64,000 bases of DNA from the IMG/VR virus record IMGVR_UViG_3300028628_000004; one strand, written 5' to 3'. This document shows positions 1 through 64,000 of the stretch, piece by piece. The notes beneath the pieces were generated by a model. It was given only the letters and a program-made list of their open reading frames with translations, was not told the origin of the DNA and did no database searches. This DNA is from a virus (lineage: Duplodnaviria; Caudoviricetes). Position numbers and translations under genes: made by a program. Numbering within the stretch: position 1 is the stretch's first letter; each line of letters begins with the position of its first letter.

Positions 1-76
1 ACCTACGACCATTGGATTATGGCAGTGATTTGTTAATCACCGAAATCCAAAGCTCTTCCAACTGAGCTACGAGAAC
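1..76 (-). tRNA. tRNA truncated at the window edge, with a ~22-nt hairpin insertion (intron-like) in the anticodon loop; identity ambiguous (Arg-UCG, Ile-UAU or CAU)
   Basis: Reverse complement GTTCTCG-TA-GCTC-AGTTGGAA-GAGC-T-TTGGA-[TTTCGGTGATTAACAAATCACTGCCATAA]-TCCAA-TGGTC-GTAGGT; a 29-nt loop instead of 7. Confidence 0.7.
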
Positions 77-79
77 ATG

Positions 80-158
80 TGGCACCCATGGTAGGAGTTG
101 AACCTACATGTATCCAGTTAGCTTTCTCCTGCTTAGAAGGCAGGCGGCATACATGGGC
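80..158 (-). tRNA. D-armless tRNA-like RNA, anticodon UCU (Arg)
   Basis: GCCCATG/CATGGGT-G-CCA acceptor, CCTGC-CTTCTAA-GCAGG anticodon arm, GTAGG-TTCAACT-CCTAC T arm; 7 nt replace the D arm; 20-nt variable region. Confidence 0.7.
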
Positions 159-165
159 ATGAAGA

Positions 166-236
166 AATCGGGGAGATTAGGAGTTACGGTGTTTTGTTTC
201 ATAAGGTGAAGTAACCGTAACAATGACTGCCCCAAA
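166..236 (-). ncRNA. Structured repeat RNA, copy 1 (GTTACGGTTACTTC...ACCGTAAC hairpin)
   Basis: Close paralog at 1910-1987; stems GGGG/CCCC and GTTACGGT/ACCGTAAC. Confidence 0.55.
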
Positions 237-241
237 GGATT

Positions 242-359
242 GTGTTAGCATAGGGGGATTCGAACCCAGGCAACATAAGTCGCCTGTTTTACCCGCATGA
301 CATTTTAGTGACCGCTATTTGCAGTCTGTCGGATCTACCGCTGAGCTACACGCTAACAC
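242..359 (-). ncRNA. Expanded tRNA-like RNA with hairpin insertions, no encoded CCA
   Basis: 11-bp terminal stem, TAGCTCAGCGGTAGA D-like arm, GGTTCGAATCC T loop, inserted hairpins GACTGC/GCGGTC and CAGGCGAC/GTTGCCTG. Confidence 0.5.
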
Positions 360-364
360 GAAAA

Positions 365-454
365 GGTGAGTCTCTAGTAGGCTGGCGAGAGGCTACGATG
401 GTTAGTCGTATAAGCGACCTGAAAAAGTCGCTCCACGTTCACTACTAGGCACCC
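365..454 (-). ncRNA. Unknown multi-stem structured RNA
   Basis: CTAGTAG/CTACTAG closing stem enclosing AGCGAC/GTCGCT and TACGA/TCGTA hairpins. Confidence 0.4.
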
Positions 455-463
455 GAATTAAAT

Positions 464-546
464 TGGTGGACAGAATTACCTTTTACGATTAGCTGCCCGA
501 TCCTAATCAACCATTGTTAGATGGGGAAATGGTATCGAATAACCCC
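464..546 (-). ncRNA. CCA-ending structured RNA, not a cloverleaf
   Basis: Ends TCCACCA; stems TACC/GGTA, CCAT/ATGG, GATTAG/CTAATC. Confidence 0.35.
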
Positions 547-548
547 TT

Positions 549-624
549 TGGTGGACACAAAGGGAGTCGAACCCTTCACAGATGCATTGCAAGTGCGTCT
601 CGCCCCCACGGAACATGTGTGCCC
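549..624 (-). tRNA. tRNA-Ala(UGC)
   Basis: GGGCACA/TGTGTCC-A-CCA with G3.U70; loop CT-TGC-AA; GGTTCGACTCC. Confidence 0.9.
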
Positions 625-629
625 AAAAA

Positions 630-685
630 TGGTGAAGCTGGTTTCTTTTTATGAGTGAAACACTTTGCCTCTAACAAAAGTTCTC
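630..685 (-). ncRNA. Mini CCA-ending RNA with a CT-CAT-AA anticodon-like loop
   Basis: GTTTC-ACTCATAAAAA-GAAAC hairpin, 3' AGCTTCACCA; related to 766-826. Confidence 0.4.
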
Positions 686-688
686 GTA

Positions 689-764
689 TGGTGGAATGAT
701 CCGGCTACGCTCCGGACGCCTCCTGCGTGCAAGGCAGGCGCTCTACTGAATGAGCTATCACCCC
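689..764 (-). tRNA. tRNA-Ala(UGC), non-canonical T loop
   Basis: GGGGTGA/TCATTCC-A-CCA (G3.U70), CCTGC-CTTGCAC-GCAGG, T loop AGCGTAG. Confidence 0.85.
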
Positions 765-765
765 A

Positions 766-826
766 TGGAAAGCTATATGTTTCTTTTTGTTGACAGGGAA
801 AGAAACTTGTAGAGTCGCTTAGCTTC
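766..826 (-). ncRNA. Mini CCA-ending RNA with a CT-GTC-AA anticodon-like loop
   Basis: AAGCTA/TAGCTT-T-CCA stem; GTTTCTTT-CCCTGTCAACAA-AAAGAAAC hairpin; no D or T arm. Confidence 0.45.
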
Positions 827-845
827 TACTAGAAAGAACCCACGA

Positions 846-921
846 TGGATGCGGTGGGCTGGACTTGCACCAGCGATTCCCGCCTTATGAGGGCGGTGAG
901 ATGCTACTTCTCTACCCCGCA
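846..921 (-). tRNA. tRNA-Met(CAU)
   Basis: CCGCC-CTCATAA-GGCGG; GCTGG-TGCAAGT-CCAGC; CCA end. Confidence 0.8.
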
Positions 922-953
922 ATGCTGAAGGTTATTAGATACCTACAAACTTT

Positions 954-1027
954 TGGAAGCGCAGAAAGGAGTCGCACCTTTATCTATTGGTTATGAGCCA
1001 ATTATGCTACTGTTACACCACCGCGCA
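954..1027 (-). tRNA. tRNA-Met(CAU), 1:72 mismatch (initiator-like)
   Basis: TGCGCGG/CTGCGCT-T-CCA; ATTGG-CTCATAA-CCAAT; AAAGG-TGCGACT-CCTTT. Confidence 0.8.
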
Positions 1028-1776
1028 GTGTTAATACGAATTCTACCCTTTACAAATCCCATTTCTATATATTTGTTTATGTCATTTTTATTTATTCTAA
1101 AACATTCACCAGTTTGAAGATTCTTCACCCATATGAGTTGAGAATATATTTTACCATATCTCTCTTTCATAGTGTTTGATAAGTTTTCTCTTGTTTCTTT
1201 CGATGACATTCTTTCTTTCATTTTTTGTGAAAGTAATGTCTTAGTTTCGTTACTTCCACATTCACTCTCTTTTTTGTATCTTTCTTTTACTGATAATGAG
1301 ATTTTGTTTCTTACCTCATCATTTATATATCTTTTCTTTGCTCTATCTGACATTTTCTTTCTCGTTTCATCTGATATAATTCTTGTCTTATTAGTATCTA
1401 TCATTTTTTGTTTTGATTCTTTCGAGTAGGTTTTTGGTTTCTGACTTATTATGGAGAGCTTTCTTTTTGTCTCATCAGTGTGATTCTTTCCTCTAAACTT
1501 TGGTCCACCTTCGCCACCAACTGATATGTTATAAACATCTTTTCTTTTTATAAAATCTTCATTCACAATAAGTATTTCCATTTTATCCATTTGCTCTTCG
1601 TTGTCAAAAACATGGAGTATTTCTTTTGTAAAGTTACTTCTCCCATATTTCTTAACGGCAGCCTTTATATGATGTCCGGAACCTAAGTAATCATCGTTGA
1701 TATTTTCGGTTTGGTGCTTCCCAATGTAAATCTTACCGTTTATCTTATTAGTTATCTTGTATATGGTATAAAACAT
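991..1776 (-). CDS. Free-standing GIY-YIG (Seg-like) homing endonuclease with NUMOD3-like repeats
   Basis: TIYKITNKINGKIYIGKH...YLGSG...YN; HTDETKRKLS/ISDETRKKMS repeats; start reassigned to 1776 (AGGAG RBS at 1781-1785, TATAAATA at 1796-1803). Confidence 0.9.
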   Translation of the reverse strand: MFYTIYKITNKINGKIYIGKHQTENINDDYLGSGHHIKAAVKKYGRSNFTKEILHVFDNEEQMDKMEILIVNEDFIKRKDVYNISVGGEGGPKFRGKNHTDETKRKLSIISQKPKTYSKESKQKMIDTNKTRIISDETRKKMSDRAKKRYINDEVRNKISLSVKERYKKESECGSNETKTLLSQKMKERMSSKETRENLSNTMKERYGKIYSQLIWVKNLQTGECFRINKNDINKYIEMGFVKGRIRINTARWCNSSIIGS

Positions 1777-1909
1777 AATACTCCTATTATACCAGTATTT
1801 ATATTTCATAACCAAACGATTTACTGCTTCTCTATCAAAAATGGGAGCCAACCTAACGCAAGCTAGGGACACTTTTTACGGCTATCACAACTTACATACG
1901 ACACAGATG

Positions 1910-1987
1910 AATCAGGGAGATTATTAGCTACGGTGTTTTTTTTTCGTTTTATGTAAATGAAGTAACCGTAACAGTGACTGCCCTAAA
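1910..1987 (-). ncRNA. Structured repeat RNA, copy 2
   Basis: GGGCAGTCACTGTTACGGTTACTTC...ACACCGTAGC...ATCTCCCTGATT; paralog of 166-236. Confidence 0.55.
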
Positions 1988-2063
1988 TGGTACACCCACA
2001 GGGAATCGAACCCTGATTAAGAGAATGAAAGTCTCCTGTACTGAGCCATTATACTATGGGTGC
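1988..2063 (-). tRNA. tRNA-Glu(UUC)
   Basis: GCACCCA/TGGGTGT-A-CCA; GGAGA-CTTTCAT-TCTCT; GGTTCGATTCC. Confidence 0.9.
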
Positions 2064-2105
2064 ATGTGAGTTACAGAGCCAAATGTAACTCTTATTATAT
2101 TTACA

Positions 2106-2208
2106 TGGTCGGGTTGGTCCTCCATGGGTCGCTGACAACAGAATTGCTGTGCGAGCCAACTCTCCCTCTTGCGAGTTCTATGAGTTGCGCTATCTATTGC
2201 TTTGACCG
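2106..2208 (-). ncRNA. CCA-ending structured RNA of unknown function
   Basis: Ends CCCGACCA; CTC-GCAA-GAG GNRA hairpin, AACTC/GAGTT, ACAGCA/TGTTGT. Confidence 0.4.
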
Positions 2209-2219
2209 TTCTATACAAC

Positions 2220-2295
2220 TGGTACTCCTTGAGAGACTTGCACTCTACTTTATACGCTTGAAAGGCGTGTTTCTTACTACATAGAAGAAAGGAGC
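2220..2295 (-). tRNA. tRNA-Glu(UUC), non-canonical elbow
   Basis: GCTCCTT/AAGGAGT-A-CCA; loop CT-TTC-AA; T loop TGCAAGT. Confidence 0.8.
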
Positions 2296-2346
2296 ATGAA
2301 CAGAGTTTTTCTTCCGCCAGGAAAAGGAAACTCCAAAACTTTGAGA

Positions 2347-2426
2347 TGGTCCGCGAGGCTGGATTCGAACCAGCTTGTATCCGTATAACCTTTCAACGAT
2401 TTATAAGACCGAGGGTGTACTCGCGG
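2347..2426 (-). tRNA. D-armless tRNA-like RNA, anticodon UAU (Ile)
   Basis: CCGCGAG/CTCGCGG-A-CCA; CGGT-CTTATAA-ATCG; GCTGG-TTCGAAT-CCAGC; no D arm; variable region GAAAGGTTATACGGATACAA. Confidence 0.7.
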
Positions 2427-2522
2427 GTAACTTTTCCTCGCATTTCTGCGTTAGGGTCTAATAGGTTATCAATACAAAGAGATGTAGCAGCGTTTATAGT
2501 GAGTTATGCTGCGATCACATTC

Positions 2523-2597
2523 TGGTGGGTCGCCACGGGGTCGATCCGTGTTCCATGGTTTAAAAGACCATTGCATCAGCCCTAATGCTTGCAACCC
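2523..2597 (-). tRNA. tRNA-Lys(UUU)
   Basis: GGGTTGC/GCGACCC-A-CCA; ATGGT-CTTTTAA-ACCAT. Confidence 0.85.
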
Positions 2598-2599
2598 AT

Positions 2600-2684
2600 A
2601 ATACAAACTACGCTATACACTTGTGAAGTCGCTGGCATTGCTGCCGTTGATGATACCATCATACAGCCCCTTTCAGGAATGCAA
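2600..2684 (-). promoter_or_regulatory. Internal tRNA-array promoter (TTGCAT-15-TATGAT) plus boxA-like leader
   Basis: -35 at 2679-2684, -10 at 2658-2663; leader GACTTCACAAGTGTATAGCGTAGTTTG, shared with ~3505-3533 and ~3995-4025. Confidence 0.6.
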
Positions 2685-2694
2685 GAGGTAATTT

Positions 2695-2780
2695 TGGTAG
2701 GGGTAGTCGGACTTGAACCGACACTCCGGTAAAGGAAGCGGATTTTAAATCCGATGCGGCTGCCATTACGCCATACCCCC
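2695..2780 (-). tRNA. tRNA-Leu(UAA)
   Basis: Long variable arm, loop TT-TAA-AA, GGTTCAAGTCC, A73-CCA. Confidence 0.9.
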
Positions 2781-2798
2781 ATTTTGTCAACAAGAAAT

Positions 2799-2875
2799 TG
2801 GTGGGTCCACTCGGTACTGCCCCGAGTCCCTCTGGTTAAGAGCCAGATGCTTACCACTTTTAGAGCTTTGGACCC
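2799..2875 (-). tRNA. tRNA-Lys(CUU)
   Basis: GGGTCCA/TGGACCC-A-CCA; TCTGG-CTCTTAA-CCAGA; T loop GGCAGTA. Confidence 0.85.
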
Positions 2876-2946
2876 ATGCCTCCTGTTTATTCCCACTCCT
2901 TCGAGTGGACTCACAATGATGTGAGAGGATCAAGAGATTCCTTTGA

Positions 2947-3076
2947 TGGTGTCGTGTGTAAGATTTTCACTTACCTTGATATCTTAATTGGATATCGTAT
3001 TTGACTGCTTTTTCTCCTTTTCGTCCTTGGGGGGATCCTTCACCACCCCAGGTCAGAGAAATAATACGAACACGAC
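2947..3076 (-). ncRNA. 130-nt RNA with a tRNA-like acceptor stem and T arm and a long rod replacing the D and anticodon arms
   Basis: GTCGTGT/ACACGAC-A-CCA; GTAAG-TGAAAAT-CTTAC; GATATC/GATATC; CGTATT/AATACG; TTTCTC/GAGAAA. Confidence 0.6.
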
Positions 3077-3077
3077 T

Positions 3078-3152
3078 TGGTAGGCGAGGTAGGTGCTGCC
3101 CCTACTACTTCCTGCATGTAAAGCAGGCACTCTGCTGTTGAGTTACGCGCCC
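3078..3152 (-). tRNA. tRNA-Val(UAC)
   Basis: CCTGC-TTTACAT-GCAGG; A73-CCA; T loop GGCAGCA. Confidence 0.85.
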
Positions 3153-3209
3153 ATGTGTTGGGTTTTTCACTCTTGTGGAGTATAGAAAAACCGTAACAAA
3201 ACTATTTTT

Positions 3210-3283
3210 TGGCTGCCCCAAAGGGAATCGAACCCCTATGATCTGATTAACAGTCAGACATAATACCATTATATGACAGGGCA
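3210..3283 (-). tRNA. tRNA-Asn(GUU)
   Basis: TCTGA-CTGTTAA-TCAGA; GGTTCGATTCC; G73-CCA. Confidence 0.9.
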
Positions 3284-3287
3284 ATGC

Positions 3288-3407
3288 TGGTGGAGTTGAT
3301 GGGATTCAAACCCATATTTGTCAAATGCCATTTAAGGCGTAAAGATGACTGTCTTTGTCCTGTTATGTGATGTTGCAACATCCATAAACATTAGACGACT
3401 TAACCCC
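3288..3407 (-). ncRNA. 120-nt tRNA-like RNA with G3.U70/A73 and hairpin insertions in the D loop and anticodon loop
   Basis: GGGGTT/AACTCC-A-CCA; ATGGG-TTTGAAT-CCCAT; GTCT/AGAC D stem enclosing GATGT-TGCA-ACATC; GTCA/TGAC enclosing GCC-TTAAAT-GGC. Confidence 0.55.
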
Positions 3408-3411
3408 ATAT

Positions 3412-3499
3412 TGGTGGGACCGGTAGGAGTCTCACCTACGGAGCCAATTAAGGCATCGGTTTTACAGACCGCGCTCGCCATCTACGAGCATACGTTCCC
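3412..3499 (-). tRNA. tRNA-Tyr(GUA)
   Basis: CGGT-CTGTAAA-ACCG, long variable arm, A73-CCA. Confidence 0.85.
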
Positions 3500-3504
3500 A
3501 TGAA

Positions 3505-3648
3505 TCAAACTACGTTTATATACTTGTAAAGTCATCAGTCAATCCTATGAGAGTTTTAATGTCGCCTGCCGTGTCTTTAGCACGGAGTCTTATGGCTTGC
3601 TCTCAGCGGCTTGATGGGTATATCCTAACAGGTATTTTAGGAATGCAA
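3505..3648 (-). promoter_or_regulatory. Internal tRNA-array promoter (TTGCAT-15-TAGGAT) plus boxA-like leader
   Basis: -35 at 3643-3648, -10 at 3622-3627; shares TCTTGCATTCCT with the 2684 promoter; leader GACTTTACAAGTATATAAACGTAGTTTG. Confidence 0.6.
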
Positions 3649-3674
3649 GAAGTATTTTTTTGAATTCCTGTAAG

Positions 3675-3749
3675 TGGTACTCGTACAGAGACTTGCACTC
3701 TGTTTATCCGATTGAGAATCGGGGTTCTTACTACATAGAAGATACGAGC
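3675..3749 (-). tRNA. tRNA-Glu(CUC)
   Basis: GCTCGTA/TACGAGT-A-CCA; loop TT-CTC-AA; paralog of 2220-2295. Confidence 0.8.
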
Positions 3750-3751
3750 AT

Positions 3752-3832
3752 TAGAGCCTCTGACGGGGATTAGGCACCCCGCTTCCTCCGGTTTACAGTC
3801 CGGTGCTTTAAACTAATATAAGCTACAGAAGC
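3752..3832 (-). tRNA. Degenerate Thr-like tRNA (irregular loop ACTGTAAA), possibly a pseudogene
   Basis: GCTTCTG/CAGAGGC stem, D and T arms present; irregular anticodon loop; no CCA. Confidence 0.45.
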
Positions 3833-3913
3833 ATGGCTCCGAATTTGTTATTACGCTGAGTCTATCGGAATACTCTCAGATGCCGCTGTGTTAGAGAGGG
3901 GCGGCTCCCCTTA

Positions 3914-3991
3914 TGGTGCGGTAAACAGGACTTGAACCTGCAACATCCACTATGGCAAAGTGGCGCTCTAATCCAATTGAGCTATTACCGC
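3914..3991 (-). tRNA. tRNA-Gly(GCC), first gene of the array
   Basis: GCGGTAA/TTACCGC-A-CCA; CCACT-TTGCCAT-AGTGG; GGTTCAAGTCC. Confidence 0.92.
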
Positions 3992-4031
3992 ATACTACAA
4001 ACTACGCTATAGAATTGTGAAAGACATCCGA

Positions 4032-4064
4032 AACGAAAAAAGCCTCTGGTTTGACCAGAGGCTT
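4032..4064 (-). terminator. Intrinsic terminator of the putative attenuator
   Basis: AAGCCTCTGG-TCAAA-CCAGAGGCTT followed by TTTTCGTTT. Confidence 0.85.
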
Positions 4065-4094
4065 GTGTATCTCATGAAGAGATAGACAGCCTCT
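4057..4094 (-). promoter_or_regulatory. Antiterminator hairpin, mutually exclusive with the terminator
   Basis: AGAGGCT-GT-C-TATCTC-TTCAT-GAGATA-C-AC-A-AGCCTCT uses the terminator's 5' strand AGCCTCT. Confidence 0.75.
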
Positions 4095-4158
4095 AGGAAC
4101 CCACGCCTTCTGCGTTGGCTCTTTTATATCCTATCTTATTTGTTAAGCAAGTGGTCAT
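4093..4158 (-). CDS. Putative 21-aa attenuator leader peptide MTTCLTNKIGYKRANAEGVGS
   Basis: ATG at 4158, AGGA upstream, TAG overlapping the antiterminator; all 21 codons different; too short for the ORF track. Confidence 0.65.
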   Translation of the reverse strand: MTTCLTNKIGYKRANAEGVGS

Positions 4159-4193
4159 TGAAGGCGTGTTCCTAAGTGTGTGATACAGGGTTG

Positions 4194-4928
4194 CTATAAA
4201 GTATTTATATGGGATATTGTATCACACTTTAAATTTTTTCCTAAACATATTTTAAAGTAGCTTTCCGATACCTCATAGCCAACATACTCTCTGCCAAGTT
4301 TCTCACAGGATTCTGCGACTGTTCCTATGCCCATGAAAGGATCTAGGACAGTATCACCAGCATCAGTTGATAATTTAATACAGATTTCTGGTAACAATGG
4401 ATGGAAGGGTGCTGGATGGTCCTTCTGCTTCTTCGGAGGCATGACCCAAACCTCTGACCGAAATTCTTTGGGTAGTCTGCTTTTGTATACCTTTGGCTTG
4501 CCCTTAGCTAACCAGAATATATATTCAGTGGTTGGAGTCAAAACATCATTCCGTATATTAGGAGAGTTTCTTCTGTCAATAATTATAAGCTGATAGAGAT
4601 TCCACTTTGTCTTGCTCACGATATCGTAGGGGTTGTAGCACTTGTTGCTCTTTCGACGCATCTTGTGGTTGTAAAACAAAGATCCATCGTCTTTAGTTTT
4701 TTCAAATATCTTATCAAGAATCTTTACTTGCCACTCTTGGTATTCACTCTCTGGCATGTCATCGCCATATACATCATAGTCGATGTTGTGCTTTGACCAT
4801 ATCTGGTTTCCAGTTTTTACCTTCCCCAGCAATCCCTTCTTGTTATAGGGCGGGGAGGTAATTGTAGTCTGGATGCTATTGTCTGATAGGCTTGAAATAC
4901 CTTCAAGACAATCCATGTTATAAATCAT
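4194..4928 (-). CDS. DNA methyltransferase, N4-C/N6-A beta class
   Basis: TSPPY, HPAPF, VLDPFMGIGT motifs. Confidence 0.92.
   Translation of the reverse strand: MIYNMDCLEGISSLSDNSIQTTITSPPYNKKGLLGKVKTGNQIWSKHNIDYDVYGDDMPESEYQEWQVKILDKIFEKTKDDGSLFYNHKMRRKSNKCYNPYDIVSKTKWNLYQLIIIDRRNSPNIRNDVLTPTTEYIFWLAKGKPKVYKSRLPKEFRSEVWVMPPKKQKDHPAPFHPLLPEICIKLSTDAGDTVLDPFMGIGTVAESCEKLGREYVGYEVSESYFKICLGKNLKCDTISHINTL
4202..4224 (-). promoter_or_regulatory. T4 late promoter TATAAATA (4202-4209) and extended -10 TGaTACAAT upstream of the leader
   Basis: Exact gp55 consensus; TGn-TACAAT at 4216-4224. Confidence 0.6.
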
Positions 4929-4964
4929 TAATGTATTCTATGACTTATTTTTTGGAAGTCAACA

Positions 4965-7445
4965 TTAGCATTTTGAGTAGCCACATGCCTTACAAGTCTG
5001 ACATCCTTCCATACGGATGATGTCCTTGCTACCGCAGCTTGGACATGTTTCTCCGCTTACCTTTACTCCATTTTTAATATACTTCTTCAGGACTCGGCAC
5101 ATGACCTTGGTGAAGGATGCTATATTGTCGGTACGGACCTTTTCAAGTTGATGAACAAGATGCTCAAGAGGCGTTCCATGTCTCAACGAAATAGATACAA
5201 GACGGGTTACAAGCTCTTCTTCCTCTGTCTGGTCCTTCATGATGTTCTTGATAGTGAACCCATCATCAAATTCAACGTCATAGTGACCTTTTGCTTTCTT
5301 GACAAGCTTTCCATTGACATACTTCTTGTCAATGGTTCCGTTTTCGAAAACGAATAGTTCGTATGGCTCTCCACCTTCGAACAGACCAACGACCGCACAG
5401 TATTCTATTGAGCGAACCTTGTCAAGTTTCTTGCTGAGCTTCACATGGTGTACTTCGCACTTGAGAGAAGTGGGACGCTTTGGGGCTGTTGTTTTAGTGA
5501 TGGTAATAGCGTCTCTTCCGGATTTTTCCTTTGTTTCCTTTGGTTTATCGTCAACGAGAACACCAGTACGACAGCCATCACGATAGATGGTAAAGCCCTT
5601 GCAGCCGCTTTCCCATGCCTTCATGTAAATCTCGGATACAAGTTCCTTGGTAGCAGAGTTTGGTAGGTTACAGGTCTTGCTGATAGAGTGACTTACCCAC
5701 TTCTGTGCTGCTGCCTGAAGATCCACGGAAGCGACCCAATCAATCTCGTTTGAGGTTGCTTTGAAGTATGGGGAGTCTTCTATTTTTTCTTTTCCGGTTA
5801 CTTCCATCCACTTGCGGAAGCCGTGGTGATAAACAGGAAACTCTTGCCACTTGTCACCCATGTCATCAACAAAATCAACTTTAGCAGATTTATCGTTTGG
5901 ATTTATTTTCTTACGACGAGTGTACTTAAGAAGGAACGAAGGTTCGATTCCAGAGGTAGTCTGTGTCATGGTAGAAACAGATCCAACTGGAGCCGTGGTA
6001 GTGGTCGATATGTTTCTACGACCATGCTTCTTGTAAAGGGTCTTGAGTTCGGGGTCAGATTCCAATAGCCTCTCTATAAATGGATGACCCCTCTCAAGCT
6101 TAGCGTCGAATATCGGGAATGTTCCACGATCACGCGCCATCATACACGATGCCTTCTCGGAGTTGATGGCAAGTGCCTTGTATATTTCTTCAGTTTTCTT
6201 GATGGATTCTTTGGAGCCATAGCGAATATTTAAGGCGGCGAGGGCGTCACCAAGGGCAGTGATGCCAAGCCCTGTTCTACGACCATTGATGCATGCATTC
6301 TTGATGTTATTCCAGAGGTCAATTTCTATCTTCTTAACATTCTCTGGCTCAATATCGGCATGTATCTTCTTTAGAATCTTATCTATCTGCTCAAGCTCAA
6401 TATCAATCATATCGTCCATAAGCCGCTGGGCTACTTGAGTAACTTCCGCGAACTTGACGAAATCAAACTCTGCTTTGTCAGTAAACGCATCATTGACAAA
6501 CGAATTCAGATTGACAACCATAAGTCTGCAACTGTCGTATGGAGAAAGAGTTATCTCACCACATGGATTTGTTGAAGTGGATTTATATGATTCGTATATA
6601 TCTGCTGGACCGTTATTTACGACATTATCCCAGAAAAGGATTCCAGGCTCAGCGGATTCCCAAGCAGCCTGAATAATCTCGCTCCAGATTTCTCTTGCAT
6701 TTACCATTTCACTAATAGATGGCGTCTTGCTATCTACAGGAAAGCGCAACTCAACTTGTTTGTCCTGCTTGACTGCCTTCATGAACTCGTCAGTCATACG
6801 GATTGAAATGTTAGCACCAGTTACCTTCTTTTTGTCGCGCTTGATGTTGATGAAAGTTCTTATCTCGGGATGGTGACATGATATAGATAACATTAGAGCG
6901 CCTCTGCGCCCGTTCTGTGCAACTTCGCGACATGTATTCGAAAATCTTTCCATGAACACGCCGATACCGTCAGTGGTACGAGCAGCGTTCTTGGTTGATA
7001 GTCCCTTTGGACGAATATTGGATATATCGAATCCAACTCCACCACGACGCTTCATAACTTGAGCCTGCTCTTGGTCTGTATGTAATATACCACCATACGA
7101 GTCAAGCGGCGAAGGAATCACGAAGCAGTTTGATGCAGACTGAATCTGATACGGATTTCCTATGGCTGACATAGGAGAACCCTGTGGAACTATATACTTG
7201 AAATTCTTGAAGTAAGAATATATCTCATCTTCTGACAATGGGTTTGGATACTTCTTTTCAATTCTGGCAAATTCTTTTGCTATTCTTCTGTGGGCTTGGT
7301 CGGGGGAACTTTCGAGTAGTTCATGTTTTTCGTTTCTGAGCGCATACTTTCCTACGAATACTGAGGCTGCTAGTTCGTCACCATTGAAATATTCTACTGA
7401 CTCCTTAGTTGCTTCTTCGTGGGTGTAAATTCTCTTATTTGTCAT
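4965..7445 (-). CDS. nrdJ: Adenosylcobalamin-dependent (class II) ribonucleotide reductase with C-terminal Zn-ribbon extension
   Basis: SNCF, RRGGVG, TNPCGEI, SCRL, TTAPVGS, SGIEP, SISKTCN, YRDGCR, C-terminal CPSC...CKACGYSKC; no beta subunit nearby. Confidence 0.88.
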   Translation of the reverse strand: MTNKRIYTHEEATKESVEYFNGDELAASVFVGKYALRNEKHELLESSPDQAHRRIAKEFARIEKKYPNPLSEDEIYSYFKNFKYIVPQGSPMSAIGNPYQIQSASNCFVIPSPLDSYGGILHTDQEQAQVMKRRGGVGFDISNIRPKGLSTKNAARTTDGIGVFMERFSNTCREVAQNGRRGALMLSISCHHPEIRTFINIKRDKKKVTGANISIRMTDEFMKAVKQDKQVELRFPVDSKTPSISEMVNAREIWSEIIQAAWESAEPGILFWDNVVNNGPADIYESYKSTSTNPCGEITLSPYDSCRLMVVNLNSFVNDAFTDKAEFDFVKFAEVTQVAQRLMDDMIDIELEQIDKILKKIHADIEPENVKKIEIDLWNNIKNACINGRRTGLGITALGDALAALNIRYGSKESIKKTEEIYKALAINSEKASCMMARDRGTFPIFDAKLERGHPFIERLLESDPELKTLYKKHGRRNISTTTTAPVGSVSTMTQTTSGIEPSFLLKYTRRKKINPNDKSAKVDFVDDMGDKWQEFPVYHHGFRKWMEVTGKEKIEDSPYFKATSNEIDWVASVDLQAAAQKWVSHSISKTCNLPNSATKELVSEIYMKAWESGCKGFTIYRDGCRTGVLVDDKPKETKEKSGRDAITITKTTAPKRPTSLKCEVHHVKLSKKLDKVRSIEYCAVVGLFEGGEPYELFVFENGTIDKKYVNGKLVKKAKGHYDVEFDDGFTIKNIMKDQTEEEELVTRLVSISLRHGTPLEHLVHQLEKVRTDNIASFTKVMCRVLKKYIKNGVKVSGETCPSCGSKDIIRMEGCQTCKACGYSKC

Positions 7446-7527
7446 CGTTGTCTCCAGATTTTATTTTAGTGGGTTATTGTATTTATCAATACCCAATCAT
7501 GTCATTTTTGATAAAAATATTATACTC

Positions 7528-8124
7528 TTACACAGATAAATAATCATTCTTTTTTTGAAACACTAAGAAATATGAATGATATTTTCTTGCGTGTTTTTGT
7601 TTAGTTGTATTATGTGTAGTCATTCTGTGTTTTGCAGTTAAGATAAATAGATCAACGTTCTCAAATCCATATTTCTCAGCCATGTTACAAATAAAAACAT
7701 GTGACAAATGATTGCGACCACCTGAGACTATATCCTGACACTTGACGATTAAATGTCCTTTCTTACTGATGACGCGATTGAATTCTTTAAGCGAGTCATC
7801 ATAGAACTGCCATAGTTCTTTCATCGTCTTGTATGACGAGAAACGATTACCTATAACAGACTCCTTACCGTGTGCAACAATGAATGGTGGGTCATACATC
7901 ATCGACTTTACAATACCATTAGTTATCGGAAGTTTCCTGCAATCGGCTTGAATAACATCGGGTCTATTGGTTGGTGGACAGATGTCGAACTTTAGGGTTG
8001 GCTCATCCAATCCCTTCCAAAACGCGCCCTTCGAGAATGTAACATCACACTGGATGTTGCCAGTATAGAGGGTTTGTATATTCTTGATAATTTCAAGCTG
8101 AGAGTCTGATATTGACTTAATCAT
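7528..8124 (-). CDS. Small DNA adenine methyltransferase
   Basis: DVTFSKG SAM-binding-like motif, YDPPF catalytic motif, VKCQD. Confidence 0.75.
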   Translation of the reverse strand: MIKSISDSQLEIIKNIQTLYTGNIQCDVTFSKGAFWKGLDEPTLKFDICPPTNRPDVIQADCRKLPITNGIVKSMMYDPPFIVAHGKESVIGNRFSSYKTMKELWQFYDDSLKEFNRVISKKGHLIVKCQDIVSGGRNHLSHVFICNMAEKYGFENVDLFILTAKHRMTTHNTTKQKHARKYHSYFLVFQKKNDYLSV

Positions 8125-8206
8125 TATTTTTCCTAGTTTATATGGACTTGTTGGGTGCTTCTTGGTTTTATCTTACTGTCATCTCTATATGAATCAATAT
8201 TTTATA

Positions 8207-9382
8207 CTATTCAATATATATTGGAAAAAGGTTTAGAAGCTCTGTTTTTGATAATTGAGTATTCCCCGTGATATGCTTGATTGCTTTTAAATTTTTTGGC
8301 GATGATAATTGCTTTAGAAGCCACTGAAGTGATAAACGACACTTATCACCGCATGTTATTACATTAACATGATTTTCAGTAACGTATTTAATATCGCTCA
8401 CCAGACAACATCGTAATTTTGCATTCTTCCCGCAGCCAGTTATTCTATTAACCACTATACAAGGCGAAGTATTAAAGGAATTAACTTTTATGTATTGTTT
8501 TCTTTTAGTATTATTGTTTAAAGTTAACTTATCTTGTATATTGTGTGCCCAAATTAAGGTTACATCGGAAGCGTCGTCGGACAGAATATTCTTATTTTGA
8601 TTCCACACCACATTTCCGGTAGCAACTTCAAACCCAGCATCTTTTAACGATATTGCACCTTCATATAATTTTTCAATTTCTTTTACATCTTCAGTGAAGA
8701 TGGTTATGCCATTGCGCTTGAACACATATCTTCCACTGTTAGTCGTCTTTTTGAGTATTAGTATTTGTACTGTTTGTGATGCGTCGTCAAATTCATTTGG
8801 ATTTAAGACTTTAAGAAAGACAATATCACACGTCTTTACAATATATTCCCTCAATTTCCTAAAGTAAGACCCATTGTTCATCGAAGGAGGAACTACAAGG
8901 GCAATATATCCTTCCTTTTTTGTTACATCAATTGATTTTTTTATGAAAAGGGAATATATATTCACTCTTCCGCATATGACATCTTTGAATTTTTCTCTGG
9001 TGGTTTTATCTGGAGTGAATTCAAAATATGGGGGATTTCCTATAGTATAGTCAAAATATTCTTTCTTGTCCAACAAAAGAGAATTGATACATTCGCTTTC
9101 TTTTATGTTTTTATATGTTTCTTTACATATATTAACCATGTTATTATCAGTGTCATAAGCGTATATTTCGGGGGTGTTGAACGCAGTTTGAAATGATAAT
9201 ATAAATTCTCCCGTTCCGCAATTTAACTCACATACTTTGTAGTTAATATGTGTTTTATCTATGGGGAGGTTATCGAATAATATATCTCTTACGTATTTCT
9301 TGGTGAAATATTGTCCCATCTTTTTTCTATAGGCAATATCAACTGATTTCAAATACTCAGATGTTTCTTTGGTATAATCCAT
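8207..9382 (-). CDS. N6-adenine DNA methyltransferase, gamma class (TaqI/Eco57I-like)
   Basis: GQYFT, ELNCGTG, IGNPPY; start moved to 9382 (TATAAT 6 nt upstream). Confidence 0.88.
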   Translation of the reverse strand: MDYTKETSEYLKSVDIAYRKKMGQYFTKKYVRDILFDNLPIDKTHINYKVCELNCGTGEFILSFQTAFNTPEIYAYDTDNNMVNICKETYKNIKESECINSLLLDKKEYFDYTIGNPPYFEFTPDKTTREKFKDVICGRVNIYSLFIKKSIDVTKKEGYIALVVPPSMNNGSYFRKLREYIVKTCDIVFLKVLNPNEFDDASQTVQILILKKTTNSGRYVFKRNGITIFTEDVKEIEKLYEGAISLKDAGFEVATGNVVWNQNKNILSDDASDVTLIWAHNIQDKLTLNNNTKRKQYIKVNSFNTSPCIVVNRITGCGKNAKLRCCLVSDIKYVTENHVNVITCGDKCRLSLQWLLKQLSSPKNLKAIKHITGNTQLSKTELLNLFPIYIE

Positions 9383-9419
9383 GATGTTATTATATGACAT
9401 GGATTGTATAAAACAACCA

Positions 9420-10547
9420 TTAATTAAATATATCGGCATTTCCTATTATATTTAACTTCGGTGTCCCTGCTTTAGAGCTTGTGACTCCCCAGCCGCCTCT
9501 TATTGGTATGTCTATTTTTGATCCAAGCTTATTTACTATGATGATTGAAAATCCAGATTCTTTTTCTTTATGCTCTGCCGAAATATATACTCCCTCTCTT
9601 ATTTTATTTAAAAGTTCTTTAAAATTCTCGCTACTGTTGGAACTATATAATTTGACATTATTTGCTTTACCAACGGCTACATATATATTTTCTGTTTTGT
9701 CAAAATTAAATCCACAAACATCAAGGAAATTTTTTATAAAAGTTTGATCTTTTCCGTGCTTATTTATTATATTTGCCATTAAGTTAGATATTGCTTGTCG
9801 ATATGTGTCTATATCATTTTCGTTGTTTTGTTTCTTAGCTTCTGCTGCTAATTTTAAATATTTAAGTAGATCTAAAAAAAATGGATCATCTCCCATTTTT
9901 TGTTTAACTAACTCTAGCCATTCTCTCCGATTTTTCCCTTTATAATCAACAAATAGCTTTAAAAATGCCGTGCCCGTGGAGCTATAAGGTGTAAATGTTT
10001 TTGATGCCATAGATTTAAGAGAGTACTCTAATGTTTTTATAACATCCTCTCTATATTTTTTCTTAACACTTATAGTTATGTCTGCTCTAACTCCGGGTTT
10101 TCCTGTTCTCTGAACTTCAATATGTGATATAAAAAGAAAATCTTCTATTTTTCTCATTTCATCGAATATAGCCTCTGCTATTAGAGATGCGGATTCTTCT
10201 CCGCGTATAATATCTGTTTCGGATATTCCTTTGTTTTTTACTTTTTGAATGACAGAATCGTTTACGTTTGTTGTTACATTAATATGATTAATTTTTCCGT
10301 CTATAAATTTATTGACTATCTTAAATACCGAGAGGACTTCAACATATTCTCCGTATGTATATGAGTCCCCATGTCCCTCAGTTAGAGTTTTTGGTATATG
10401 TATTACTATTTTCTTATTCCACCCAAATGGAATATTTTTTAAATTTTTGGTAAATTTTCTGAAGTATTCTTTTATTTTATCAATATTACGATCTATATGG
10501 AGTTCCCCCAATAAAATCGCTTCCATTATCCTTCTAACTTCATTCAT
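9420..10547 (-). CDS. Putative PD-(D/E)XK-like nuclease
   Basis: RADITI...EYSLKS motif; adjacent to a methyltransferase. Confidence 0.4.
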   Translation of the reverse strand: MNEVRRIMEAILLGELHIDRNIDKIKEYFRKFTKNLKNIPFGWNKKIVIHIPKTLTEGHGDSYTYGEYVEVLSVFKIVNKFIDGKINHINVTTNVNDSVIQKVKNKGISETDIIRGEESASLIAEAIFDEMRKIEDFLFISHIEVQRTGKPGVRADITISVKKKYREDVIKTLEYSLKSMASKTFTPYSSTGTAFLKLFVDYKGKNRREWLELVKQKMGDDPFFLDLLKYLKLAAEAKKQNNENDIDTYRQAISNLMANIINKHGKDQTFIKNFLDVCGFNFDKTENIYVAVGKANNVKLYSSNSSENFKELLNKIREGVYISAEHKEKESGFSIIIVNKLGSKIDIPIRGGWGVTSSKAGTPKLNIIGNADIFN

Positions 10548-11815
10548 GCTAAATCCCCTATATCAATCGTAAGTAACTGGGTCTTTCTTTGCGTCTTAAT
10601 ATTATACTCAAGTCGAGGAACAACTCTAAAGATAAGCTTCTTGGAGCCATCAATATTTATGCCGATAAAGTTTACAATGCCGTTTGGTTCTGATTCTACC
10701 TTTACAACATACTCATACTTCATATTCTCAATGTCAGCCTTCTTAATCTCTTTTATGTCGCTGTCGGTTACGTGTATATATTCTGCTATATCGGTTCCGA
10801 ATATCTCTCGCTGAATAAAGTCAAAAGTCTTAGACGCAAAAAGACGAGCATGTGGATCTGTTGTAAACACATCGCTATCAATGCCTTTGATATCACGGGT
10901 GAAGGCTACTATAAATTTCTTAAGAAGTGTCTTCAGGTGTGTAAGCTCAGCCGTCATTTGCTGAACTCTTCTTTCTGACCCACCACCTTCAAACTCATCG
11001 TCTTTCTTACTTAGGAACGAATCCTGAATAAGTAGATACTTTCTTAGGTACGATATAAAGTGTTCTTCATCTGCCCACTTGTCAGGATGCTCGTAGACAA
11101 GCTTTTGAGTATCTTTATACTTTCCTGTAAACTCAGTGTCTTTATTGATGTCGCTTACGAAATCAAGGTCGTAATGCTGTCCCATCTTTAGTATTCCACC
11201 GAAGATACTAAGGTTGCTTACGGTCTTGGTATCTGTGCCGGTTTTCAGAGAAAACGATAGAGTCCCTTTTATTTCCTGTGGAATGCTCGTCTTGGTTCTT
11301 GCGTGGATGTCAAGTTTTACATCACCCTTGATCAAGCCGCCTTTGGTTGCAGATGCTTCGCTACCATCAGCGATTACAACGAACTCTATATCATCTGGCT
11401 TGTTGTTGGTCAATATATCAACAATGAAGCTTTGGATTTTCTTTATGGTTGATAGATTGGGAACTTTGTTTACGACTGACGCAACCAATGCATCCACTTT
11501 TGTATTTGGCTCCAAGTCATCGCCAAACATGCCACCGACATTCTTGGGGCGTAGGTTTATTTCGACGCTGACTGTAATCTTGTCTTCGGGATCTGCCTGT
11601 ATGCCAATCAAGTTTGCGTTGTTGGCTGTATTAGACTGAATCGAAACTTTCCCTTTGCCACCTTTGAAGTTGGGTGAGGATCTTATGCTGTTAATAGTGT
11701 CTGTATCCAACTTACCGTTGGCTATATATGCCCCAACCGCTATAGCAAATATTCCCTCCATGGTTTCGCCCATGTTGAGTGCTTCATTGAGGACACAGAA
11801 TGACGAAAAACTCAT
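10544..11815 (-). CDS. Putative PD-(D/E)XK-like nuclease, possible head-packaged protein
   Basis: GETMEG, KGDVKL...SFSLKT; N-terminus MSFSSFCVLNE resembles T4 internal-protein leaders. Confidence 0.4.
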   Translation of the reverse strand: MSFSSFCVLNEALNMGETMEGIFAIAVGAYIANGKLDTDTINSIRSSPNFKGGKGKVSIQSNTANNANLIGIQADPEDKITVSVEINLRPKNVGGMFGDDLEPNTKVDALVASVVNKVPNLSTIKKIQSFIVDILTNNKPDDIEFVVIADGSEASATKGGLIKGDVKLDIHARTKTSIPQEIKGTLSFSLKTGTDTKTVSNLSIFGGILKMGQHYDLDFVSDINKDTEFTGKYKDTQKLVYEHPDKWADEEHFISYLRKYLLIQDSFLSKKDDEFEGGGSERRVQQMTAELTHLKTLLKKFIVAFTRDIKGIDSDVFTTDPHARLFASKTFDFIQREIFGTDIAEYIHVTDSDIKEIKKADIENMKYEYVVKVESEPNGIVNFIGINIDGSKKLIFRVVPRLEYNIKTQRKTQLLTIDIGDLA

Positions 11816-11992
11816 TTATTTCCTTCCGCAGCCGCAGCCGCCTTTTTTCTTAGCTGGGGTGTTTGGTTTTGGTAATGGGACTGGTGGTGTATTGTTTGGT
11901 TTCGCTACTTGCTTTTTAGCAGGCGTTGCTTCTTTGGGTTTGTTATCAGATGTAGGTAACGGGCGTCCGTTAATATATCTTTTTATAATCAT
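11816..11992 (-). CDS. 58-aa Pro/Lys-rich protein ending KKKGGCGCGRK
   Basis: Hand-translated; fills the gap exactly, ATGA overlap upstream and TAA-ATG abutment downstream. Confidence 0.7.
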   Translation of the reverse strand: MIIKRYINGRPLPTSDNKPKEATPAKKQVAKPNNTPPVPLPKPNTPAKKKGGCGCGRK

Positions 11993-14900
11993 TGGGCTTG
12001 TTGATTTCCTATGGCTTTTATTATTTTATCATCGTATGGATTATCTTTAACACGATTAATCCAATTGTTTATCGTTCTTGCAGATAGCTTGGTTTTGTCC
12101 TTTATTTCTTTTATGTCTATCTTCTTCTTTACAGTTAGGTAGAGGCGCGATAAACTGTCTAAAGCATCGTTGATGGTTTCTTCAGCTAAGAAATAAGAAT
12201 CCATTTCTCCTGTTGCAGTTATTTCCTTGAGCTTCGTGACTCTATCTGCTGGCATATGGAGGGGCGAAGCAATATTACCCTTTAGTTCTATGAGGTTATT
12301 CTTTATTACTTCGTCTTGATCGCCACTATCAACCATTTCACTTAAATATGGATATGTTGTCTCCCCCGAACCTAAGAGATATTTCTTTATTGCGGTAACG
12401 ATATTTTTCTCGCTTTCGGCATACTTTGGGTCTTTGGAATTTGTTGCCGACTGAATAAGCGTATCATAGTTTGGTATTGTCTTTTTCAACTCGGCAATAA
12501 ACTTCGAATCTATTCTTCCGGTAGACTTTTTCCACTTATCCAACGCCTGTTTCAGTTGCTTAGCGTCAGAGTTCTTCTTGAGGTCTTCAATATTTCTCTT
12601 TTCACGAGCGGCTTTTATTAGATCATCTGGGTTCTTACCAGCAGCCTTTGCTTTGTTGACTATTTCATTGTATGTTCTTTCCATAGTCTTTTCACTTTGC
12701 TGTAACTTACGGAAAGAAGACTTCAACTCTTTATTCATCTCATCGGCGTTAGATTGTCCCTTTTTAACTAAATCATTAATCTTATCCAACCCTCTCGCAA
12801 TACCACCATTAAAGGCAGATAATACGCTTCCTGCTTTTTCATTTTCTTTTGAAACTACCCACGCTACCATTGATAATGCGGTTTTGAAAATAGTGCTAAG
12901 GTCAGATATTACATCGGGATTACCCATCATAGAAGCATATGGTTCTGGTTTCTTATTTTCCGGAAGTTCCTCTGTGGGATTAATTTCTTTTGTCTCAACA
13001 TCAACTGGTTTATCTTTATCAGGCAATTTTGTTGCTTCTGATTTCAAATACTTTAGGGCTTCAATGACATCCTTCTTCTTACTGGGATCCTTCTTTATCA
13101 TATCATCAATGCTTTGGATTATCTTTTGTAGTTCTATATCACTTGCTTGAAGTTCATTAATAACTTTGAATACTTTTTCATTGAAGGTTTTTCTCATCAA
13201 AGTGTTATATTTTTTGGAGTTAAATTCTGCTTGCGAAGCAGAAACAGAAGTTATCTCGTCTTTTGCTTGGTCAAGAATATGCTGTATAGCCCCATCAGTA
13301 TCGGGGGTATGCTTAAATTGATTATTTTCCGCTTCTATATCTTGCTGAATACTCTTTAAATCCAGGGGTTCCTTATTCTGTGCTTTCTTAAGAATTATTT
13401 TCTTAATCATATCAGCGGTCCCACCATCAATATTTGTAACTTTAATAGAATTGAGTTTATCTTCTAGCTTCTTATTTTGTTCCTGTTTATTCTTCTCAGG
13501 ATCAACCGCATCCCCAGCGGTTCCTTGGGGAACAGGAGTGTCATTTTTATCGGACTGCGGCGAATCGCTGCCAAGTTTCTTAATAATATCATCTATGTTT
13601 TCAGGAGATAACTTTCTTTCTTTATCTATGGCGTCTGCTAAGGCAATAACTTCGGGAGTAAATTCCTGCTTTGGTTCTTCTTGTTTTGGATTTTCTGGCT
13701 TAGGTGGCTCTGCTGGTTTATTGGTGTCTGCTGGTGGATTAGCTGGAGCAGGTTCGGCTTCTACAAGTTTACATGAAAACTTGGATCTTACCAGCGACTC
13801 AACAGCTTCTTTCTTGTCGATATTGAGCTTATTATAGATGTCATTATACATTTCTATTACCTCATTGTCTTTAAGAGCATGTGGAGGACATACATTTGCC
13901 ACCCATGTTTGGAAATCTGTTGTCTTAGCCGATTCTCTGGCGGCGGTTCCGCTCATAACTCTTGGAGTCTGGATGAACGCAACTGCCGAAGTTCCTCTGT
14001 CATTTACTTTGAGTGGCAAAGAAGCATGGTCCTGAACCCATAGGTTGGCATTGAATCTAGCTACATCTTTCTTATAGTCTTCTATTCTGTCTTCACCGGC
14101 GAGCCAGCCCGCGACATACATCTTGAGAGGCTCTATTCTTGCCCATATGGCTGATGATGTTGAGGTTGGCAACGGAACTGGAGCCACTGATACGGCTGGA
14201 TCATTCTTATATATTGCCTGAATAAGTTGCTTCTGTTCTGCTTCATTGAGTGGGTTGTCTTCTTTATTCTTGGATGTCTCTCCGCCCTTGACGATGAAGA
14301 TAAGAACCTTTTCAGCGCCAACTTCTTTGAGTTTGTCCTTAGCAAGTTGAATCATAGCGTCATGACCACGGTGCCAAGGCTGCGCTCTACCATTCCAGAG
14401 TATTACTGGTGTCTGACCTTCGTAATACTTACTGAAGTCGGTTGTTGGTTTGTTCATGTGAGCAGCGGCGTAAGTGTTCAAGCGTCTTTCCAAGAAGAAC
14501 TTGAGAATGTAAATCTGGAATATTTCTGGTGGTATGTCTGTTTGAATAGCTTCTTCAATCTTTTGGAACTTGTCAATGACAATTTCAATAGCTTTGGTTG
14601 TCTTACGGCGGGTGTCTGGATCCAGTGACTTTGCATTTGCTTTGAAAGCATCTATAATCTTTGTAAGTTCTTCCGTGGCACTCTCAAATACAGCATTTAC
14701 TTTCTGCTTGGTTTCCTCTGGAGAAGACATTGCCCCAGCGTCTTTGAGTGACTCGTATAACTTGAAGAGAAACTGAAGTTCCTTCTTCTCAGCGTCTTTT
14801 TCGTCACTGGTGAACGACTGAGCGAGCTTCTTAATAGCATTATTCAGAGCGGCTGGCTGGGCTGTACTCAGCCCAAGAGCATCCTTCAAGAATCTTCCAT

Positions 14901-15879
14901 CGGTTACTTCTTCTAACGACCCAAGATCCATACGAGTTGCCCAAGTCTGCTTCTTGAGTTCATCAAATGCCTTGGAGGTTCCTTTGACTTCGAAGATGCT
15001 GCCATCAGCTTGCTTGAGACGAAGAACAACGCCTTCTATGGGTGACTTTTCGCCAGCCTTGGAGAATATAGATGAAGTCTTCTCCGCATAGGCATCAAGA
15101 ACACTCTGTAGTTTATCTTTGGCGTCACGAATGGCGTTCTTCAAGTGAGCCTTCATGGTGGTATTGCCACGGGACTTGAGAACTGTGAGAGCCTCGTCAA
15201 TTCCTTCTTCAGTTGACAGCATCTCATCAAGGTTATCAATCTTGAATTCTATATTTCCAGATAGCTTCGCGTGCTTTTCGTTGGTGTAAATTCTCCAATC
15301 AGCGGAATCTGCTGTTTCTATGGCAGCTATAAGCTTATGGTTGGTCTTTGGATCTGGGCGCTTCCATTGAGCGTTTTCGTCTTTTATCCATGACTTGAAT
15401 ACAACGAACGCTCCGTTCTTACCAAATTTGTTCTTGTCGTAGCGAGTAGCTACAAAGGTTATATAACCAGTATCGTCGCCAGTGTGGGTCAATACAGGGA
15501 ATATTTCGGCATCGTAACGGATGGGACCAAACTTGGCTGATATCTTCTTGAGGGCATTCTGAAGTATAGTGTTCCCAAGGAGAGACTCAAAGCTTGCCTT
15601 AAAGTCCCCGAAGAAGTACTCATTGGAAAACTTCTGTCTGTAATTATCTACAGTGACTTCTCCCGAGTTCGATGTCTCTATGAAAAATGTCCCATGGTCG
15701 TTTATTCCGAAATGACAGAACGCAGAATCCATCTTCTCAACGACATCAATGTTCTTGACTTTACTGAGGTCTATCTTTCCCGCCTTTACATAAGGTAATA
15801 GTTCTTTGAAAATTTCAAGGAACTCAACATCAGAGTATTCACTCTTTCCTGAAAATCTGCCTATTCCCTCACGTGGCAT
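11989..15879 (-). CDS. 1296-aa fusion: ATP-dependent ligase-like domain, HIGH (cytidylyltransferase-like) domain and long helical C-terminus
   Basis: VVEKMDS, DAEIF, EGVVLR, EVKG ligase-like motifs; GRAQPWHRGH, AGEDR, MSGTAARE; Pro-rich linker. Confidence 0.7.
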   Translation of the reverse strand: MPREGIGRFSGKSEYSDVEFLEIFKELLPYVKAGKIDLSKVKNIDVVEKMDSAFCHFGINDHGTFFIETSNSGEVTVDNYRQKFSNEYFFGDFKASFESLLGNTILQNALKKISAKFGPIRYDAEIFPVLTHTGDDTGYITFVATRYDKNKFGKNGAFVVFKSWIKDENAQWKRPDPKTNHKLIAAIETADSADWRIYTNEKHAKLSGNIEFKIDNLDEMLSTEEGIDEALTVLKSRGNTTMKAHLKNAIRDAKDKLQSVLDAYAEKTSSIFSKAGEKSPIEGVVLRLKQADGSIFEVKGTSKAFDELKKQTWATRMDLGSLEEVTDGRFLKDALGLSTAQPAALNNAIKKLAQSFTSDEKDAEKKELQFLFKLYESLKDAGAMSSPEETKQKVNAVFESATEELTKIIDAFKANAKSLDPDTRRKTTKAIEIVIDKFQKIEEAIQTDIPPEIFQIYILKFFLERRLNTYAAAHMNKPTTDFSKYYEGQTPVILWNGRAQPWHRGHDAMIQLAKDKLKEVGAEKVLIFIVKGGETSKNKEDNPLNEAEQKQLIQAIYKNDPAVSVAPVPLPTSTSSAIWARIEPLKMYVAGWLAGEDRIEDYKKDVARFNANLWVQDHASLPLKVNDRGTSAVAFIQTPRVMSGTAARESAKTTDFQTWVANVCPPHALKDNEVIEMYNDIYNKLNIDKKEAVESLVRSKFSCKLVEAEPAPANPPADTNKPAEPPKPENPKQEEPKQEFTPEVIALADAIDKERKLSPENIDDIIKKLGSDSPQSDKNDTPVPQGTAGDAVDPEKNKQEQNKKLEDKLNSIKVTNIDGGTADMIKKIILKKAQNKEPLDLKSIQQDIEAENNQFKHTPDTDGAIQHILDQAKDEITSVSASQAEFNSKKYNTLMRKTFNEKVFKVINELQASDIELQKIIQSIDDMIKKDPSKKKDVIEALKYLKSEATKLPDKDKPVDVETKEINPTEELPENKKPEPYASMMGNPDVISDLSTIFKTALSMVAWVVSKENEKAGSVLSAFNGGIARGLDKINDLVKKGQSNADEMNKELKSSFRKLQQSEKTMERTYNEIVNKAKAAGKNPDDLIKAAREKRNIEDLKKNSDAKQLKQALDKWKKSTGRIDSKFIAELKKTIPNYDTLIQSATNSKDPKYAESEKNIVTAIKKYLLGSGETTYPYLSEMVDSGDQDEVIKNNLIELKGNIASPLHMPADRVTKLKEITATGEMDSYFLAEETINDALDSLSRLYLTVKKKIDIKEIKDKTKLSARTINNWINRVKDNPYDDKIIKAIGNQQAQ

Positions 15880-15880
15880 A

Positions 15881-17341
15881 TTATTCTCCCTTCCATTCTA
15901 CGCCAAGTATTTCAGAGATTGTCTTCATGCCAGTGTTGTAGTCTTCAATATCAATAGTTCCCTTCTGCTGATCCATCATACGACTGAAGCTTTCCCATAT
16001 TGCGGGAATCTTGTCGGGCATGGTTTCTTTTACTTTCTCTGCAATCTTTACTGCCGATGTAAGTTCGTCTTCAGTTGCGCCGGGAATGATAAATGACGCG
16101 AGCTTATTGATGTCTGAGAAATCGACAAGGGGCTTCTCATTCAGTTTTATGGTCTTGCGGGTCTTGACGCCTTCCTTGAACAAATCAATGACTACATATA
16201 CCCCACCCTTGCCCAACTGGAATCTTCCCGGCTCAAGCGATGTATCACCATGTCTGCCAGGAACCCATCCCTTCTTAGCCAGAGTCAGATACTCTTCGTT
16301 CTTCTTAAGAGCATCTTTGACCATCTTCTTTTCATTCTCGGTCAGTTCTCTTTCCCCCAACACCGCACGCATAAGCCACTTCTGAAGTGCCCCCTTGACG
16401 CCACGAGAAAGGTCAACAAACGAGCTTGACTGCATAAAGCTTACTTCACCCGCGTCCGCACCGCCGCCTTTTACGAGGTCAATCTGAATGGTCTTTCCAT
16501 CTTCCCATACATAAGCCATGAGAATCTCTTCGGCTGATATCTTCGACTTGCGATATGCTACCTTGGTTGGATACTTCTGCGAGAGGTATTCACCAATTTG
16601 TCGAAGCTCAACGCCTTCCTTGGGAACTATATCAATGTCCAAGTCGCCATATGACTTCTTTGCTTGTGTGGCTTTTGCCATTATTTGTGGATCTTCTGAC
16701 TTAAGAAGCTTTACTTCTCTACCAGAGACATATGCGGCGAGACGAGTTGAACCAAGCCCGAAAGTTGTCTTGTATGATGGATCTAAGAACGGAGATATCT
16801 CTTTGAGAAGAGGTTCAACAATTTCATTGAAGACGGCTTTTATTTGATCAGAAGGTATTCTGATGTAATGAACATTGGTTGCTCCAGCGGCTTCGAGCTT
16901 CTGGATAAGCTCATTCTTCACTGCATTGCCACCTTCTAATAAAACAGATTCCTTAAGCTTTTTATGAGAGTCAAGATTTTTAATTGCTCTCTTCCATGTT
17001 ATGTTTCCATTTTTATGAAGGAATCTACTTGTCTTAACAAGTTTCTTAGTCTTAAGATTGACGGGTAGCAGTTCCTCGTTCGCCCCCCTAAAAAGACCAT
17101 AGCGAGCGCCATTTTTTCCATGAAGAATATATGTTGGTCCAAACTTACCGGATTCCTTGACCTTTTCGTAATGATACTTTCTCTTACCAACTTGGACGCA
17201 CTTCATTCCTTCACGTGCTGGTTTTCTCCAACGCTCAACGAGAGCTTCTGGTTGAGAAAGCCATACTTGTATGTCTGACTCAAGTCTGCTCTCAAGAAGC
17301 TGTTCTGTTGTTTTAGTGATATTAAAAAATCTCATGGTCAT
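15881..17341 (-). CDS. Pol-beta-superfamily nucleotidyltransferase
   Basis: LGS...YGDLDIDI...IQIDLV; LLEGGN motif; late promoter TATAAATA at 17367-17374. Confidence 0.7.
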   Translation of the reverse strand: MTMRFFNITKTTEQLLESRLESDIQVWLSQPEALVERWRKPAREGMKCVQVGKRKYHYEKVKESGKFGPTYILHGKNGARYGLFRGANEELLPVNLKTKKLVKTSRFLHKNGNITWKRAIKNLDSHKKLKESVLLEGGNAVKNELIQKLEAAGATNVHYIRIPSDQIKAVFNEIVEPLLKEISPFLDPSYKTTFGLGSTRLAAYVSGREVKLLKSEDPQIMAKATQAKKSYGDLDIDIVPKEGVELRQIGEYLSQKYPTKVAYRKSKISAEEILMAYVWEDGKTIQIDLVKGGGADAGEVSFMQSSSFVDLSRGVKGALQKWLMRAVLGERELTENEKKMVKDALKKNEEYLTLAKKGWVPGRHGDTSLEPGRFQLGKGGVYVVIDLFKEGVKTRKTIKLNEKPLVDFSDINKLASFIIPGATEDELTSAVKIAEKVKETMPDKIPAIWESFSRMMDQQKGTIDIEDYNTGMKTISEILGVEWKGE

Positions 17342-17402
17342 AGCATAGCTCCATAAACTATGCCTTTATTTATATTAATATCTATTTCTGTCCGTGTAAT
17401 AG

Positions 17403-18074
17403 CTAATTGTTTATATTTCCGTATTTTCTAACTTTATTTAGGTAGTTTCTGGCATTGGAATCCAGCGATCCCCAAGGACCAGCATTATACATCATCACGG
17501 TCGTGTTCCAATTTTTATTACCTCTTCCGTTGTATATATACACAAGATACATACAAGCTACTTCTTCATTAAGCTTTGTATCATTTTGCATTTCTTCGTA
17601 TCTGCGACCACGTAGAGAATCTGGGTATTTTTGCTTCATGTGATTGAAGGCTATTCGCAAAATTTGAAAAGGACCAATAGCACCCTTTTTGTTATTATTG
17701 CCTCCCCTTTTTTTACTAACATACTTTATAGAACCGTCTTCGTTATATGAAGATGAGGATTCTGTCATAAGCTGCCCACGTCTAATCCACAGAGGAACTT
17801 TATCTTTAAAGCTATCGTTGTGTTGTTCTATGGCTGCCTGTTTTACCCATTGCGGCGTATTTGGGTTGTCTATTTGCAGAATATCGTAATAAAAATCGGG
17901 GACATCTAAGTTGTTTCGTATCCTGAAATTATAAGCGTCTTTGATGAAATCGCTATATGAGTGTTCTAATACCACATAAGTATAACTATCAGTATTCTTA
18001 ATTCCGTTGTTTGTAAATGACGCTACCATCAAGAGTAATGGAAGAATTGCTATGTTAAAAAACAGTTTTTTCAT
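17403..18074 (-). CDS. Lytic transglycosylase (SLT-like) with N-terminal hydrophobic signal/anchor
   Basis: TESS, GAIGPFQI, YNAGP motifs. Confidence 0.8.
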   Translation of the reverse strand: MKKLFFNIAILPLLLMVASFTNNGIKNTDSYTYVVLEHSYSDFIKDAYNFRIRNNLDVPDFYYDILQIDNPNTPQWVKQAAIEQHNDSFKDKVPLWIRRGQLMTESSSSYNEDGSIKYVSKKRGGNNNKKGAIGPFQILRIAFNHMKQKYPDSLRGRRYEEMQNDTKLNEEVACMYLVYIYNGRGNKNWNTTVMMYNAGPWGSLDSNARNYLNKVRKYGNINN

Positions 18075-18195
18075 ATTTAGGTTTCTATATTGAATTAAGT
18101 TATATTTTATGTTATAATAAAGTTTATGACAATGTTATGTATCGTGAATAGGTATTTATCATATATGTTGGTAAAATAAAGTCAAGGGGTAAATT

Positions 18196-18924
18196 ATGAA
18201 GATAGGAATAGGGATTATTTCATACAAAAGACCCGAAGAATGTCTATCTGTTTGTCAAGGGGTTTTGAGTACAATTGATAAATCTGTACATAACTATAAG
18301 CTAATATGCAGTATTGATCAGGAAGATATCTCAGAATACAAGGAAGTGTTGAAGATTTTCCCTGTTGTAAATGGTAAGAACGGCGGAGTTGCAGTAAATA
18401 AAAATAGAGCATTGTGGAATTTGAGGGATTGTGATGTTATATTTTTACTTGAAGATGATTTTAAACCAATATATACTGGATGGGTTGAGTTATACTTAAC
18501 AGCGTTGAAAGAATCTGGTATGAGACATCTTAATCATATTAGATTGGACCATAGGGATTTATTGTATAAGGTTATTAGATTGCCATCTGTTACTTTAGGT
18601 ATATACCAAAGAAACACAGCGCAACTTATGGTGATGACAAAAGAAGTTATTGAGAAGATAGGAGCTTTTGATATTAGCTATGGAAAGTTTGGATATGAGC
18701 ATAGTGACTACACAAGAAGGTGTAAGTTGGCTGGACTTTGCTCACCGGCAAATCACGATGCCCATCCATTTGTGATTGAATCCGACATATACTTTAAAGA
18801 CCTTGGAACTGCGCCATGTTTCAGTGAAGAAGAAAGAAAGAAATATTCCGAAGAAGCTAATAAAATATATATGAAATTTGATCCCAATAAAATATACATA
18901 CCATTCACAAAGGAGATATTATGA
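18196..18924 (+). CDS. Glycosyltransferase family 2-like
   Basis: GIISYKR, LLEDD, GAFD..YGKFGYEHSDY. Confidence 0.8.
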   Translation: MKIGIGIISYKRPEECLSVCQGVLSTIDKSVHNYKLICSIDQEDISEYKEVLKIFPVVNGKNGGVAVNKNRALWNLRDCDVIFLLEDDFKPIYTGWVELYLTALKESGMRHLNHIRLDHRDLLYKVIRLPSVTLGIYQRNTAQLMVMTKEVIEKIGAFDISYGKFGYEHSDYTRRCKLAGLCSPANHDAHPFVIESDIYFKDLGTAPCFSEEERKKYSEEANKIYMKFDPNKIYIPFTKEIL

Positions 18925-19112
18925 AGATTATCAATAGACCACAAGCAGTCGTGACCTTAGAAGATGCTCAGAAGTTACTAACTAAGTTTCTCGAAAAAAA
19001 GACGGGAAAAAAGGTAGTTTCTATTGATGTGCCAGAAGCAGCGAGGGGAATATCATTCACGATTAACTTCGAAGAAGAAATAAGCGATTTCGAGGAATCT
19101 AAGAATGCCTAA
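18921..19112 (+). CDS. Hypothetical protein
   Basis: Overlaps both neighbours; AAGGAG RBS. Confidence 0.65.
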   Translation: MKIINRPQAVVTLEDAQKLLTKFLEKKTGKKVVSIDVPEAARGISFTINFEEEISDFEESKNA

Positions 19113-19851
19113 GCCACTTATTGGTATCGGGCTTATAACTTACAATAGATCAGCAGCGGCTACGGATGTAGCTGAGTCGATTGTAAACACTCTCGACCGT
19201 GACCGTTATGATTACAAGCTTGTTTGTTCGCTGGACCAAACCGACACAACCGGATACGAAAAGGTATCACAGTTGATGAATCTAATTCCACATCGCAATT
19301 TGGGAATATCTATTAATAAAAGTATTGCCATGATGCATCTTCAAGAATGCGATCATCTATTTTTGTTTGAGGATGACTTCAAACCTACGAGAGTTGGATG
19401 GGACACTCTATACTTAAATGTCCACCGTGAAACTGGTGTTGGTTTGTTTAACTACTGTCCAAAGTGGGTTTCAGATAACGAGAAGCGACCAAAGAAGATT
19501 ATCAAGGTTCCATCTGGGACTGTGATATTCGAACATACACACGTCGCACAGATAATGTCAATCACAAAGCAGACATTGAGCAAGGTTGGTGCTTTAGATC
19601 CCGATTACATAGGGTATGGATTTGAACATTGTGATTATACTCGCAGATGTATTTTAGCGGGTGAATTCCCTCGACATGGGTTTCCGTTTATCAAGGAGAC
19701 ATGGGATTACACACAGATGCTTGATGTCCCAAATACAACAAGCGACGAGGACAGAAAGCCGCAGATTGACCATAACGGCAGGGTGTATGGGAGAGGCGTC
19801 GGGAGAATTTTGATACCATTTACAGAAATAGAAAATAGATTAAGGGGCTAA
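19105..19851 (+). CDS. Glycosyltransferase family 2-like (paralog of 18196)
   Basis: ITYNR, LFEDD, GYGFEHCDYTRR. Confidence 0.8.
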   Translation: MPKPLIGIGLITYNRSAAATDVAESIVNTLDRDRYDYKLVCSLDQTDTTGYEKVSQLMNLIPHRNLGISINKSIAMMHLQECDHLFLFEDDFKPTRVGWDTLYLNVHRETGVGLFNYCPKWVSDNEKRPKKIIKVPSGTVIFEHTHVAQIMSITKQTLSKVGALDPDYIGYGFEHCDYTRRCILAGEFPRHGFPFIKETWDYTQMLDVPNTTSDEDRKPQIDHNGRVYGRGVGRILIPFTEIENRLRG

Positions 19852-19853
19852 TA

Positions 19854-20636
19854 ATGTCAAAGTATGATTTAAGAGACACTACATTTATCATGCCTGTTAG
19901 AGTCGAATCACAAGATAGAGCCAATAATATCTTAACAAGTGTTTCGTATCTTTTACATCATCTTGATACTAATATTATAATCCTTGAAGATGATAAGGTT
20001 TCCAAGGTTCCCACGATACTGGGAAGTAAGATAAATCAGGTAAAATACATATTCAATAAAAACGAAGAATACTTGTTTTGGAAAACTAAGCATTTAAATA
20101 CGATGGCTCGTCAAGTTACCACTCCTATAATGGTCATGTATGATTGTGATATCATCATGGAACCAGATGGGTATGAAAAGACAAGAAATATGATAACGAA
20201 GGATGGATTTGAGTATATAGTTGGGTTTGGTGATTTGATGAGAGTTAATCAGAATCAACATTATGTTCTTAGGGGATCAATGAATCCTTTGCTTTTTGCA
20301 GATAATGGAAAGATGGCGGCTGCTGTTGGTTCTCCTGCCTGGGTGCTGACTAACAAATACATGGAAGCTGGAATGGAAAACGAGTTCTTCAAGTCGTGGG
20401 GATTTGAGGATAATGAAAGGCACTGGAGATTTATCAGAATGGGACTTAAACATCGTTACGGCGAAGGAAAATTGTGGCATCTTGAACATTGCAGAGTCTC
20501 TAATAACTTTAACTCCAATCCCCATTTAGATGCAAACGCAAAGTTGTTTCATGCCGTGGAATGTGAGTCGCCTGAACAAACAAGAGAAAGAGTTAAGACA
20601 TTTCCGTGGCTTAGGGAATATGGAATAATAAAATGA
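19854..20636 (+). CDS. GT-A glycosyltransferase with GT7-like C-terminus
   Basis: YDCD, GMENEFFKSWGFED, HLEH. Confidence 0.8.
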   Translation: MSKYDLRDTTFIMPVRVESQDRANNILTSVSYLLHHLDTNIIILEDDKVSKVPTILGSKINQVKYIFNKNEEYLFWKTKHLNTMARQVTTPIMVMYDCDIIMEPDGYEKTRNMITKDGFEYIVGFGDLMRVNQNQHYVLRGSMNPLLFADNGKMAAAVGSPAWVLTNKYMEAGMENEFFKSWGFEDNERHWRFIRMGLKHRYGEGKLWHLEHCRVSNNFNSNPHLDANAKLFHAVECESPEQTRERVKTFPWLREYGIIK

Positions 20637-21259
20637 TACCTAAGATAATACATCAAATATGGGTTGGTGATCAAAATAAGAAACCATTTAAGATGATGGA
20701 AACTTGGAAGAACATGAATCCAAGTTGGGAATATATGCTGTGGACAGATGCAAATCTTCCACCAATGATTAATCGCCGTCACTTTGACGCATACTCACCA
20801 TTTCACGGAAAAGCTGATATATTGCGTTACGAAATACTCAAGCAGTACGGTGGGTTCTATATTGATGCTGATTCTGATTGCATTAAACCATTGGAAGATT
20901 TTTTAGTTGATAATGACTCGTTTGCGTGTTTTGAAAGCGAGCAGCATAGACCGGGGCTAATAGCTAATGGATACTTAGCCGGTGTTAAGAATTGCCAGTT
21001 ATTTGACATATTGATACAGAAGATATCCAGAATGAACCCGCAGCATATGAACGGGATGGCTCCCCCATGGATTTTAACAGGTCCGACTCTTTTGACCAAT
21101 AGTATCAGAGAACACAACTATACAAAGATTAAAGTATATCCTTCACATTATTTTATTCCTAATCATTTTTGTGGTGGTTCTTACACGGGATCTGATCACG
21201 TGTTTTGTCGGCAATATTGGGGATCAACACACGATAGTTACGGGAACCTGGGAAGATGA
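20633..21259 (+). CDS. Glycosyltransferase family 32 (OCH1-like)
   Basis: MIPKIIHQIW, ADILRY, YGGFYIDAD, TGP. Confidence 0.88.
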   Translation: MIPKIIHQIWVGDQNKKPFKMMETWKNMNPSWEYMLWTDANLPPMINRRHFDAYSPFHGKADILRYEILKQYGGFYIDADSDCIKPLEDFLVDNDSFACFESEQHRPGLIANGYLAGVKNCQLFDILIQKISRMNPQHMNGMAPPWILTGPTLLTNSIREHNYTKIKVYPSHYFIPNHFCGGSYTGSDHVFCRQYWGSTHDSYGNLGR

Positions 21260-22011
21260 AACACAACTTAAAAAATATAACATTTAATATGCCAATGTTA
21301 GTCGATTCCAACGACAGAGTTGAAAATATAGACTTATGTATTGATTATATTTTGCATCACTTTGATACAAATATATCAGTTTGTGAAATGGGAACCGAAA
21401 GTAAATATAAGAATCCTTTTGGTGTTGAGTATGAGTTTATAAAAACAGACAGTGATAAAAATCATAAGACAAAAATTCTAAATATTTTAGCAAGAAAATG
21501 CAAAACTGAGTTTCATTCCACTTATGACGTAGATGTATTGTTACCAGTTAAAGCCTACATAGATGGGTATAATATGCTATCAAGCGGTAATTACGATATG
21601 GTATTTCCGTTTGACGGTAGATTTTTTGGAGTCGGTAGAAACCACTATGGTATTTTAAGACAGAATAAAAATACAGATGTATTAATTTCTGGTATGTTTT
21701 ATCCTATTGTTTCGGATTCTGTTGGTGGCTGTGTATTTTGGAACACAAAATCATTTATATCATCGGGAATGGAAAATGAAAATTTCTCTGGGTGGGGCTA
21801 CGAAGACACAGAAAGATATCATAGAAGTGTAAAACTTGGATTACGCATAGGTAGGACTTCATATCCAATATTTCACGTAGACCATTTCAGGGGACCAAAT
21901 AGCAGTCACGGAGAAATGTATTGGAGAAATAAGTCTATATACGATTCAATTACGAGAATGAATGCTGATGAGTTAAGAAGACATATATCAGAATGGAAAT
22001 GGTCTAAATAG
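21256..22011 (+). CDS. GT7-like glycosyltransferase (paralog of 19854)
   Basis: YDVD, SVGG, GMENENFSGWGYED. Confidence 0.8.
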   Translation: MKHNLKNITFNMPMLVDSNDRVENIDLCIDYILHHFDTNISVCEMGTESKYKNPFGVEYEFIKTDSDKNHKTKILNILARKCKTEFHSTYDVDVLLPVKAYIDGYNMLSSGNYDMVFPFDGRFFGVGRNHYGILRQNKNTDVLISGMFYPIVSDSVGGCVFWNTKSFISSGMENENFSGWGYEDTERYHRSVKLGLRIGRTSYPIFHVDHFRGPNSSHGEMYWRNKSIYDSITRMNADELRRHISEWKWSK

Positions 22012-22815
22012 TTATCTTAATATTATTGGCATCTCAAAGTGTGGTGATATAAAATTAGTATTTTCTATGTTGGCGTTTATATACATTCTCTTACCATTTA
22101 GATATTCATTTAATATGTAATCTTCCGAAATATTGGAATGCGGAGTATCGTTGTTATTATGAACTCTGTTTATTGGATTGTTAAATAGTCTAGACTTCTT
22201 ATAACATAACATATACGGTTGGTTAAGATAATTTATACTTAAATTATATTCAAATAGAGTTGGATTATTAAAAGGTATTCTTTCTATTATGGGAAGAATG
22301 TCAGAAGTCCTAAATATATGACCATCAACCGACATTGGGTATCCCCAATCTCCCTCACACCCATGCCATCTCCATGTTCCATTTTCTAGTTTAGGTATAT
22401 TTCTGTATTTTATTCTAGCCGGATGACAATAACTCATTCCCTCATTCATTCTAAGTGAAACACATAGTATTTCTTTATTAGTCACCAGGGATTTAATTTC
22501 GTTATCGTCTTCTGAGAAGTTTTCTTTAATAACTATATCGTCCACAAGAAAAAAAGTATGATTTTTTTGTCTGTCAATAGTAGATAGTGTCAGTTCTTTA
22601 AAGTTTTTGCTGGTGTTATTTTCACATATGAAATTTATTTCACTGTGTTCATTTATGAGTTTTTCGTAGCCAATCTTATGGTTGTTATTTTTAAATTTAT
22701 AAATGACATTTATTTTGTTATCTTTATAATTGGTGAAATGCGCCTTTAGTGTTCTTAAAAGTTGATCTAACTGACATGCTCTGTCTTTACTGAAAATAGT
22801 TATATTAAAACTCAT
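22012..22815 (-). CDS. Putative GT-A glycosyltransferase
   Basis: FSKDRACQL, FLVDD, WGYPMSVDGH. Confidence 0.6.
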   Translation of the reverse strand: MSFNITIFSKDRACQLDQLLRTLKAHFTNYKDNKINVIYKFKNNNHKIGYEKLINEHSEINFICENNTSKNFKELTLSTIDRQKNHTFFLVDDIVIKENFSEDDNEIKSLVTNKEILCVSLRMNEGMSYCHPARIKYRNIPKLENGTWRWHGCEGDWGYPMSVDGHIFRTSDILPIIERIPFNNPTLFEYNLSINYLNQPYMLCYKKSRLFNNPINRVHNNNDTPHSNISEDYILNEYLNGKRMYINANIENTNFISPHFEMPIILR

Positions 22816-22817
22816 GG

Positions 22818-23606
22818 TTATTTCTTGACCCCAAATAGATAATTTTGGTTTCCAATATGCTCAATCGGTATGTTATACCATTTTATTTCTGATATGCTGC
22901 TGCTCATATAGTTGAAGAATTCGTTATTATTGACCCCCTCAAAAGACCCCTGATACGCTATGAGAAAATTAGATGCCTTTATACCACCTAAGAAATCCTC
23001 TCTAATATTACGGGGCGCTTCGCTTAATGACCAAGTAGCTACCAATAGATCATATTGTCTATTTTCTAAAGTTTGTATAGTATTACAAAACTTCGTATCG
23101 GATATATTGTTTTCGTTTAAATAATATCTTTGCAAGAGATTAAATTCCTCAAAGTCAAATATAGTATAATCTATTTCATTGTTTTGGTTTTTTATAACTT
23201 TGCACATGTTACCAAATCCGCCGCCAAATTCAATTACTGATTTAAATGACTTTAAATTTACTCCGGTAACATCGGTGAATCTTTGTATATGATATAACAT
23301 ATGAATAGTATTGGAACATACTCCGTTATACAATGTTTCGTGTTTTAGTTTGTTTTTAGAAGTGTTTTTAAGATATTCTTTGTCTTTTATATAATCATAT
23401 TCATTCTTAACATAGCCATGTATATTTGATACATACATTGTTTTATTAATCTCGTCCCAAGAAGCAAAATCGCTAATATCATCATTGACTATTTTTCTTA
23501 GAACTGCTGACCTTATAGAGTCCCAAAAACAACTACTATAGGAGTTTCTGCTTGATACTATCCTGGCTTCATCTTTTATTTGTGTTTTTAACATTATATT
23601 TTCCAA
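22818..23606 (-). CDS. Putative sugar O-methyltransferase (SAM-dependent)
   Basis: VIEFGGGFG, YTIFD, ATWSLSE. Confidence 0.7.
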   Translation of the reverse strand: MENIMLKTQIKDEARIVSSRNSYSSCFWDSIRSAVLRKIVNDDISDFASWDEINKTMYVSNIHGYVKNEYDYIKDKEYLKNTSKNKLKHETLYNGVCSNTIHMLYHIQRFTDVTGVNLKSFKSVIEFGGGFGNMCKVIKNQNNEIDYTIFDFEEFNLLQRYYLNENNISDTKFCNTIQTLENRQYDLLVATWSLSEAPRNIREDFLGGIKASNFLIAYQGSFEGVNNNEFFNYMSSSISEIKWYNIPIEHIGNQNYLFGVKK

Positions 23607-23613
23607 TTAGTTA

Positions 23614-24462
23614 TTATTGTATCATATATTTTTGTAGTATGTGAGGGGGAATTACTTTTTGCAATGCTATTAATATACTATTTTCACATACCTGAAATTC
23701 CTTACATCTTATAAAGTTTTCTTCTATGGCTGACATTCTTCCATAATAATCCGACTCCCCTACTGTATCTAATATTTCCTCCAAATCTTCTGTTTTTTCA
23801 AATACAATCATGCCCCTCGTATCGAATAGATTATATACTGATTCACATCCCCAGTATATTGGGACTGTTCCTGTGCTAAAACAATCAATTAATTTTTCAC
23901 TGAAATAATTATTTATTCTAAAATTTTCAATAACCAAAGAATAGCGAAAATCCCTCAATGCATAAATTTTGTTGGGTATCTCGGAATACCCTCTGCCACA
24001 TATTAAATCAATTTTGTGTTTAAATTTTTTTATTATTTCATGTCGCAACTTATGCCCCGAATGTTCGTTTTTGCTACTACTTATTATTGATGTATTTTTA
24101 GACTTGCTATGTATTTTTATATCTGGCGGATTTATCCAGCATCCCCCTAAATAATATTTAATTACGTTGTCGCCTATATCTAATAATCTTTGATCAAATG
24201 TCATTATATAATTGAATTTCTTTCTGTTATTAATGTCAAAAAAATATTGATATAAGTTTGGTGTGACAATGGGAGATTCTATTAATAACGCTATTCTTAT
24301 TTTTCCACAATTAGCACTATCAAAATTATTAGTGTAAAAAACTAAATCATCATTCGATTCTACTTCTCTATCCCATATTATATTTTGATCTAAGTATGAT
24401 AGAGTACTTGCCGAGTGGTTATGAGAAAAAAACGAATCTATTATTTTTAGTTTATATTTCAT
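23614..24462 (-). CDS. GT10 (alpha-1,3-fucosyltransferase)-like
   Basis: IESP, FRYSLVIEN, YFSEKLIDC, VPIYWG. Confidence 0.75.
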   Translation of the reverse strand: MKYKLKIIDSFFSHNHSASTLSYLDQNIIWDREVESNDDLVFYTNNFDSANCGKIRIALLIESPIVTPNLYQYFFDINNRKKFNYIMTFDQRLLDIGDNVIKYYLGGCWINPPDIKIHSKSKNTSIISSSKNEHSGHKLRHEIIKKFKHKIDLICGRGYSEIPNKIYALRDFRYSLVIENFRINNYFSEKLIDCFSTGTVPIYWGCESVYNLFDTRGMIVFEKTEDLEEILDTVGESDYYGRMSAIEENFIRCKEFQVCENSILIALQKVIPPHILQKYMIQ

Positions 24463-24517
24463 AGAATGTCTTAATTAATACAGATAGATATGATAGTAGA
24501 AATATATTTTATATTCA

Positions 24518-25330
24518 TTACGCCCTCCTGATTATATCATCTACAAGACCTTCCTTATTTTTATTGAAATGAGTCACACATCCAGCGAAATTAACACTTT
24601 CATCGTGGAATAGTGGATGACCTATCATTCTCGGGTGGTTTTCTATTATGAATACCTTGCAGTTGCTATGGCAGCACAGTTGCGAAACCATTGATCCACC
24701 TGACATTGAACCCATGAAGAATCTACAATTCTTGTTGTTTAACAATGTGGCATAGTCACGAAGACCAACACCAAAGACATTTCTATTGTTAATTAACGGA
24801 TCGGTATTCTCGCCAAAAATATAGCATTTCATCTTGAAGTGATTGGTTAGTTTATTAACCGAATTTACCCAAAAGTCAAGGGGGAAGTTTCTTTCGGGAC
24901 ACCAGTTCCTATATCTAGCATGCATTACAAAGAAGGGTTCGGTTTCTTGTATGCTTGAGTAGTTAATATTATGTATTAAATGTTTGTCTTCGTTATAGAA
25001 TCTATACTTACCATTGTAGTATCCCTGATCGGCAGTTACTTTTAAGTAGTCACTGCAAGATTTTGTCAGGTCAATAAAATTGTCTGGTCTTGGTTGCTTG
25101 ACGAAATCCTTATAGTGTATGGTCTTGCACACATTCTCATACAAGAAAGCTCGGTCTGTACTAACAACCAAAAAGTCTTCACTTGGATTTATTTGGTTTG
25201 TCGATATCATTCTTTTCGCCTGAAGGTGTGTTATGGATAACTCCCACCCCAACTCGAAAAATCTTGAAGTGTCCCAATCTAGCGACACGCAAGACTTTTC
25301 CATATCACAACTAACTTTTATGTATTTCAT
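24518..25330 (-). CDS. Hypothetical protein, possibly GT-B-like
   Basis: HAR...RNF, FMGSMSGG; start moved to the ATGA overlap at 25330. Confidence 0.5.
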   Translation of the reverse strand: MKYIKVSCDMEKSCVSLDWDTSRFFELGWELSITHLQAKRMISTNQINPSEDFLVVSTDRAFLYENVCKTIHYKDFVKQPRPDNFIDLTKSCSDYLKVTADQGYYNGKYRFYNEDKHLIHNINYSSIQETEPFFVMHARYRNWCPERNFPLDFWVNSVNKLTNHFKMKCYIFGENTDPLINNRNVFGVGLRDYATLLNNKNCRFFMGSMSGGSMVSQLCCHSNCKVFIIENHPRMIGHPLFHDESVNFAGCVTHFNKNKEGLVDDIIRRA

Positions 25331-26292
25331 ATGAATCCTTTCAGTGAGCTTAACCAAACGTTTAAAATGTCTAATTCTTCTTTCTTAACTATATTGTTGT
25401 TAGCAAGTTCTGTGTATACTTTTATTAAGTTACTTTGCTTTGAAGACGTAAACCGTATCTTATCAAGAATGTTTATTGTCTTCAATACATTAGTGTAGAG
25501 AGGAATCTCATCAACAAAGTCTCTCATATAGTCTGTACGGAATCTGTCTTGGAATACTATAGACTTTCTAAACCCAAGTTTGAACCCATCCTGCCATAGC
25601 AATCTTTGAGTGATGTAGGATCTTAGTATATCTGAGAATCTCCAAGACACCGTTGAAGGGAAATACATATAAATGAAGCATTCTTTGTTCCAGAAGGTGC
25701 TTTGTGAGTTGAATGGGGCATAGACCCCCTCAGTCAATGCAAACGATTCCCTCACATCGAAATTGATAGGCTTATTGATCGTTAATCTGTATATAGCATC
25801 AACATCTGGGTCATGGTCTATAAGCGTCTGCCACACACCAACAGAAGCCAAACGGGATTCTATCTTATGATCTATTGGCTTATTAATATATTCAAGAGGA
25901 AATCCACGCGCCCATATCTTCTCTCCCGATAGGTATGAGTATATATTGGCAAACTTTTCACTACTATTCAAAACCTTAGACACTTCAAAATTTTCAAAAT
26001 CCCAGAAGGCATATGGTATGTTGTCATCATCTGTCTCATATATTATATTGGCACCAGACTTTATAGCGTCAATATACCCTATATTCTTTCTGCAATATGA
26101 ATTAACAGGCAGTACCTTAGATATATCGTATTTTCCATCTTGCTCGGGATATGGGATGAAGTTGATTTTATCATCTTTATAGTTTGGCGTTTTCTTGTCA
26201 CCAACTAGGGTCAGGGTCCACCCGTCTATATCTTTAAACTTTCTGACGGCTTCGGTTTCTGGGTTTATTGTAGTAATGATTATTTTATTCAT
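25327..26292 (-). CDS. STELLO/DUF288-like glycosyltransferase
   Basis: IITTIN, VGDKKTP, RKNIGY, ETDDDN, PDVDAIYRL, PFNSQST, RFSDILRSY. Confidence 0.75.
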   Translation of the reverse strand: MNKIIITTINPETEAVRKFKDIDGWTLTLVGDKKTPNYKDDKINFIPYPEQDGKYDISKVLPVNSYCRKNIGYIDAIKSGANIIYETDDDNIPYAFWDFENFEVSKVLNSSEKFANIYSYLSGEKIWARGFPLEYINKPIDHKIESRLASVGVWQTLIDHDPDVDAIYRLTINKPINFDVRESFALTEGVYAPFNSQSTFWNKECFIYMYFPSTVSWRFSDILRSYITQRLLWQDGFKLGFRKSIVFQDRFRTDYMRDFVDEIPLYTNVLKTINILDKIRFTSSKQSNLIKVYTELANNNIVKKEELDILNVWLSSLKGFI

Positions 26293-27230
26293 TTTCTGAA
26301 GTTATCCTGATTTTTGAGGAACCATTCGTAAGTTATTTGGACGCCTTCCTCGAAGGTGTGCTTGGCTTTCCACCCAAGATTGTTTATCTTTGACACATCC
26401 AAAAGCTTCCGTATAGTTCCATCTGGCTTGCTTGTATCAAACGAGAAGGTTCCGCTATATCCTATAACCTTACTGACTATTTCATAAATCTCTACTATTG
26501 AATAGTCGTTTCCAGTTCCAATGTTTATTGGGGTTGTGCCGTTGTAGTTATCCATCAGAAACACACATGCTTCTGCTAAGTCATCTGAAAATAGTACCTC
26601 TCTTCTAGCCTTACCTGTTCCCCAAATCTTAAGTTCATTTGTTCCATTCATCTTCGCCTCATGAATTCTTCGAATCAATGCGGGTATGAGATGGCTATTT
26701 TCGAAATGGAAATTATCATTTAAACCATATAAGTTACAAGGCATAGCAGATATAAAGCTATCATTGTATTGCTTGCAATACGACTCACACATCTTGACCC
26801 CGAGAATTTTTGCAAGGGCGTAGATTTCGTTTGTCTTTTCGAGTTCACATGATAATAGATATTCTTCTTTTATAGGCTGTGGGCATTCTTTTGGGTATAT
26901 ACAGTTGGATCCAAGGAATAAAAGCTTCTTAACTCCATTGACATGTGCCGCATTAAGAACATTTAATTGAATCATACCGTTTATATAACCAAATTCAACA
27001 GGGAATGTGGAATTGGCATGGATTCCACCCACCTTAGCGGCAGACAGTAGAACATACTCTGGCTTTTCTACTGCGAAAAAAGCATCGACTTGTTCTTGTT
27101 TGGTTAGGTCTAGCTCTTTTTTCGATTTAACTATTATGTTACTATAACCATTCGCCATCAAGTATCTATGAAGAGCATTGCCAACCAGACCATTATGACC
27201 AGCCACGAATATTTTTGAGTCTTTGTTCAT
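26289..27230 (-). CDS. fcl: GDP-L-fucose synthase
   Basis: AGHNGLVG, AAKVGGI, FLGSNCIYP, YALAK, WGTG..RRE, KPDG. Confidence 0.95.
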   Translation of the reverse strand: MNKDSKIFVAGHNGLVGNALHRYLMANGYSNIIVKSKKELDLTKQEQVDAFFAVEKPEYVLLSAAKVGGIHANSTFPVEFGYINGMIQLNVLNAAHVNGVKKLLFLGSNCIYPKECPQPIKEEYLLSCELEKTNEIYALAKILGVKMCESYCKQYNDSFISAMPCNLYGLNDNFHFENSHLIPALIRRIHEAKMNGTNELKIWGTGKARREVLFSDDLAEACVFLMDNYNGTTPINIGTGNDYSIVEIYEIVSKVIGYSGTFSFDTSKPDGTIRKLLDVSKINNLGWKAKHTFEEGVQITYEWFLKNQDNFRK

Positions 27231-27574
27231 TGATCCTCGCTTTTGTATATTTTTACATTATCTTCGACAAGAGACTTTCCTTCAACAACAGACTTTTCTA
27301 TTAGCTTATTTATTGCTTCGATAAGCTTTGGTCTTTTCTGTTTGAAGCAGATATCTAGCTTTCTCTTGACGGTTGCTAGGTCAGCATCGCTGATATTCTT
27401 ATGAATAGTATCCTCAAGCATCCAGGCTCTTATATGGACAATTATGAGCTTATCCAAAACTTCTCCGATATTGTCTGTTTCAATAAACGAAATATCTTCG
27501 GGTATTGCTTTCTTTTCGCATACTTCCTTGACATATTCTTTTATATGGGCATCTATCAGTTCGTTTATTTTCAT
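27227..27574 (-). CDS. Hypothetical protein (DUF4254-like helical)
   Basis: GEVLDKLII...W..ED pattern; inside the gmd-fcl operon. Confidence 0.55.
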   Translation of the reverse strand: MKINELIDAHIKEYVKEVCEKKAIPEDISFIETDNIGEVLDKLIIVHIRAWMLEDTIHKNISDADLATVKRKLDICFKQKRPKLIEAINKLIEKSVVEGKSLVEDNVKIYKSEDQ

Positions 27575-27586
27575 ATGAATTCCTTA

Positions 27587-28663
27587 CTATGGGTTGAGCA
27601 TATCTTTAACAAGACGATGGAAATCAAACTTTGGTTTCCATCCAAGTTCCTTCTGTGCTTTGGTGGCATCGCCAAGTAGCACTTCAACTTCTGAGGGTCT
27701 GAAATATTTGGGATTGACAACTACTAGAGGTAATCCATCGACGGGGGTTCCGAATGTATTCCAAACGAGCTTCTCGTTAAGTCCATCACCTTCCCAATGC
27801 ATGTGCTGTGAATCGCCCCCCATCCACTCAAGCTGGGTAAAGCACTCGTTGATGAATTCCTTTACGGAATAAGTCTTGTTGGTTGCTATAACATAATCCT
27901 TCGGTTCTGACTGTTGTAGCATGAGCCACATTGCCTCTACATAGTCCTTAGCATGTCCCCAATCCCTTTTTGCATTAAGATTGCCAAGTTCCAACGGCGG
28001 CAGTTCCCAACAACTTGACCTAAAACTCTGACTTACAAACTTCTGCATCCAGTTTGTTATTTTCTTAGTTACAAATGTATCGCCTCTACGGGGACTCTCG
28101 TGGTTGAACAATATTCCGTTACATGCAAACATTCCATATGCTTCTCTATAGTTCTTCACAATCCATAACCCATACATCTTGGCGCATCCATAAGGCGACC
28201 GTGGGTGCATGGGAGATTCTTCTGTATAGCCTGTTTCTGGCATGTTATATCCCATCCCACCATAAAGCTCACTCGTAGATGCCTGATAAAACCTTGCCTT
28301 TGGGCAGTGGTTCCGTATTGCCTCAATCATATTGAGGGTTCCAATAGCATCTGTTTGGGCAGTATAGTAAGGCAACTCGAAAGATACCTTTACATGAGAC
28401 TGAGCCGCAAGATTGTAAACCTCATCTGGCTGTATAGATGTTACAAGTTGATTAATATTGACCGGATCTGTAACATCCCCATAGTGTATAAAGAGTGTTT
28501 TGTTATAGATATTAATATCTGTCATAAGGTGGTCAATCCTACCTGTATTAAATACAGATGACCTTCTTATGACGCCATGAACTTCATATCCCTTCTCAAG
28601 TAAAAATTCGAGTAGATACGATCCGTCTTGACCGTTCGCGCCAGTGACTAATGCTTTTTTCAT
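27587..28663 (-). CDS. gmd: GDP-mannose 4,6-dehydratase
   Basis: TGANGQDGSYL, AAQSHV, QASTSELYG, PRSPYGCAK, FNHESPRRG, RDWGHA. Confidence 0.97.
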   Translation of the reverse strand: MKKALVTGANGQDGSYLLEFLLEKGYEVHGVIRRSSVFNTGRIDHLMTDINIYNKTLFIHYGDVTDPVNINQLVTSIQPDEVYNLAAQSHVKVSFELPYYTAQTDAIGTLNMIEAIRNHCPKARFYQASTSELYGGMGYNMPETGYTEESPMHPRSPYGCAKMYGLWIVKNYREAYGMFACNGILFNHESPRRGDTFVTKKITNWMQKFVSQSFRSSCWELPPLELGNLNAKRDWGHAKDYVEAMWLMLQQSEPKDYVIATNKTYSVKEFINECFTQLEWMGGDSQHMHWEGDGLNEKLVWNTFGTPVDGLPLVVVNPKYFRPSEVEVLLGDATKAQKELGWKPKFDFHRLVKDMLNP

Positions 28664-28676
28664 GCAACATATTATA

Positions 28677-29711
28677 TCACAGTAACTTCAATTTTGTGTA
28701 GCCCAATTTCCCGTGATATGTATTCTCATTAATGAAACTTTCTGGTATCTCATCGACATTTAGATGTGAAAGTAGGTCATTAGTGTCTTTACATGGAGTT
28801 CCTTTGGGGAATACGAAGCAACTTTCTCCCATATGAAGTAGCTTCTCAGTCATTTCTCTTCCTGTTTTATCGGTCCAATAGTTATCGAATGACCAAATAA
28901 CATCTTTAAATTTCTTGTGTACACCTGATATATAAAACTTACTGATTCTTGCGCCACCAGTGCCAAGTCCCTGTTTTCCAAATGCAAGGGCACTTAGAGT
29001 TCCTTCCGACATGAATACTGGTTTTTCCGGATCTGCCCGCCATAATCCGAATATTGGCTTGGCAAGATTTTCAATTCCTGCTGCGGTATCTTTAAGAAAA
29101 AGATATTTCTCTTGGTCTTCTTGGGTCTTTGATTTGAATAGTATTCTTCCCTGTATATGAAGTAAATTCATTTTCTTTGCGTCCCACATAGGTATACCAA
29201 TATAGCCACGCAATTGACCTTCGAAAATAAAGAAAAACTCTGACCAATCCTGCTCTCGTATCTTACGGTCACTAAGGTACTTTATAGCTTTTTGGCGACA
29301 CGCTTCCTTCGATTCGTGCTTCTGTTTTCTGCTTAACGGGAAGGCATTGTCTTGAAGATAACACCGAAGCTTCATGTCAAATTCTTCGGTTCGGTCAATC
29401 TCTGGTTCTTTAGGTATATTCCTCTTCATAAAGTCACCCGACTTTATGGAGTCAAATATATACTGCTTCAGTGATTCTACACACTCAGGGAACTCGTCTT
29501 TGAGGAAATGATAGAACCCATTGGAGTATCCGCAGTTGTGACAATATACATGATATCTGTCACTGTATTCCTTTATATACATTCTTTTCTTGTAGTCGCC
29601 GCATAGGGGACAACGACCACGATGTATGAAGGAATTTGATGTTTTTACTACTTCGCAATCTGGCACTATTCTATAGAATATGGCTTGAACTGCGTATGAA
29701 GGGGGCTTCAT
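28677..29711 (-). CDS. gp61: DNA primase (T4 gp61-like)
   Basis: RCPLCGD...CHNCG Zn finger, SEG, FDN, KDTND. Confidence 0.85.
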   Translation of the reverse strand: MKPPSYAVQAIFYRIVPDCEVVKTSNSFIHRGRCPLCGDYKKRMYIKEYSDRYHVYCHNCGYSNGFYHFLKDEFPECVESLKQYIFDSIKSGDFMKRNIPKEPEIDRTEEFDMKLRCYLQDNAFPLSRKQKHESKEACRQKAIKYLSDRKIREQDWSEFFFIFEGQLRGYIGIPMWDAKKMNLLHIQGRILFKSKTQEDQEKYLFLKDTAAGIENLAKPIFGLWRADPEKPVFMSEGTLSALAFGKQGLGTGGARISKFYISGVHKKFKDVIWSFDNYWTDKTGREMTEKLLHMGESCFVFPKGTPCKDTNDLLSHLNVDEIPESFINENTYHGKLGYTKLKLL

Positions 29712-29718
29712 AATTCCA

Positions 29719-30117
29719 TTATGGCACAGGTCGCTTATTTGTCAAATATTGTTTAAATTTATGAATGATTTTATATTGATGCTTATCCCTATGCGGAATA
29801 ACATCAATCTTATCTTTTAGGGTGAGAATTTTAGATATCTCATCGACATCTATTGCAGACACAAATCCCCAATCCTGAAGAAGATATGTTATAGTCGCTC
29901 TTCTCAAACTATCAACTTCGTTAAAGGTGCTGGGTTTGTTTTGAAGGAGGAACATTTCTTTAAAGTGGCATATACTATAAGTATCTTCGTCAATTTTATG
30001 ACAGTAACATGATGGATATATTACCTTCTCTTTTCTGTTTACAACGCCCATCCTCTCAAGCGTCTCACATACCTGTCCATAGGGCTTTAATAATTTGACT
30101 TTTATTCCGATATCCAT
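29719..30117 (-). CDS. regA: Translational repressor RegA
   Basis: ETLERMGV...YPSC...HFKEMF...RR.TI. Confidence 0.88.
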   Translation of the reverse strand: MDIGIKVKLLKPYGQVCETLERMGVVNRKEKVIYPSCYCHKIDEDTYSICHFKEMFLLQNKPSTFNEVDSLRRATITYLLQDWGFVSAIDVDEISKILTLKDKIDVIPHRDKHQYKIIHKFKQYLTNKRPVP

Positions 30118-30121
30118 GATA

Positions 30122-30571
30122 TTATTTCCTTAACCCACCTTGGGTTCTCTTTATGGAATCTACCCATTTTTCACCATACTGGTCAATATACATAAGAGCT
30201 TCTCTTTGATTACAATCGAAGTAAGACATAACACATGAAACATCCTTATCTTCTTGACTAACTGATTTTAGGTATAAAGTTCTTTCGGTTGTTTCTGGTA
30301 TTATTCTGACAAGCATCTTATAGAATCTTTTCTTGTCAAGACCATGCCCGCCAAATGTTTGATGTAGAGTATTGATATAGTTGGCATATTCGATAAGTGA
30401 AGGATGCATTGACAACACACGCACCGCCATGAACGGTGAAAATCCCTTTTCGTAATCGGGGTTGTCGAGTAGCGTGCCAGTCTTATGAACTAAGATATCA
30501 TCTATAATTTCCCATAGATAACTCTTAGTCTCTTTCTTCTTTAGTCCTTCTCTTTTCTTATGCTTAGTCAT
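30122..30571 (-). CDS. gp62: Clamp loader small subunit (gp62-like)
   Basis: FSPFMAVRVLS, YF...REA..Y, C-terminal GG; synteny. Confidence 0.75.
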   Translation of the reverse strand: MTKHKKREGLKKKETKSYLWEIIDDILVHKTGTLLDNPDYEKGFSPFMAVRVLSMHPSLIEYANYINTLHQTFGGHGLDKKRFYKMLVRIIPETTERTLYLKSVSQEDKDVSCVMSYFDCNQREALMYIDQYGEKWVDSIKRTQGGLRK

Positions 30572-31668
30572 TACTTTCTTTTCTTAGTGGGTGCCTTATC
30601 TTCTGGTTGACCAACTTCCATCTTACCAAGAGTCTTTGTCATCTGACCCATAAGTGCAGGATCTATATCATTCTGAACGGATGTAAGACCTCTTGCTCCT
30701 TGCTCAGACTTGTCAAGCGACTTAAAGTTTTCAACTTCGGCAGCGGCTTTTCTCTCGGCATGCGACAACTCATCGTCCATTGCACTTGGGTCGTGATTTA
30801 CATGACGGGCAACAGCGGTTGATCTTACTTCAGCAAGCCTAGCCGCCAACTCAGGATCATTGTCTGGATCGCCCCTTGTCACTATGGATTTTGGTGGGAC
30901 TGTTGGTGCGGCTGGCGCTGTACCCCCAGCCATAGCTGCTTGGAACATCTGTAACATAGCAAACATTGGGTTTGGCTGTCCGTTTGGCAATGTAGGTGAC
31001 ATCATTGCCGCCATTGGGTTATTAGCCTGGGCTTCGGGGGGAATCTCAGCCATCTTGGGCGTGTCGTTTTGCGTTGGGGGTGTTATTGGGGCAGGGGGTA
31101 TCTGCATGGGAATAACTTCATCAGTGTTGTTTGGGTTTATCGCCTGTGAAGGCGGCGTTGACTGTTGCCCAGGTGCTTTTGATCCCTTGCGGAGAGGAAT
31201 ATAACTCCATACTGGTGTCTGTTCATTGACATGTGGTGCTATTCTACTAAGAGGCGTAACAGTTAACGAGTACTGTATCTGTTGAACAATATGCGGGGTT
31301 CTGGCAAATGTTGATAATACAATTTGTTTAGCTTGATCTGGATTTGCGGCGGCTATAAAGTAAAAATTCTTTAGCCCTCCCTTAAGACCTCTATCTGTTA
31401 CTTCTGGTCTGTTTGATGTGTCAAGTACGACTAAAAATTTCTCTGCCATAAGTCCTCTTTCTGTGTTATTAGTATATTTTATACTATTTTTTGATTTATT
31501 CAATAAATTGTTTGTGTAAGAGTCGTCGGCAATAACTGGTAAAGGAATTGCTTGGGCTTTTTTTGGAAGACCAATATCAACGCCAAGATCAGGTATTTCT
31601 GGTTCTGGTAATGTCTCTTCCTCTTTTGGTTTCTTCCACCCTAAAAATTTCTTAAACGAGTCAAACAA
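30571..31668 (-). CDS. Hypothetical protein with Pro/Ala/Gln-rich disordered middle
   Basis: 365-aa ORF between gp44 and gp62. Confidence 0.7.
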   Translation of the reverse strand: MFDSFKKFLGWKKPKEEETLPEPEIPDLGVDIGLPKKAQAIPLPVIADDSYTNNLLNKSKNSIKYTNNTERGLMAEKFLVVLDTSNRPEVTDRGLKGGLKNFYFIAAANPDQAKQIVLSTFARTPHIVQQIQYSLTVTPLSRIAPHVNEQTPVWSYIPLRKGSKAPGQQSTPPSQAINPNNTDEVIPMQIPPAPITPPTQNDTPKMAEIPPEAQANNPMAAMMSPTLPNGQPNPMFAMLQMFQAAMAGGTAPAAPTVPPKSIVTRGDPDNDPELAARLAEVRSTAVARHVNHDPSAMDDELSHAERKAAAEVENFKSLDKSEQGARGLTSVQNDIDPALMGQMTKTLGKMEVGQPEDKAPTKKRK

Positions 31669-32577
31669 TTAAATCTCCTGTATTATCTTTAGCACCGTTG
31701 ACATAAAGTTTACCTCGAAGTCAGCGACCGCAGCTTGGGACTTCATCCCTTCGGCTACAAGTATCATGATAATTTCTACCTTCTCTGGACTTATCTCTTC
31801 TGCCCTGTCAAATAATACCTTAAATAAATTGTCGTAAGTGTCTGTGCCGCAAACCTTTGTGCGTATATCTCTCCAGTTCTTCTCTTTGATAAGCTGAACA
31901 AGCATATCATGACGAGCGAAGAATGTTTTACTTTGGTCGATTTGAAATACCCCACCAATCGTGAACTTCGACAAGGCACCTACAATTTGGCGAATGTCTG
32001 GATAGAATTCATTTATGATGTATTTGACATCCCTGGCGAAGTTTACACACTTTATTCCTTCAGTATCTAAGATGTGCTTGCATCGTTTAGCTATTTCATT
32101 TTTTGAGATGTTATTGAAGTCAAACTTCTGGCAACGCGACTTGATGGCGTCTGGAATCCTACCCAAGTTATTTCCAGTCAAAAAGAATCTTGCTGTTTCA
32201 ATATATTCTTCCATTACTCCACGTAAAGCCTGAAGAGAGTCGTTTGTTAGGTTATCAACCTCGTCAAGAATAACAATTTTTATTCCGCTATCGTCCCATG
32301 ACATGATAGAACAGAATGTTATAATTTCGTTTCTCAGTGTATCTATTCCTCTCTTATCAGAAGAGTTTAAGAACAGAACTTCCTGAGTGACATTCTTGGC
32401 TATTATCTTTGCACAGGTTGTCTTGCCAATACCAGGGGAACCAACGAAAAGAAGGTGTGGTGGATCTTTCTTTTCAATATACTCCTTGAACTTCGCCAGC
32501 ATATCACAATCACCGACAACATCTTCAATCTCCTGGGGACGGTATTTCTCTGTGAGGGGGATTCTTATAGCAGTCAT
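31669..32577 (-). CDS. gp44: Clamp loader large subunit (gp44, RFC-like AAA+)
   Basis: EKYRP, GSPGIGKTT, ILDEVD, SRC; start moved to 32577. Confidence 0.93.
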   Translation of the reverse strand: MTAIRIPLTEKYRPQEIEDVVGDCDMLAKFKEYIEKKDPPHLLFVGSPGIGKTTCAKIIAKNVTQEVLFLNSSDKRGIDTLRNEIITFCSIMSWDDSGIKIVILDEVDNLTNDSLQALRGVMEEYIETARFFLTGNNLGRIPDAIKSRCQKFDFNNISKNEIAKRCKHILDTEGIKCVNFARDVKYIINEFYPDIRQIVGALSKFTIGGVFQIDQSKTFFARHDMLVQLIKEKNWRDIRTKVCGTDTYDNLFKVLFDRAEEISPEKVEIIMILVAEGMKSQAAVADFEVNFMSTVLKIIQEI

Positions 32578-32618
32578 AATATCGCTCGCATATAAATACA
32601 TTATAACAGGAATTCCTA

Positions 32619-33542
32619 ATGAATCAAGAACGATCTGAAGATATGTTACATTATGTTTACATTTATTTGAATCCACTTGAGCCCGGAGATTATTCATATA
32701 ATGGTATTAAAATGTGCTATAAGCCGTTTTATGTTGGTGTTGGGATAGGGAGAAGATATTATTTTCATATAACCGAAGCAAAGTCAAAGAGAATGATTCC
32801 TTCAAATCCATATAAAACGAATATAATCAAGAAAATATTAAAGAGTAACCTTTTACCTCATATTATTTTTATAAAATCCAATATTTCAAGAAACGATGCG
32901 TTGATTATAGAAAGAGAAATAATAAGTGTTTTTGGTAATATTTACACTAATGGTGTTCTTTCTAACATGACAGACGGCGGGGAAAAATGTAGTACAATAT
33001 TAAACCACCCAAATAAAGAAGAAATAATACGAAAATTTAAAATAAGAAGTAGTGGAAAGAATAACTCAATGTTTGGAAAATACGGTAAGGATAACCCCAA
33101 TAGTTATTTGTATTTAATAGTTAAAGACGGTAAAAAGACATTTATATATGGGGGAGACGAGAAGATAAAGTGGATGAAGAACGAAAGTATATCCCCCGTT
33201 ACATTTCAAAAGTTAGTTGATAGGAAGAAACTTTCTCATAACGGTGTACAGATATTCAAGATTAAAGAAAAAGATAATATTAGTAAAATTAAGATACTTT
33301 CACCAACTCAGGTTAAAAAATATGAAGATATTTTGAAACATGAGGGTAGAATTGCCGCCAAGAAAAATAGTAAACTAAAAGGAAAAAGAAAGTATAAAAT
33401 AACTTTCCCGAATGGGAAAGTGGAGATAGTAAATAACTTCTCAAATTTCTGCAAGAAATATCATTTACATAGAGCAACATTCAGACAAGTTGCTTACGGT
33501 ACTAAAGATACCTATAGAGGATGGAAATGTTGTTTTATTTAA
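32619..33542 (+). CDS. GIY-YIG-like homing endonuclease, inserted antisense between gp45 and gp44
   Basis: YVYIYLNP...PFYVGVG, NMTDGGE, SGKNNSMFGK (NUMOD3-like); TATAAATA at 32591-32598. Confidence 0.8.
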   Translation: MNQERSEDMLHYVYIYLNPLEPGDYSYNGIKMCYKPFYVGVGIGRRYYFHITEAKSKRMIPSNPYKTNIIKKILKSNLLPHIIFIKSNISRNDALIIEREIISVFGNIYTNGVLSNMTDGGEKCSTILNHPNKEEIIRKFKIRSSGKNNSMFGKYGKDNPNSYLYLIVKDGKKTFIYGGDEKIKWMKNESISPVTFQKLVDRKKLSHNGVQIFKIKEKDNISKIKILSPTQVKKYEDILKHEGRIAAKKNSKLKGKRKYKITFPNGKVEIVNNFSNFCKKYHLHRATFRQVAYGTKDTYRGWKCCFI

Positions 33543-34290
33543 CCAGGGGGGTTACGGCGTGTTGAATGATATAAAAATCAGTTTCACCTGTTAAGAGAAG
33601 ACCCTTTTCGAATATCTTTGCAGAGAAGTTGTTTATCTTACTATTCAGCACAGGTTGTATCTTTTCCTTATCAAAGAGAACTTTAAAATCCTTCTTCATT
33701 TCGTCTACAGCGATCTTTGATGAGAAGTTGTTATATCTCTGAAATTGTTTATTGGTTACAGATACATTTATGAGCTTGGTAGCAGAGTCCCCGCTAAGAA
33801 TTACATTATCCATTTTGAGTAAGTTCATGGCTTTGACGAGTGAACCCATATTTTCATTCCATGCAAACGATGCTAACGGAGATTCGGTCGTTCCCTTTAT
33901 TTTAGATGATGGGGCACGCATGGTATCTTTAGCGGAACATCCATAATAAACAAACTTATTTGTGTCCTTTTCCACCACAAACATGTCTTCGGTCATTCGA
34001 ACATTAAACCCATTGGGGAATATTCTCATAATACCTATTAGCTCTGGGAGACTTATTACACCAAATACAAACTTTTGTTCAACTTTTTGAAAGCCTTTAA
34101 ATAAGTCTTGTTTATAATTTACTATGACAAAGTTGGAAGAATTCCCTGTTTGCGTTCCTATGTTTATTGTGTTGTCATCATTTATTTCAAATAGAATCTT
34201 ATCTATACCAACTCTTATTATATCTTCGAGCGGCTGAAGAAAAGATTCTGCTTGTTCTTTTGTAAAAGATCCTTGTAGCATATGGTTCAC
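33535..34290 (-). CDS. gp45: Sliding clamp (gp45-like)
   Basis: Size, FGVISLPELIG motif, position upstream of gp44. Confidence 0.65.
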   Translation of the reverse strand: MNHMLQGSFTKEQAESFLQPLEDIIRVGIDKILFEINDDNTINIGTQTGNSSNFVIVNYKQDLFKGFQKVEQKFVFGVISLPELIGIMRIFPNGFNVRMTEDMFVVEKDTNKFVYYGCSAKDTMRAPSSKIKGTTESPLASFAWNENMGSLVKAMNLLKMDNVILSGDSATKLINVSVTNKQFQRYNNFSSKIAVDEMKKDFKVLFDKEKIQPVLNSKINNFSAKIFEKGLLLTGETDFYIIQHAVTPLVK

Positions 34291-34325
34291 CTATGCTAGT
34301 CATTTTAACAACATATTGTAGTTTA

Positions 34326-35663
34326 TCAATTGGTTTTGTTTTTAATAGAGGATATTAAGTTTATGATATACTCTTCACTTGACGCAAGTGTTTTAGATTC
34401 GGGGGCATATCTAAACTTTTCGAACCAAGGAACTATCTGCCCAGGTTTTTCCACATGCTTAGCGTATTGGCAAAAGAATTTATTGAGCATTTCTCTAATC
34501 GTATAAACATCCGGTGACACGAGGTTGGTAAAGGTTGGAAGGTCTTGTAAGAAAGAAAGATTGTCAAACAGCCAATCGGCTATGACATTGACATGTGTTG
34601 GACCAACAAATATACTTGGATCGTGAGTAACTTCTCCGAACTTGTTGACATTTTTGCTTATCTTTTGAATTATGTTGTTTACGTCATCTAGTTCGCTTGT
34701 AAACAAATTAGCAACTCTCAAAACCTTAACATGCCTCTGTTTCTTAGATCCAGAATTAAGAGATTCGTTTACTATTTCTTCATATAATTTTTTAGATACA
34801 GTATATGGACTAAGATGAACATTGGGGGCTTCTTTAAAAACTTCTTTCAGTTCTTGGTAGATATAATCTGACGAGAAGTGAACAAGCTTCATTCCACGGC
34901 TACCCGTATATTCACCAAGGAGGAAAGGTAAATCAGAATTAGCCCAAAGAAGATTTGGATCCTTCTTTGATGCTTCTTGGACATTGGTGACACCGATGCA
35001 GTTTATAATAACAACCTCGGACGCCTTGGTATGTTCAGTTGCTTTCTGTATTCCATCCAGCATCTTTATTATTTCGGTTGAATTCTTAATGCGATGATAA
35101 AGAGGAATTACTTCGTAGTCATATTCGCCCATGTTTAAAAGAAGCTTCTCTGCTACCGCCGATCCTAACCTACCGTTAGCTCCCAATACTACATATACTT
35201 TCTTACCGCTGAGTCTATTTTCATGTCTTATCTCGTCTGTTTGTCCCTTCTTGCCTTCGCCCATAAATAACGAGGTTGGATAGTTTAGAGTTGCTGATGG
35301 CTTATCATCTAGGTTGCGATAAGCATGGAGGATTCCTGGCTTAACAGAGACATTTATTATCTTAGTAGGGTCTGTCATATAATAAGCAGATTTCTTGCTT
35401 GCTGTATCATAAAACATATAACACATATGATTCTTCCAAGAAACAAATTCATCTCGCTGGGCTACATGTTCATGGGGTCCACGCATGATATATGGCTCAG
35501 TCTCACTAATGTAACACATCTTTGAGTCGCTGTTTATATCAGAGTCGGTTCTGAAAGTTTCGCATACCATTCCGCGAGAATCGTTATATGTCTTTAATGA
35601 CCTTATAATAACCCCACCATCAAAAAATGATTGTATTATTTCATAGTTGATAGTTTTATCCAT
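34326..35663 (-). CDS. RmlC-like cupin epimerase fused to RmlD-like reductase
   Basis: DSRG..CE.FR, RGPHEH, PGILHAY; then LGANGRLG, HFSSDYIY, YTVSK. Confidence 0.8.
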   Translation of the reverse strand: MDKTINYEIIQSFFDGGVIIRSLKTYNDSRGMVCETFRTDSDINSDSKMCYISETEPYIMRGPHEHVAQRDEFVSWKNHMCYMFYDTASKKSAYYMTDPTKIINVSVKPGILHAYRNLDDKPSATLNYPTSLFMGEGKKGQTDEIRHENRLSGKKVYVVLGANGRLGSAVAEKLLLNMGEYDYEVIPLYHRIKNSTEIIKMLDGIQKATEHTKASEVVIINCIGVTNVQEASKKDPNLLWANSDLPFLLGEYTGSRGMKLVHFSSDYIYQELKEVFKEAPNVHLSPYTVSKKLYEEIVNESLNSGSKKQRHVKVLRVANLFTSELDDVNNIIQKISKNVNKFGEVTHDPSIFVGPTHVNVIADWLFDNLSFLQDLPTFTNLVSPDVYTIREMLNKFFCQYAKHVEKPGQIVPWFEKFRYAPESKTLASSEEYIINLISSIKNKTN

Positions 35664-35697
35664 TTTAGCCTCTGTAGTATTATACAGAGGAAATGAA

Positions 35698-36519
35698 TTA
35701 TTTCTTCTTTAATAAAGAAGCTTCTTTTTCAATTTTTTCTCTTATTTTCTTCTTGTAACTCTTTACGTGGTCAACCATGGTGCCATCAACATACTTTAAC
35801 ATATGGTCGCCAAACCCCTTTATATTCTTCTTTATAGGCTCAATTCCCTCAATGGTCTGCTTAAGACTGTTATGATCCTTGAACCAGTAGCGGAGAGCTA
35901 CCGCACCATAGATGATTGCTGCTAACATCGCAATTCCAATGATGTAGGGAACGAGTTCAAGAAGCCATGCTATTGTTCCGAGAGCCTGGGCTACAAACAA
36001 CATTATACCAGCGATAGCTCCGAGAATAATTGATGCCTTTGTAGCGACTGGACGAAGAAGTGGGAATCCAAAGGCAATCCCGCCCGCAAATATAGCTAAA
36101 AGCCCACATATACCAGCCATCCACCAGAGCTTTATCTTCCAAGCATCTAGCTTAGCTTCTTTTAGCTCCTTTTCCTTTTCTTCTTTTTGTAGCATATAAG
36201 ATTCTGCATTTTGCTTCCATTCTCTTGAATATGCTTCTGCGAGTTGAACTTTTATAGCGAGAGATTCTTTTTCGGAAGAAAGTCTTTCAATGGTAGCTCC
36301 ATTAGCAGCAGCTTCGGCTGCTTTCTTTTCAGATTCTTCTAGCTTCTTTTTAAGTGACTCGATATTTTGCTCACCCGGAGTCTGCGTCTTCTCTGGTGTT
36401 GGTACATTGGTAGCTACTGTTTTTTCTGGGGAGACATTATTGTTATTGTCTTTTCGACTGTCACCATCGCAACTAAATAAAGCTAAAATTGCGATGCCTA
36501 AAATTATCTCTTTAAACAT
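35698..36519 (-). CDS. Lipoprotein with coiled coil and ~3 transmembrane helices (spanin/lysis-like)
   Basis: Lipobox LFSC; hydrophobic segments; late promoter TATAAATA at 36538-36545. Confidence 0.6.
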   Translation of the reverse strand: MFKEIILGIAILALFSCDGDSRKDNNNNVSPEKTVATNVPTPEKTQTPGEQNIESLKKKLEESEKKAAEAAANGATIERLSSEKESLAIKVQLAEAYSREWKQNAESYMLQKEEKEKELKEAKLDAWKIKLWWMAGICGLLAIFAGGIAFGFPLLRPVATKASIILGAIAGIMLFVAQALGTIAWLLELVPYIIGIAMLAAIIYGAVALRYWFKDHNSLKQTIEGIEPIKKNIKGFGDHMLKYVDGTMVDHVKSYKKKIREKIEKEASLLKKK

Positions 36520-36527
36520 AACTCCCC

Positions 36528-37514
36528 CTATACAGGGTATTTATAATTTACATAATAATCAATAGACGAGACAAATTCATCTTTTATATTGCCATATACA
36601 TATTCGACAGACGGTTGAATGGCATACATCTTGTCATGTCCCTTTCTGTCCTCTATATATTCTACAGTGGTATCTATGTTATGATTGTCCTTAAGTATTC
36701 CTCTCCACATATCGACTACTTCGTTGTTAGTTAAAAGAGACTGCGATGCGCCTAGATGAATGGTTGTGTTGTTAACTTTATCATCCATTAAAATATTATA
36801 TATGTGCTTGACCGTCTGACTTACTGGAGTCCATTGTCTTATATTTTTTCCTTCGCCGTAAATTTTTATAGGCAATCCACCTACAGCCCTTTTTATTGTT
36901 GCTGGTAACATCTTTTCATGATGTTGGTGAGGTCCGAATTGATTAGCCATTCGAACAGTTACTACATTAAGACCAAAAGTGTGATTCATTGATCTTAGGT
37001 AACAATCCTGGGCAGCCTTACTTGCGGCATATGGGTTATTAGGCAAAAAAGGAGAGTCTGGTTTAAACCACTTTGAATAATCATCTTTTAAATTGTAGTC
37101 TAAGTCGCCATATACTTCATCGGTACTTATATGGACAAATTTACTTATATTTTCTTTTCCTGCCCATGATATAAGATTGGATACTATACATGCGTTATCG
37201 TTATATATAGAGTATGGCGACGATATGCTATTATCCACATGGGACTCAGAGGCAAAATTTACTATATCAAATTCGGAGTTTTTAACTTTGTTTGGAATTG
37301 GAAATGCGTAAAGATTATTAATATTCATTTCAATATTAATAAATTTCTCACTGGTTGCGGTAAGTCTATAATACTCGGATTTGTTATTTTTAGTAGCGTA
37401 TCCCATCTTGTCAATAAATATAACATTTTCATAACCTCTTAAGGGCAAGAAATGTTTTACAAAATTGAATCCTATGAATCCGGCACCACCAGTTATTATC
37501 AGTATTTTTTTCAT
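36528..37514 (-). CDS. rmlB: dTDP-glucose 4,6-dehydratase
   Basis: TGGAGFIG, ASESHVD, HISTDEVYG, YAASK, DRKGHD; start moved to 37514. Confidence 0.92.
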   Translation of the reverse strand: MKKILIITGGAGFIGFNFVKHFLPLRGYENVIFIDKMGYATKNNKSEYYRLTATSEKFINIEMNINNLYAFPIPNKVKNSEFDIVNFASESHVDNSISSPYSIYNDNACIVSNLISWAGKENISKFVHISTDEVYGDLDYNLKDDYSKWFKPDSPFLPNNPYAASKAAQDCYLRSMNHTFGLNVVTVRMANQFGPHQHHEKMLPATIKRAVGGLPIKIYGEGKNIRQWTPVSQTVKHIYNILMDDKVNNTTIHLGASQSLLTNNEVVDMWRGILKDNHNIDTTVEYIEDRKGHDKMYAIQPSVEYVYGNIKDEFVSSIDYYVNYKYPV

Positions 37515-37530
37515 TTCATAATTATACCAT

Positions 37531-37566
37531 AAAATAAAACCACCCACGGAGATTCCGTAGGTGGTG
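37531..37566 (-). terminator. Intrinsic terminator after gp32
   Basis: ACCACCTACGGA-ATC-TCCGTGGGTGGT-TTTATTTT. Confidence 0.8.
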
Positions 37567-37630
37567 TGAGCCAACGCAGCCCAACTTTAGCAACGGTGAA
37601 AGGAAACCGAAAATCCGCTGCTGTTATATT

Positions 37631-38599
37631 TTAGAACGGAGGTTCGCCATCATCGAAATTGATTTTGTCTATATCAATTTCATCTTCAGGTGGCTTACCA
37701 GCGGGCTTAGGTTTTGACACTGGCTTTACTGGGGCTTCACCAACCTCTACTAAAGAAGCATCTGGTTCGACTTTTCGCTCGACCTGTCGTGGAGAATCAG
37801 AGTCACGCAAAAGAGTCTGAGAAGATCCAGCACGAACATCTTCAATCTTCTTTCCTTCGAGGATAGCCTTGAGTTCATCGTAAGGGCGAACCTTCTGTTC
37901 GAGAACCGTCTTGCGAAGATCATAAATCTTTTCGTGAATTGCGTCCAAGGTTTCATCATCTTCAACTAAACGGCTCTTTTCGCGAGCAAAATCGCTTGAG
38001 TCAAAGTTATTGAAGCCACCGACCTTCTTGATAACAAGGTTAAAGTCATATCCTTCCTCGACATCCCAGAAGAACATCTTATGCATGGTAAGAGCTTCAG
38101 AAAGCTTGTCCATGACTTTTGGACCGAATTCCCAAATCAAAACCTTTCCGGTCTGATTTGCTTCTCCCTTACGAGGGTCTGACTTGACATACACATTTAC
38201 ATGCCAACGCTTCTTTCTCCAGAATGTGCGACCAATATCTTCACTGGTCTTGTCGCCCTTGGCGAACCACATCTTTGAATGCTCGCAAATTGGACACTTA
38301 GCCTTTTCATCATGCGTGGACGGGCAAATCTGATAAGTATTCTTTTCAGATCCCTTGGGCTTGAAGATGTGGACTCTGTTTTCTACCCAAGGCTCATCAA
38401 CGCCGTCGTTGACATGAACATTTGGAAGTATTCTTATTTGATATACCGAACGCGCTTCGCCCTTTACTATATCAGGCTGAAATTTGTAGTCGAACTTCTT
38501 TTCTTCGACTGCTGGCTTCTTTGCGCCTTCTTTCTTTTCTATGAACCTCTGACGAAGTTCTTCAAATTGTGATTTGGTGGTTGTTGCGAATTTACTCAT
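37631..38599 (-). CDS. gp32: Single-stranded DNA-binding protein (gp32)
   Basis: IRILP, CPST...CPICE, NVYVKSDP, GKVLIWEFG, NFDSS, acidic tail. Confidence 0.92.
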   Translation of the reverse strand: MSKFATTTKSQFEELRQRFIEKKEGAKKPAVEEKKFDYKFQPDIVKGEARSVYQIRILPNVHVNDGVDEPWVENRVHIFKPKGSEKNTYQICPSTHDEKAKCPICEHSKMWFAKGDKTSEDIGRTFWRKKRWHVNVYVKSDPRKGEANQTGKVLIWEFGPKVMDKLSEALTMHKMFFWDVEEGYDFNLVIKKVGGFNNFDSSDFAREKSRLVEDDETLDAIHEKIYDLRKTVLEQKVRPYDELKAILEGKKIEDVRAGSSQTLLRDSDSPRQVERKVEPDASLVEVGEAPVKPVSKPKPAGKPPEDEIDIDKINFDDGEPPF

Positions 38600-38735
38600 A
38601 GTTTTTTCCTTCTTGTTTTATTATCTTTTGTTTTTTCTATTAGTCAAACTCTAAGTTACTTACTAAGATTCTAATTTGACTTCTAAAATTCTTCTATGTA
38701 CTTATGATGGAGGACCGCCCTCCAACCTTTTATAT

Positions 38736-39125
38736 TTATACCTCTCCTTCAAGCGTCTTGCGTTCAACATCAAGGTTCCTGTTGAGGGCTAACTCTTCAG
38801 TAAACTTTTCTGGATATCTCTTAGAAAGCTTGGCTATATTCTTTTCCCATATTTCTTCGAAGGTGACACCAAGCTCATCACACATAATAGCAAGATACCA
38901 AAAGACATCCCCGATTTCTTCCTTCATATTAACATGATCAAATGGCTTACCGTATATCTTTGTCTTCTTGAGAGCATCCATACACTCCCCTGCTTCTGTA
39001 ACAAGTCCCATAGCAGCGTGTTCAATTCTAGGCGGCACCCAGTGGTTTTTTGATTTAAGAATGGCGAACTGGTATTCACCGACTTCAGTTCTCTTTGCTT
39101 TTTCTATATATTCTTTTGAGTTCAT
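38736..39125 (-). CDS. MazG-like nucleotide pyrophosphohydrolase
   Basis: GLVTEAGE..D..KK, EEIGDVFWYL, N..KL..RYP. Confidence 0.88.
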   Translation of the reverse strand: MNSKEYIEKAKRTEVGEYQFAILKSKNHWVPPRIEHAAMGLVTEAGECMDALKKTKIYGKPFDHVNMKEEIGDVFWYLAIMCDELGVTFEEIWEKNIAKLSKRYPEKFTEELALNRNLDVERKTLEGEV

Positions 39126-39126
39126 A

Positions 39127-39405
39127 TTAATCCTTTGATTTATTCTCATAGCGGTCTATCGCCGCTTTCCTTATAGATAGTTTATTACATTTATTAAGTT
39201 TTTCAAATGCTTCTCGGTCTGACATTCTAAGCCATGATTTTATAGACATAACAGCATCAAATATATTCATATTGTATTTGATGACACAGTGATTAACCAT
39301 TTTGTTATATGCTGTTTTCACTATGCTATGTATTTTGTTTGGGGATACCCTATACGCCTTAGCTATTTCTTCATAGGTATAGGTTTCTCTTCTTGTGTTT
39401 TTCAT
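39127..39405 (-). CDS. Small hypothetical protein (HTH-like)
   Basis: TYEEIAKAY; overlaps the gp41 stop. Confidence 0.55.
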   Translation of the reverse strand: MKNTRRETYTYEEIAKAYRVSPNKIHSIVKTAYNKMVNHCVIKYNMNIFDAVMSIKSWLRMSDREAFEKLNKCNKLSIRKAAIDRYENKSKD

Positions 39406-40790
39406 GGAGTTCCCTTTGACTGTTTTTGCATCTTATATTCTGTCAAAGCATCGACAGTTGCTTTATTCTGTGATTCTTGCTGTGACTCACGAGTATCTGT
39501 AAGGCGCATATAATCATAGTCAACATGAATGGCAAACTTCGCTCCGTTACGCGACCATCTACTCTTGGCAACCGTCCAATTCATTATGTTATTGCTATCA
39601 CCTTCTGCGTCTCTCGTGACCATTATCATAACGTCTGCTGACATAGGGATTCCCATTGAATCACTTGTTTTTTCTAGACCAACGTCATTTGTTTTGTATC
39701 CCTCTCTATTAAGCTGAACCGCAGAAAATAATGGAATCTTATGTAATGAAGATACTGCTCTAAGTTCCTCAGATACGGTCTTCATTCTTCCATAGGTATT
39801 ATCCGCAAACGATTTTCCGTTTGGTATCATAAGACCAATATAATCGACTACAATGAAGTCAGGCTTAAAGTTTTTCTTAAGTTGAAGCTCCCTAAGAAGT
39901 GATAATATTCCAGTAGCATTAAGATATCCCGGAGCATATTCTTTAATGAGTAGCCGACCCACCAGAGGGATAGTTGGGTCTGTCTTATGGGCTTCCTCCC
40001 TCTGACTTCTATATGATGATATACGGCGATATAACTCGTCCACATCATTTGACAATTCTGACATCTTTGTTTCAGTCAGATTGGCGTCTATTCTATTTGC
40101 TAGTATATGTTCGTTAATCTCAAGGGTAATATATAATCCATTGTATCCACGATCAATCAATTTGGCGGTTAAATCTCCCATGATAAGAGTTTTACCAACA
40201 TTAGTAGCAGCGCCAAATATTATAAGAGACTTGTTTCTCCAGCCGCCACCTATTGCCTCGTCCAACTTATTAAGACCAGATGGAATTACTGTAGCGGGAT
40301 TTCTCATCTCTTCCATACGAAGCTTCATGTCTTCCCAATAATCAAGACCAAGGTTATCATCAAAGTTAATTTCCATAACCTTCATAACACGAGCAACGGC
40401 TTCATCCATGTTGCCCCTTTCCATAAGATTAACAGCATCTACCATCGCGGTTTCAAGTTTCTTACGCTTTATGAAAGTCTTGGTTTCGTCGCTAACCCAC
40501 GATGAAAAGTCTTTAACGTCATCCAACGACCTACATTGCTGGATGACATCTATACACGCATCTATGCTTTCCATATCATTCTTCAGGTATTTTGGTAATA
40601 GTGCTTGTGTTATTTGATCTACAGTTGGAATCTTGTTATAGGTTGCATAAAAGCGATCTATAACATGAATTACTCTTCCTATAGGTTCCTCAAAGAACTT
40701 ATGCTCAATTTTATCAAGATACTTTGCAGAATAAGATACATCTGATAGCAATGCTTTCAAAATGTAAAGCTCAGTATTATCTCCCATCAT
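39402..40790 (-). CDS. gp41: Replicative helicase (gp41, DnaB-like)
   Basis: AATNVGKT, ITLE, DYIGL, QLNR, SDSMG, KSR. Confidence 0.93.
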   Translation of the reverse strand: MMGDNTELYILKALLSDVSYSAKYLDKIEHKFFEEPIGRVIHVIDRFYATYNKIPTVDQITQALLPKYLKNDMESIDACIDVIQQCRSLDDVKDFSSWVSDETKTFIKRKKLETAMVDAVNLMERGNMDEAVARVMKVMEINFDDNLGLDYWEDMKLRMEEMRNPATVIPSGLNKLDEAIGGGWRNKSLIIFGAATNVGKTLIMGDLTAKLIDRGYNGLYITLEINEHILANRIDANLTETKMSELSNDVDELYRRISSYRSQREEAHKTDPTIPLVGRLLIKEYAPGYLNATGILSLLRELQLKKNFKPDFIVVDYIGLMIPNGKSFADNTYGRMKTVSEELRAVSSLHKIPLFSAVQLNREGYKTNDVGLEKTSDSMGIPMSADVMIMVTRDAEGDSNNIMNWTVAKSRWSRNGAKFAIHVDYDYMRLTDTRESQQESQNKATVDALTEYKMQKQSKGTP

Positions 40791-40839
40791 GTCTCCTTTT
40801 AAGTGATTTTAATATGATCCTACAGTTAATCAAATCTTC

Positions 40840-41991
40840 TTATTCTTCTGACTTATTTTCTGTAGCATCCGATTCATCGGGGAGTATTGCATTGCCATCT
40901 TCACCATAGGTGGAGTAAGCCATGGCTGCCTCTACTTTCTTCTGAAGCTCATCGAAGATGGGTTCCCACACTTCAGCAGTGTATAGATCCTTGGCAAAAA
41001 CATTCTTGTCAAGGTGCTTGACGAAAAATCCTCTTGCTGACTTTTCGAAGAAACCGAAACGGAGAGCGTCTTCAAGAAGACCGTGATATGGCTGTAGACC
41101 GTGCTTGAAGTGAAGGAGTGCCTCTGCCTTCATGCCTTCGGGGACGAATCTGTTCTTAACAGTTTCGAATACGATTCTATTTGCAACTTTTTCCTTGAAT
41201 GTCTTATTATCTTCCAAGGTTTTGGCGTCTTCTTTTATAGCATACTTCTTGATGCCAACAAGTGTTGAACACATGTATATAAATCCATTGCCGCCCTTGG
41301 GTACTTCTACAGGTGGTACATTTGGATTGGCACCCGGCTTTTCATATGAGTGATTGGTGATTACCATAGCCGCATTGCAGTTGGCAATCGTCTTTTGAAG
41401 GATTCTTGATGCTGCTGAGTACTGCTTGGCGCGGAGTCCCATATCCTGTGCGGTTCCGCCTTCTTCAGTATCGGCAATTTCTTTTTCGGTGAGAAGGTTA
41501 GCAAGCGAGTCAGTTACGACAAGCCACTTCTGCTCTGGATCTTCTTCATGGAGCTTGGTGAGAAGGTTGACTATATCAGTCTTCCACTGATTTATTGTCA
41601 TGGCTGACTGGTATAGTATAGATTCAACATTGACACCCAAGCGAGCATAGAAGTCAGTGTCAATAGCAGTTTCGGTTTCATAGAGAATGACACCATATCC
41701 TAACTTCTGTGCCTCTCGCATGATATTACCACAGATATACGACTTACCAACTCCTGGCATTCCCATAAATCCTGTTATACGAGAGTGAGCTATAGCCTTG
41801 CGATAAGATCCTGACATGATTCTATTGAGTGCATAACATCCAGTTGATATCCAAGTGTCAACATCTGGCAGTTTAGCCTCGTTGAACATTTCATATTCGT
41901 TTTGACTCTTGTTGCTCTTTATAAAGCTTTGGAACTTCTTTCTGATTTCAGCTTGTGAAGTTACTTTGGGGGTCGAATCTTTCTTAGCCAT
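40840..41991 (-). CDS. uvsX: RecA-like recombinase UvsX
   Basis: STG...LN..SG, GMPGVGKS, DSLANL, DMGLRAK, KNRF. Confidence 0.93.
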   Translation of the reverse strand: MAKKDSTPKVTSQAEIRKKFQSFIKSNKSQNEYEMFNEAKLPDVDTWISTGCYALNRIMSGSYRKAIAHSRITGFMGMPGVGKSYICGNIMREAQKLGYGVILYETETAIDTDFYARLGVNVESILYQSAMTINQWKTDIVNLLTKLHEEDPEQKWLVVTDSLANLLTEKEIADTEEGGTAQDMGLRAKQYSAASRILQKTIANCNAAMVITNHSYEKPGANPNVPPVEVPKGGNGFIYMCSTLVGIKKYAIKEDAKTLEDNKTFKEKVANRIVFETVKNRFVPEGMKAEALLHFKHGLQPYHGLLEDALRFGFFEKSARGFFVKHLDKNVFAKDLYTAEVWEPIFDELQKKVEAAMAYSTYGEDGNAILPDESDATENKSEE

Positions 41992-42069
41992 CTTGTTTTC
42001 TCCTATGTTGTTTTCTATACTTATATTATTCTTTTTTTTAGTTATAAGTCAAACGATTTATAAATAAGA

Positions 42070-44886
42070 TTACCAAACAAATAGACTCGTCATATCATGA
42101 CATTCGAAATCTGGCATATGCCATCCTAGCAATTCGAAGAATCTATTGAGCGGGGTCTGAACGGAAACTTCAAATTGTCTCTTACGATCAATTGATTCTT
42201 CAAATCCACGATCCTTAATCCACTTGTCTTTCCAGCCAAATACATCATGTCTCCAATGATGGTTCGGTTTGGCATAAACGAACATCATCTTATCACCGTC
42301 ATATATCTTGTCATATAGCTGGATTAAATCTGGATTTTCGCTAAGTAACTGATTGTAGATTATAGCAGCACGAACCTGAATAGGAGTTGACTTGAACTTA
42401 CCATCTTCAATCATCTTTTCCCTGTATTTTGTAACATTATTAGCAGCACGGGGGAAAGCAATTACTGTTGGATCTGCTGTCATGAAGTCAGCGTGAACCT
42501 TGCGAATTTCTTCGATTGTAAACTTCTCATCTAATTTGACGAGAATATCCTTGACAATCTGCTTTAATCCATTGCGGACGAATGATGGAGTTGACGATCT
42601 TACGATGTCAAATCCAGTAACCTTGAGTCTCTTCTTCTCAGGAAGCTCGACGCCTTCGGAGTTAAGAACCCACATAACATATTTCTTACGCTCAAGGAAA
42701 ATAGCTCTTGTAGCAACCGCCTCTCGCTTGAAGTATATAAGATTTTCTTGACAATTGAAGTGACCCATAGTGAGTGACTTCATTGCCTTGTTGATAATGC
42801 TTCCAACAAAGTTTTGTAAGGAGTCTGATTTTTCTTCTATGGACTCTCGTTCACTTTGGACGATCTTCTCTATTTCTTCGGCGTTGTTTTCTGCAATAAA
42901 CTTGACAAGCTGCTTCGAAGTGTCATTGTCTTTCTTTATAATACTATGTTTAATATCTTCTGTGAATTCGTCATTGGTCTTTTCAGTATTATAGATGATG
43001 AAATTCTTTACAGCCTCTTGGGGCTTGCTCTCAGCATCATATCCCATTGAATCGAATATCTTGCCAAAGTCAACATACACAGAGTCGGTATCAGCGTATA
43101 TGATACCATCTTCAGCGACCTTCTGTGGCTTGTACTTCTTATTAGCGAGCCATCGGGGACTATTGAAGTATCCTTTGATTGATGATTCGGTTGTCATGGT
43201 AACATATCTTGCCGACATGGTTACAGCAACCGCGTTGTCCCAATCGAAGAATCTGGAGTAAGGAGTTCCAAGATATCCATAAACCGAGTTAATAAGAATC
43301 TTAAAGTTCAACTGGATAGCATGCCAATACTCAGCTTGTTCCTTATTGCGATTCTTCTCAGCGGCAAGCATCTTTTTCTTGGCTGCCTTACGCTTGTCGA
43401 ACCACTCTTTGACGAATCTTGCGATAATACCACGAACATCGTTACGATATATAGCTCCGTTGGCTGCAAGACACCACTTCTTTTCTTTCATCACGGCAGC
43501 AAGTTCAGAACGCATGATTGGTTGATTTAGCAGTCGAGTTTCTTTATCTTCTGCTTCGTGACCAGCAATCATCTTCATAAGTGGCTTAACATCATCCTGA
43601 CTTAACACGCCAATCTTAGTTTCTGGTGATATATTCCATCCCATCATGATGGAAGGGTAAAGCGATGTTGCGTCAAAGCTCAGAACCCACTTGTGTAAGC
43701 CAGCTATAGGCTGCTTGACATATCCACCAATATACTTTTCTGGGTTAAGCTTCATCTTTTCAATGGTTGCTCTGTTTACATCAGGAAGAACAACCTTTTC
43801 TTCAGCGAGCTTAGAAAGGAATGCTCCGTCCAAAACACGAGTGGTTTTCTGGTATTGTTCAAACGGAACACGACATCCATAGCAGAAAGTAACAAGGAGT
43901 GGAATAAACTTCTTTTTGTCTTCAAGTTTCCTGAGAAGACGAACGTCTTGAACGTTATATTCCACATACTGTTGCCAGTGATTATTGTGTAGATCGGCAA
44001 GCGAACCCTGATATTCGTTCTTTGTTTCGCCAATTTCAATTTGAGTTATATACCCAAGCTTCCATGACTCTTGCTCTGAGAAAGTATAGTTTTGATATAT
44101 TTCAAGCATGTCTAGGCAATTAATGCCAATTATTTCATACTTGTCTTCGATAATTTCATCTTCTCTTTGATGTTTCTTGTGGATTATTCCGACCGGACTT
44201 ATATCGGCTGCCCCATCAAATGTTGTCCATCCTTTTTCGTTTTCTTCATATCCAAATAACTTACGAGCGCGATTTATAATATAAGGAATGTCGAATCCAT
44301 TAGAATGCCAGCCCGTTATAATGTCTGGATGTTCCTGTCTTGTCCAATTCATGTAAGCCTTGATCATTTCATCTTCACGACTGAAGATAAATTTTTGACA
44401 AGACTCGCCAGCCTTTGTTATAAATGATTCATCAAAATCTTTTTCAGCAAATATGAAAAACTTATTATGCTTGGTTGACCATACTGTAATGATAGTTATA
44501 GGAAAGTTAGCATGTTCGGGTTTTGGGAACCCCTCTTCGGAATGAACCTCAATATCAAGATAATGAATGTCGAAGTTGGGGACTTTAAGCTCCATTCCCA
44601 TGTAATGATCAACGATAAACTTATTTTCTACCGAAATATCAGACTCAAATAGATGCTTTCCCCATTCTTGGTACTTTTCTATTTTTTCTTTATGTTGACG
44701 CCATGTTGTTGACTCTATACGACGGGCTGGGTCGCCGTAGATAGTCCTGTATTCGGATTCTGTATTAGTGTCTTGAAGATAAAAATACAGAGGGGGAGGG
44801 GCTGATCTTTCAACCTTTACTCCGTTTTCATATTCCCAGTAAATCAGTTTACTGTGTTGTTTGTCGAAATAACATGAACTATACAT
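42070..44886 (-). CDS. gp43: Family B DNA polymerase (gp43)
   Basis: DIE, FDIPY, YNVQD, FDATSLYPS, KILINSVYG, YADTDS, KKY. Confidence 0.97.
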   Translation of the reverse strand: MYSSCYFDKQHSKLIYWEYENGVKVERSAPPPLYFYLQDTNTESEYRTIYGDPARRIESTTWRQHKEKIEKYQEWGKHLFESDISVENKFIVDHYMGMELKVPNFDIHYLDIEVHSEEGFPKPEHANFPITIITVWSTKHNKFFIFAEKDFDESFITKAGESCQKFIFSREDEMIKAYMNWTRQEHPDIITGWHSNGFDIPYIINRARKLFGYEENEKGWTTFDGAADISPVGIIHKKHQREDEIIEDKYEIIGINCLDMLEIYQNYTFSEQESWKLGYITQIEIGETKNEYQGSLADLHNNHWQQYVEYNVQDVRLLRKLEDKKKFIPLLVTFCYGCRVPFEQYQKTTRVLDGAFLSKLAEEKVVLPDVNRATIEKMKLNPEKYIGGYVKQPIAGLHKWVLSFDATSLYPSIMMGWNISPETKIGVLSQDDVKPLMKMIAGHEAEDKETRLLNQPIMRSELAAVMKEKKWCLAANGAIYRNDVRGIIARFVKEWFDKRKAAKKKMLAAEKNRNKEQAEYWHAIQLNFKILINSVYGYLGTPYSRFFDWDNAVAVTMSARYVTMTTESSIKGYFNSPRWLANKKYKPQKVAEDGIIYADTDSVYVDFGKIFDSMGYDAESKPQEAVKNFIIYNTEKTNDEFTEDIKHSIIKKDNDTSKQLVKFIAENNAEEIEKIVQSERESIEEKSDSLQNFVGSIINKAMKSLTMGHFNCQENLIYFKREAVATRAIFLERKKYVMWVLNSEGVELPEKKRLKVTGFDIVRSSTPSFVRNGLKQIVKDILVKLDEKFTIEEIRKVHADFMTADPTVIAFPRAANNVTKYREKMIEDGKFKSTPIQVRAAIIYNQLLSENPDLIQLYDKIYDGDKMMFVYAKPNHHWRHDVFGWKDKWIKDRGFEESIDRKRQFEVSVQTPLNRFFELLGWHMPDFECHDMTSLFVW

Positions 44887-44952
44887 ATTGTCTCCTTACA
44901 TCATATATGTAAAAAGACATAAATCAATACTTAGTTTAAATTATGATAAATA

Positions 44953-46017
44953 TTACTTTTCGTATATTGATTTATATAAACCGATATTAGATTCGGACTC
45001 TAGCCATCTTTTGTCTAGCTCTACCTTGCCTGCATTTAGAGTCGATTGCCAAGTCGCATCATCCTTATAATGTTTCATTATAGCTGAATACCACATATCG
45101 ACTTTATTTTCAATAGTGCATGTATTTGGTATGATATCATATGGTCCAATTTTATTTCCTATAGACGATGCTATTGTTGGAATGCCCAAGGCAGAATATT
45201 CCAGTAATTTAAGGTCGCTTTTTCCGTAGTTAAACTGGATGTCGGTTATTGGGGAAATTGCTATATCAGCATCAATAGAATCTAATCTTGCAGCATAGTC
45301 ATAAATGTTGGACCATTCATGGTATTCTATCATACCTTCCAAGTCAAATGGCTTACATCCAAAAAATACCCACTGTATTTCCTTGTGTGTTTTCTTTATT
45401 AGTGGTATAAGGAACTCTAAGTCGCCTCCTTTGCCTAAGTGTGAGGCAGATCCAGCCCATAGCACTCTTGGTCTATTATTAGCGTCTTTCTTCCTCTTAT
45501 CTCTCTTTCCGCACCCATACCACATATGTTTAGGTAAAAAGTTAGGAATTACCACGGAATTCTTTATTCCAAAATTATCATCGTAATATCTCTTTAGATA
45601 ATTCGTAGAGAAAGTAACAATATCACTCATGTTAAATATTTCAACAAGATTGTTCTTTCTCGTAGGTGTATAGAACTGGTAAGCCATTATATTATTTGGC
45701 ATGATGCCATGAACAAGATCGTCAAGTTCATATGCTATTTTACCTTTAGGGTTATGTTTCTTTAATTGCAGCTTGTATTGATGCATTATCTTTTTTTGGG
45801 CTTCCGTTACTTGTCTCTGGAATCGTATCCAATTAGCCCTTCTTATATAATTCATGTCATAGAAGAAAGCATAAAACTCAGATATATGAAATTCGGGGTA
45901 TTTTGTTGCTAAATACCTAAATGGAAGGAATGTTCTATAAAACCCACATCCGTTCTTGTCTGATGGAAAAAGAAGGAGCGACTTTGGTGGGACTTTATTT
46001 TGCATTATTCTCTCCAA
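44953..46017 (-). CDS. GT-B (GT4-like) glycosyltransferase
   Basis: GCGFYR, YELDD, WAGSASH, FNYGKSDLKLLEY. Confidence 0.8.
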   Translation of the reverse strand: MERIMQNKVPPKSLLLFPSDKNGCGFYRTFLPFRYLATKYPEFHISEFYAFFYDMNYIRRANWIRFQRQVTEAQKKIMHQYKLQLKKHNPKGKIAYELDDLVHGIMPNNIMAYQFYTPTRKNNLVEIFNMSDIVTFSTNYLKRYYDDNFGIKNSVVIPNFLPKHMWYGCGKRDKRKKDANNRPRVLWAGSASHLGKGGDLEFLIPLIKKTHKEIQWVFFGCKPFDLEGMIEYHEWSNIYDYAARLDSIDADIAISPITDIQFNYGKSDLKLLEYSALGIPTIASSIGNKIGPYDIIPNTCTIENKVDMWYSAIMKHYKDDATWQSTLNAGKVELDKRWLESESNIGLYKSIYEK

Positions 46018-46080
46018 AAATATATATTATGTTATAATCATTATATCAGGTAGATAAATTTTCAACAAGGATAAACACTT

Positions 46081-46542
46081 ATGGCAACAAAGAAAAAGAT
46101 AGTTTTACGCAAACGCCACCCATCCTCGGATAAAACAAGGTATTATATTGATAAAGAAGAATATAATTCTGAAGTTATAAAATACATTGATACTGGTAAA
46201 GCTTCCGAAAGACTTGGGGAGTTGTTTACTTTACATGTTGATAAGTATGGGTCAATGGCATGTTTTAAGGGATATACTTATCTTGATGAGATGAAGTCCC
46301 AGGCTAGATTATTCTTACTTAAATATAGTAGGTCATTTGATCCAAACTATGCCACAAAAAACGGAAAGAAGAAAAATGCCTTTTCGTATTGCACAACTAT
46401 AATTCACAATGCGTTTCTTCAGATAATACTCAGAGAAAAGAAGCATTCTATACTTAAGGATAAACTCATAAAAGATCAAGATAGAATAAATTATGATCTT
46501 GAAAGATTCTCTATACTTAATCAAATAACAATTGATGAATAA
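46081..46542 (+). CDS. gp55: Late-transcription sigma factor (gp55)
   Basis: YYID, FKGYTYLDEM, FDP, NAFSYCTTIIHNAFL..I.REKK; upstream of gp47/46. Confidence 0.9.
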   Translation: MATKKKIVLRKRHPSSDKTRYYIDKEEYNSEVIKYIDTGKASERLGELFTLHVDKYGSMACFKGYTYLDEMKSQARLFLLKYSRSFDPNYATKNGKKKNAFSYCTTIIHNAFLQIILREKKHSILKDKLIKDQDRINYDLERFSILNQITIDE

Positions 46543-46564
46543 ATTAATTGTTGTAAAATAAAGC

Positions 46565-47659
46565 ATGAAACACGAAATAGCACTGATATCTGATATTCAT
46601 TTTGGGTGTCGAGGCAATAGTGAAAAATATATTTCTACCATGGTTTCTTTCTTTAAAGAAACTTTATTTAATGTTTTAAAAACAAGAAATATAAGTGATT
46701 TAAGGATTTTGGGAGATTTATTCGATAACCGAAATGCTTTAAATGTTAGAACGATAAATGCCGTAATTGATGTATTTTCTTTTTTAGAAAAATCTCTACC
46801 AGATCTTAAGATAAAGTTGCTCATGGGAAACCACGATCAATACTATCACAATAGATATGATATTATCTCGTTGAATATATTAAGAAATTTTAGAAATATA
46901 GAAATAATTGATAAAGTAACAGAAGAAAATATAAACGGAAAAAGTATCCTTATGGTTCCGTGGATTGTTCCCGATACTTCCATTTATGAAGACTATATGA
47001 ATTATGTTAGGAGTGAGAAGAAGTTTGATTTACTCCTTGGTCATTTTGAAATCAATGGGTTTGAGGTATCGCCGGGAATAACTGATACACATGGAATACA
47101 AATTAGGCTATTTAAGAATTTCAAAAGAGTATTATCTGGTCATTATCATTTGAGAAATACTATGGATCAGATAACTTATCTCGGATGTCCTTACCAGCTA
47201 ACTTGGGGAGATTATGGTAACACAAAGGGAATACATATCTATGATATTGATTCTGGTGATACTACTTTCATAGAAAATACACTAAGTCCTAGATTTGTTA
47301 AAATATTCATGTCTGACTTAGCTGCTGGTAACAAAGAATGTCTTAATAATGTTTCTGGTAACTTTGTTAAATTGATTATTGATAAAAAATACAATGAAAC
47401 TGCTATTCATAAAGTTATTGCGTTGTTAGAGTCTCGTGGAGCCGTATTGACAATAGATAATCAATATGTAGAACAGAGCGAAATATCAACCGAAAAAAAT
47501 TCCACAGATATGTCTAAGCTACACGATCCTCTATCTTTTTTGATAGAGTATGTAAAAATAATTGATATTCCAGACGACATAAAGGATGTTATAGATAAAC
47601 AAGAGCTTGCAATTAGAGCTACAGAAATATACCGTAAGATTTTATCTGAAAAAGATTAA
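46565..47659 (+). CDS. gp47: Recombination endonuclease subunit (gp47, Mre11/SbcD-like)
   Basis: SDIHFG, GDLFD, GNHD, GHFE, SGHYH. Confidence 0.95.
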   Translation: MKHEIALISDIHFGCRGNSEKYISTMVSFFKETLFNVLKTRNISDLRILGDLFDNRNALNVRTINAVIDVFSFLEKSLPDLKIKLLMGNHDQYYHNRYDIISLNILRNFRNIEIIDKVTEENINGKSILMVPWIVPDTSIYEDYMNYVRSEKKFDLLLGHFEINGFEVSPGITDTHGIQIRLFKNFKRVLSGHYHLRNTMDQITYLGCPYQLTWGDYGNTKGIHIYDIDSGDTTFIENTLSPRFVKIFMSDLAAGNKECLNNVSGNFVKLIIDKKYNETAIHKVIALLESRGAVLTIDNQYVEQSEISTEKNSTDMSKLHDPLSFLIEYVKIIDIPDDIKDVIDKQELAIRATEIYRKILSEKD

Positions 47660-47713
47660 TCTATTTGATTTAATTGGTATGTCGTGTAAAATACTAGAAA
47701 GGCTTTAAACTTC

Positions 47714-49519
47714 ATGAAGATACTTTTTAAGCGTGTTAAGATAAAAAATTTCCTCAGTTTCGGGAATAATGAAACTGTTTTTGATTACCAAAAGGGAATC
47801 AATATTGTAACAGGAATTATTGACGGTTCTGTTACAAAGAACGGCGCTGGAAAATCAACTCTCATTGTAGATTCTATATCTTTTGCTATATATGGTAAGC
47901 CTCTACGCGGAGACTCGCATATCAACAAAGAAGAACTTATCAATAAATCAAATGGCAAGAATTGTCTTGTGGAAGTTGAGTTTAATGTTGATAACGAGGA
48001 ATTTATTGTAACTCGCGGAATAAAACCAAATATATTTACTATATTACATAACGGAAATGAAGTTAAACTAGATTCTATAAAAAATACTCAAGAATGGCTT
48101 ATTTCTAAATTAGGCGTAAGCCACACTTGCTTCTCTAATATAGTCGTACTTAATGTTAACTCATCTATTCCGTTTCTTGGCATGGATGCTATATCTAAAA
48201 GAAAAGTAATTGAAGATATTGTTTCGTTAAATATATACGGAAGAATGGCAGATACTCTTAAGCAGCAATATCTTGACGCCAAGGCAGATATTACTGTAAT
48301 TGACAACGAGATTATATCAAAATGTAAGGCGCTTCAGGTTGCACAAGAAGGAAGAGAACGTATTCTTGCACAGCAAGAATCTTTCGATAAAGAAAAAGCC
48401 CTACATATAGAAGCTATATCTGAAAAAATTAAACATATAAGAGAGTCTATTGAATCAACCAAATTAAAGATAGCTGATATAGATTATCAATCTTTACTTG
48501 ATTCTAATTCAATGTCAATAAAGGACGTTCAATCTAAGCTGGGACTTTTGTCTAATAAGAGAGTCGAGGTTAATAAGAATATAAGAGACGCTTCTGTTAA
48601 CCTTGAAAATCTTGAACATAGTACTTCATGTCCAACTTGCAAAACCGTATTAGCAGAATCACCAATGGCTCAGAAATTCATTAATGAGTGTAAAGAAACT
48701 ATAGAAGCTTCTAATATTTTATTAAAAAATATTAACAGTAAAATTTCTATTGGCAAGTCCAAGATAGAAGAGTTAGAAGAATCTGCTCGTAAAATACGAC
48801 GTGATATGTCAACACAATCTGAATTAAAATCAGATCTAAATAATCTTTATGTTAACTTGAAGATGCGTGAAGAAGAATTAGAGAGAGAAAATAATAGAGT
48901 CCTTGACTTATCAAATACAATATCAGAAGAAAAAATAAAAGAGTATAAGGATTCATTGGCGTTATCAGAACAAAACCTAAAGGAAACAAATAAGAAGTTT
49001 GCTTACTCTAAGCTTCTACGCAATATACTGGGCGAAGACGGCATACGAAAATTCGTTCTTAATAATATAATTCCTCACTTTAATAATAAGATTAACCATT
49101 ACCTTAAAGTTATGGGAAGCGACTACAGCTTGATATTTGATACTAACCTAACTGAAAGTATCATATCAAGAAATAGAGATATTAGGACATATGGAAACTT
49201 CTCATCTGGGGAAAAGAAGAGAATAGACTTGTCTATACTTCTTGCTTTGATGGATGTTGCTAAAATGCAAAATTCAGTTGACACAAACTTATTTGTACTT
49301 GATGAAGTGTTGGACACATCAATGGATAATGATGGCGTTGAATGTTTCTTAGAGTATCTTCGAAATGATTTCAAGAAGATGTATCCTGATAAGTGTGTTT
49401 ATATAATTACACACAGAAATGATGTTTCTGGTGACACTTTTGATAGAATGATATATCTAAGAAAAGTTAAATCGTTTACGACTATTGATAAAATAGTCGA
49501 ATTCCACACTGAAGATTAA
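47714..49519 (+). CDS. gp46: Recombination endonuclease ATPase subunit (gp46, Rad50/SbcC-like)
   Basis: KNFLSFG, NGAGKST, CPTC hook, FSSGEK, LDEVLD, ITH. Confidence 0.95.
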   Translation: MKILFKRVKIKNFLSFGNNETVFDYQKGINIVTGIIDGSVTKNGAGKSTLIVDSISFAIYGKPLRGDSHINKEELINKSNGKNCLVEVEFNVDNEEFIVTRGIKPNIFTILHNGNEVKLDSIKNTQEWLISKLGVSHTCFSNIVVLNVNSSIPFLGMDAISKRKVIEDIVSLNIYGRMADTLKQQYLDAKADITVIDNEIISKCKALQVAQEGRERILAQQESFDKEKALHIEAISEKIKHIRESIESTKLKIADIDYQSLLDSNSMSIKDVQSKLGLLSNKRVEVNKNIRDASVNLENLEHSTSCPTCKTVLAESPMAQKFINECKETIEASNILLKNINSKISIGKSKIEELEESARKIRRDMSTQSELKSDLNNLYVNLKMREEELERENNRVLDLSNTISEEKIKEYKDSLALSEQNLKETNKKFAYSKLLRNILGEDGIRKFVLNNIIPHFNNKINHYLKVMGSDYSLIFDTNLTESIISRNRDIRTYGNFSSGEKKRIDLSILLALMDVAKMQNSVDTNLFVLDEVLDTSMDNDGVECFLEYLRNDFKKMYPDKCVYIITHRNDVSGDTFDRMIYLRKVKSFTTIDKIVEFHTED

Positions 49520-50148
49520 GCTTTTACATTAAAGTCAATAACTTTAGGTATCTTATCTGCGTCTATGTAGCACATAAGTTTCTCACGGTTTCCCTCTGGG
49601 TCGTTTGTAACAACAACTACAACACTATAGTTTCTATCTTTAGATCTATCTCTTGGATTTGTTCCATCAGATATTCTTCTTATACCTGGGTTAAACTTCA
49701 TAGCATCATAAAATTGCTTAATAAATGGTTCCATCATTTTCTTCATGACGGCTCTATCTATAAGAACTATTCTGTTATTCAAAAACTTTATAGCTAAGTA
49801 ATCTGCTTTACTTAGTAAATCTCTACCAGGGGTTTTGTCTCTGTAGTTAATGTAATATTCAAAAATAATATCTTTATTACTATTTGGATCAAGTCTTGAC
49901 TTTATAGTTATAGACTTCTTGCTATCGTCATTTTCAACTATCCATCCATCTATTTTTAGATTATGATCTTCATCATAGGTAGGCGCTATAACATCCTTTA
50001 TCTTACCGGGATATTTCTTGTTGAGAGCAGCTTTAAGCCACTTACGGACAAATACTTCATCAGCATTTCCTTGACCTCTTGTGTCAATATAACCAGCTTC
50101 AGTTATTTGGTTATATGTATTCTTCAAACTTTCAAGTATTTTATCCAT
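49516..50148 (-). CDS. Putative PD-(D/E)XK nuclease-like late protein
   Basis: G..DE, ED...IDGW...ITIKSR; TATAAATA at 50185-50192. Confidence 0.45.
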   Translation of the reverse strand: MDKILESLKNTYNQITEAGYIDTRGQGNADEVFVRKWLKAALNKKYPGKIKDVIAPTYDEDHNLKIDGWIVENDDSKKSITIKSRLDPNSNKDIIFEYYINYRDKTPGRDLLSKADYLAIKFLNNRIVLIDRAVMKKMMEPFIKQFYDAMKFNPGIRRISDGTNPRDRSKDRNYSVVVVVTNDPEGNREKLMCYIDADKIPKVIDFNVKA

Positions 50149-50538
50149 GCTAAGTTACTCCTAAGTTACTTATAGTTACTAACTTATTTATAGTAATATT
50201 TTTATATAACTATTTTATAATAACTTACATACTTAAAGTAACTTATCTTCCTGTAGAAATATTACATATGTAGACAATAATCCAACCACATTCATCATGA
50301 GGTTTTCATTTATATGTGTCATACTCCATCTATAGTATGGAGAACCCATTCACGGCTGGGTGACTTATATTTACCGCCAAGATTTTGTTTTTATCTTGAC
50401 TAAGCTTTCACTTAGTCAGTAAGTATATGGTGTCAAATCTTAACAACCTACCATACACTCACTCCTGCTGTCCTTTTTTAACGAGTGAGGACTAACTTAG
50501 GAAACTCGTAAATACATTTTATCATGTAATTCTCATAT

Positions 50539-51981
50539 TCAAGGAACTCTTATTATTTCCGGTAATTTATTGTTGCTATTTTTTCTATTAATAACTATAA
50601 AAATAACGGGAATAAAAAGATTTTCACGACTTAGAAACATGGCAGTAGTAGTCTTAAAATATGGGAATGTTTTTGACCATTTTTTAAATAATTTTATACC
50701 ACTTTCAACAAATGCGTCTGCGTGACCGCCTGATAAATTGCCCTGACCATCTGAAAGGTGATGACAATCAGCATCTATAGCGAAATTTTTATACCCCATA
50801 GATAATGCCTGTAAGCATATGTCTGCGCCGTACCAATGGTAGTGATCAAATGTTTCTTGATCAAATCTAAAAGGAGAGTCTTTTCTCATTATCAGCGATA
50901 ACTCATCAATAGTTTGAACTTCTCTGTAGTTTCCATAAACTTCACGGTATATAGCTGCATAAGACTTTTTTGAGTTTTTCGTTAAATCCGACAGATAGAG
51001 AGCATTTCCGTCTTTATCAGGCGTAAACTCACTACTATACTTATAAGCCCCAGCCATTCCTAATATACCCCATCTTATTCTATTCTTAGCAAAATTTGTT
51101 ACATGATTCAGAATACCTTCTACCCATGCTCCATTTACTCTTAAATCTTGATGACAGAGATTAACTATAACACCATCGGCTAAATCTAATGCTATATTAA
51201 GTGGCTCAGCACATCCCGTAAACTCGTTGTTGAAATTGGGAACTGCTATTATTTCAAATTTATAATCTGTTCTCTGTGATAGAAGATCAGAAAGAAAATC
51301 CTTATACTGTAATTCATTATTAACTAAAGTGGCTATTGTAAAATGAACGTCTTTTTTAACTCTAAAATTTAATATATCTTTCTTCAGAGATTCTTTATTT
51401 AAATCACTAATAACAAATGGACAAGGAAGCGATATTTTATTATTAAACGAATACCTAGCTATAAAGGTTATAAAATCATAATCAAATAAAACATTATCGC
51501 TTATACTCAAAAGCAGATGTGTTTCTTTAGTTTTATAATTAGGATCGTCCACAAATATTACATTTGTATATTTTGTAGTAGTTAATATCTTATTCTTATA
51601 TTCTTCTTTGTTAGATCCGTTAATGGCAATATATATTGGTGGTTTTTTACCCCTTGGGTATCTTGTAACGTAATTTATAGACTCTGTAATGTTTGTTATA
51701 TTCGAGTCTAAAATAGGTTTCTCTTGTAATCTCATGGCATATTCACTTGAATTTGAGTTTGCGTTTATAAAAGCCCGAAGCTTATGCATCGGGTTAGCTT
51801 TTAAAAACTTCGGCATATGTTTTACATGTTTATCATAGTCTAGGTCGGTTACTTCTTTTAATGCTCTGTAATTTTTCAAATTATCTGGTCCCTCGACAAT
51901 CGACCCTGCTGGAATTGAAATCCTTCTACCTTTCATTAAGATATTAATTTCCCTATCACTTATATTTCTAAATTTAGCCAT
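50539..51981 (-). CDS. Glycosyltransferase-like protein (C-terminal GT-A domain)
   Basis: CHQDL, GMAG, VQTIDE, FD..HWYGADICL, H.S. Confidence 0.7.
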   Translation of the reverse strand: MAKFRNISDREINILMKGRRISIPAGSIVEGPDNLKNYRALKEVTDLDYDKHVKHMPKFLKANPMHKLRAFINANSNSSEYAMRLQEKPILDSNITNITESINYVTRYPRGKKPPIYIAINGSNKEEYKNKILTTTKYTNVIFVDDPNYKTKETHLLLSISDNVLFDYDFITFIARYSFNNKISLPCPFVISDLNKESLKKDILNFRVKKDVHFTIATLVNNELQYKDFLSDLLSQRTDYKFEIIAVPNFNNEFTGCAEPLNIALDLADGVIVNLCHQDLRVNGAWVEGILNHVTNFAKNRIRWGILGMAGAYKYSSEFTPDKDGNALYLSDLTKNSKKSYAAIYREVYGNYREVQTIDELSLIMRKDSPFRFDQETFDHYHWYGADICLQALSMGYKNFAIDADCHHLSDGQGNLSGGHADAFVESGIKLFKKWSKTFPYFKTTTAMFLSRENLFIPVIFIVINRKNSNNKLPEIIRVP

Positions 51982-53443
51982 TGATATTAATATCCTTCTT
52001 AGTTACCTTAAAGTTATTTGCCTCGTAATACTTTATTCGCTTTTTCGAGTGTTGTTGTGAGAACTTAAGATTTTCACAGAAATCATAGAGATTAAGTTTA
52101 GTTTTCGTGGAGTGTAATCTAAGACCTCTACCAACAGACTGGAGAGTTTGAATTTTACTCTTACCAGCCGAAGCAAATATAACAGTATGAAGTCTATTAA
52201 TAGAAACACCAGTGGAGTAAACACCAACCGTAGCCACAATGACAGTTCCACCAGTTTTCTCTACGTCTCTTCTAATATCATTTCTATCGTTTATTTTCGT
52301 TTCACCAGTAACAACTTCAACATCAACGCTCATATCATCGAGAATTTTAAATAAAGTTTTTGAATGATCAATTTTCTTAACCAGTATTAACACATTCATA
52401 TTCTTCTTTACATATTCATTGGCTATTTTGCAAATTATTTTATTTCTCTTCTCGTCGCTTTCAATGTATTCCTTTTCCGCAGTAAAATCATCGAATATCA
52501 TTTTACTAGTAATTGATTCTGGGTAGTTGATATTAACAACCGTTATATCTATATCAGAAATCTGTTTAGCTTCTTGAAGTTCAGTATATCCTACTTTATC
52601 AATGACTGGACCAAGAACACCCTCAACGAGCATGTAATCTGATTTAACATCTGGCATCGTCCCCGTGAATCCTAGACGAACATCTGCATTTACCATCTTT
52701 TCAGCAACCGACCTGACTACATCGGCTTTAAGACCATGACACTCATCGACTATTAAAACAGAAAACTGCTTAAGAATTTCCTTTTGCTTATGCATGGATT
52801 GCCATGTAGAAACAATAAACGGTTGTTCGGTGTCTTTTTGGTATCCGCAGAATTTACCAATAAGATTGGCATCTATACCATATGTTACAAGATTTTCAGC
52901 AAACTGTTCTATTAGATCAAGTTTGGGAACAAGAATAAGTATTTTGTTTTCCTTGTTTTTCTGGTAAAGATAGTTTACTGTCAAGCTTATAGTAAGGGAC
53001 TTTCCGCTAGAAGTAACATGCTCACAAATACCCCTACCAAAATATAAACTCTTCAAAGCCCCTCTAAACTGATGAACATACGGAACCATTTTTGAATTAA
53101 GGGTATCTTCGGTTACTTTAAAAAAATCCCTCTTAAGATCATCTGTATTTTTTTCAATGTTATAATTTGGATCAACTTGAACGTCATATATATCATCATT
53201 TCTTACATATTTAAGAAGACGATGAAAAATACCATTATAAAAAGTCCCATCAAAGTTAATAAACCTTATTTTACCGTCCCATCTTCCAGATTTATAAGCA
53301 GGCATAAACCAATAGTTCTCAACTGGAACTGAGAATTTTTTAATAGCAGCTTCCAATACACGAGGGTCATCACACAGTAGTTGACCGTGGACATGATCTA
53401 ATTTAACAAAAGTAATCTTGGGCTTAGTTGACTCTGAATCCAT
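51974..53443 (-). CDS. uvsW: SF2 helicase UvsW
   Basis: WDGKI, TSSGKS, STWQS, DECH, GFTGT, LQSVGRGLR. Confidence 0.95.
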   Translation of the reverse strand: MDSESTKPKITFVKLDHVHGQLLCDDPRVLEAAIKKFSVPVENYWFMPAYKSGRWDGKIRFINFDGTFYNGIFHRLLKYVRNDDIYDVQVDPNYNIEKNTDDLKRDFFKVTEDTLNSKMVPYVHQFRGALKSLYFGRGICEHVTSSGKSLTISLTVNYLYQKNKENKILILVPKLDLIEQFAENLVTYGIDANLIGKFCGYQKDTEQPFIVSTWQSMHKQKEILKQFSVLIVDECHGLKADVVRSVAEKMVNADVRLGFTGTMPDVKSDYMLVEGVLGPVIDKVGYTELQEAKQISDIDITVVNINYPESITSKMIFDDFTAEKEYIESDEKRNKIICKIANEYVKKNMNVLILVKKIDHSKTLFKILDDMSVDVEVVTGETKINDRNDIRRDVEKTGGTVIVATVGVYSTGVSINRLHTVIFASAGKSKIQTLQSVGRGLRLHSTKTKLNLYDFCENLKFSQQHSKKRIKYYEANNFKVTKKDINING

Positions 53444-53457
53444 CGTCAACTATTATA

Positions 53458-53970
53458 TCATGTCCCTCGTTCTATTTTCCTATATTCTAATATATAGCGT
53501 AATCCGTAACTTTTAGTCTTCACATTATCTACAGCACGTTCTAAGAACTCTAGGTATTCGGAATATGAATCAAGGAAACTTTTAGCCCTAGCGATTTTAG
53601 TACTACGAATAACCGCCCCGTCAAGTTCGGTATTTGTGCGGAACATCTTAGGGTTCATTTTAGCATTGTCAACCTCTTGAGCATAAAATCTATCATATTT
53701 GTTTTTATATATGTTATAGACGTGCTTCTCCCTAGCCAATGCTTCGCTGTATCTTGATAAAGCAGAATGACACTTGATCATTTCTCTCTCTATATTTGAT
53801 CCCTCACCATTATCGTATTCCATTACTCGTTTAACATCATCCCTCAATTTTGTAACCTTTTCATCGTGCTTAGCCTCTAGGCTTTTTACTATTTCATCAC
53901 ATTCACCCTGCAATACCTGAAACTCACTATCTGTCATAAACCTGTTGTCTAGCTTATTCACATCGTTCAT
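53458..53970 (-). CDS. uvsY: Recombination mediator UvsY-like
   Basis: Helical, FLE......K..Y.LR...EYRK...G; adjacent to uvsW. Confidence 0.65.
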   Translation of the reverse strand: MNDVNKLDNRFMTDSEFQVLQGECDEIVKSLEAKHDEKVTKLRDDVKRVMEYDNGEGSNIEREMIKCHSALSRYSEALAREKHVYNIYKNKYDRFYAQEVDNAKMNPKMFRTNTELDGAVIRSTKIARAKSFLDSYSEYLEFLERAVDNVKTKSYGLRYILEYRKIERGT

Positions 53971-54065
53971 AATATCTCCTGATAGATTTATATTATATTA
54001 CTTTTGGTCTGGTTATATAATATATTATAAATAACTTTGTAATAAAAGATATAATAAACTCTATT

Positions 54066-54419
54066 ATGACAAATACATTAGATGAAACTATAGAATTAAT
54101 AGAAAAGATAGAAATGCCCGTTGTAACCAATGAGGTAGTGGAAGAGGTAATATCTACCTTAATAAGTCATGACAAGGACATGGAGCCTCTGCTTGATATT
54201 ATATTAAAACTCATAAAAGACACTCCAGATGGAAAAGACAAAACATATTTTATGACTAAGTTGCTTAAGTTTTATGGAATAAACAATACGGATATCTTAG
54301 CTACCAGACAGAAATTTGTCATAGAGTCTGGAATGCTCGTAAAAATCCCATTTCTTAAAAAGAATCAAAAAGAATGTCTGATGATTCTTTTAGACCAATT
54401 AAATGTAAAGGTGGTATAG
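54066..54419 (+). CDS. Hypothetical protein
   Basis: 117-aa ORF after the strand switch. Confidence 0.65.
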   Translation: MTNTLDETIELIEKIEMPVVTNEVVEEVISTLISHDKDMEPLLDIILKLIKDTPDGKDKTYFMTKLLKFYGINNTDILATRQKFVIESGMLVKIPFLKKNQKECLMILLDQLNVKVV

Positions 54420-54420
54420 A

Positions 54421-55317
54421 ATGAGTTTCAAGAAATTCGTTGTAGAAAATACAGTCACCCCCCAATCTCCCCCATCAGAAGGCGTTCCAGCAACGCCACA
54501 GGGTCAAAGATGGGACGTGGTATTGTTTGCGGGTGATTACAACCCAATAACGCGAGAAGAGTATTCCAGAGTCCGTCAATTCGTCAACGGATTCCTAAAG
54601 AAACCAGAAAACGCTCCTAAGTTCAACAAAAAAGTCGATATTGGTCTTCTCATAGACTATGAAGAGAAGAAAGATAACATTCTTTCCAATAAAGAGAACT
54701 ATATTTTATCACTAGAAGAGAGAAACTTCATATCAACATCTATGTTTGGACTAAAGATATATCCAGTAAAGTTTGATGAGATGGTATATCTATTGAAGTC
54801 ATCTAAAGAAGACTTCGAAGCTAAACAAGAGCTTGTTAATAAAGTCAACGAAATGGTAGTTAAATTAAAGGAAGACTTCTATTCATCTAATGTTTTGATA
54901 GTTTTACGACCTGAACACGCTAAGGATCTAGGCGACCTTAAGGAAATAGTCGCCTTAGCCCGTGGTGGAATAAACATAGGATTTGTTGTTTTTGAACACG
55001 AACCTCTTGAACAAAGTGATATATTCAGTAGCACTATACCAATGACAGGCGATATTATCAAGGCTATATGTATACTTGACAGGGATAGACCAAACCCAGA
55101 ATATCTCAAGGCATTTGCTCACAAATACAAGCTTAGTCATGTTTTTGATGCTATAAAGCGCATTCACTTTAAGGTCGATAACGAGAAGTATATACTTGCT
55201 TTCCGTCTAGTTTTCCCTGATATATCAATATTCAGTGCAGACGATTCGGCAGCGGAATCTAATAGCCGCGTGATGCTTGAGTTAATAAAAAATATGTATT
55301 TGAAGAATGATGAGTAA
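54421..55317 (+). CDS. Hypothetical protein, degenerate HIGH-fold-like, possible head protein
   Basis: MSFKKFVVE leader; VLFAGDYNPIT without HxGH. Confidence 0.55.
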   Translation: MSFKKFVVENTVTPQSPPSEGVPATPQGQRWDVVLFAGDYNPITREEYSRVRQFVNGFLKKPENAPKFNKKVDIGLLIDYEEKKDNILSNKENYILSLEERNFISTSMFGLKIYPVKFDEMVYLLKSSKEDFEAKQELVNKVNEMVVKLKEDFYSSNVLIVLRPEHAKDLGDLKEIVALARGGINIGFVVFEHEPLEQSDIFSSTIPMTGDIIKAICILDRDRPNPEYLKAFAHKYKLSHVFDAIKRIHFKVDNEKYILAFRLVFPDISIFSADDSAAESNSRVMLELIKNMYLKNDE

Positions 55318-55354
55318 AATCATATAAATATATCTAAGATAATAGGAGTATCAT

Positions 55355-57445
55355 ATGTCATCTAATTGCCCTTATTGCGGATCTAAGAAGGTTTCGAAGA
55401 CTTTCAACTTCAACGAGTTCGCATGTGAAATGTGCGAAAGCGACTTCAAACTAACCGAAAGCGGCATACGCATATTCCGTGAAGGGTCTTGGAGTTCCCT
55501 CTGCCTGAAGTCTCTTCAGGAGATGGCAAACCGCGTCAGTGGGGCTGCGGTAACAGATATTTTGTCAAGAACCCTCAAGGCAGCAGCTAAGAAGTCACCC
55601 AATGACATTGATGTGGTCATTGAGAGTCTTACCAGTATAGCAGCCACACTCCACTCTGAGTGGAAGATGGGATTACGTCAGGTAAACGACTTTACTGTTG
55701 TTATGGAAGGAATCCAGGCATTTGAAAAGGCTGCATTATCACTCAAGAAGCGTGAAAAGGAGTTAAATCTTAATATTCGCATTGATGAGTCGTGGGGCGT
55801 TGAGGAAGATGCTATTGATCAGGTAAATGTCGATCCAGTTGATATTGGCGAAGATCCCGCAAGTACAATTACTCCACCACCCGGAGTGCCAATAGACGGA
55901 GAAATAGGTGGAGAGATAGAAGAAGCTGATGTTCCAGCCCCAGAAGATGGCGCAGAAACTCCCGATGCCGAAACGGATGATCTTGATGCCATGCTCAACG
56001 AGCCAGCCGCAGAAGAACCCGCTGCTGAAGAGCCAGTAGCCGAAGACCCTGCTACTGAATTACCTGAAGCACCCGTAGCCGATGCTGGTCCTTCACAAGA
56101 CAAGATCAACGATCTTATAGTCAAGGCAAGTGAACTCACTGCTGCTCTGGCTACACTCAAGACAGAAGAGCCAGTTGAAGCTCCTGAAGTTGAAGTATCT
56201 CCAGAGGAACCTGCTGTTGAAGAACCAGCAGTTGAAGAACCAGCAGTTGAAGAACCTGTTGCAGAAGAACCTGCTGAAGAGTCAGAACCAGAAGGCGAAG
56301 CTGCTCCAGAAGGTGAGTCAGCCCCAGCAGAAGATTCCGACTCTGAAATAGATGACATACTTAATAACTCTTACAGCCGCATGGGCAAGCATATCTATGC
56401 CGATATTCTTGACGAGGCTGCCAAGAAGAAAAAGAACATGAACAAGCCAACAACTCGCGGCGAAAATACGAAGGCATCATACCGTCGTAAGATAGACAAC
56501 CGCGAAGCTGATAAGAGTGACACTTTCCAGACCGACATGGACGCCGAAGAGAAGGAAGAAAAGATTCCTTTCACTGAAGCTCCAGCAGAAGAAATGGAGA
56601 AGACACAGAATAAGGGACTCGGAACCAGCAAAGGCAAGACCCCATCAAATAAGGATTTTGAAATGAAGAAAGAATCTCGTGAAGGATTCAATGGATACCG
56701 CGTAGGTGACGAAGTTATCCTTGAAAAGTCTAACGATACATGGAAGATAGCTGAGATTGATAGAAATATCTTCACTCTCGTTCGTGGTGCCACTGCTACT
56801 GTTATAGACACTTTCAAGGAAGATATTCGCCATGCCGACACTCGTTTGGAGTGGCAGAGGACCAATGAACTCGTCAAGGAATCAGCAAATCGCTGGTCGC
56901 AGGTAGAGAAGAACTACACCACGACCAATGAAGCGTGTGTTGGTGGAGTATGTGGTCTTGGTGGTGGAAACCGTCTTGGTGGTGAGAAGGTTGGAATGGG
57001 CAATATGTTGCTCTCCCCAATAACTTCAATTCCAACACAGGGAAATATTCCTTCCTCAAAGGCACCAAAAACTCAGATATATAAGTTTATCAAGGATAAC
57101 GACCTTCATCGCTGCCAGCGTGAAGTAGCTATTCCTCGCTTGAGCGAAACTTTCACCAATCCTATTGAGGAAATGGAACAGATACTTGATGACGCTGTTC
57201 TTTCGGAATCTGATGGTCAGACTGAGAGTATTGACGGTATCTACGAATACAAGGCAGCACCTATTGGCGAACATGCTCGTAAGGATGCTTTCTCGAAGGG
57301 ATGGCAGCAAGTCAATGAGAGTGAAGAGAAGCCAGCCCCTAAGAAGGTTGTTCCTCTCGCTGGTGTTGGCTACTACAGAACCAAAGAGAACGACATCATC
57401 GACACTCTTGGAAGGACTGCCGCTGAAAGACTCTTGGGAGAATAA
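55355..57445 (+). CDS. Acidic late protein with N-terminal Zn ribbon and EEPA repeats (scaffold/core-like)
   Basis: CPYC..CEMC; EEPAV repeats; TATAAATA at 55323-55330; AGGAG RBS. Confidence 0.7.
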   Translation: MSSNCPYCGSKKVSKTFNFNEFACEMCESDFKLTESGIRIFREGSWSSLCLKSLQEMANRVSGAAVTDILSRTLKAAAKKSPNDIDVVIESLTSIAATLHSEWKMGLRQVNDFTVVMEGIQAFEKAALSLKKREKELNLNIRIDESWGVEEDAIDQVNVDPVDIGEDPASTITPPPGVPIDGEIGGEIEEADVPAPEDGAETPDAETDDLDAMLNEPAAEEPAAEEPVAEDPATELPEAPVADAGPSQDKINDLIVKASELTAALATLKTEEPVEAPEVEVSPEEPAVEEPAVEEPAVEEPVAEEPAEESEPEGEAAPEGESAPAEDSDSEIDDILNNSYSRMGKHIYADILDEAAKKKKNMNKPTTRGENTKASYRRKIDNREADKSDTFQTDMDAEEKEEKIPFTEAPAEEMEKTQNKGLGTSKGKTPSNKDFEMKKESREGFNGYRVGDEVILEKSNDTWKIAEIDRNIFTLVRGATATVIDTFKEDIRHADTRLEWQRTNELVKESANRWSQVEKNYTTTNEACVGGVCGLGGGNRLGGEKVGMGNMLLSPITSIPTQGNIPSSKAPKTQIYKFIKDNDLHRCQREVAIPRLSETFTNPIEEMEQILDDAVLSESDGQTESIDGIYEYKAAPIGEHARKDAFSKGWQQVNESEEKPAPKKVVPLAGVGYYRTKENDIIDTLGRTAAERLLGE
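56205..56282 (+). repeat. Coding tandem repeat, 15-nt unit (GAAGAACC-based, EEPAV/EEPVA) x~5
   Basis: gaggaacctgctgtt gaagaaccagcagtt gaagaaccagcagtt gaagaacctgttgca gaagaacctgctgaa. Confidence 0.85.
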
Positions 57446-57470
57446 TATCTCCTGATACAATAGGAGCTAT

Positions 57471-57998
57471 ATGACAGACTCCCCCGAGAAGCTATTTGAG
57501 CAAAAACTCAAAACCGAAGAAGTTAAACACGCTCAGTCGTTAATGGAAGCCCGCGCAATGGATTATGCCATTGTATGGGGTATCGCTACCAGATTCGCTA
57601 AGCCGTTCGAGCAGTGGAAAGCATTTAAGCTTGGTATCATTGACAAGGATGGTAACATTCTCCGTCCACTCAAGACACCAGCAGACAATGATGCCTTTAC
57701 GCCGCTTGACAACATCGTATGTCGCATAAAGAAGCTAGTCCCTAAGTACCTTTGGTACTTACTTTCGTTTTCTTATATCTTTCGTGGGTTTATAACCTAC
57801 TCTGCTTATAAGGGATCATACTACCTTAACGAGAAGCACGATGTTGAGAAAATGCAGGAAGAGCTACTTATACTTGAAGAAAAGAAGCTGGCAATATGTC
57901 GAGCCAAAAAAGAAATGGACAGTATAATAAAGGGGAACAGCAAGTTTACAGAAGAAGAATTCTGGAGCTATGTTGCGAACCTTAGAGACGAGGAATAA
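57471..57998 (+). CDS. Conserved T4-like hypothetical protein
   Basis: PF..WKAFKLGIIDKDGNIL motif. Confidence 0.65.
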   Translation: MTDSPEKLFEQKLKTEEVKHAQSLMEARAMDYAIVWGIATRFAKPFEQWKAFKLGIIDKDGNILRPLKTPADNDAFTPLDNIVCRIKKLVPKYLWYLLSFSYIFRGFITYSAYKGSYYLNEKHDVEKMQEELLILEEKKLAICRAKKEMDSIIKGNSKFTEEEFWSYVANLRDEE

Positions 57999-58625
57999 AT
58001 GAGCAAAGACAACTTGTTCAGTAAAGAAGACATCATGGAAACCCCAGAAGATGTCTTCGAAAAGGATAAAAGCTATCGTAAGAAAGTCAATGGCTGTCGC
58101 AAGGGTAAGACTTTTGAAAGGTCTATATGCGATGATTTAACTAAAAGATTTGGTGGTGTATTCCGTCGAGTTCCTACTTCCGGAGCTATGGTTGGTGGTA
58201 TAAACCGATTCAAATACGCTGAAATAAATGAAGCAGCTAAGATGACCCTTGCGGGTGATATAATCACTCCCACAGAATTTCCACTTGTAATCGAATGCAA
58301 GAATTACTACGACAGTCCCAAACTTCATAATCTTCTATCAATAGGAGACAAAGAGCTTGATGGGTGGATATCTCAGGCTAAAGGTGAATCTGAATTTGTA
58401 AAAAAGGATTGGGTTATTATATTTAAGATAACCGCCCTTCGTGGAAAGACATTTGTGACCCTAGATAAAAAGAGATTTCTTTCATTAAACGAGATATTTA
58501 CAGAATCTCATATACGATACAAGAGTAACATAATCATGGATTATGACCTATTCTTCGAAAAATATATAGGAGTATACTTTGAGTCCTATAAAAAAGACAA
58601 GGCAACTACTCCAATTGTTGTATAA
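57999..58625 (+). CDS. Holliday junction resolvase (Hjc-like PD-(D/E)XK)
   Basis: KG..FER, F.R.P.SG, GDI, IECK. Confidence 0.8.
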   Translation: MSKDNLFSKEDIMETPEDVFEKDKSYRKKVNGCRKGKTFERSICDDLTKRFGGVFRRVPTSGAMVGGINRFKYAEINEAAKMTLAGDIITPTEFPLVIECKNYYDSPKLHNLLSIGDKELDGWISQAKGESEFVKKDWVIIFKITALRGKTFVTLDKKRFLSLNEIFTESHIRYKSNIIMDYDLFFEKYIGVYFESYKKDKATTPIVV

Positions 58626-58653
58626 ATACTATTAGTAACAGGAGCAAACGACT

Positions 58654-59112
58654 ATGACTACCCCATCTAATAAAGAACTTTTCGCTCGTTTTCAGAAGAT
58701 CAACGAAGGTGTGATAAACGAGAGTGGTCCTGAAGATAATTCTGGATTTAAGACAGGCGAAGCCGTTGGGAAACTTTCAAAAGACGATCATTCCAAGCCA
58801 GTAACTCGTACAAGAGATCCTGGTGTTAAGGATGCTCCACAGGAATTCGACGCAAAGGATAAGAAACTTGACACTGATGGTGGTCATGAGCGTAAGCCTG
58901 GAGCAACCGAGTCTCCAGATAAGTTTGAGGGGTCAGAAAAGACTGTAAACGATAAGACAGATCAAGAGCGCACCCAGAATGCACTTGGTAAAGCACCTGT
59001 TGCAAAGGGAGCAGCAAAGTCCTTTGCTGATTTCCGCGATACTATTCGTGCTAAGATGGGATTGCCACTTGATGACAAGCTCAACAAGGGTAACGACGGG
59101 AAGATCCACTAA
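58654..59112 (+). CDS. Charged disordered late protein, paralog A
   Basis: TATAAATA at 58621-58628; KINE; C-terminal GLPLDDKLNKGNDG. Confidence 0.75.
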   Translation: MTTPSNKELFARFQKINEGVINESGPEDNSGFKTGEAVGKLSKDDHSKPVTRTRDPGVKDAPQEFDAKDKKLDTDGGHERKPGATESPDKFEGSEKTVNDKTDQERTQNALGKAPVAKGAAKSFADFRDTIRAKMGLPLDDKLNKGNDGKIH

Positions 59113-59157
59113 TTTATTAATCTAGATTTATAAATACATTCACAGGAGAAACATAAC

Positions 59158-59697
59158 ATGAAGAGTGACCTCAAGAGCCTTAAGGCAGAATTAAAGAAGA
59201 TTAACGAAGAGGAAAAGTCAGGTCCAGTAGGTGATGGTAAGGTTGACGGCGCTCCTGGCGTTCCAGAAGGTGGCGGTCCCGAAGCCAACAAGGGATTCAA
59301 GGCTGGAAAGCCAGTTGGATTCTTGTCAAAGGACACAAACTCCAAGCCTGTTCAAAAGGTAGCTAGAGCAGAAGGAGTAAAGGAAGCTCCAAAGGAATTC
59401 AAACCAGAAAATCCAGAGATGAAGGGCGCAAAGGCTACTGTTAAGCCGGTTGCTCGTGAAGCTGGCGCTTCGGCTGGTGTTAAGGAGACAGGCAAGGGAG
59501 ATAAGAACATTGGATCTAAGGAAGCTGTAGAAAAGGCACAACCAGTTGGTCGTGATTCCGGTTCTTCCGCTGGTGCTAAGGAAGTTGGAGAATATGGTGA
59601 TCTAACCAAGTTCCGTTCCAAGGTTCGTAGCGCATTTGGTCTTCCTCTTGATGACAAGCTCAACAAGGGCAATGACGGACTCAACAAGAAGTCATAA
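59158..59697 (+). CDS. Charged disordered late protein, paralog B
   Basis: TATAAATA at 59129-59136; KINE; C-terminal GLPLDDKLNKGNDG. Confidence 0.75.
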   Translation: MKSDLKSLKAELKKINEEEKSGPVGDGKVDGAPGVPEGGGPEANKGFKAGKPVGFLSKDTNSKPVQKVARAEGVKEAPKEFKPENPEMKGAKATVKPVAREAGASAGVKETGKGDKNIGSKEAVEKAQPVGRDSGSSAGAKEVGEYGDLTKFRSKVRSAFGLPLDDKLNKGNDGLNKKS

Positions 59698-59724
59698 GTT
59701 GTCAAATTAATACAAGATAAGAAC

Positions 59725-59749
59725 AAACCCAAGTCAAAAGCTTGGGTTT
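59725..59749 (+). terminator. Hairpin, probable terminator, overlapping the -35 of the rnh promoter
   Basis: AAACCCAAG-TCAAAAG-CTTGGGTTT. Confidence 0.55.
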
Positions 59750-59781
59750 GACTTTTTATATAAACGATGTAAAATAAACCA

Positions 59782-60672
59782 ATGAAGCACCTTCTCATTG
59801 ATTTCTCGTTAATTGCACATGCATCTCTCTTCACTACAAAAGAACAACTTAATCACGGTGGTTACGATCTACTTAAGCATATACTTTACAGAAGTATATT
59901 AGCAAGTATAAGTCAGTTTAAACCCGATAGAGTGTGGGTATGCTATGACGGTGGATCATCGTGGCGTAAGGAGTTTTCGGCATCATATAAAGCTAACCGC
60001 AAGGAAGTCAGAGAGAAACAATCAGTTGATAGTGGCGGTGATATAAATTGGGAAGCTTTCTATAAAGTACTGGATGATATGCAGAAAGAAATGAGAGAAA
60101 ACTTTCCATTTTGGGTGATACGGGTTAATACCATAGAAGCAGACGACATCATACATTATATAGTAAAAAACTCTTCGCCCCATGACGAAAATATCATCGT
60201 TACTCGTGATGGAGATTATGTTCAATTGCTTTATTATCCAAACACTAAAATTTACAATCCCATAGATCGTAAGTATATAACATGTGACAATCCTATATTT
60301 GCATTACAGCAAAAGATTTGCATGGGTGATAAGTCTGATAATATATTACCCATTAGACCTCGTTTCGGTGAGAAGACCGCTGAAAAGTATATCTTAGCAG
60401 GAGAACTTGATAAACTTCTAGAACAGGCTCAAAAAGATATCAAAGAAGTCGGAAAGCCGAAAGACCCACTCGCTGAAGCATATTATAAGAATCGTAAGTT
60501 AATAGACATGACACAGATTCCACCAACGCTTACGAAGTTAATAGAAGAAGCCATTACCAACTATAAAGTAAGTGATGGTAAGGGACTTTTTAAGTATTTT
60601 ATTACTAATGGTTTGCGTGAAATGACAGAGGACATCTCACGTATTAGGGGCGTTATTACAGGATTGACCTGA
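59782..60672 (+). CDS. rnh: T4 RNase H-like 5'-3' exonuclease
   Basis: LLID, WRK...YKANR, EADD, DGDYVQL, GDKSDNI. Confidence 0.92.
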   Translation: MKHLLIDFSLIAHASLFTTKEQLNHGGYDLLKHILYRSILASISQFKPDRVWVCYDGGSSWRKEFSASYKANRKEVREKQSVDSGGDINWEAFYKVLDDMQKEMRENFPFWVIRVNTIEADDIIHYIVKNSSPHDENIIVTRDGDYVQLLYYPNTKIYNPIDRKYITCDNPIFALQQKICMGDKSDNILPIRPRFGEKTAEKYILAGELDKLLEQAQKDIKEVGKPKDPLAEAYYKNRKLIDMTQIPPTLTKLIEEAITNYKVSDGKGLFKYFITNGLREMTEDISRIRGVITGLT

Positions 60673-61138
60673 TATAAGTGTCTATTGTTTGCTCAGTTAC
60701 AATGCGAAATGTCCACCCATTTTCCTCACATAACGCTATAGCCTTTTCCCATTTGGCTATATTTACAGCATAAGTCTCTGCCTCGTATTCGGCTAGTTTT
60801 TTTGATCTTCCCTTGCCCCATGGTAGGGGTTTTTTTGTTTGTTTAGCTGGTTTAATTTCAACCATTTCTACCCATGTTTTTTCTCCGTTCGTATATTTTA
60901 TCAGAAAATCTGGATGGTAATTCCATACAATCTGTTTACCTTCTTGTAAAGTTCTAATCGGGTGTACATATGGTATAAGAGGTTGTTCAGATGTCCATTG
61001 AAGAACGTGCATAGAAGTATCAAGCGCCAACATGAGTTTTCTTTCTAAATTTGAGCGTGCTATTGGTAGGCTTGTTCCCACATATTTAGTCACATTTTTA
61101 GGAGAAAAAACTCTAATTTGGGGATAAGATTTCTTCAT
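60656..61138 (-). CDS. gp4: Head completion nuclease (gp4, TnsA-like)
   Basis: PKN..KYVG, RS.LE, W.SE..IPY, YHPDF, EIKP.KQT, N.AKW. Confidence 0.88.
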   Translation of the reverse strand: MKKSYPQIRVFSPKNVTKYVGTSLPIARSNLERKLMLALDTSMHVLQWTSEQPLIPYVHPIRTLQEGKQIVWNYHPDFLIKYTNGEKTWVEMVEIKPAKQTKKPLPWGKGRSKKLAEYEAETYAVNIAKWEKAIALCEENGWTFRIVTEQTIDTYIRSIL

Positions 61139-62003
61139 TAAATTTCCTTATATTTTCATAAAGTTCATCAATAGTTATATCGCAATGATGATGTTTTCTT
61201 AGATTCTCTTTATAAGTTTTCATACATAGATTTGCTGGATGGGATATTATATCAAGCGGTACGTTATTTAAAAAACCATATAAAATACTAATTTTATGAT
61301 CTATATGGTATTCTATATTTCCTCTTCTATAGCCATTTGGATTTATTATATTAATGTATTTCTTATATGATGATAGAGACATACTTCTAGCTTTAGATTC
61401 ATATACATCATATTCGTCTCTGTCTTCATACGAGGAACATATTCCTCTTTTTATCTTTGTATCAATTCTTCTTTTATTTACATTTTTAATTTCTTCTTTT
61501 GAAGCTGTGTTATAGAAACTTGTTAAGTAAGAAACAATTTTTAATATAAACTTCTTTCTTTCTTCGCCTTCAAGCGAATTCAAATATCCAAATCGTTTAA
61601 CTCGTTCTTCTTTTGTGAGAGAATTTAGGAACACTAGATAATTTTCATAACGCTTATTACGCCATTCTTTTAACTTTTCTTCGTCATTATTTAATTCATT
61701 CCAAAAGTTAAACATCTTTGCTCTCATTTTCTCACAGAAAGACGCATATTTTTCTGGCTTCTGTTTTAATATTCTTCTTTTTAAAATACAACTACATTTA
61801 TATCCACATGTGTCACGATACCCCTTAGAAATATTTAAAAATTTAGTATCCCTACCGCATATTTGACACTTACCATCTGATTCTGTTTTTATATGTTTGT
61901 CGTAATATTCCTTAATAAATTTATAATGCTTATCTCTAACATGTTTTGAGAGTTTTCTAAAAGACATAAAATCCTTTTGACAGCATTTACATTTCATTAA
62001 CAT
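61113..62003 (-). CDS. HNH homing endonuclease with N-terminal Zn fingers
   Basis: CKCC..KH...H, CQIC; YHIDHKISI...HPANL...EN..K; TATAAATA at 62017-62024. Confidence 0.8.
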   Translation of the reverse strand: MLMKCKCCQKDFMSFRKLSKHVRDKHYKFIKEYYDKHIKTESDGKCQICGRDTKFLNISKGYRDTCGYKCSCILKRRILKQKPEKYASFCEKMRAKMFNFWNELNNDEEKLKEWRNKRYENYLVFLNSLTKEERVKRFGYLNSLEGEERKKFILKIVSYLTSFYNTASKEEIKNVNKRRIDTKIKRGICSSYEDRDEYDVYESKARSMSLSSYKKYINIINPNGYRRGNIEYHIDHKISILYGFLNNVPLDIISHPANLCMKTYKENLRKHHHCDITIDELYENIRKFNEEILSPN

Positions 62004-62075
62004 TTTCTCCTATTGATATTTATATGAAAAAAGAGTTATGAATGAAAATATTCTAACGATATAATAAATAAGAAT

Positions 62076-62687
62076 ATGCGTAAACAAATTCCATTCATAA
62101 AAAAAGAGACATTCCCTGGTGGAGTTCGTGATTTAATTGACAGAAAACCAGAAGGAGATAAACCAACTGGACCGGATCTTGATAAAGGTAAAAATATAGA
62201 CCTTGGTGATATTCTATCTTTTCAGTACATTGGGAGAGAAGTGTTAGACGGGGAAATAAAAAACAAAAATGCCGAAGTCAAACCTAATGACAGAGTAGTT
62301 CTTAATCCTCTTATTGTTTTTGGTGGGTATGATACTTCGTCAAGATGCATCATGGGGGTTGACTTGAAAAGATTCAAGCTGGAAAAACAAACAGCAGGAC
62401 TTACAGAAACACTCAGACTTCTAAGAAAATATTATTATTACTTAGAAGATGATAATGGAGTCAAGATTTGGAGAAAGAGAACATTTAAAGAAGTCCCATA
62501 CAATAGCCCAATATCATTTCAGTATGACAATTTTGGATCAGGGTGGGGATCGGTGGGAAAGTTACTGACAAGGTATTTTAAATCATACAAACCACTTCTT
62601 ATGCGCCAAGTTATTGTCATGCCACCAGATGTAGCCGAAATAGAATGTAACTCAACGGTCAGAACACTCCCTGGAAATGTCAAATAG
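62076..62687 (+). CDS. Possible DNA end protector (gp2-like)
   Basis: G.I.SFQY...PLIV...MGVDL...FKSY pattern; near gp4. Confidence 0.4.
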   Translation: MRKQIPFIKKETFPGGVRDLIDRKPEGDKPTGPDLDKGKNIDLGDILSFQYIGREVLDGEIKNKNAEVKPNDRVVLNPLIVFGGYDTSSRCIMGVDLKRFKLEKQTAGLTETLRLLRKYYYYLEDDNGVKIWRKRTFKEVPYNSPISFQYDNFGSGWGSVGKLLTRYFKSYKPLLMRQVIVMPPDVAEIECNSTVRTLPGNVK

Positions 62688-62720
62688 CCATTCATATAAA
62701 TAGAAAATAGGATTATACAT

Positions 62721-64000
62721 ATGCCGATTAGAAACTTTTTTGCGTTTGGAAATAGAGCTACTCCACAGATGCCGTCTGATATGTCAGCACGCGAAAAGGA
62801 GCTATTGGTTAAAACTCGTAATACGATTTTTAATGCTTTGGACTCAGACAAGAACGAGACACGTGAAGACGCTATATCCAAGGCACCAGTTACCGATCTT
62901 CGTGATGTTGGACAGGCGGCTGGTGACTATTCAATGTTCGTCAATGTATTTTCCAAGTACATTTACTCAGTAGAAAGAGATAAAAGAACTCGTGTATTGA
63001 TATATCGTGAGATGTCAAAATATCCAGAAATAGCTTTTGCTGTTGATGAATATGTTGATGAAGCTATCAATGAGAATTCAGATGGAAACTTCGCAGAGTT
63101 GCGAATAAGAAACGATGCTATACGTGAAAACGACAATCAGCGTAAGACTCTTATAGCTGAATTTAATCATCTTCTTTACGATGTTCTCAACGCAGATAAA
63201 CATGTAGCTCAGTGGTTCCGTGAGTTCATGATCGACGGTGAAATCTTCTTTGAGAAGATCATTGATAACAACGACGAAACAAAGGGTATCGTCAAGGTCA
63301 AGCGTTTGATGACTACTCGCTGCTATCCAATCTGGAAAGATATTGAATCCGATGAGATTCTATTCTATTCGTATCAATCAGACGATTCGCAGTTGCTATC
63401 ATTGCCTCGTGAGCAGATCGCCTATGCTAACTCTGGAAAATACGACTGGTCTAAAGAAGAGGACATGAAGCTATGTCTTTCTTTCCTTGAAGAAACAAAG
63501 ACAACTTATAAGAGACTTAAGCTTCTTGAAGATGCTCTTGTTATCTATCGTATCGTCCGTGCGCCAGAACGTCGTGTATTTAAGATAGATGTTGGAAATC
63601 TTCCAAAGGGAAGAGCCGATCAGTTCATGCAGGAGATGATAAAGAAGTATCGTCAGCGCAAGTTCTTCGATCCTAGCTCTGGTGATGTTTCAGAAGGTCT
63701 TGATATGATGGCAATGACCGAAGACTTCTGGTTTCCTGTATTCCAGAGCGGAAGATCTTCGGATGTCACTACTCTTCCCGGTGGTCAGGGGCTTGGCGAA
63801 ATAGCAGACGTTGAATACTTCCGTAACAAGATGTATCAGGGACTTAAGATACCTAAGAGTCGTTTCGGAGAGGATAATAAATTCTCCATTGGTGATACAC
63901 AGGATATTACCCGTGAAGAAGTCAAGTTTGTGAAAGAGGTCAAGCGTTATACGGAAAGATTCTCAGAGGTATTCAAGAATATATTCCTTACACATTTGCG
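62721..64000 (+). CDS. gp20: Portal protein gp20 (runs off the window end; absent from the ORF track)
   Basis: YREMSKYPEI..AVD, LEDALVIYRIVRAPERRVFKIDVGNLPK, EDFWFP, LPGGQGLGE; TATAAATA at 62695-62702. Confidence 0.95.
   Translation, partial: MPIRNFFAFGNRATPQMPSDMSAREKELLVKTRNTIFNALDSDKNETREDAISKAPVTDLRDVGQAAGDYSMFVNVFSKYIYSVERDKRTRVLIYREMSKYPEIAFAVDEYVDEAINENSDGNFAELRIRNDAIRENDNQRKTLIAEFNHLLYDVLNADKHVAQWFREFMIDGEIFFEKIIDNNDETKGIVKVKRLMTTRCYPIWKDIESDEILFYSYQSDDSQLLSLPREQIAYANSGKYDWSKEEDMKLCLSFLEETKTTYKRLKLLEDALVIYRIVRAPERRVFKIDVGNLPKGRADQFMQEMIKKYRQRKFFDPSSGDVSEGLDMMAMTEDFWFPVFQSGRSSDVTTLPGGQGLGEIADVEYFRNKMYQGLKIPKSRFGEDNKFSIGDTQDITREEVKFVKEVKRYTERFSEVFKNIFLTHL

Follow-up and report, generated by a model that had tools for sequence, protein, structure and literature searches.

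We interpret the minus-strand sequence at the head of a tRNA array in the window (the whole 64,000-nucleotide stretch of Caudoviricetes DNA analysed, IMG/VR record IMGVR_UViG_3300028628_000004) as the leader of a ribosome-mediated (leader-peptide) attenuator that would gate transcription from the motif TATAAATA into a tRNA block and report decoding capacity, a reading to which we give about even weight on the basis of sequence comparison and folding models. An initial annotation had proposed a tRNA-pool-sensing attenuator at this site; its geometry, its folding as a function of ribosome position and the match of its codons to the tRNAs behind it stood up to analysis, whereas a rule that each codon is used once and a helix hiding the ribosome binding site (RBS) did not. 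What we regard as the strongest support for the attenuator reading, a second leader of the same plan (leader A, as opposed to leader B described here), was absent from that annotation.

In the proposed mechanism, RNA polymerase would start near 4195 and transcribe a 21-codon ORF, and the antiterminator would form once it has been made in the nascent RNA, holding the 5' arm of the terminator, so that polymerase would continue into tRNA-Gly and the remainder of tRNA block B. Only a ribosome that has finished the ORF, standing on the last four codons or on UAG, would mask the 5' strand of the antiterminator, whereupon the terminator would form and transcription would end. Fast decoding would thus lead to termination, and slow decoding or a stall at codons 1-17 to read-through and more tRNA; the next tRNA block would be gated by its own leader of like design, written in that block's codons. 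Promoter firing, translation of the ORF, coupling of transcription to translation and the identity of the signal are elements that we infer; the signal is probably the supply of block B tRNAs, because the ORF mainly uses the amino acids and codons that those tRNAs serve, and the switch would then act as negative feedback on decoding capacity.

The features are given in Table 1 (coordinates on the minus strand; W denotes the sequence of this window and L001, L098 and L089 its relatives, the phage being known solely from metagenome assemblies). The promoter motif, the 21-codon ORF, the hairpin pair and the start of tRNA-Gly at 3991 all lie where they had initially been placed. The motif TATAAATA falls within the last codons of the N6/N4 DNA methylase ORF, the ATG of leader ORF B is the first to follow it (43 nt downstream), and the terminator lies between the ORF and the tRNA genes, 43 nt from tRNA-Gly. 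Block B ends at leader A, ~3.4 kb beyond the window start, and its gene order is unchanged in L089 and L098.

Table 1. Positions of leader B, its flanking genes and the head of tRNA block B
Feature	Position	Strand	Remarks
N6/N4 DNA methylase ORF	4928-4194	minus	stop TAG 4196-4194; Pfam PF01555, E 1e-34
Promoter-like motif TATAAATA	4209-4202	minus	T4 late-promoter consensus; presumed leader transcript start
Shine-Dalgarno-like AGGAA	4169..4173	minus	10 nt 5' of ATG
Leader ORF B	4158-4093	minus	ATG at 4158; 21 sense codons including ATG; TAG 4095-4093
Local hairpin H1	4121-4097	minus	within codons 13-21; candidate RNA polymerase pause hairpin
Antiterminator hairpin	4095-4056	minus	5' strand starts at stop codon; -21.0 kcal/mol
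Intrinsic terminator	stem 4064-4040; with T run 4064-4034	minus	11 bp, CAA loop, -17.5 kcal/mol
Conserved motif TTCACAA..TATA..CGTAGTTTG..TAnTAT	4021-3992	minus	promoter-like; boxA-like UCUUUCACAA inside; ends 1 nt before tRNA-Gly
tRNA-Gly(GCC)	3991-3914	minus	first gene of block B
tRNA block B	1..3991	minus	Gly-GCC onward; extends past window start

The two hairpins are mutually exclusive, the 3' strand of the antiterminator being the 5' arm of the terminator: AGAGGCU (4094-4088) pairs with AGCCUCU (4063-4057) around an inner hairpin (4084-4068), and the terminator that had been described as sharing AGCCTCT with the antiterminator is present, with a stem of 11 bp. When the upstream strand was shuffled 2000 times, no shuffled version folded equally well with the terminator 5' arm. 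Antiterminator energies in the relatives are -19.2, -20.4 and -18.9 kcal/mol, the pair is near-isoenergetic in all four lineages (about -19 to -21 versus -17 kcal/mol), and the energies of the whole leader with one or the other hairpin are -50.8 and -49.7 kcal/mol. The shared strand is invariant in the four lineages, the terminator varying in its loop and in one base of its 3' arm; changes in the antiterminator partner strand keep pairing (A-U to G.U and U-A to U.G), and in L001 the antiterminator re-registers as a contiguous helix. Strong array-strand terminators number only two in 16 kb, those of leaders B and A. The proposed order of promoter, mini-ORF, antiterminator, terminator and tRNA is real, and the comparison with related phages that had been suggested finds the leader ORF and the hairpin pair kept in all four lineages, although no 1:2 pairing is evident.

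The folding of the leader with a ribosome-protected window, also suggested at the outset, was simulated in silico by constraint folding with a 30-nt ribosome footprint. In these simulations the antiterminator is blocked when the ribosome occupies codons 18-22, at the end of the ORF, and stays free when it occupies codons 1-17. In nascent RNA the predicted probability of the antiterminator is 1.00 with no ribosome or with a ribosome at codon 9, 13 or 17, but it falls to 0.00 once the stop codon occupies the A site. The claim that a stall at any of the leader's codons would induce is accordingly too broad, effective stalls being confined to codons 1-17 in these simulations. We found no convincing anti-antiterminator (1:2 pairing) in leader B, and in nascent RNA that is not translated the antiterminator forms at P = 1.00, so the default in the untranslated state would be read-through. 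Hairpin H1 (-12.3 kcal/mol, z -3.9; -13.8, -12.7 and -9.4 kcal/mol in the relatives) may act as a pause hairpin and is better preserved than the third helix, the one thought to hide the RBS. This helix is present in W (4174-4160 with 4110-4094) but is not conserved, one pair being broken in L001, three in L089 and, as judged by inspection, at least three in L098, and none of these losses being compensated; we rejected it as a conserved part of the switch because its pairs erode uncompensated. RNAalifold on three sequences returned a long-range fold and was uninformative.

Leader A lies ~7.7 kb downstream of leader B, outside the window, at the head of the next tRNA block (7626-7409 in L094; also in L089 and L098), and comprises, in order, TATAAATA, an ORF of 34-35 codons, an antiterminator/terminator pair and then tRNA-Ser. 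Compared by sequence it is unrelated to leader B, with the same plan, and we treat it as an independent replicate. Its antiterminator (-18.3 to -19.8) and terminator (-17.0 to -17.9) are again alternatives (shuffle P 0.0005-0.0055), and its terminator carries two double compensatory changes. In both leaders the stop or last codons lie on the 5' strand of the antiterminator, and in leader B the UAG abuts the antiterminator in four of four lineages. Between L094 and L089 the leader A peptide differs at 12 of its 34 positions, about 10 of the 12 replaced codons staying within the block A set, and one lineage bears an in-frame 3-nt insertion. The changes are spread evenly over codon positions (7, 8 and 7), and random changes in equal number would leave the frame open in 11% of cases.

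That most codons of leader ORF B match array tRNAs had been noted from the sequence, and we find the match to be frame-specific and specific to block B: in W, block B tRNAs serve 16 of the 21 codons and those of block A only 4 (16-17 of 21 for block B across lineages), whereas the other two frames give 8-9 of 21 and windows of phage genes average 10.8. The preference is reversed in leader A, where block A tRNAs account for 25-28 of the 34-35 codons and those of block B for 6. All the chance statistics given here were chosen with the sequence already in view, and those on the codon match depend on wobble rules and some low-confidence tRNA calls; the latter give P ~0.013-0.02 for the count of 16 in leader B (0.013-0.014 for 16-17 of 21, and 0.005 when few block A codons are additionally required) and P 0.001-0.005 for leader A (P = 0.007 for synonymous choice alone). 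The other frames of leader A also lean to block A codons, with 18-20 of 34, and part of its match is thus due to base composition; in leader B synonymous choice given the peptide is not special (P = 0.11), and the match resides in the amino acids used. Leader B has no tandem run of any one codon. The use of each codon once, as first claimed, holds in W (all 21 differ, as in 0.5% of 21-codon gene windows and 1.5% of phage short ATG ORFs) but not in L089, where AAT occurs a second time, nor in leader A, in which several codons recur; we rejected a strict rule on these grounds. Our broader proposal, which we hold tentatively and below even weight, is that each block is gated by a test ORF in its own codons, the phage measuring reading speed block by block and raising the matching tRNAs when reading is slow (for example, after attack by host anticodon nucleases or phage-induced tRNA loss), and that tRNA genes would in this way be regulated by their own decoding activity.

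Across the four lineages (72-91% identical where alignable), the length, start and stop of leader ORF B are identical, indels are found just outside it and none within it, its codon changes are five synonymous and three non-synonymous, and AGGAAC and the ATG are invariant, with three variable positions in the spacer between them. The distance from the Shine-Dalgarno-like motif to the ATG (10-11 nt) is at the long edge, phage genes using GGAG/AGGA with shorter spacers. Across codons 7-18 the four lineages do not differ at a single base (36 bases, including every third position), which decoding selection alone does not explain and which points to an added or alternative function at the RNA or DNA level. 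Such invariance, together with the poor Shine-Dalgarno spacing, the unexceptional synonymous choice and a core that resembles the TATAAATAAAGATAG head of leader A, would suit a switch that is real but set by a protein, small RNA or small ligand binding the core (4140-4105) or the antiterminator, the frame being incidental. We regard this as unlikely: a search of the leader against Rfam gave no family at E up to 1, structure prediction finds little in the core (z -1.7 for 4195-4085), both leaders retain frame, start and stop, two unrelated sequences place the stop or last codons on the same antiterminator strand, and the codon match, which is frame-specific and in each leader directed to its own block, would have no role. 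A TRAP-like reading of the core as (G/U)AG repeats was dropped by eye for its irregular spacing.

Eleven of the 14 copies of TATAAATA in the window sit 13-36 nt 5' of a correctly oriented ATG (coordinates read by eye), one copy precedes the portal gene, the motif is also found before an ssDNA-binding protein gene, and in L094 all copies (7/7; 1.4 expected) are on the array strand. This placement is consistent with a T4-type late promoter, which requires a phage late sigma factor, and expression from it would presumably be late. The promoter-like motif conserved between the terminator and the first tRNA recurs inside the tRNA blocks and may drive several tRNAs independently of the switch; its CGTAGTTTG element has five copies on the L094 array strand versus 0.11 expected (in four of the five, the 5' end of a called tRNA follows at 6-7 nt) and three copies in the window. 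The initial caveat about internal promoters stands, this conserved motif lying directly 5' of several tRNAs, and because it occurs after the terminator and within blocks, the leader switch may govern just part of tRNA transcription. Downstream of the terminator, UCUUUCACAA (UCUUUAACAA in L089) resembles the core of the rrn boxA; compared with rrn and lambda boxA this is a resemblance only, the UCUUUCACAA motif lying downstream of the switch and, unlike boxA, at a fixed position 1 nt before tRNA 5' ends.

These promoter-like motifs bear on another account, in which an ordinary terminator ends the ribonucleotide reductase/methylase unit and insulates the array, the array is driven by the 4021-3992 motif and its internal copies, and the ORF and the upstream complement of the terminator are non-regulatory. 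The terminator does lie 130 nt after the methylase gene, and TTCACA-18-TAnTAT is conserved between it and tRNA-Gly and recurs before other tRNAs; nevertheless, we think this account quite improbable, given that the antiterminator is the more stable hairpin and persists in four lineages, its changes preserving the pairing (0/2000 shuffles), that the terminator would seldom form unless the antiterminator were removed, that TATAAATA is retained before leader B in L098 despite the absence there of the methylase gene, and that the same plan is repeated at the second terminator. We give little credence to an independent late gene that encodes a trans-acting product, either a ~160-nt small RNA or a 21-residue peptide, and merely adjoins the array, a reading in which the stretch would form a complete unit (promoter motif, short conserved region and strong terminator), which accords with a peptide identical in three of four lineages and has a parallel in the trans-acting leader peptide peTrpL (PMC7298713), but which leaves unexplained both the conserved alternative pairing with the terminator and the position of the two units exactly at the heads of tRNA blocks, each matching its own block, and sits poorly with a leader A peptide free to diverge.

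If the attenuator reading is true, the element (~220 nt) would be a simple, self-contained sensor of the decoding capacity of the tRNAs behind its leader ORF; it would make tRNA supply, and not just that of amino acids, a signal for classical attenuation, would provide a testable reason for the grouping of tRNAs into blocks and could serve to probe tRNA availability. The leader-peptide attenuators of enterobacterial amino-acid operons (trpL, hisL, leuL and pheL, and the multivalent thr and ilv leaders) likewise have a short ORF after the promoter, mutually exclusive hairpins and a terminator before the regulated genes, whereas leader B would control tRNAs and has mixed codons that mirror its block instead of a run for a single amino acid; leader B is also without clear 1:2 pairing, has, unlike trp, a predicted untranslated default of read-through and shares no sequence similarity with these leaders. 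The E. coli pheST operon (pheM) has a leader-peptide attenuator controlling a gene of the translation apparatus, but there a synthetase is controlled via Phe codons only, whereas leader B precedes tRNA genes. T-box leaders, the tRNA-sensing riboswitches of Gram-positive bacteria, also sense tRNA status through a choice between terminator and antiterminator, but they bind uncharged tRNA via a specifier codon and the T-box bulge, free of translation, and control synthetase and amino-acid genes; a scan of 4034-4209 with the Rfam T-box model and permissive filters gave no match up to an E value of 1.

Attenuators that sense a general slowdown of translation are described for bmrCD of Bacillus subtilis (PMC4191407) and for mef/mel (PMC4335068). 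Their leader ORFs are similarly not enriched for a single amino acid and any stall favours read-through of the terminator, but their triggers are antibiotics and their targets efflux or resistance genes, whereas here the output is tRNA and leader composition follows the block. Ribosome position as the attenuation signal is a general principle (PMC1183508). Ribosome-mediated attenuation is textbook for amino-acid genes; our literature search turned up no account of leader-peptide attenuation acting on tRNA genes. Phage tRNA arrays themselves are now viewed as counter-measures to tRNA-cleaving host defences (PMC10264068, PMC11464382).

Searches for further relatives returned little: a phage GenBank collection contained no relative of 3700-4950, its matches being to tRNA-Gly only, both the leader and a tRNA array close by were missing from 78 IMG/VR loci with a related ribonucleotide reductase, the leader core and the pre-tRNA motif, used as queries against IMG/VR, returned only the one known contig or chance matches without tRNAs, and no relatives were found for a 176-aa ORF inside the array. 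Relatives of the methylase are 63-68% identical, and methylases move between contexts; some of the more distant KTSC relatives likewise stand in other contexts.

The window derives from a large uncultured phage; its genes, which include those for a DNA polymerase, a single-stranded DNA-binding protein, a portal protein and several methylases, use Shine-Dalgarno sites. On the minus strand a ribonucleotide reductase gene is followed by a DNA methylase gene and then by a mini-ORF with two alternative hairpins (leader B), ahead of a block of tRNA genes (block B). The initial annotation had proposed these elements as an attenuator sensing the tRNA pool, and each was found where it had been placed. 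Coordinates, including those in related loci and contigs (handles beginning with L), are collected in the table.

Coordinates of the two leader modules, the neighboring genes and the recurrent motifs
Feature	Sequence	Coordinates	Strand	Remarks
N6/N4 DNA methylase gene	window	4928-4194	minus	PF01555, E 1e-34
TATAAATA promoter-like motif	window	4209-4202	minus	within last methylase codons
Leader ORF B, 21 codons	window	ATG 4158, TAG 4095-4093	minus	first ATG past TATAAATA
Invariant codons 7-18	window	4105-4140	minus	36 bases
Local hairpin	window	4121-4097		inside codons 13-21
Antiterminator	window	4095-4056	minus	
Intrinsic terminator	window	stem 4064-4040	minus	11-bp stem + T run
Conserved 30-nt motif	window	4021-3992	minus	between terminator and tRNA-Gly(GCC)
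Further copies of this motif	window; L094	2598-2627, 3506-3514; 5963-5971, 7414-7422		
tRNA-Gly(GCC)	window	starts 3991	minus	
Block B tRNAs				Gly, Tyr, Glu, Asn, Val-UAC, Lys, Leu-UAA, Ile-UAU, Met, Ala, Arg-UCU/CCU, Thr-UGU/CGU
Leader A module	L094	7409-7626	minus	~7.7 kb downstream of leader B, past window start
Leader A module	L089; L098	6207-6419; 9194-9415		
Block A tRNAs				Ser, Thr-GGU/AGU, Val-GAC, Arg-ACG, Ile-GAU, Asp, His, Phe, Gln, Pro, Trp, Leu-CAA/UAG
Odd tRNA-like genes	window; L094	3754-3832, 80-158, 1-76; 11208-11431		
tRNA with anticodon CUA	L003; L098	17164-17239; 7574		block B; in L003 ~2.2 kb past window start
Homing endonuclease gene	window	991-1872	minus	GIY-YIG/NUMOD3; phrog_314, E 7.5e-44; own TATAAATA at 1803-1796
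Reductase genes compared for intein	L091/L092 (L001 lineage); window	2184-5600; 4965-7445		
abiF RNA match (Rfam)	L094	4986-5023	minus	41.6 bits, gathering score 37

The motif TATAAATA behaves as a promoter-like signal: 11 of its 14 window copies lie 13-36 nt upstream of a correctly oriented ATG (coordinates read by eye), and in a 20-kb stretch around the array all seven copies are on the array strand (1.4 expected). From the T4 consensus and its location before the portal gene, we infer that it is a late promoter. L098 lacks the methylase gene, so that the leader directly follows the reductase gene, but retains its own TATAAATA, indicating that the motif is part of the leader. In the L001 lineage the reductase gene carries an intein bearing an HNH domain (1138 aa, versus 826 aa in the window).

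The antiterminator of leader B, running from the stop codon to the terminator 5' arm, is a 16-pair hairpin of -21.0 kcal/mol, compared with -17.5 kcal/mol for the terminator alone, and shuffling the upstream strand 2000 times never gave a fold as good. Over the whole leader, the best terminator and antiterminator structures are 1.1 kcal/mol apart (-50.8 versus -49.7). We modeled the ribosome as a 30-nt footprint on the transcript preceding synthesis of the terminator 3' arm. The antiterminator probability was 1.00 with no ribosome present and still 1.00 with the footprint centered on codon 9, 13 or 17, and fell to 0.00 once the stop codon occupied the A site (a ribosome at codon 18 onward sterically blocks this hairpin); in this model, only a ribosome at the ORF end masked the hairpin. 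Because the antiterminator is otherwise free, the predicted logic is that prompt translation of the complete ORF would lead to termination, and that any slower translation would allow read-through into the tRNA genes. No convincing anti-antiterminator was found in leader B. The long-range helix suggested to hide the ribosome binding site did not hold up, being complete in the window only, with pairs broken in L001 (one), L089 (three) and L098 (several) and no compensation. Better kept is the local hairpin (-12.3 kcal/mol, z -3.9; -13.8, -12.7 and -9.4 kcal/mol in relatives), which we infer to be a candidate pause hairpin.

Only four distinct versions of leader B were found: the window type (also in L003 and L090), L001 with its copies (81% identity across neighboring genes), L089 (alignable in patches only, 72-89% identity) and L098. 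All four keep the ATG, the 21 codons and a UAG abutting the antiterminator. Antiterminators range from -18.9 to -21.0 and terminators from -16.6 to -17.5 kcal/mol. The strand common to both hairpins is invariant, and changes in the partner strands all keep pairing (A-U to G.U and U-A to U.G, with a further U-A to U.G in the terminator 3' arm of L098); in L001 the antiterminator is re-registered into a contiguous helix. Indels occur directly before the Shine-Dalgarno-like AGGAAC, directly after the stop and in loops, and none falls within the frame; the Shine-Dalgarno-like motif, 10-11 nt from the ATG, is a weak point. Five codon changes are synonymous and three non-synonymous. No base of codons 7-18 differs among the four lineages, as against 10-25% difference elsewhere; this exceeds decoding needs and suggests a further role at the RNA or DNA level. 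Leader A has at its head TATAAATAAAGATAG, to which part of this stretch is similar; the stretch can also be read as TTGCTT-16-TATAAA.

A second module, leader A, does not resemble leader B in sequence but follows the same plan: TATAAATA, an ATG after 13 nt, a frame of 34 codons (an in-frame insertion of 3 nt makes it 35 in L098) whose last codons pair with the terminator 5' arm over 8 bp, and then tRNA-Ser(GCT) and the next tRNA block (block A). Its antiterminator is at -18.3 to -19.8 kcal/mol, compared with -17.0 to -17.9 kcal/mol for its terminator (shuffle P 0.0005-0.0055), and the terminators of the two leaders are the only strong ones in 16 kb of array strand. The leader A terminator shows two double compensatory changes. 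The shared strand has a single change, for which the terminator compensates and which leaves a tolerated G.U pair in the antiterminator. Two points weaken the case for leader A: its changes are even over the three codon positions, and in 11% of cases its frame would be expected to outlast random change.

The anticodon sets of the two blocks, whose order is retained in L089 and L098, are almost disjoint, and each leader matches its own block (array-strand tRNAs from ARAGORN and Rfam, including some low-confidence calls; standard wobble rules). Block B reads 16 of the 21 codons of leader B (17 in L098) and block A 3-5, compared with 8 and 9 codons read in the other two frames and a mean of 10.8 in gene windows, which bears out the codon match first noted (P 0.013-0.014 with short ORFs and stop-free windows as background; 0.005 when few other-block codons are also required). 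Once the peptide is fixed, the choice among synonymous codons does not stand out (P = 0.11), and the match therefore resides in the amino acids used. Block A reads 25-28 codons of leader A and block B six (P 0.001-0.005; synonymous choice alone, P 0.007), with its other frames also leaning to block A codons (18-20 of 34); the peptides of L094 and L089 differ at 12 of 34 positions, and of the codons replaced there about 10 remain in the block A set. Chance is an unlikely source of these own-block matches, with three reservations: the tests were chosen post hoc, the other frames of leader A lean the same way, and some tRNA calls are of low confidence. A 21-codon run without repeats, as claimed for leader B, is rare (0.5% of gene windows, 1.5% of short ORFs), but it is not a rule, as L089 has AAT twice.

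Leader B is not a T-box. On the sequence and folding evidence, the best reading is a translation-coupled attenuator gating tRNA transcription, to which we give about an even chance; the interpretation first proposed is supported in part, with the switch geometry kept in four lineages and the block-matched codons speaking for it; its strict once-only codon rule and RBS-hiding helix did not hold. Block-specific sensing of tRNA supply is the likeliest purpose of such an attenuator, a proposal that we make only tentatively. The way of working resembles that of leader-peptide attenuators of amino acid operons (for the principle of ribosome-mediated attenuation, see PMC1183508), with the difference that an untranslated trp leader terminates, whereas leader B is predicted to read through. 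In having no reliance on one amino acid it resembles ribosome-mediated attenuators sensing a general slowdown of translation, as described in PMC4191407 and PMC4335068. Full-text literature searches turned up no description of tRNA genes, whether of phages or of other origin, being controlled by leader-peptide attenuation; phage tRNAs are documented as counter-defense (PMC10264068 and PMC11464382).

Besides tRNA-Gly, at least three other tRNAs have a copy of the conserved motif TTCACAA..TATA(R)CGTAGTTTG..TAnTAT in front of them; its end lies 1 nt before the tRNA 5' end (Gly, Lys, Ser-GCT and Val-GAC), and one inverted copy sits directly upstream of leader A. The motif contains a boxA-like UCUUU(C/A)ACAA and resembles a sigma-70 promoter (18-nt spacer) but lies too near the tRNA for a usual start; were it a promoter, some tRNA transcription would circumvent the switch.

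The odd tRNA-like genes lack D arms, carry inserts of 22-45 nt or have an anticodon loop that cannot be assigned; in L098, Ile-UAU and Arg-UCU are both predicted as standard tRNA genes. The tRNA with anticodon CUA is a possible amber suppressor. UAG, the leader B stop in all four lineages and also the methylase stop, is used less often than either other stop in the window's genes; its read-through would take the ribosome into the antiterminator. The homing endonuclease gene lies inside the tRNA array and is probably absent from the L089 lineage, since no comparable gap separates the flanking tRNAs there. The abiF RNA match lies between tRNA genes of block A.
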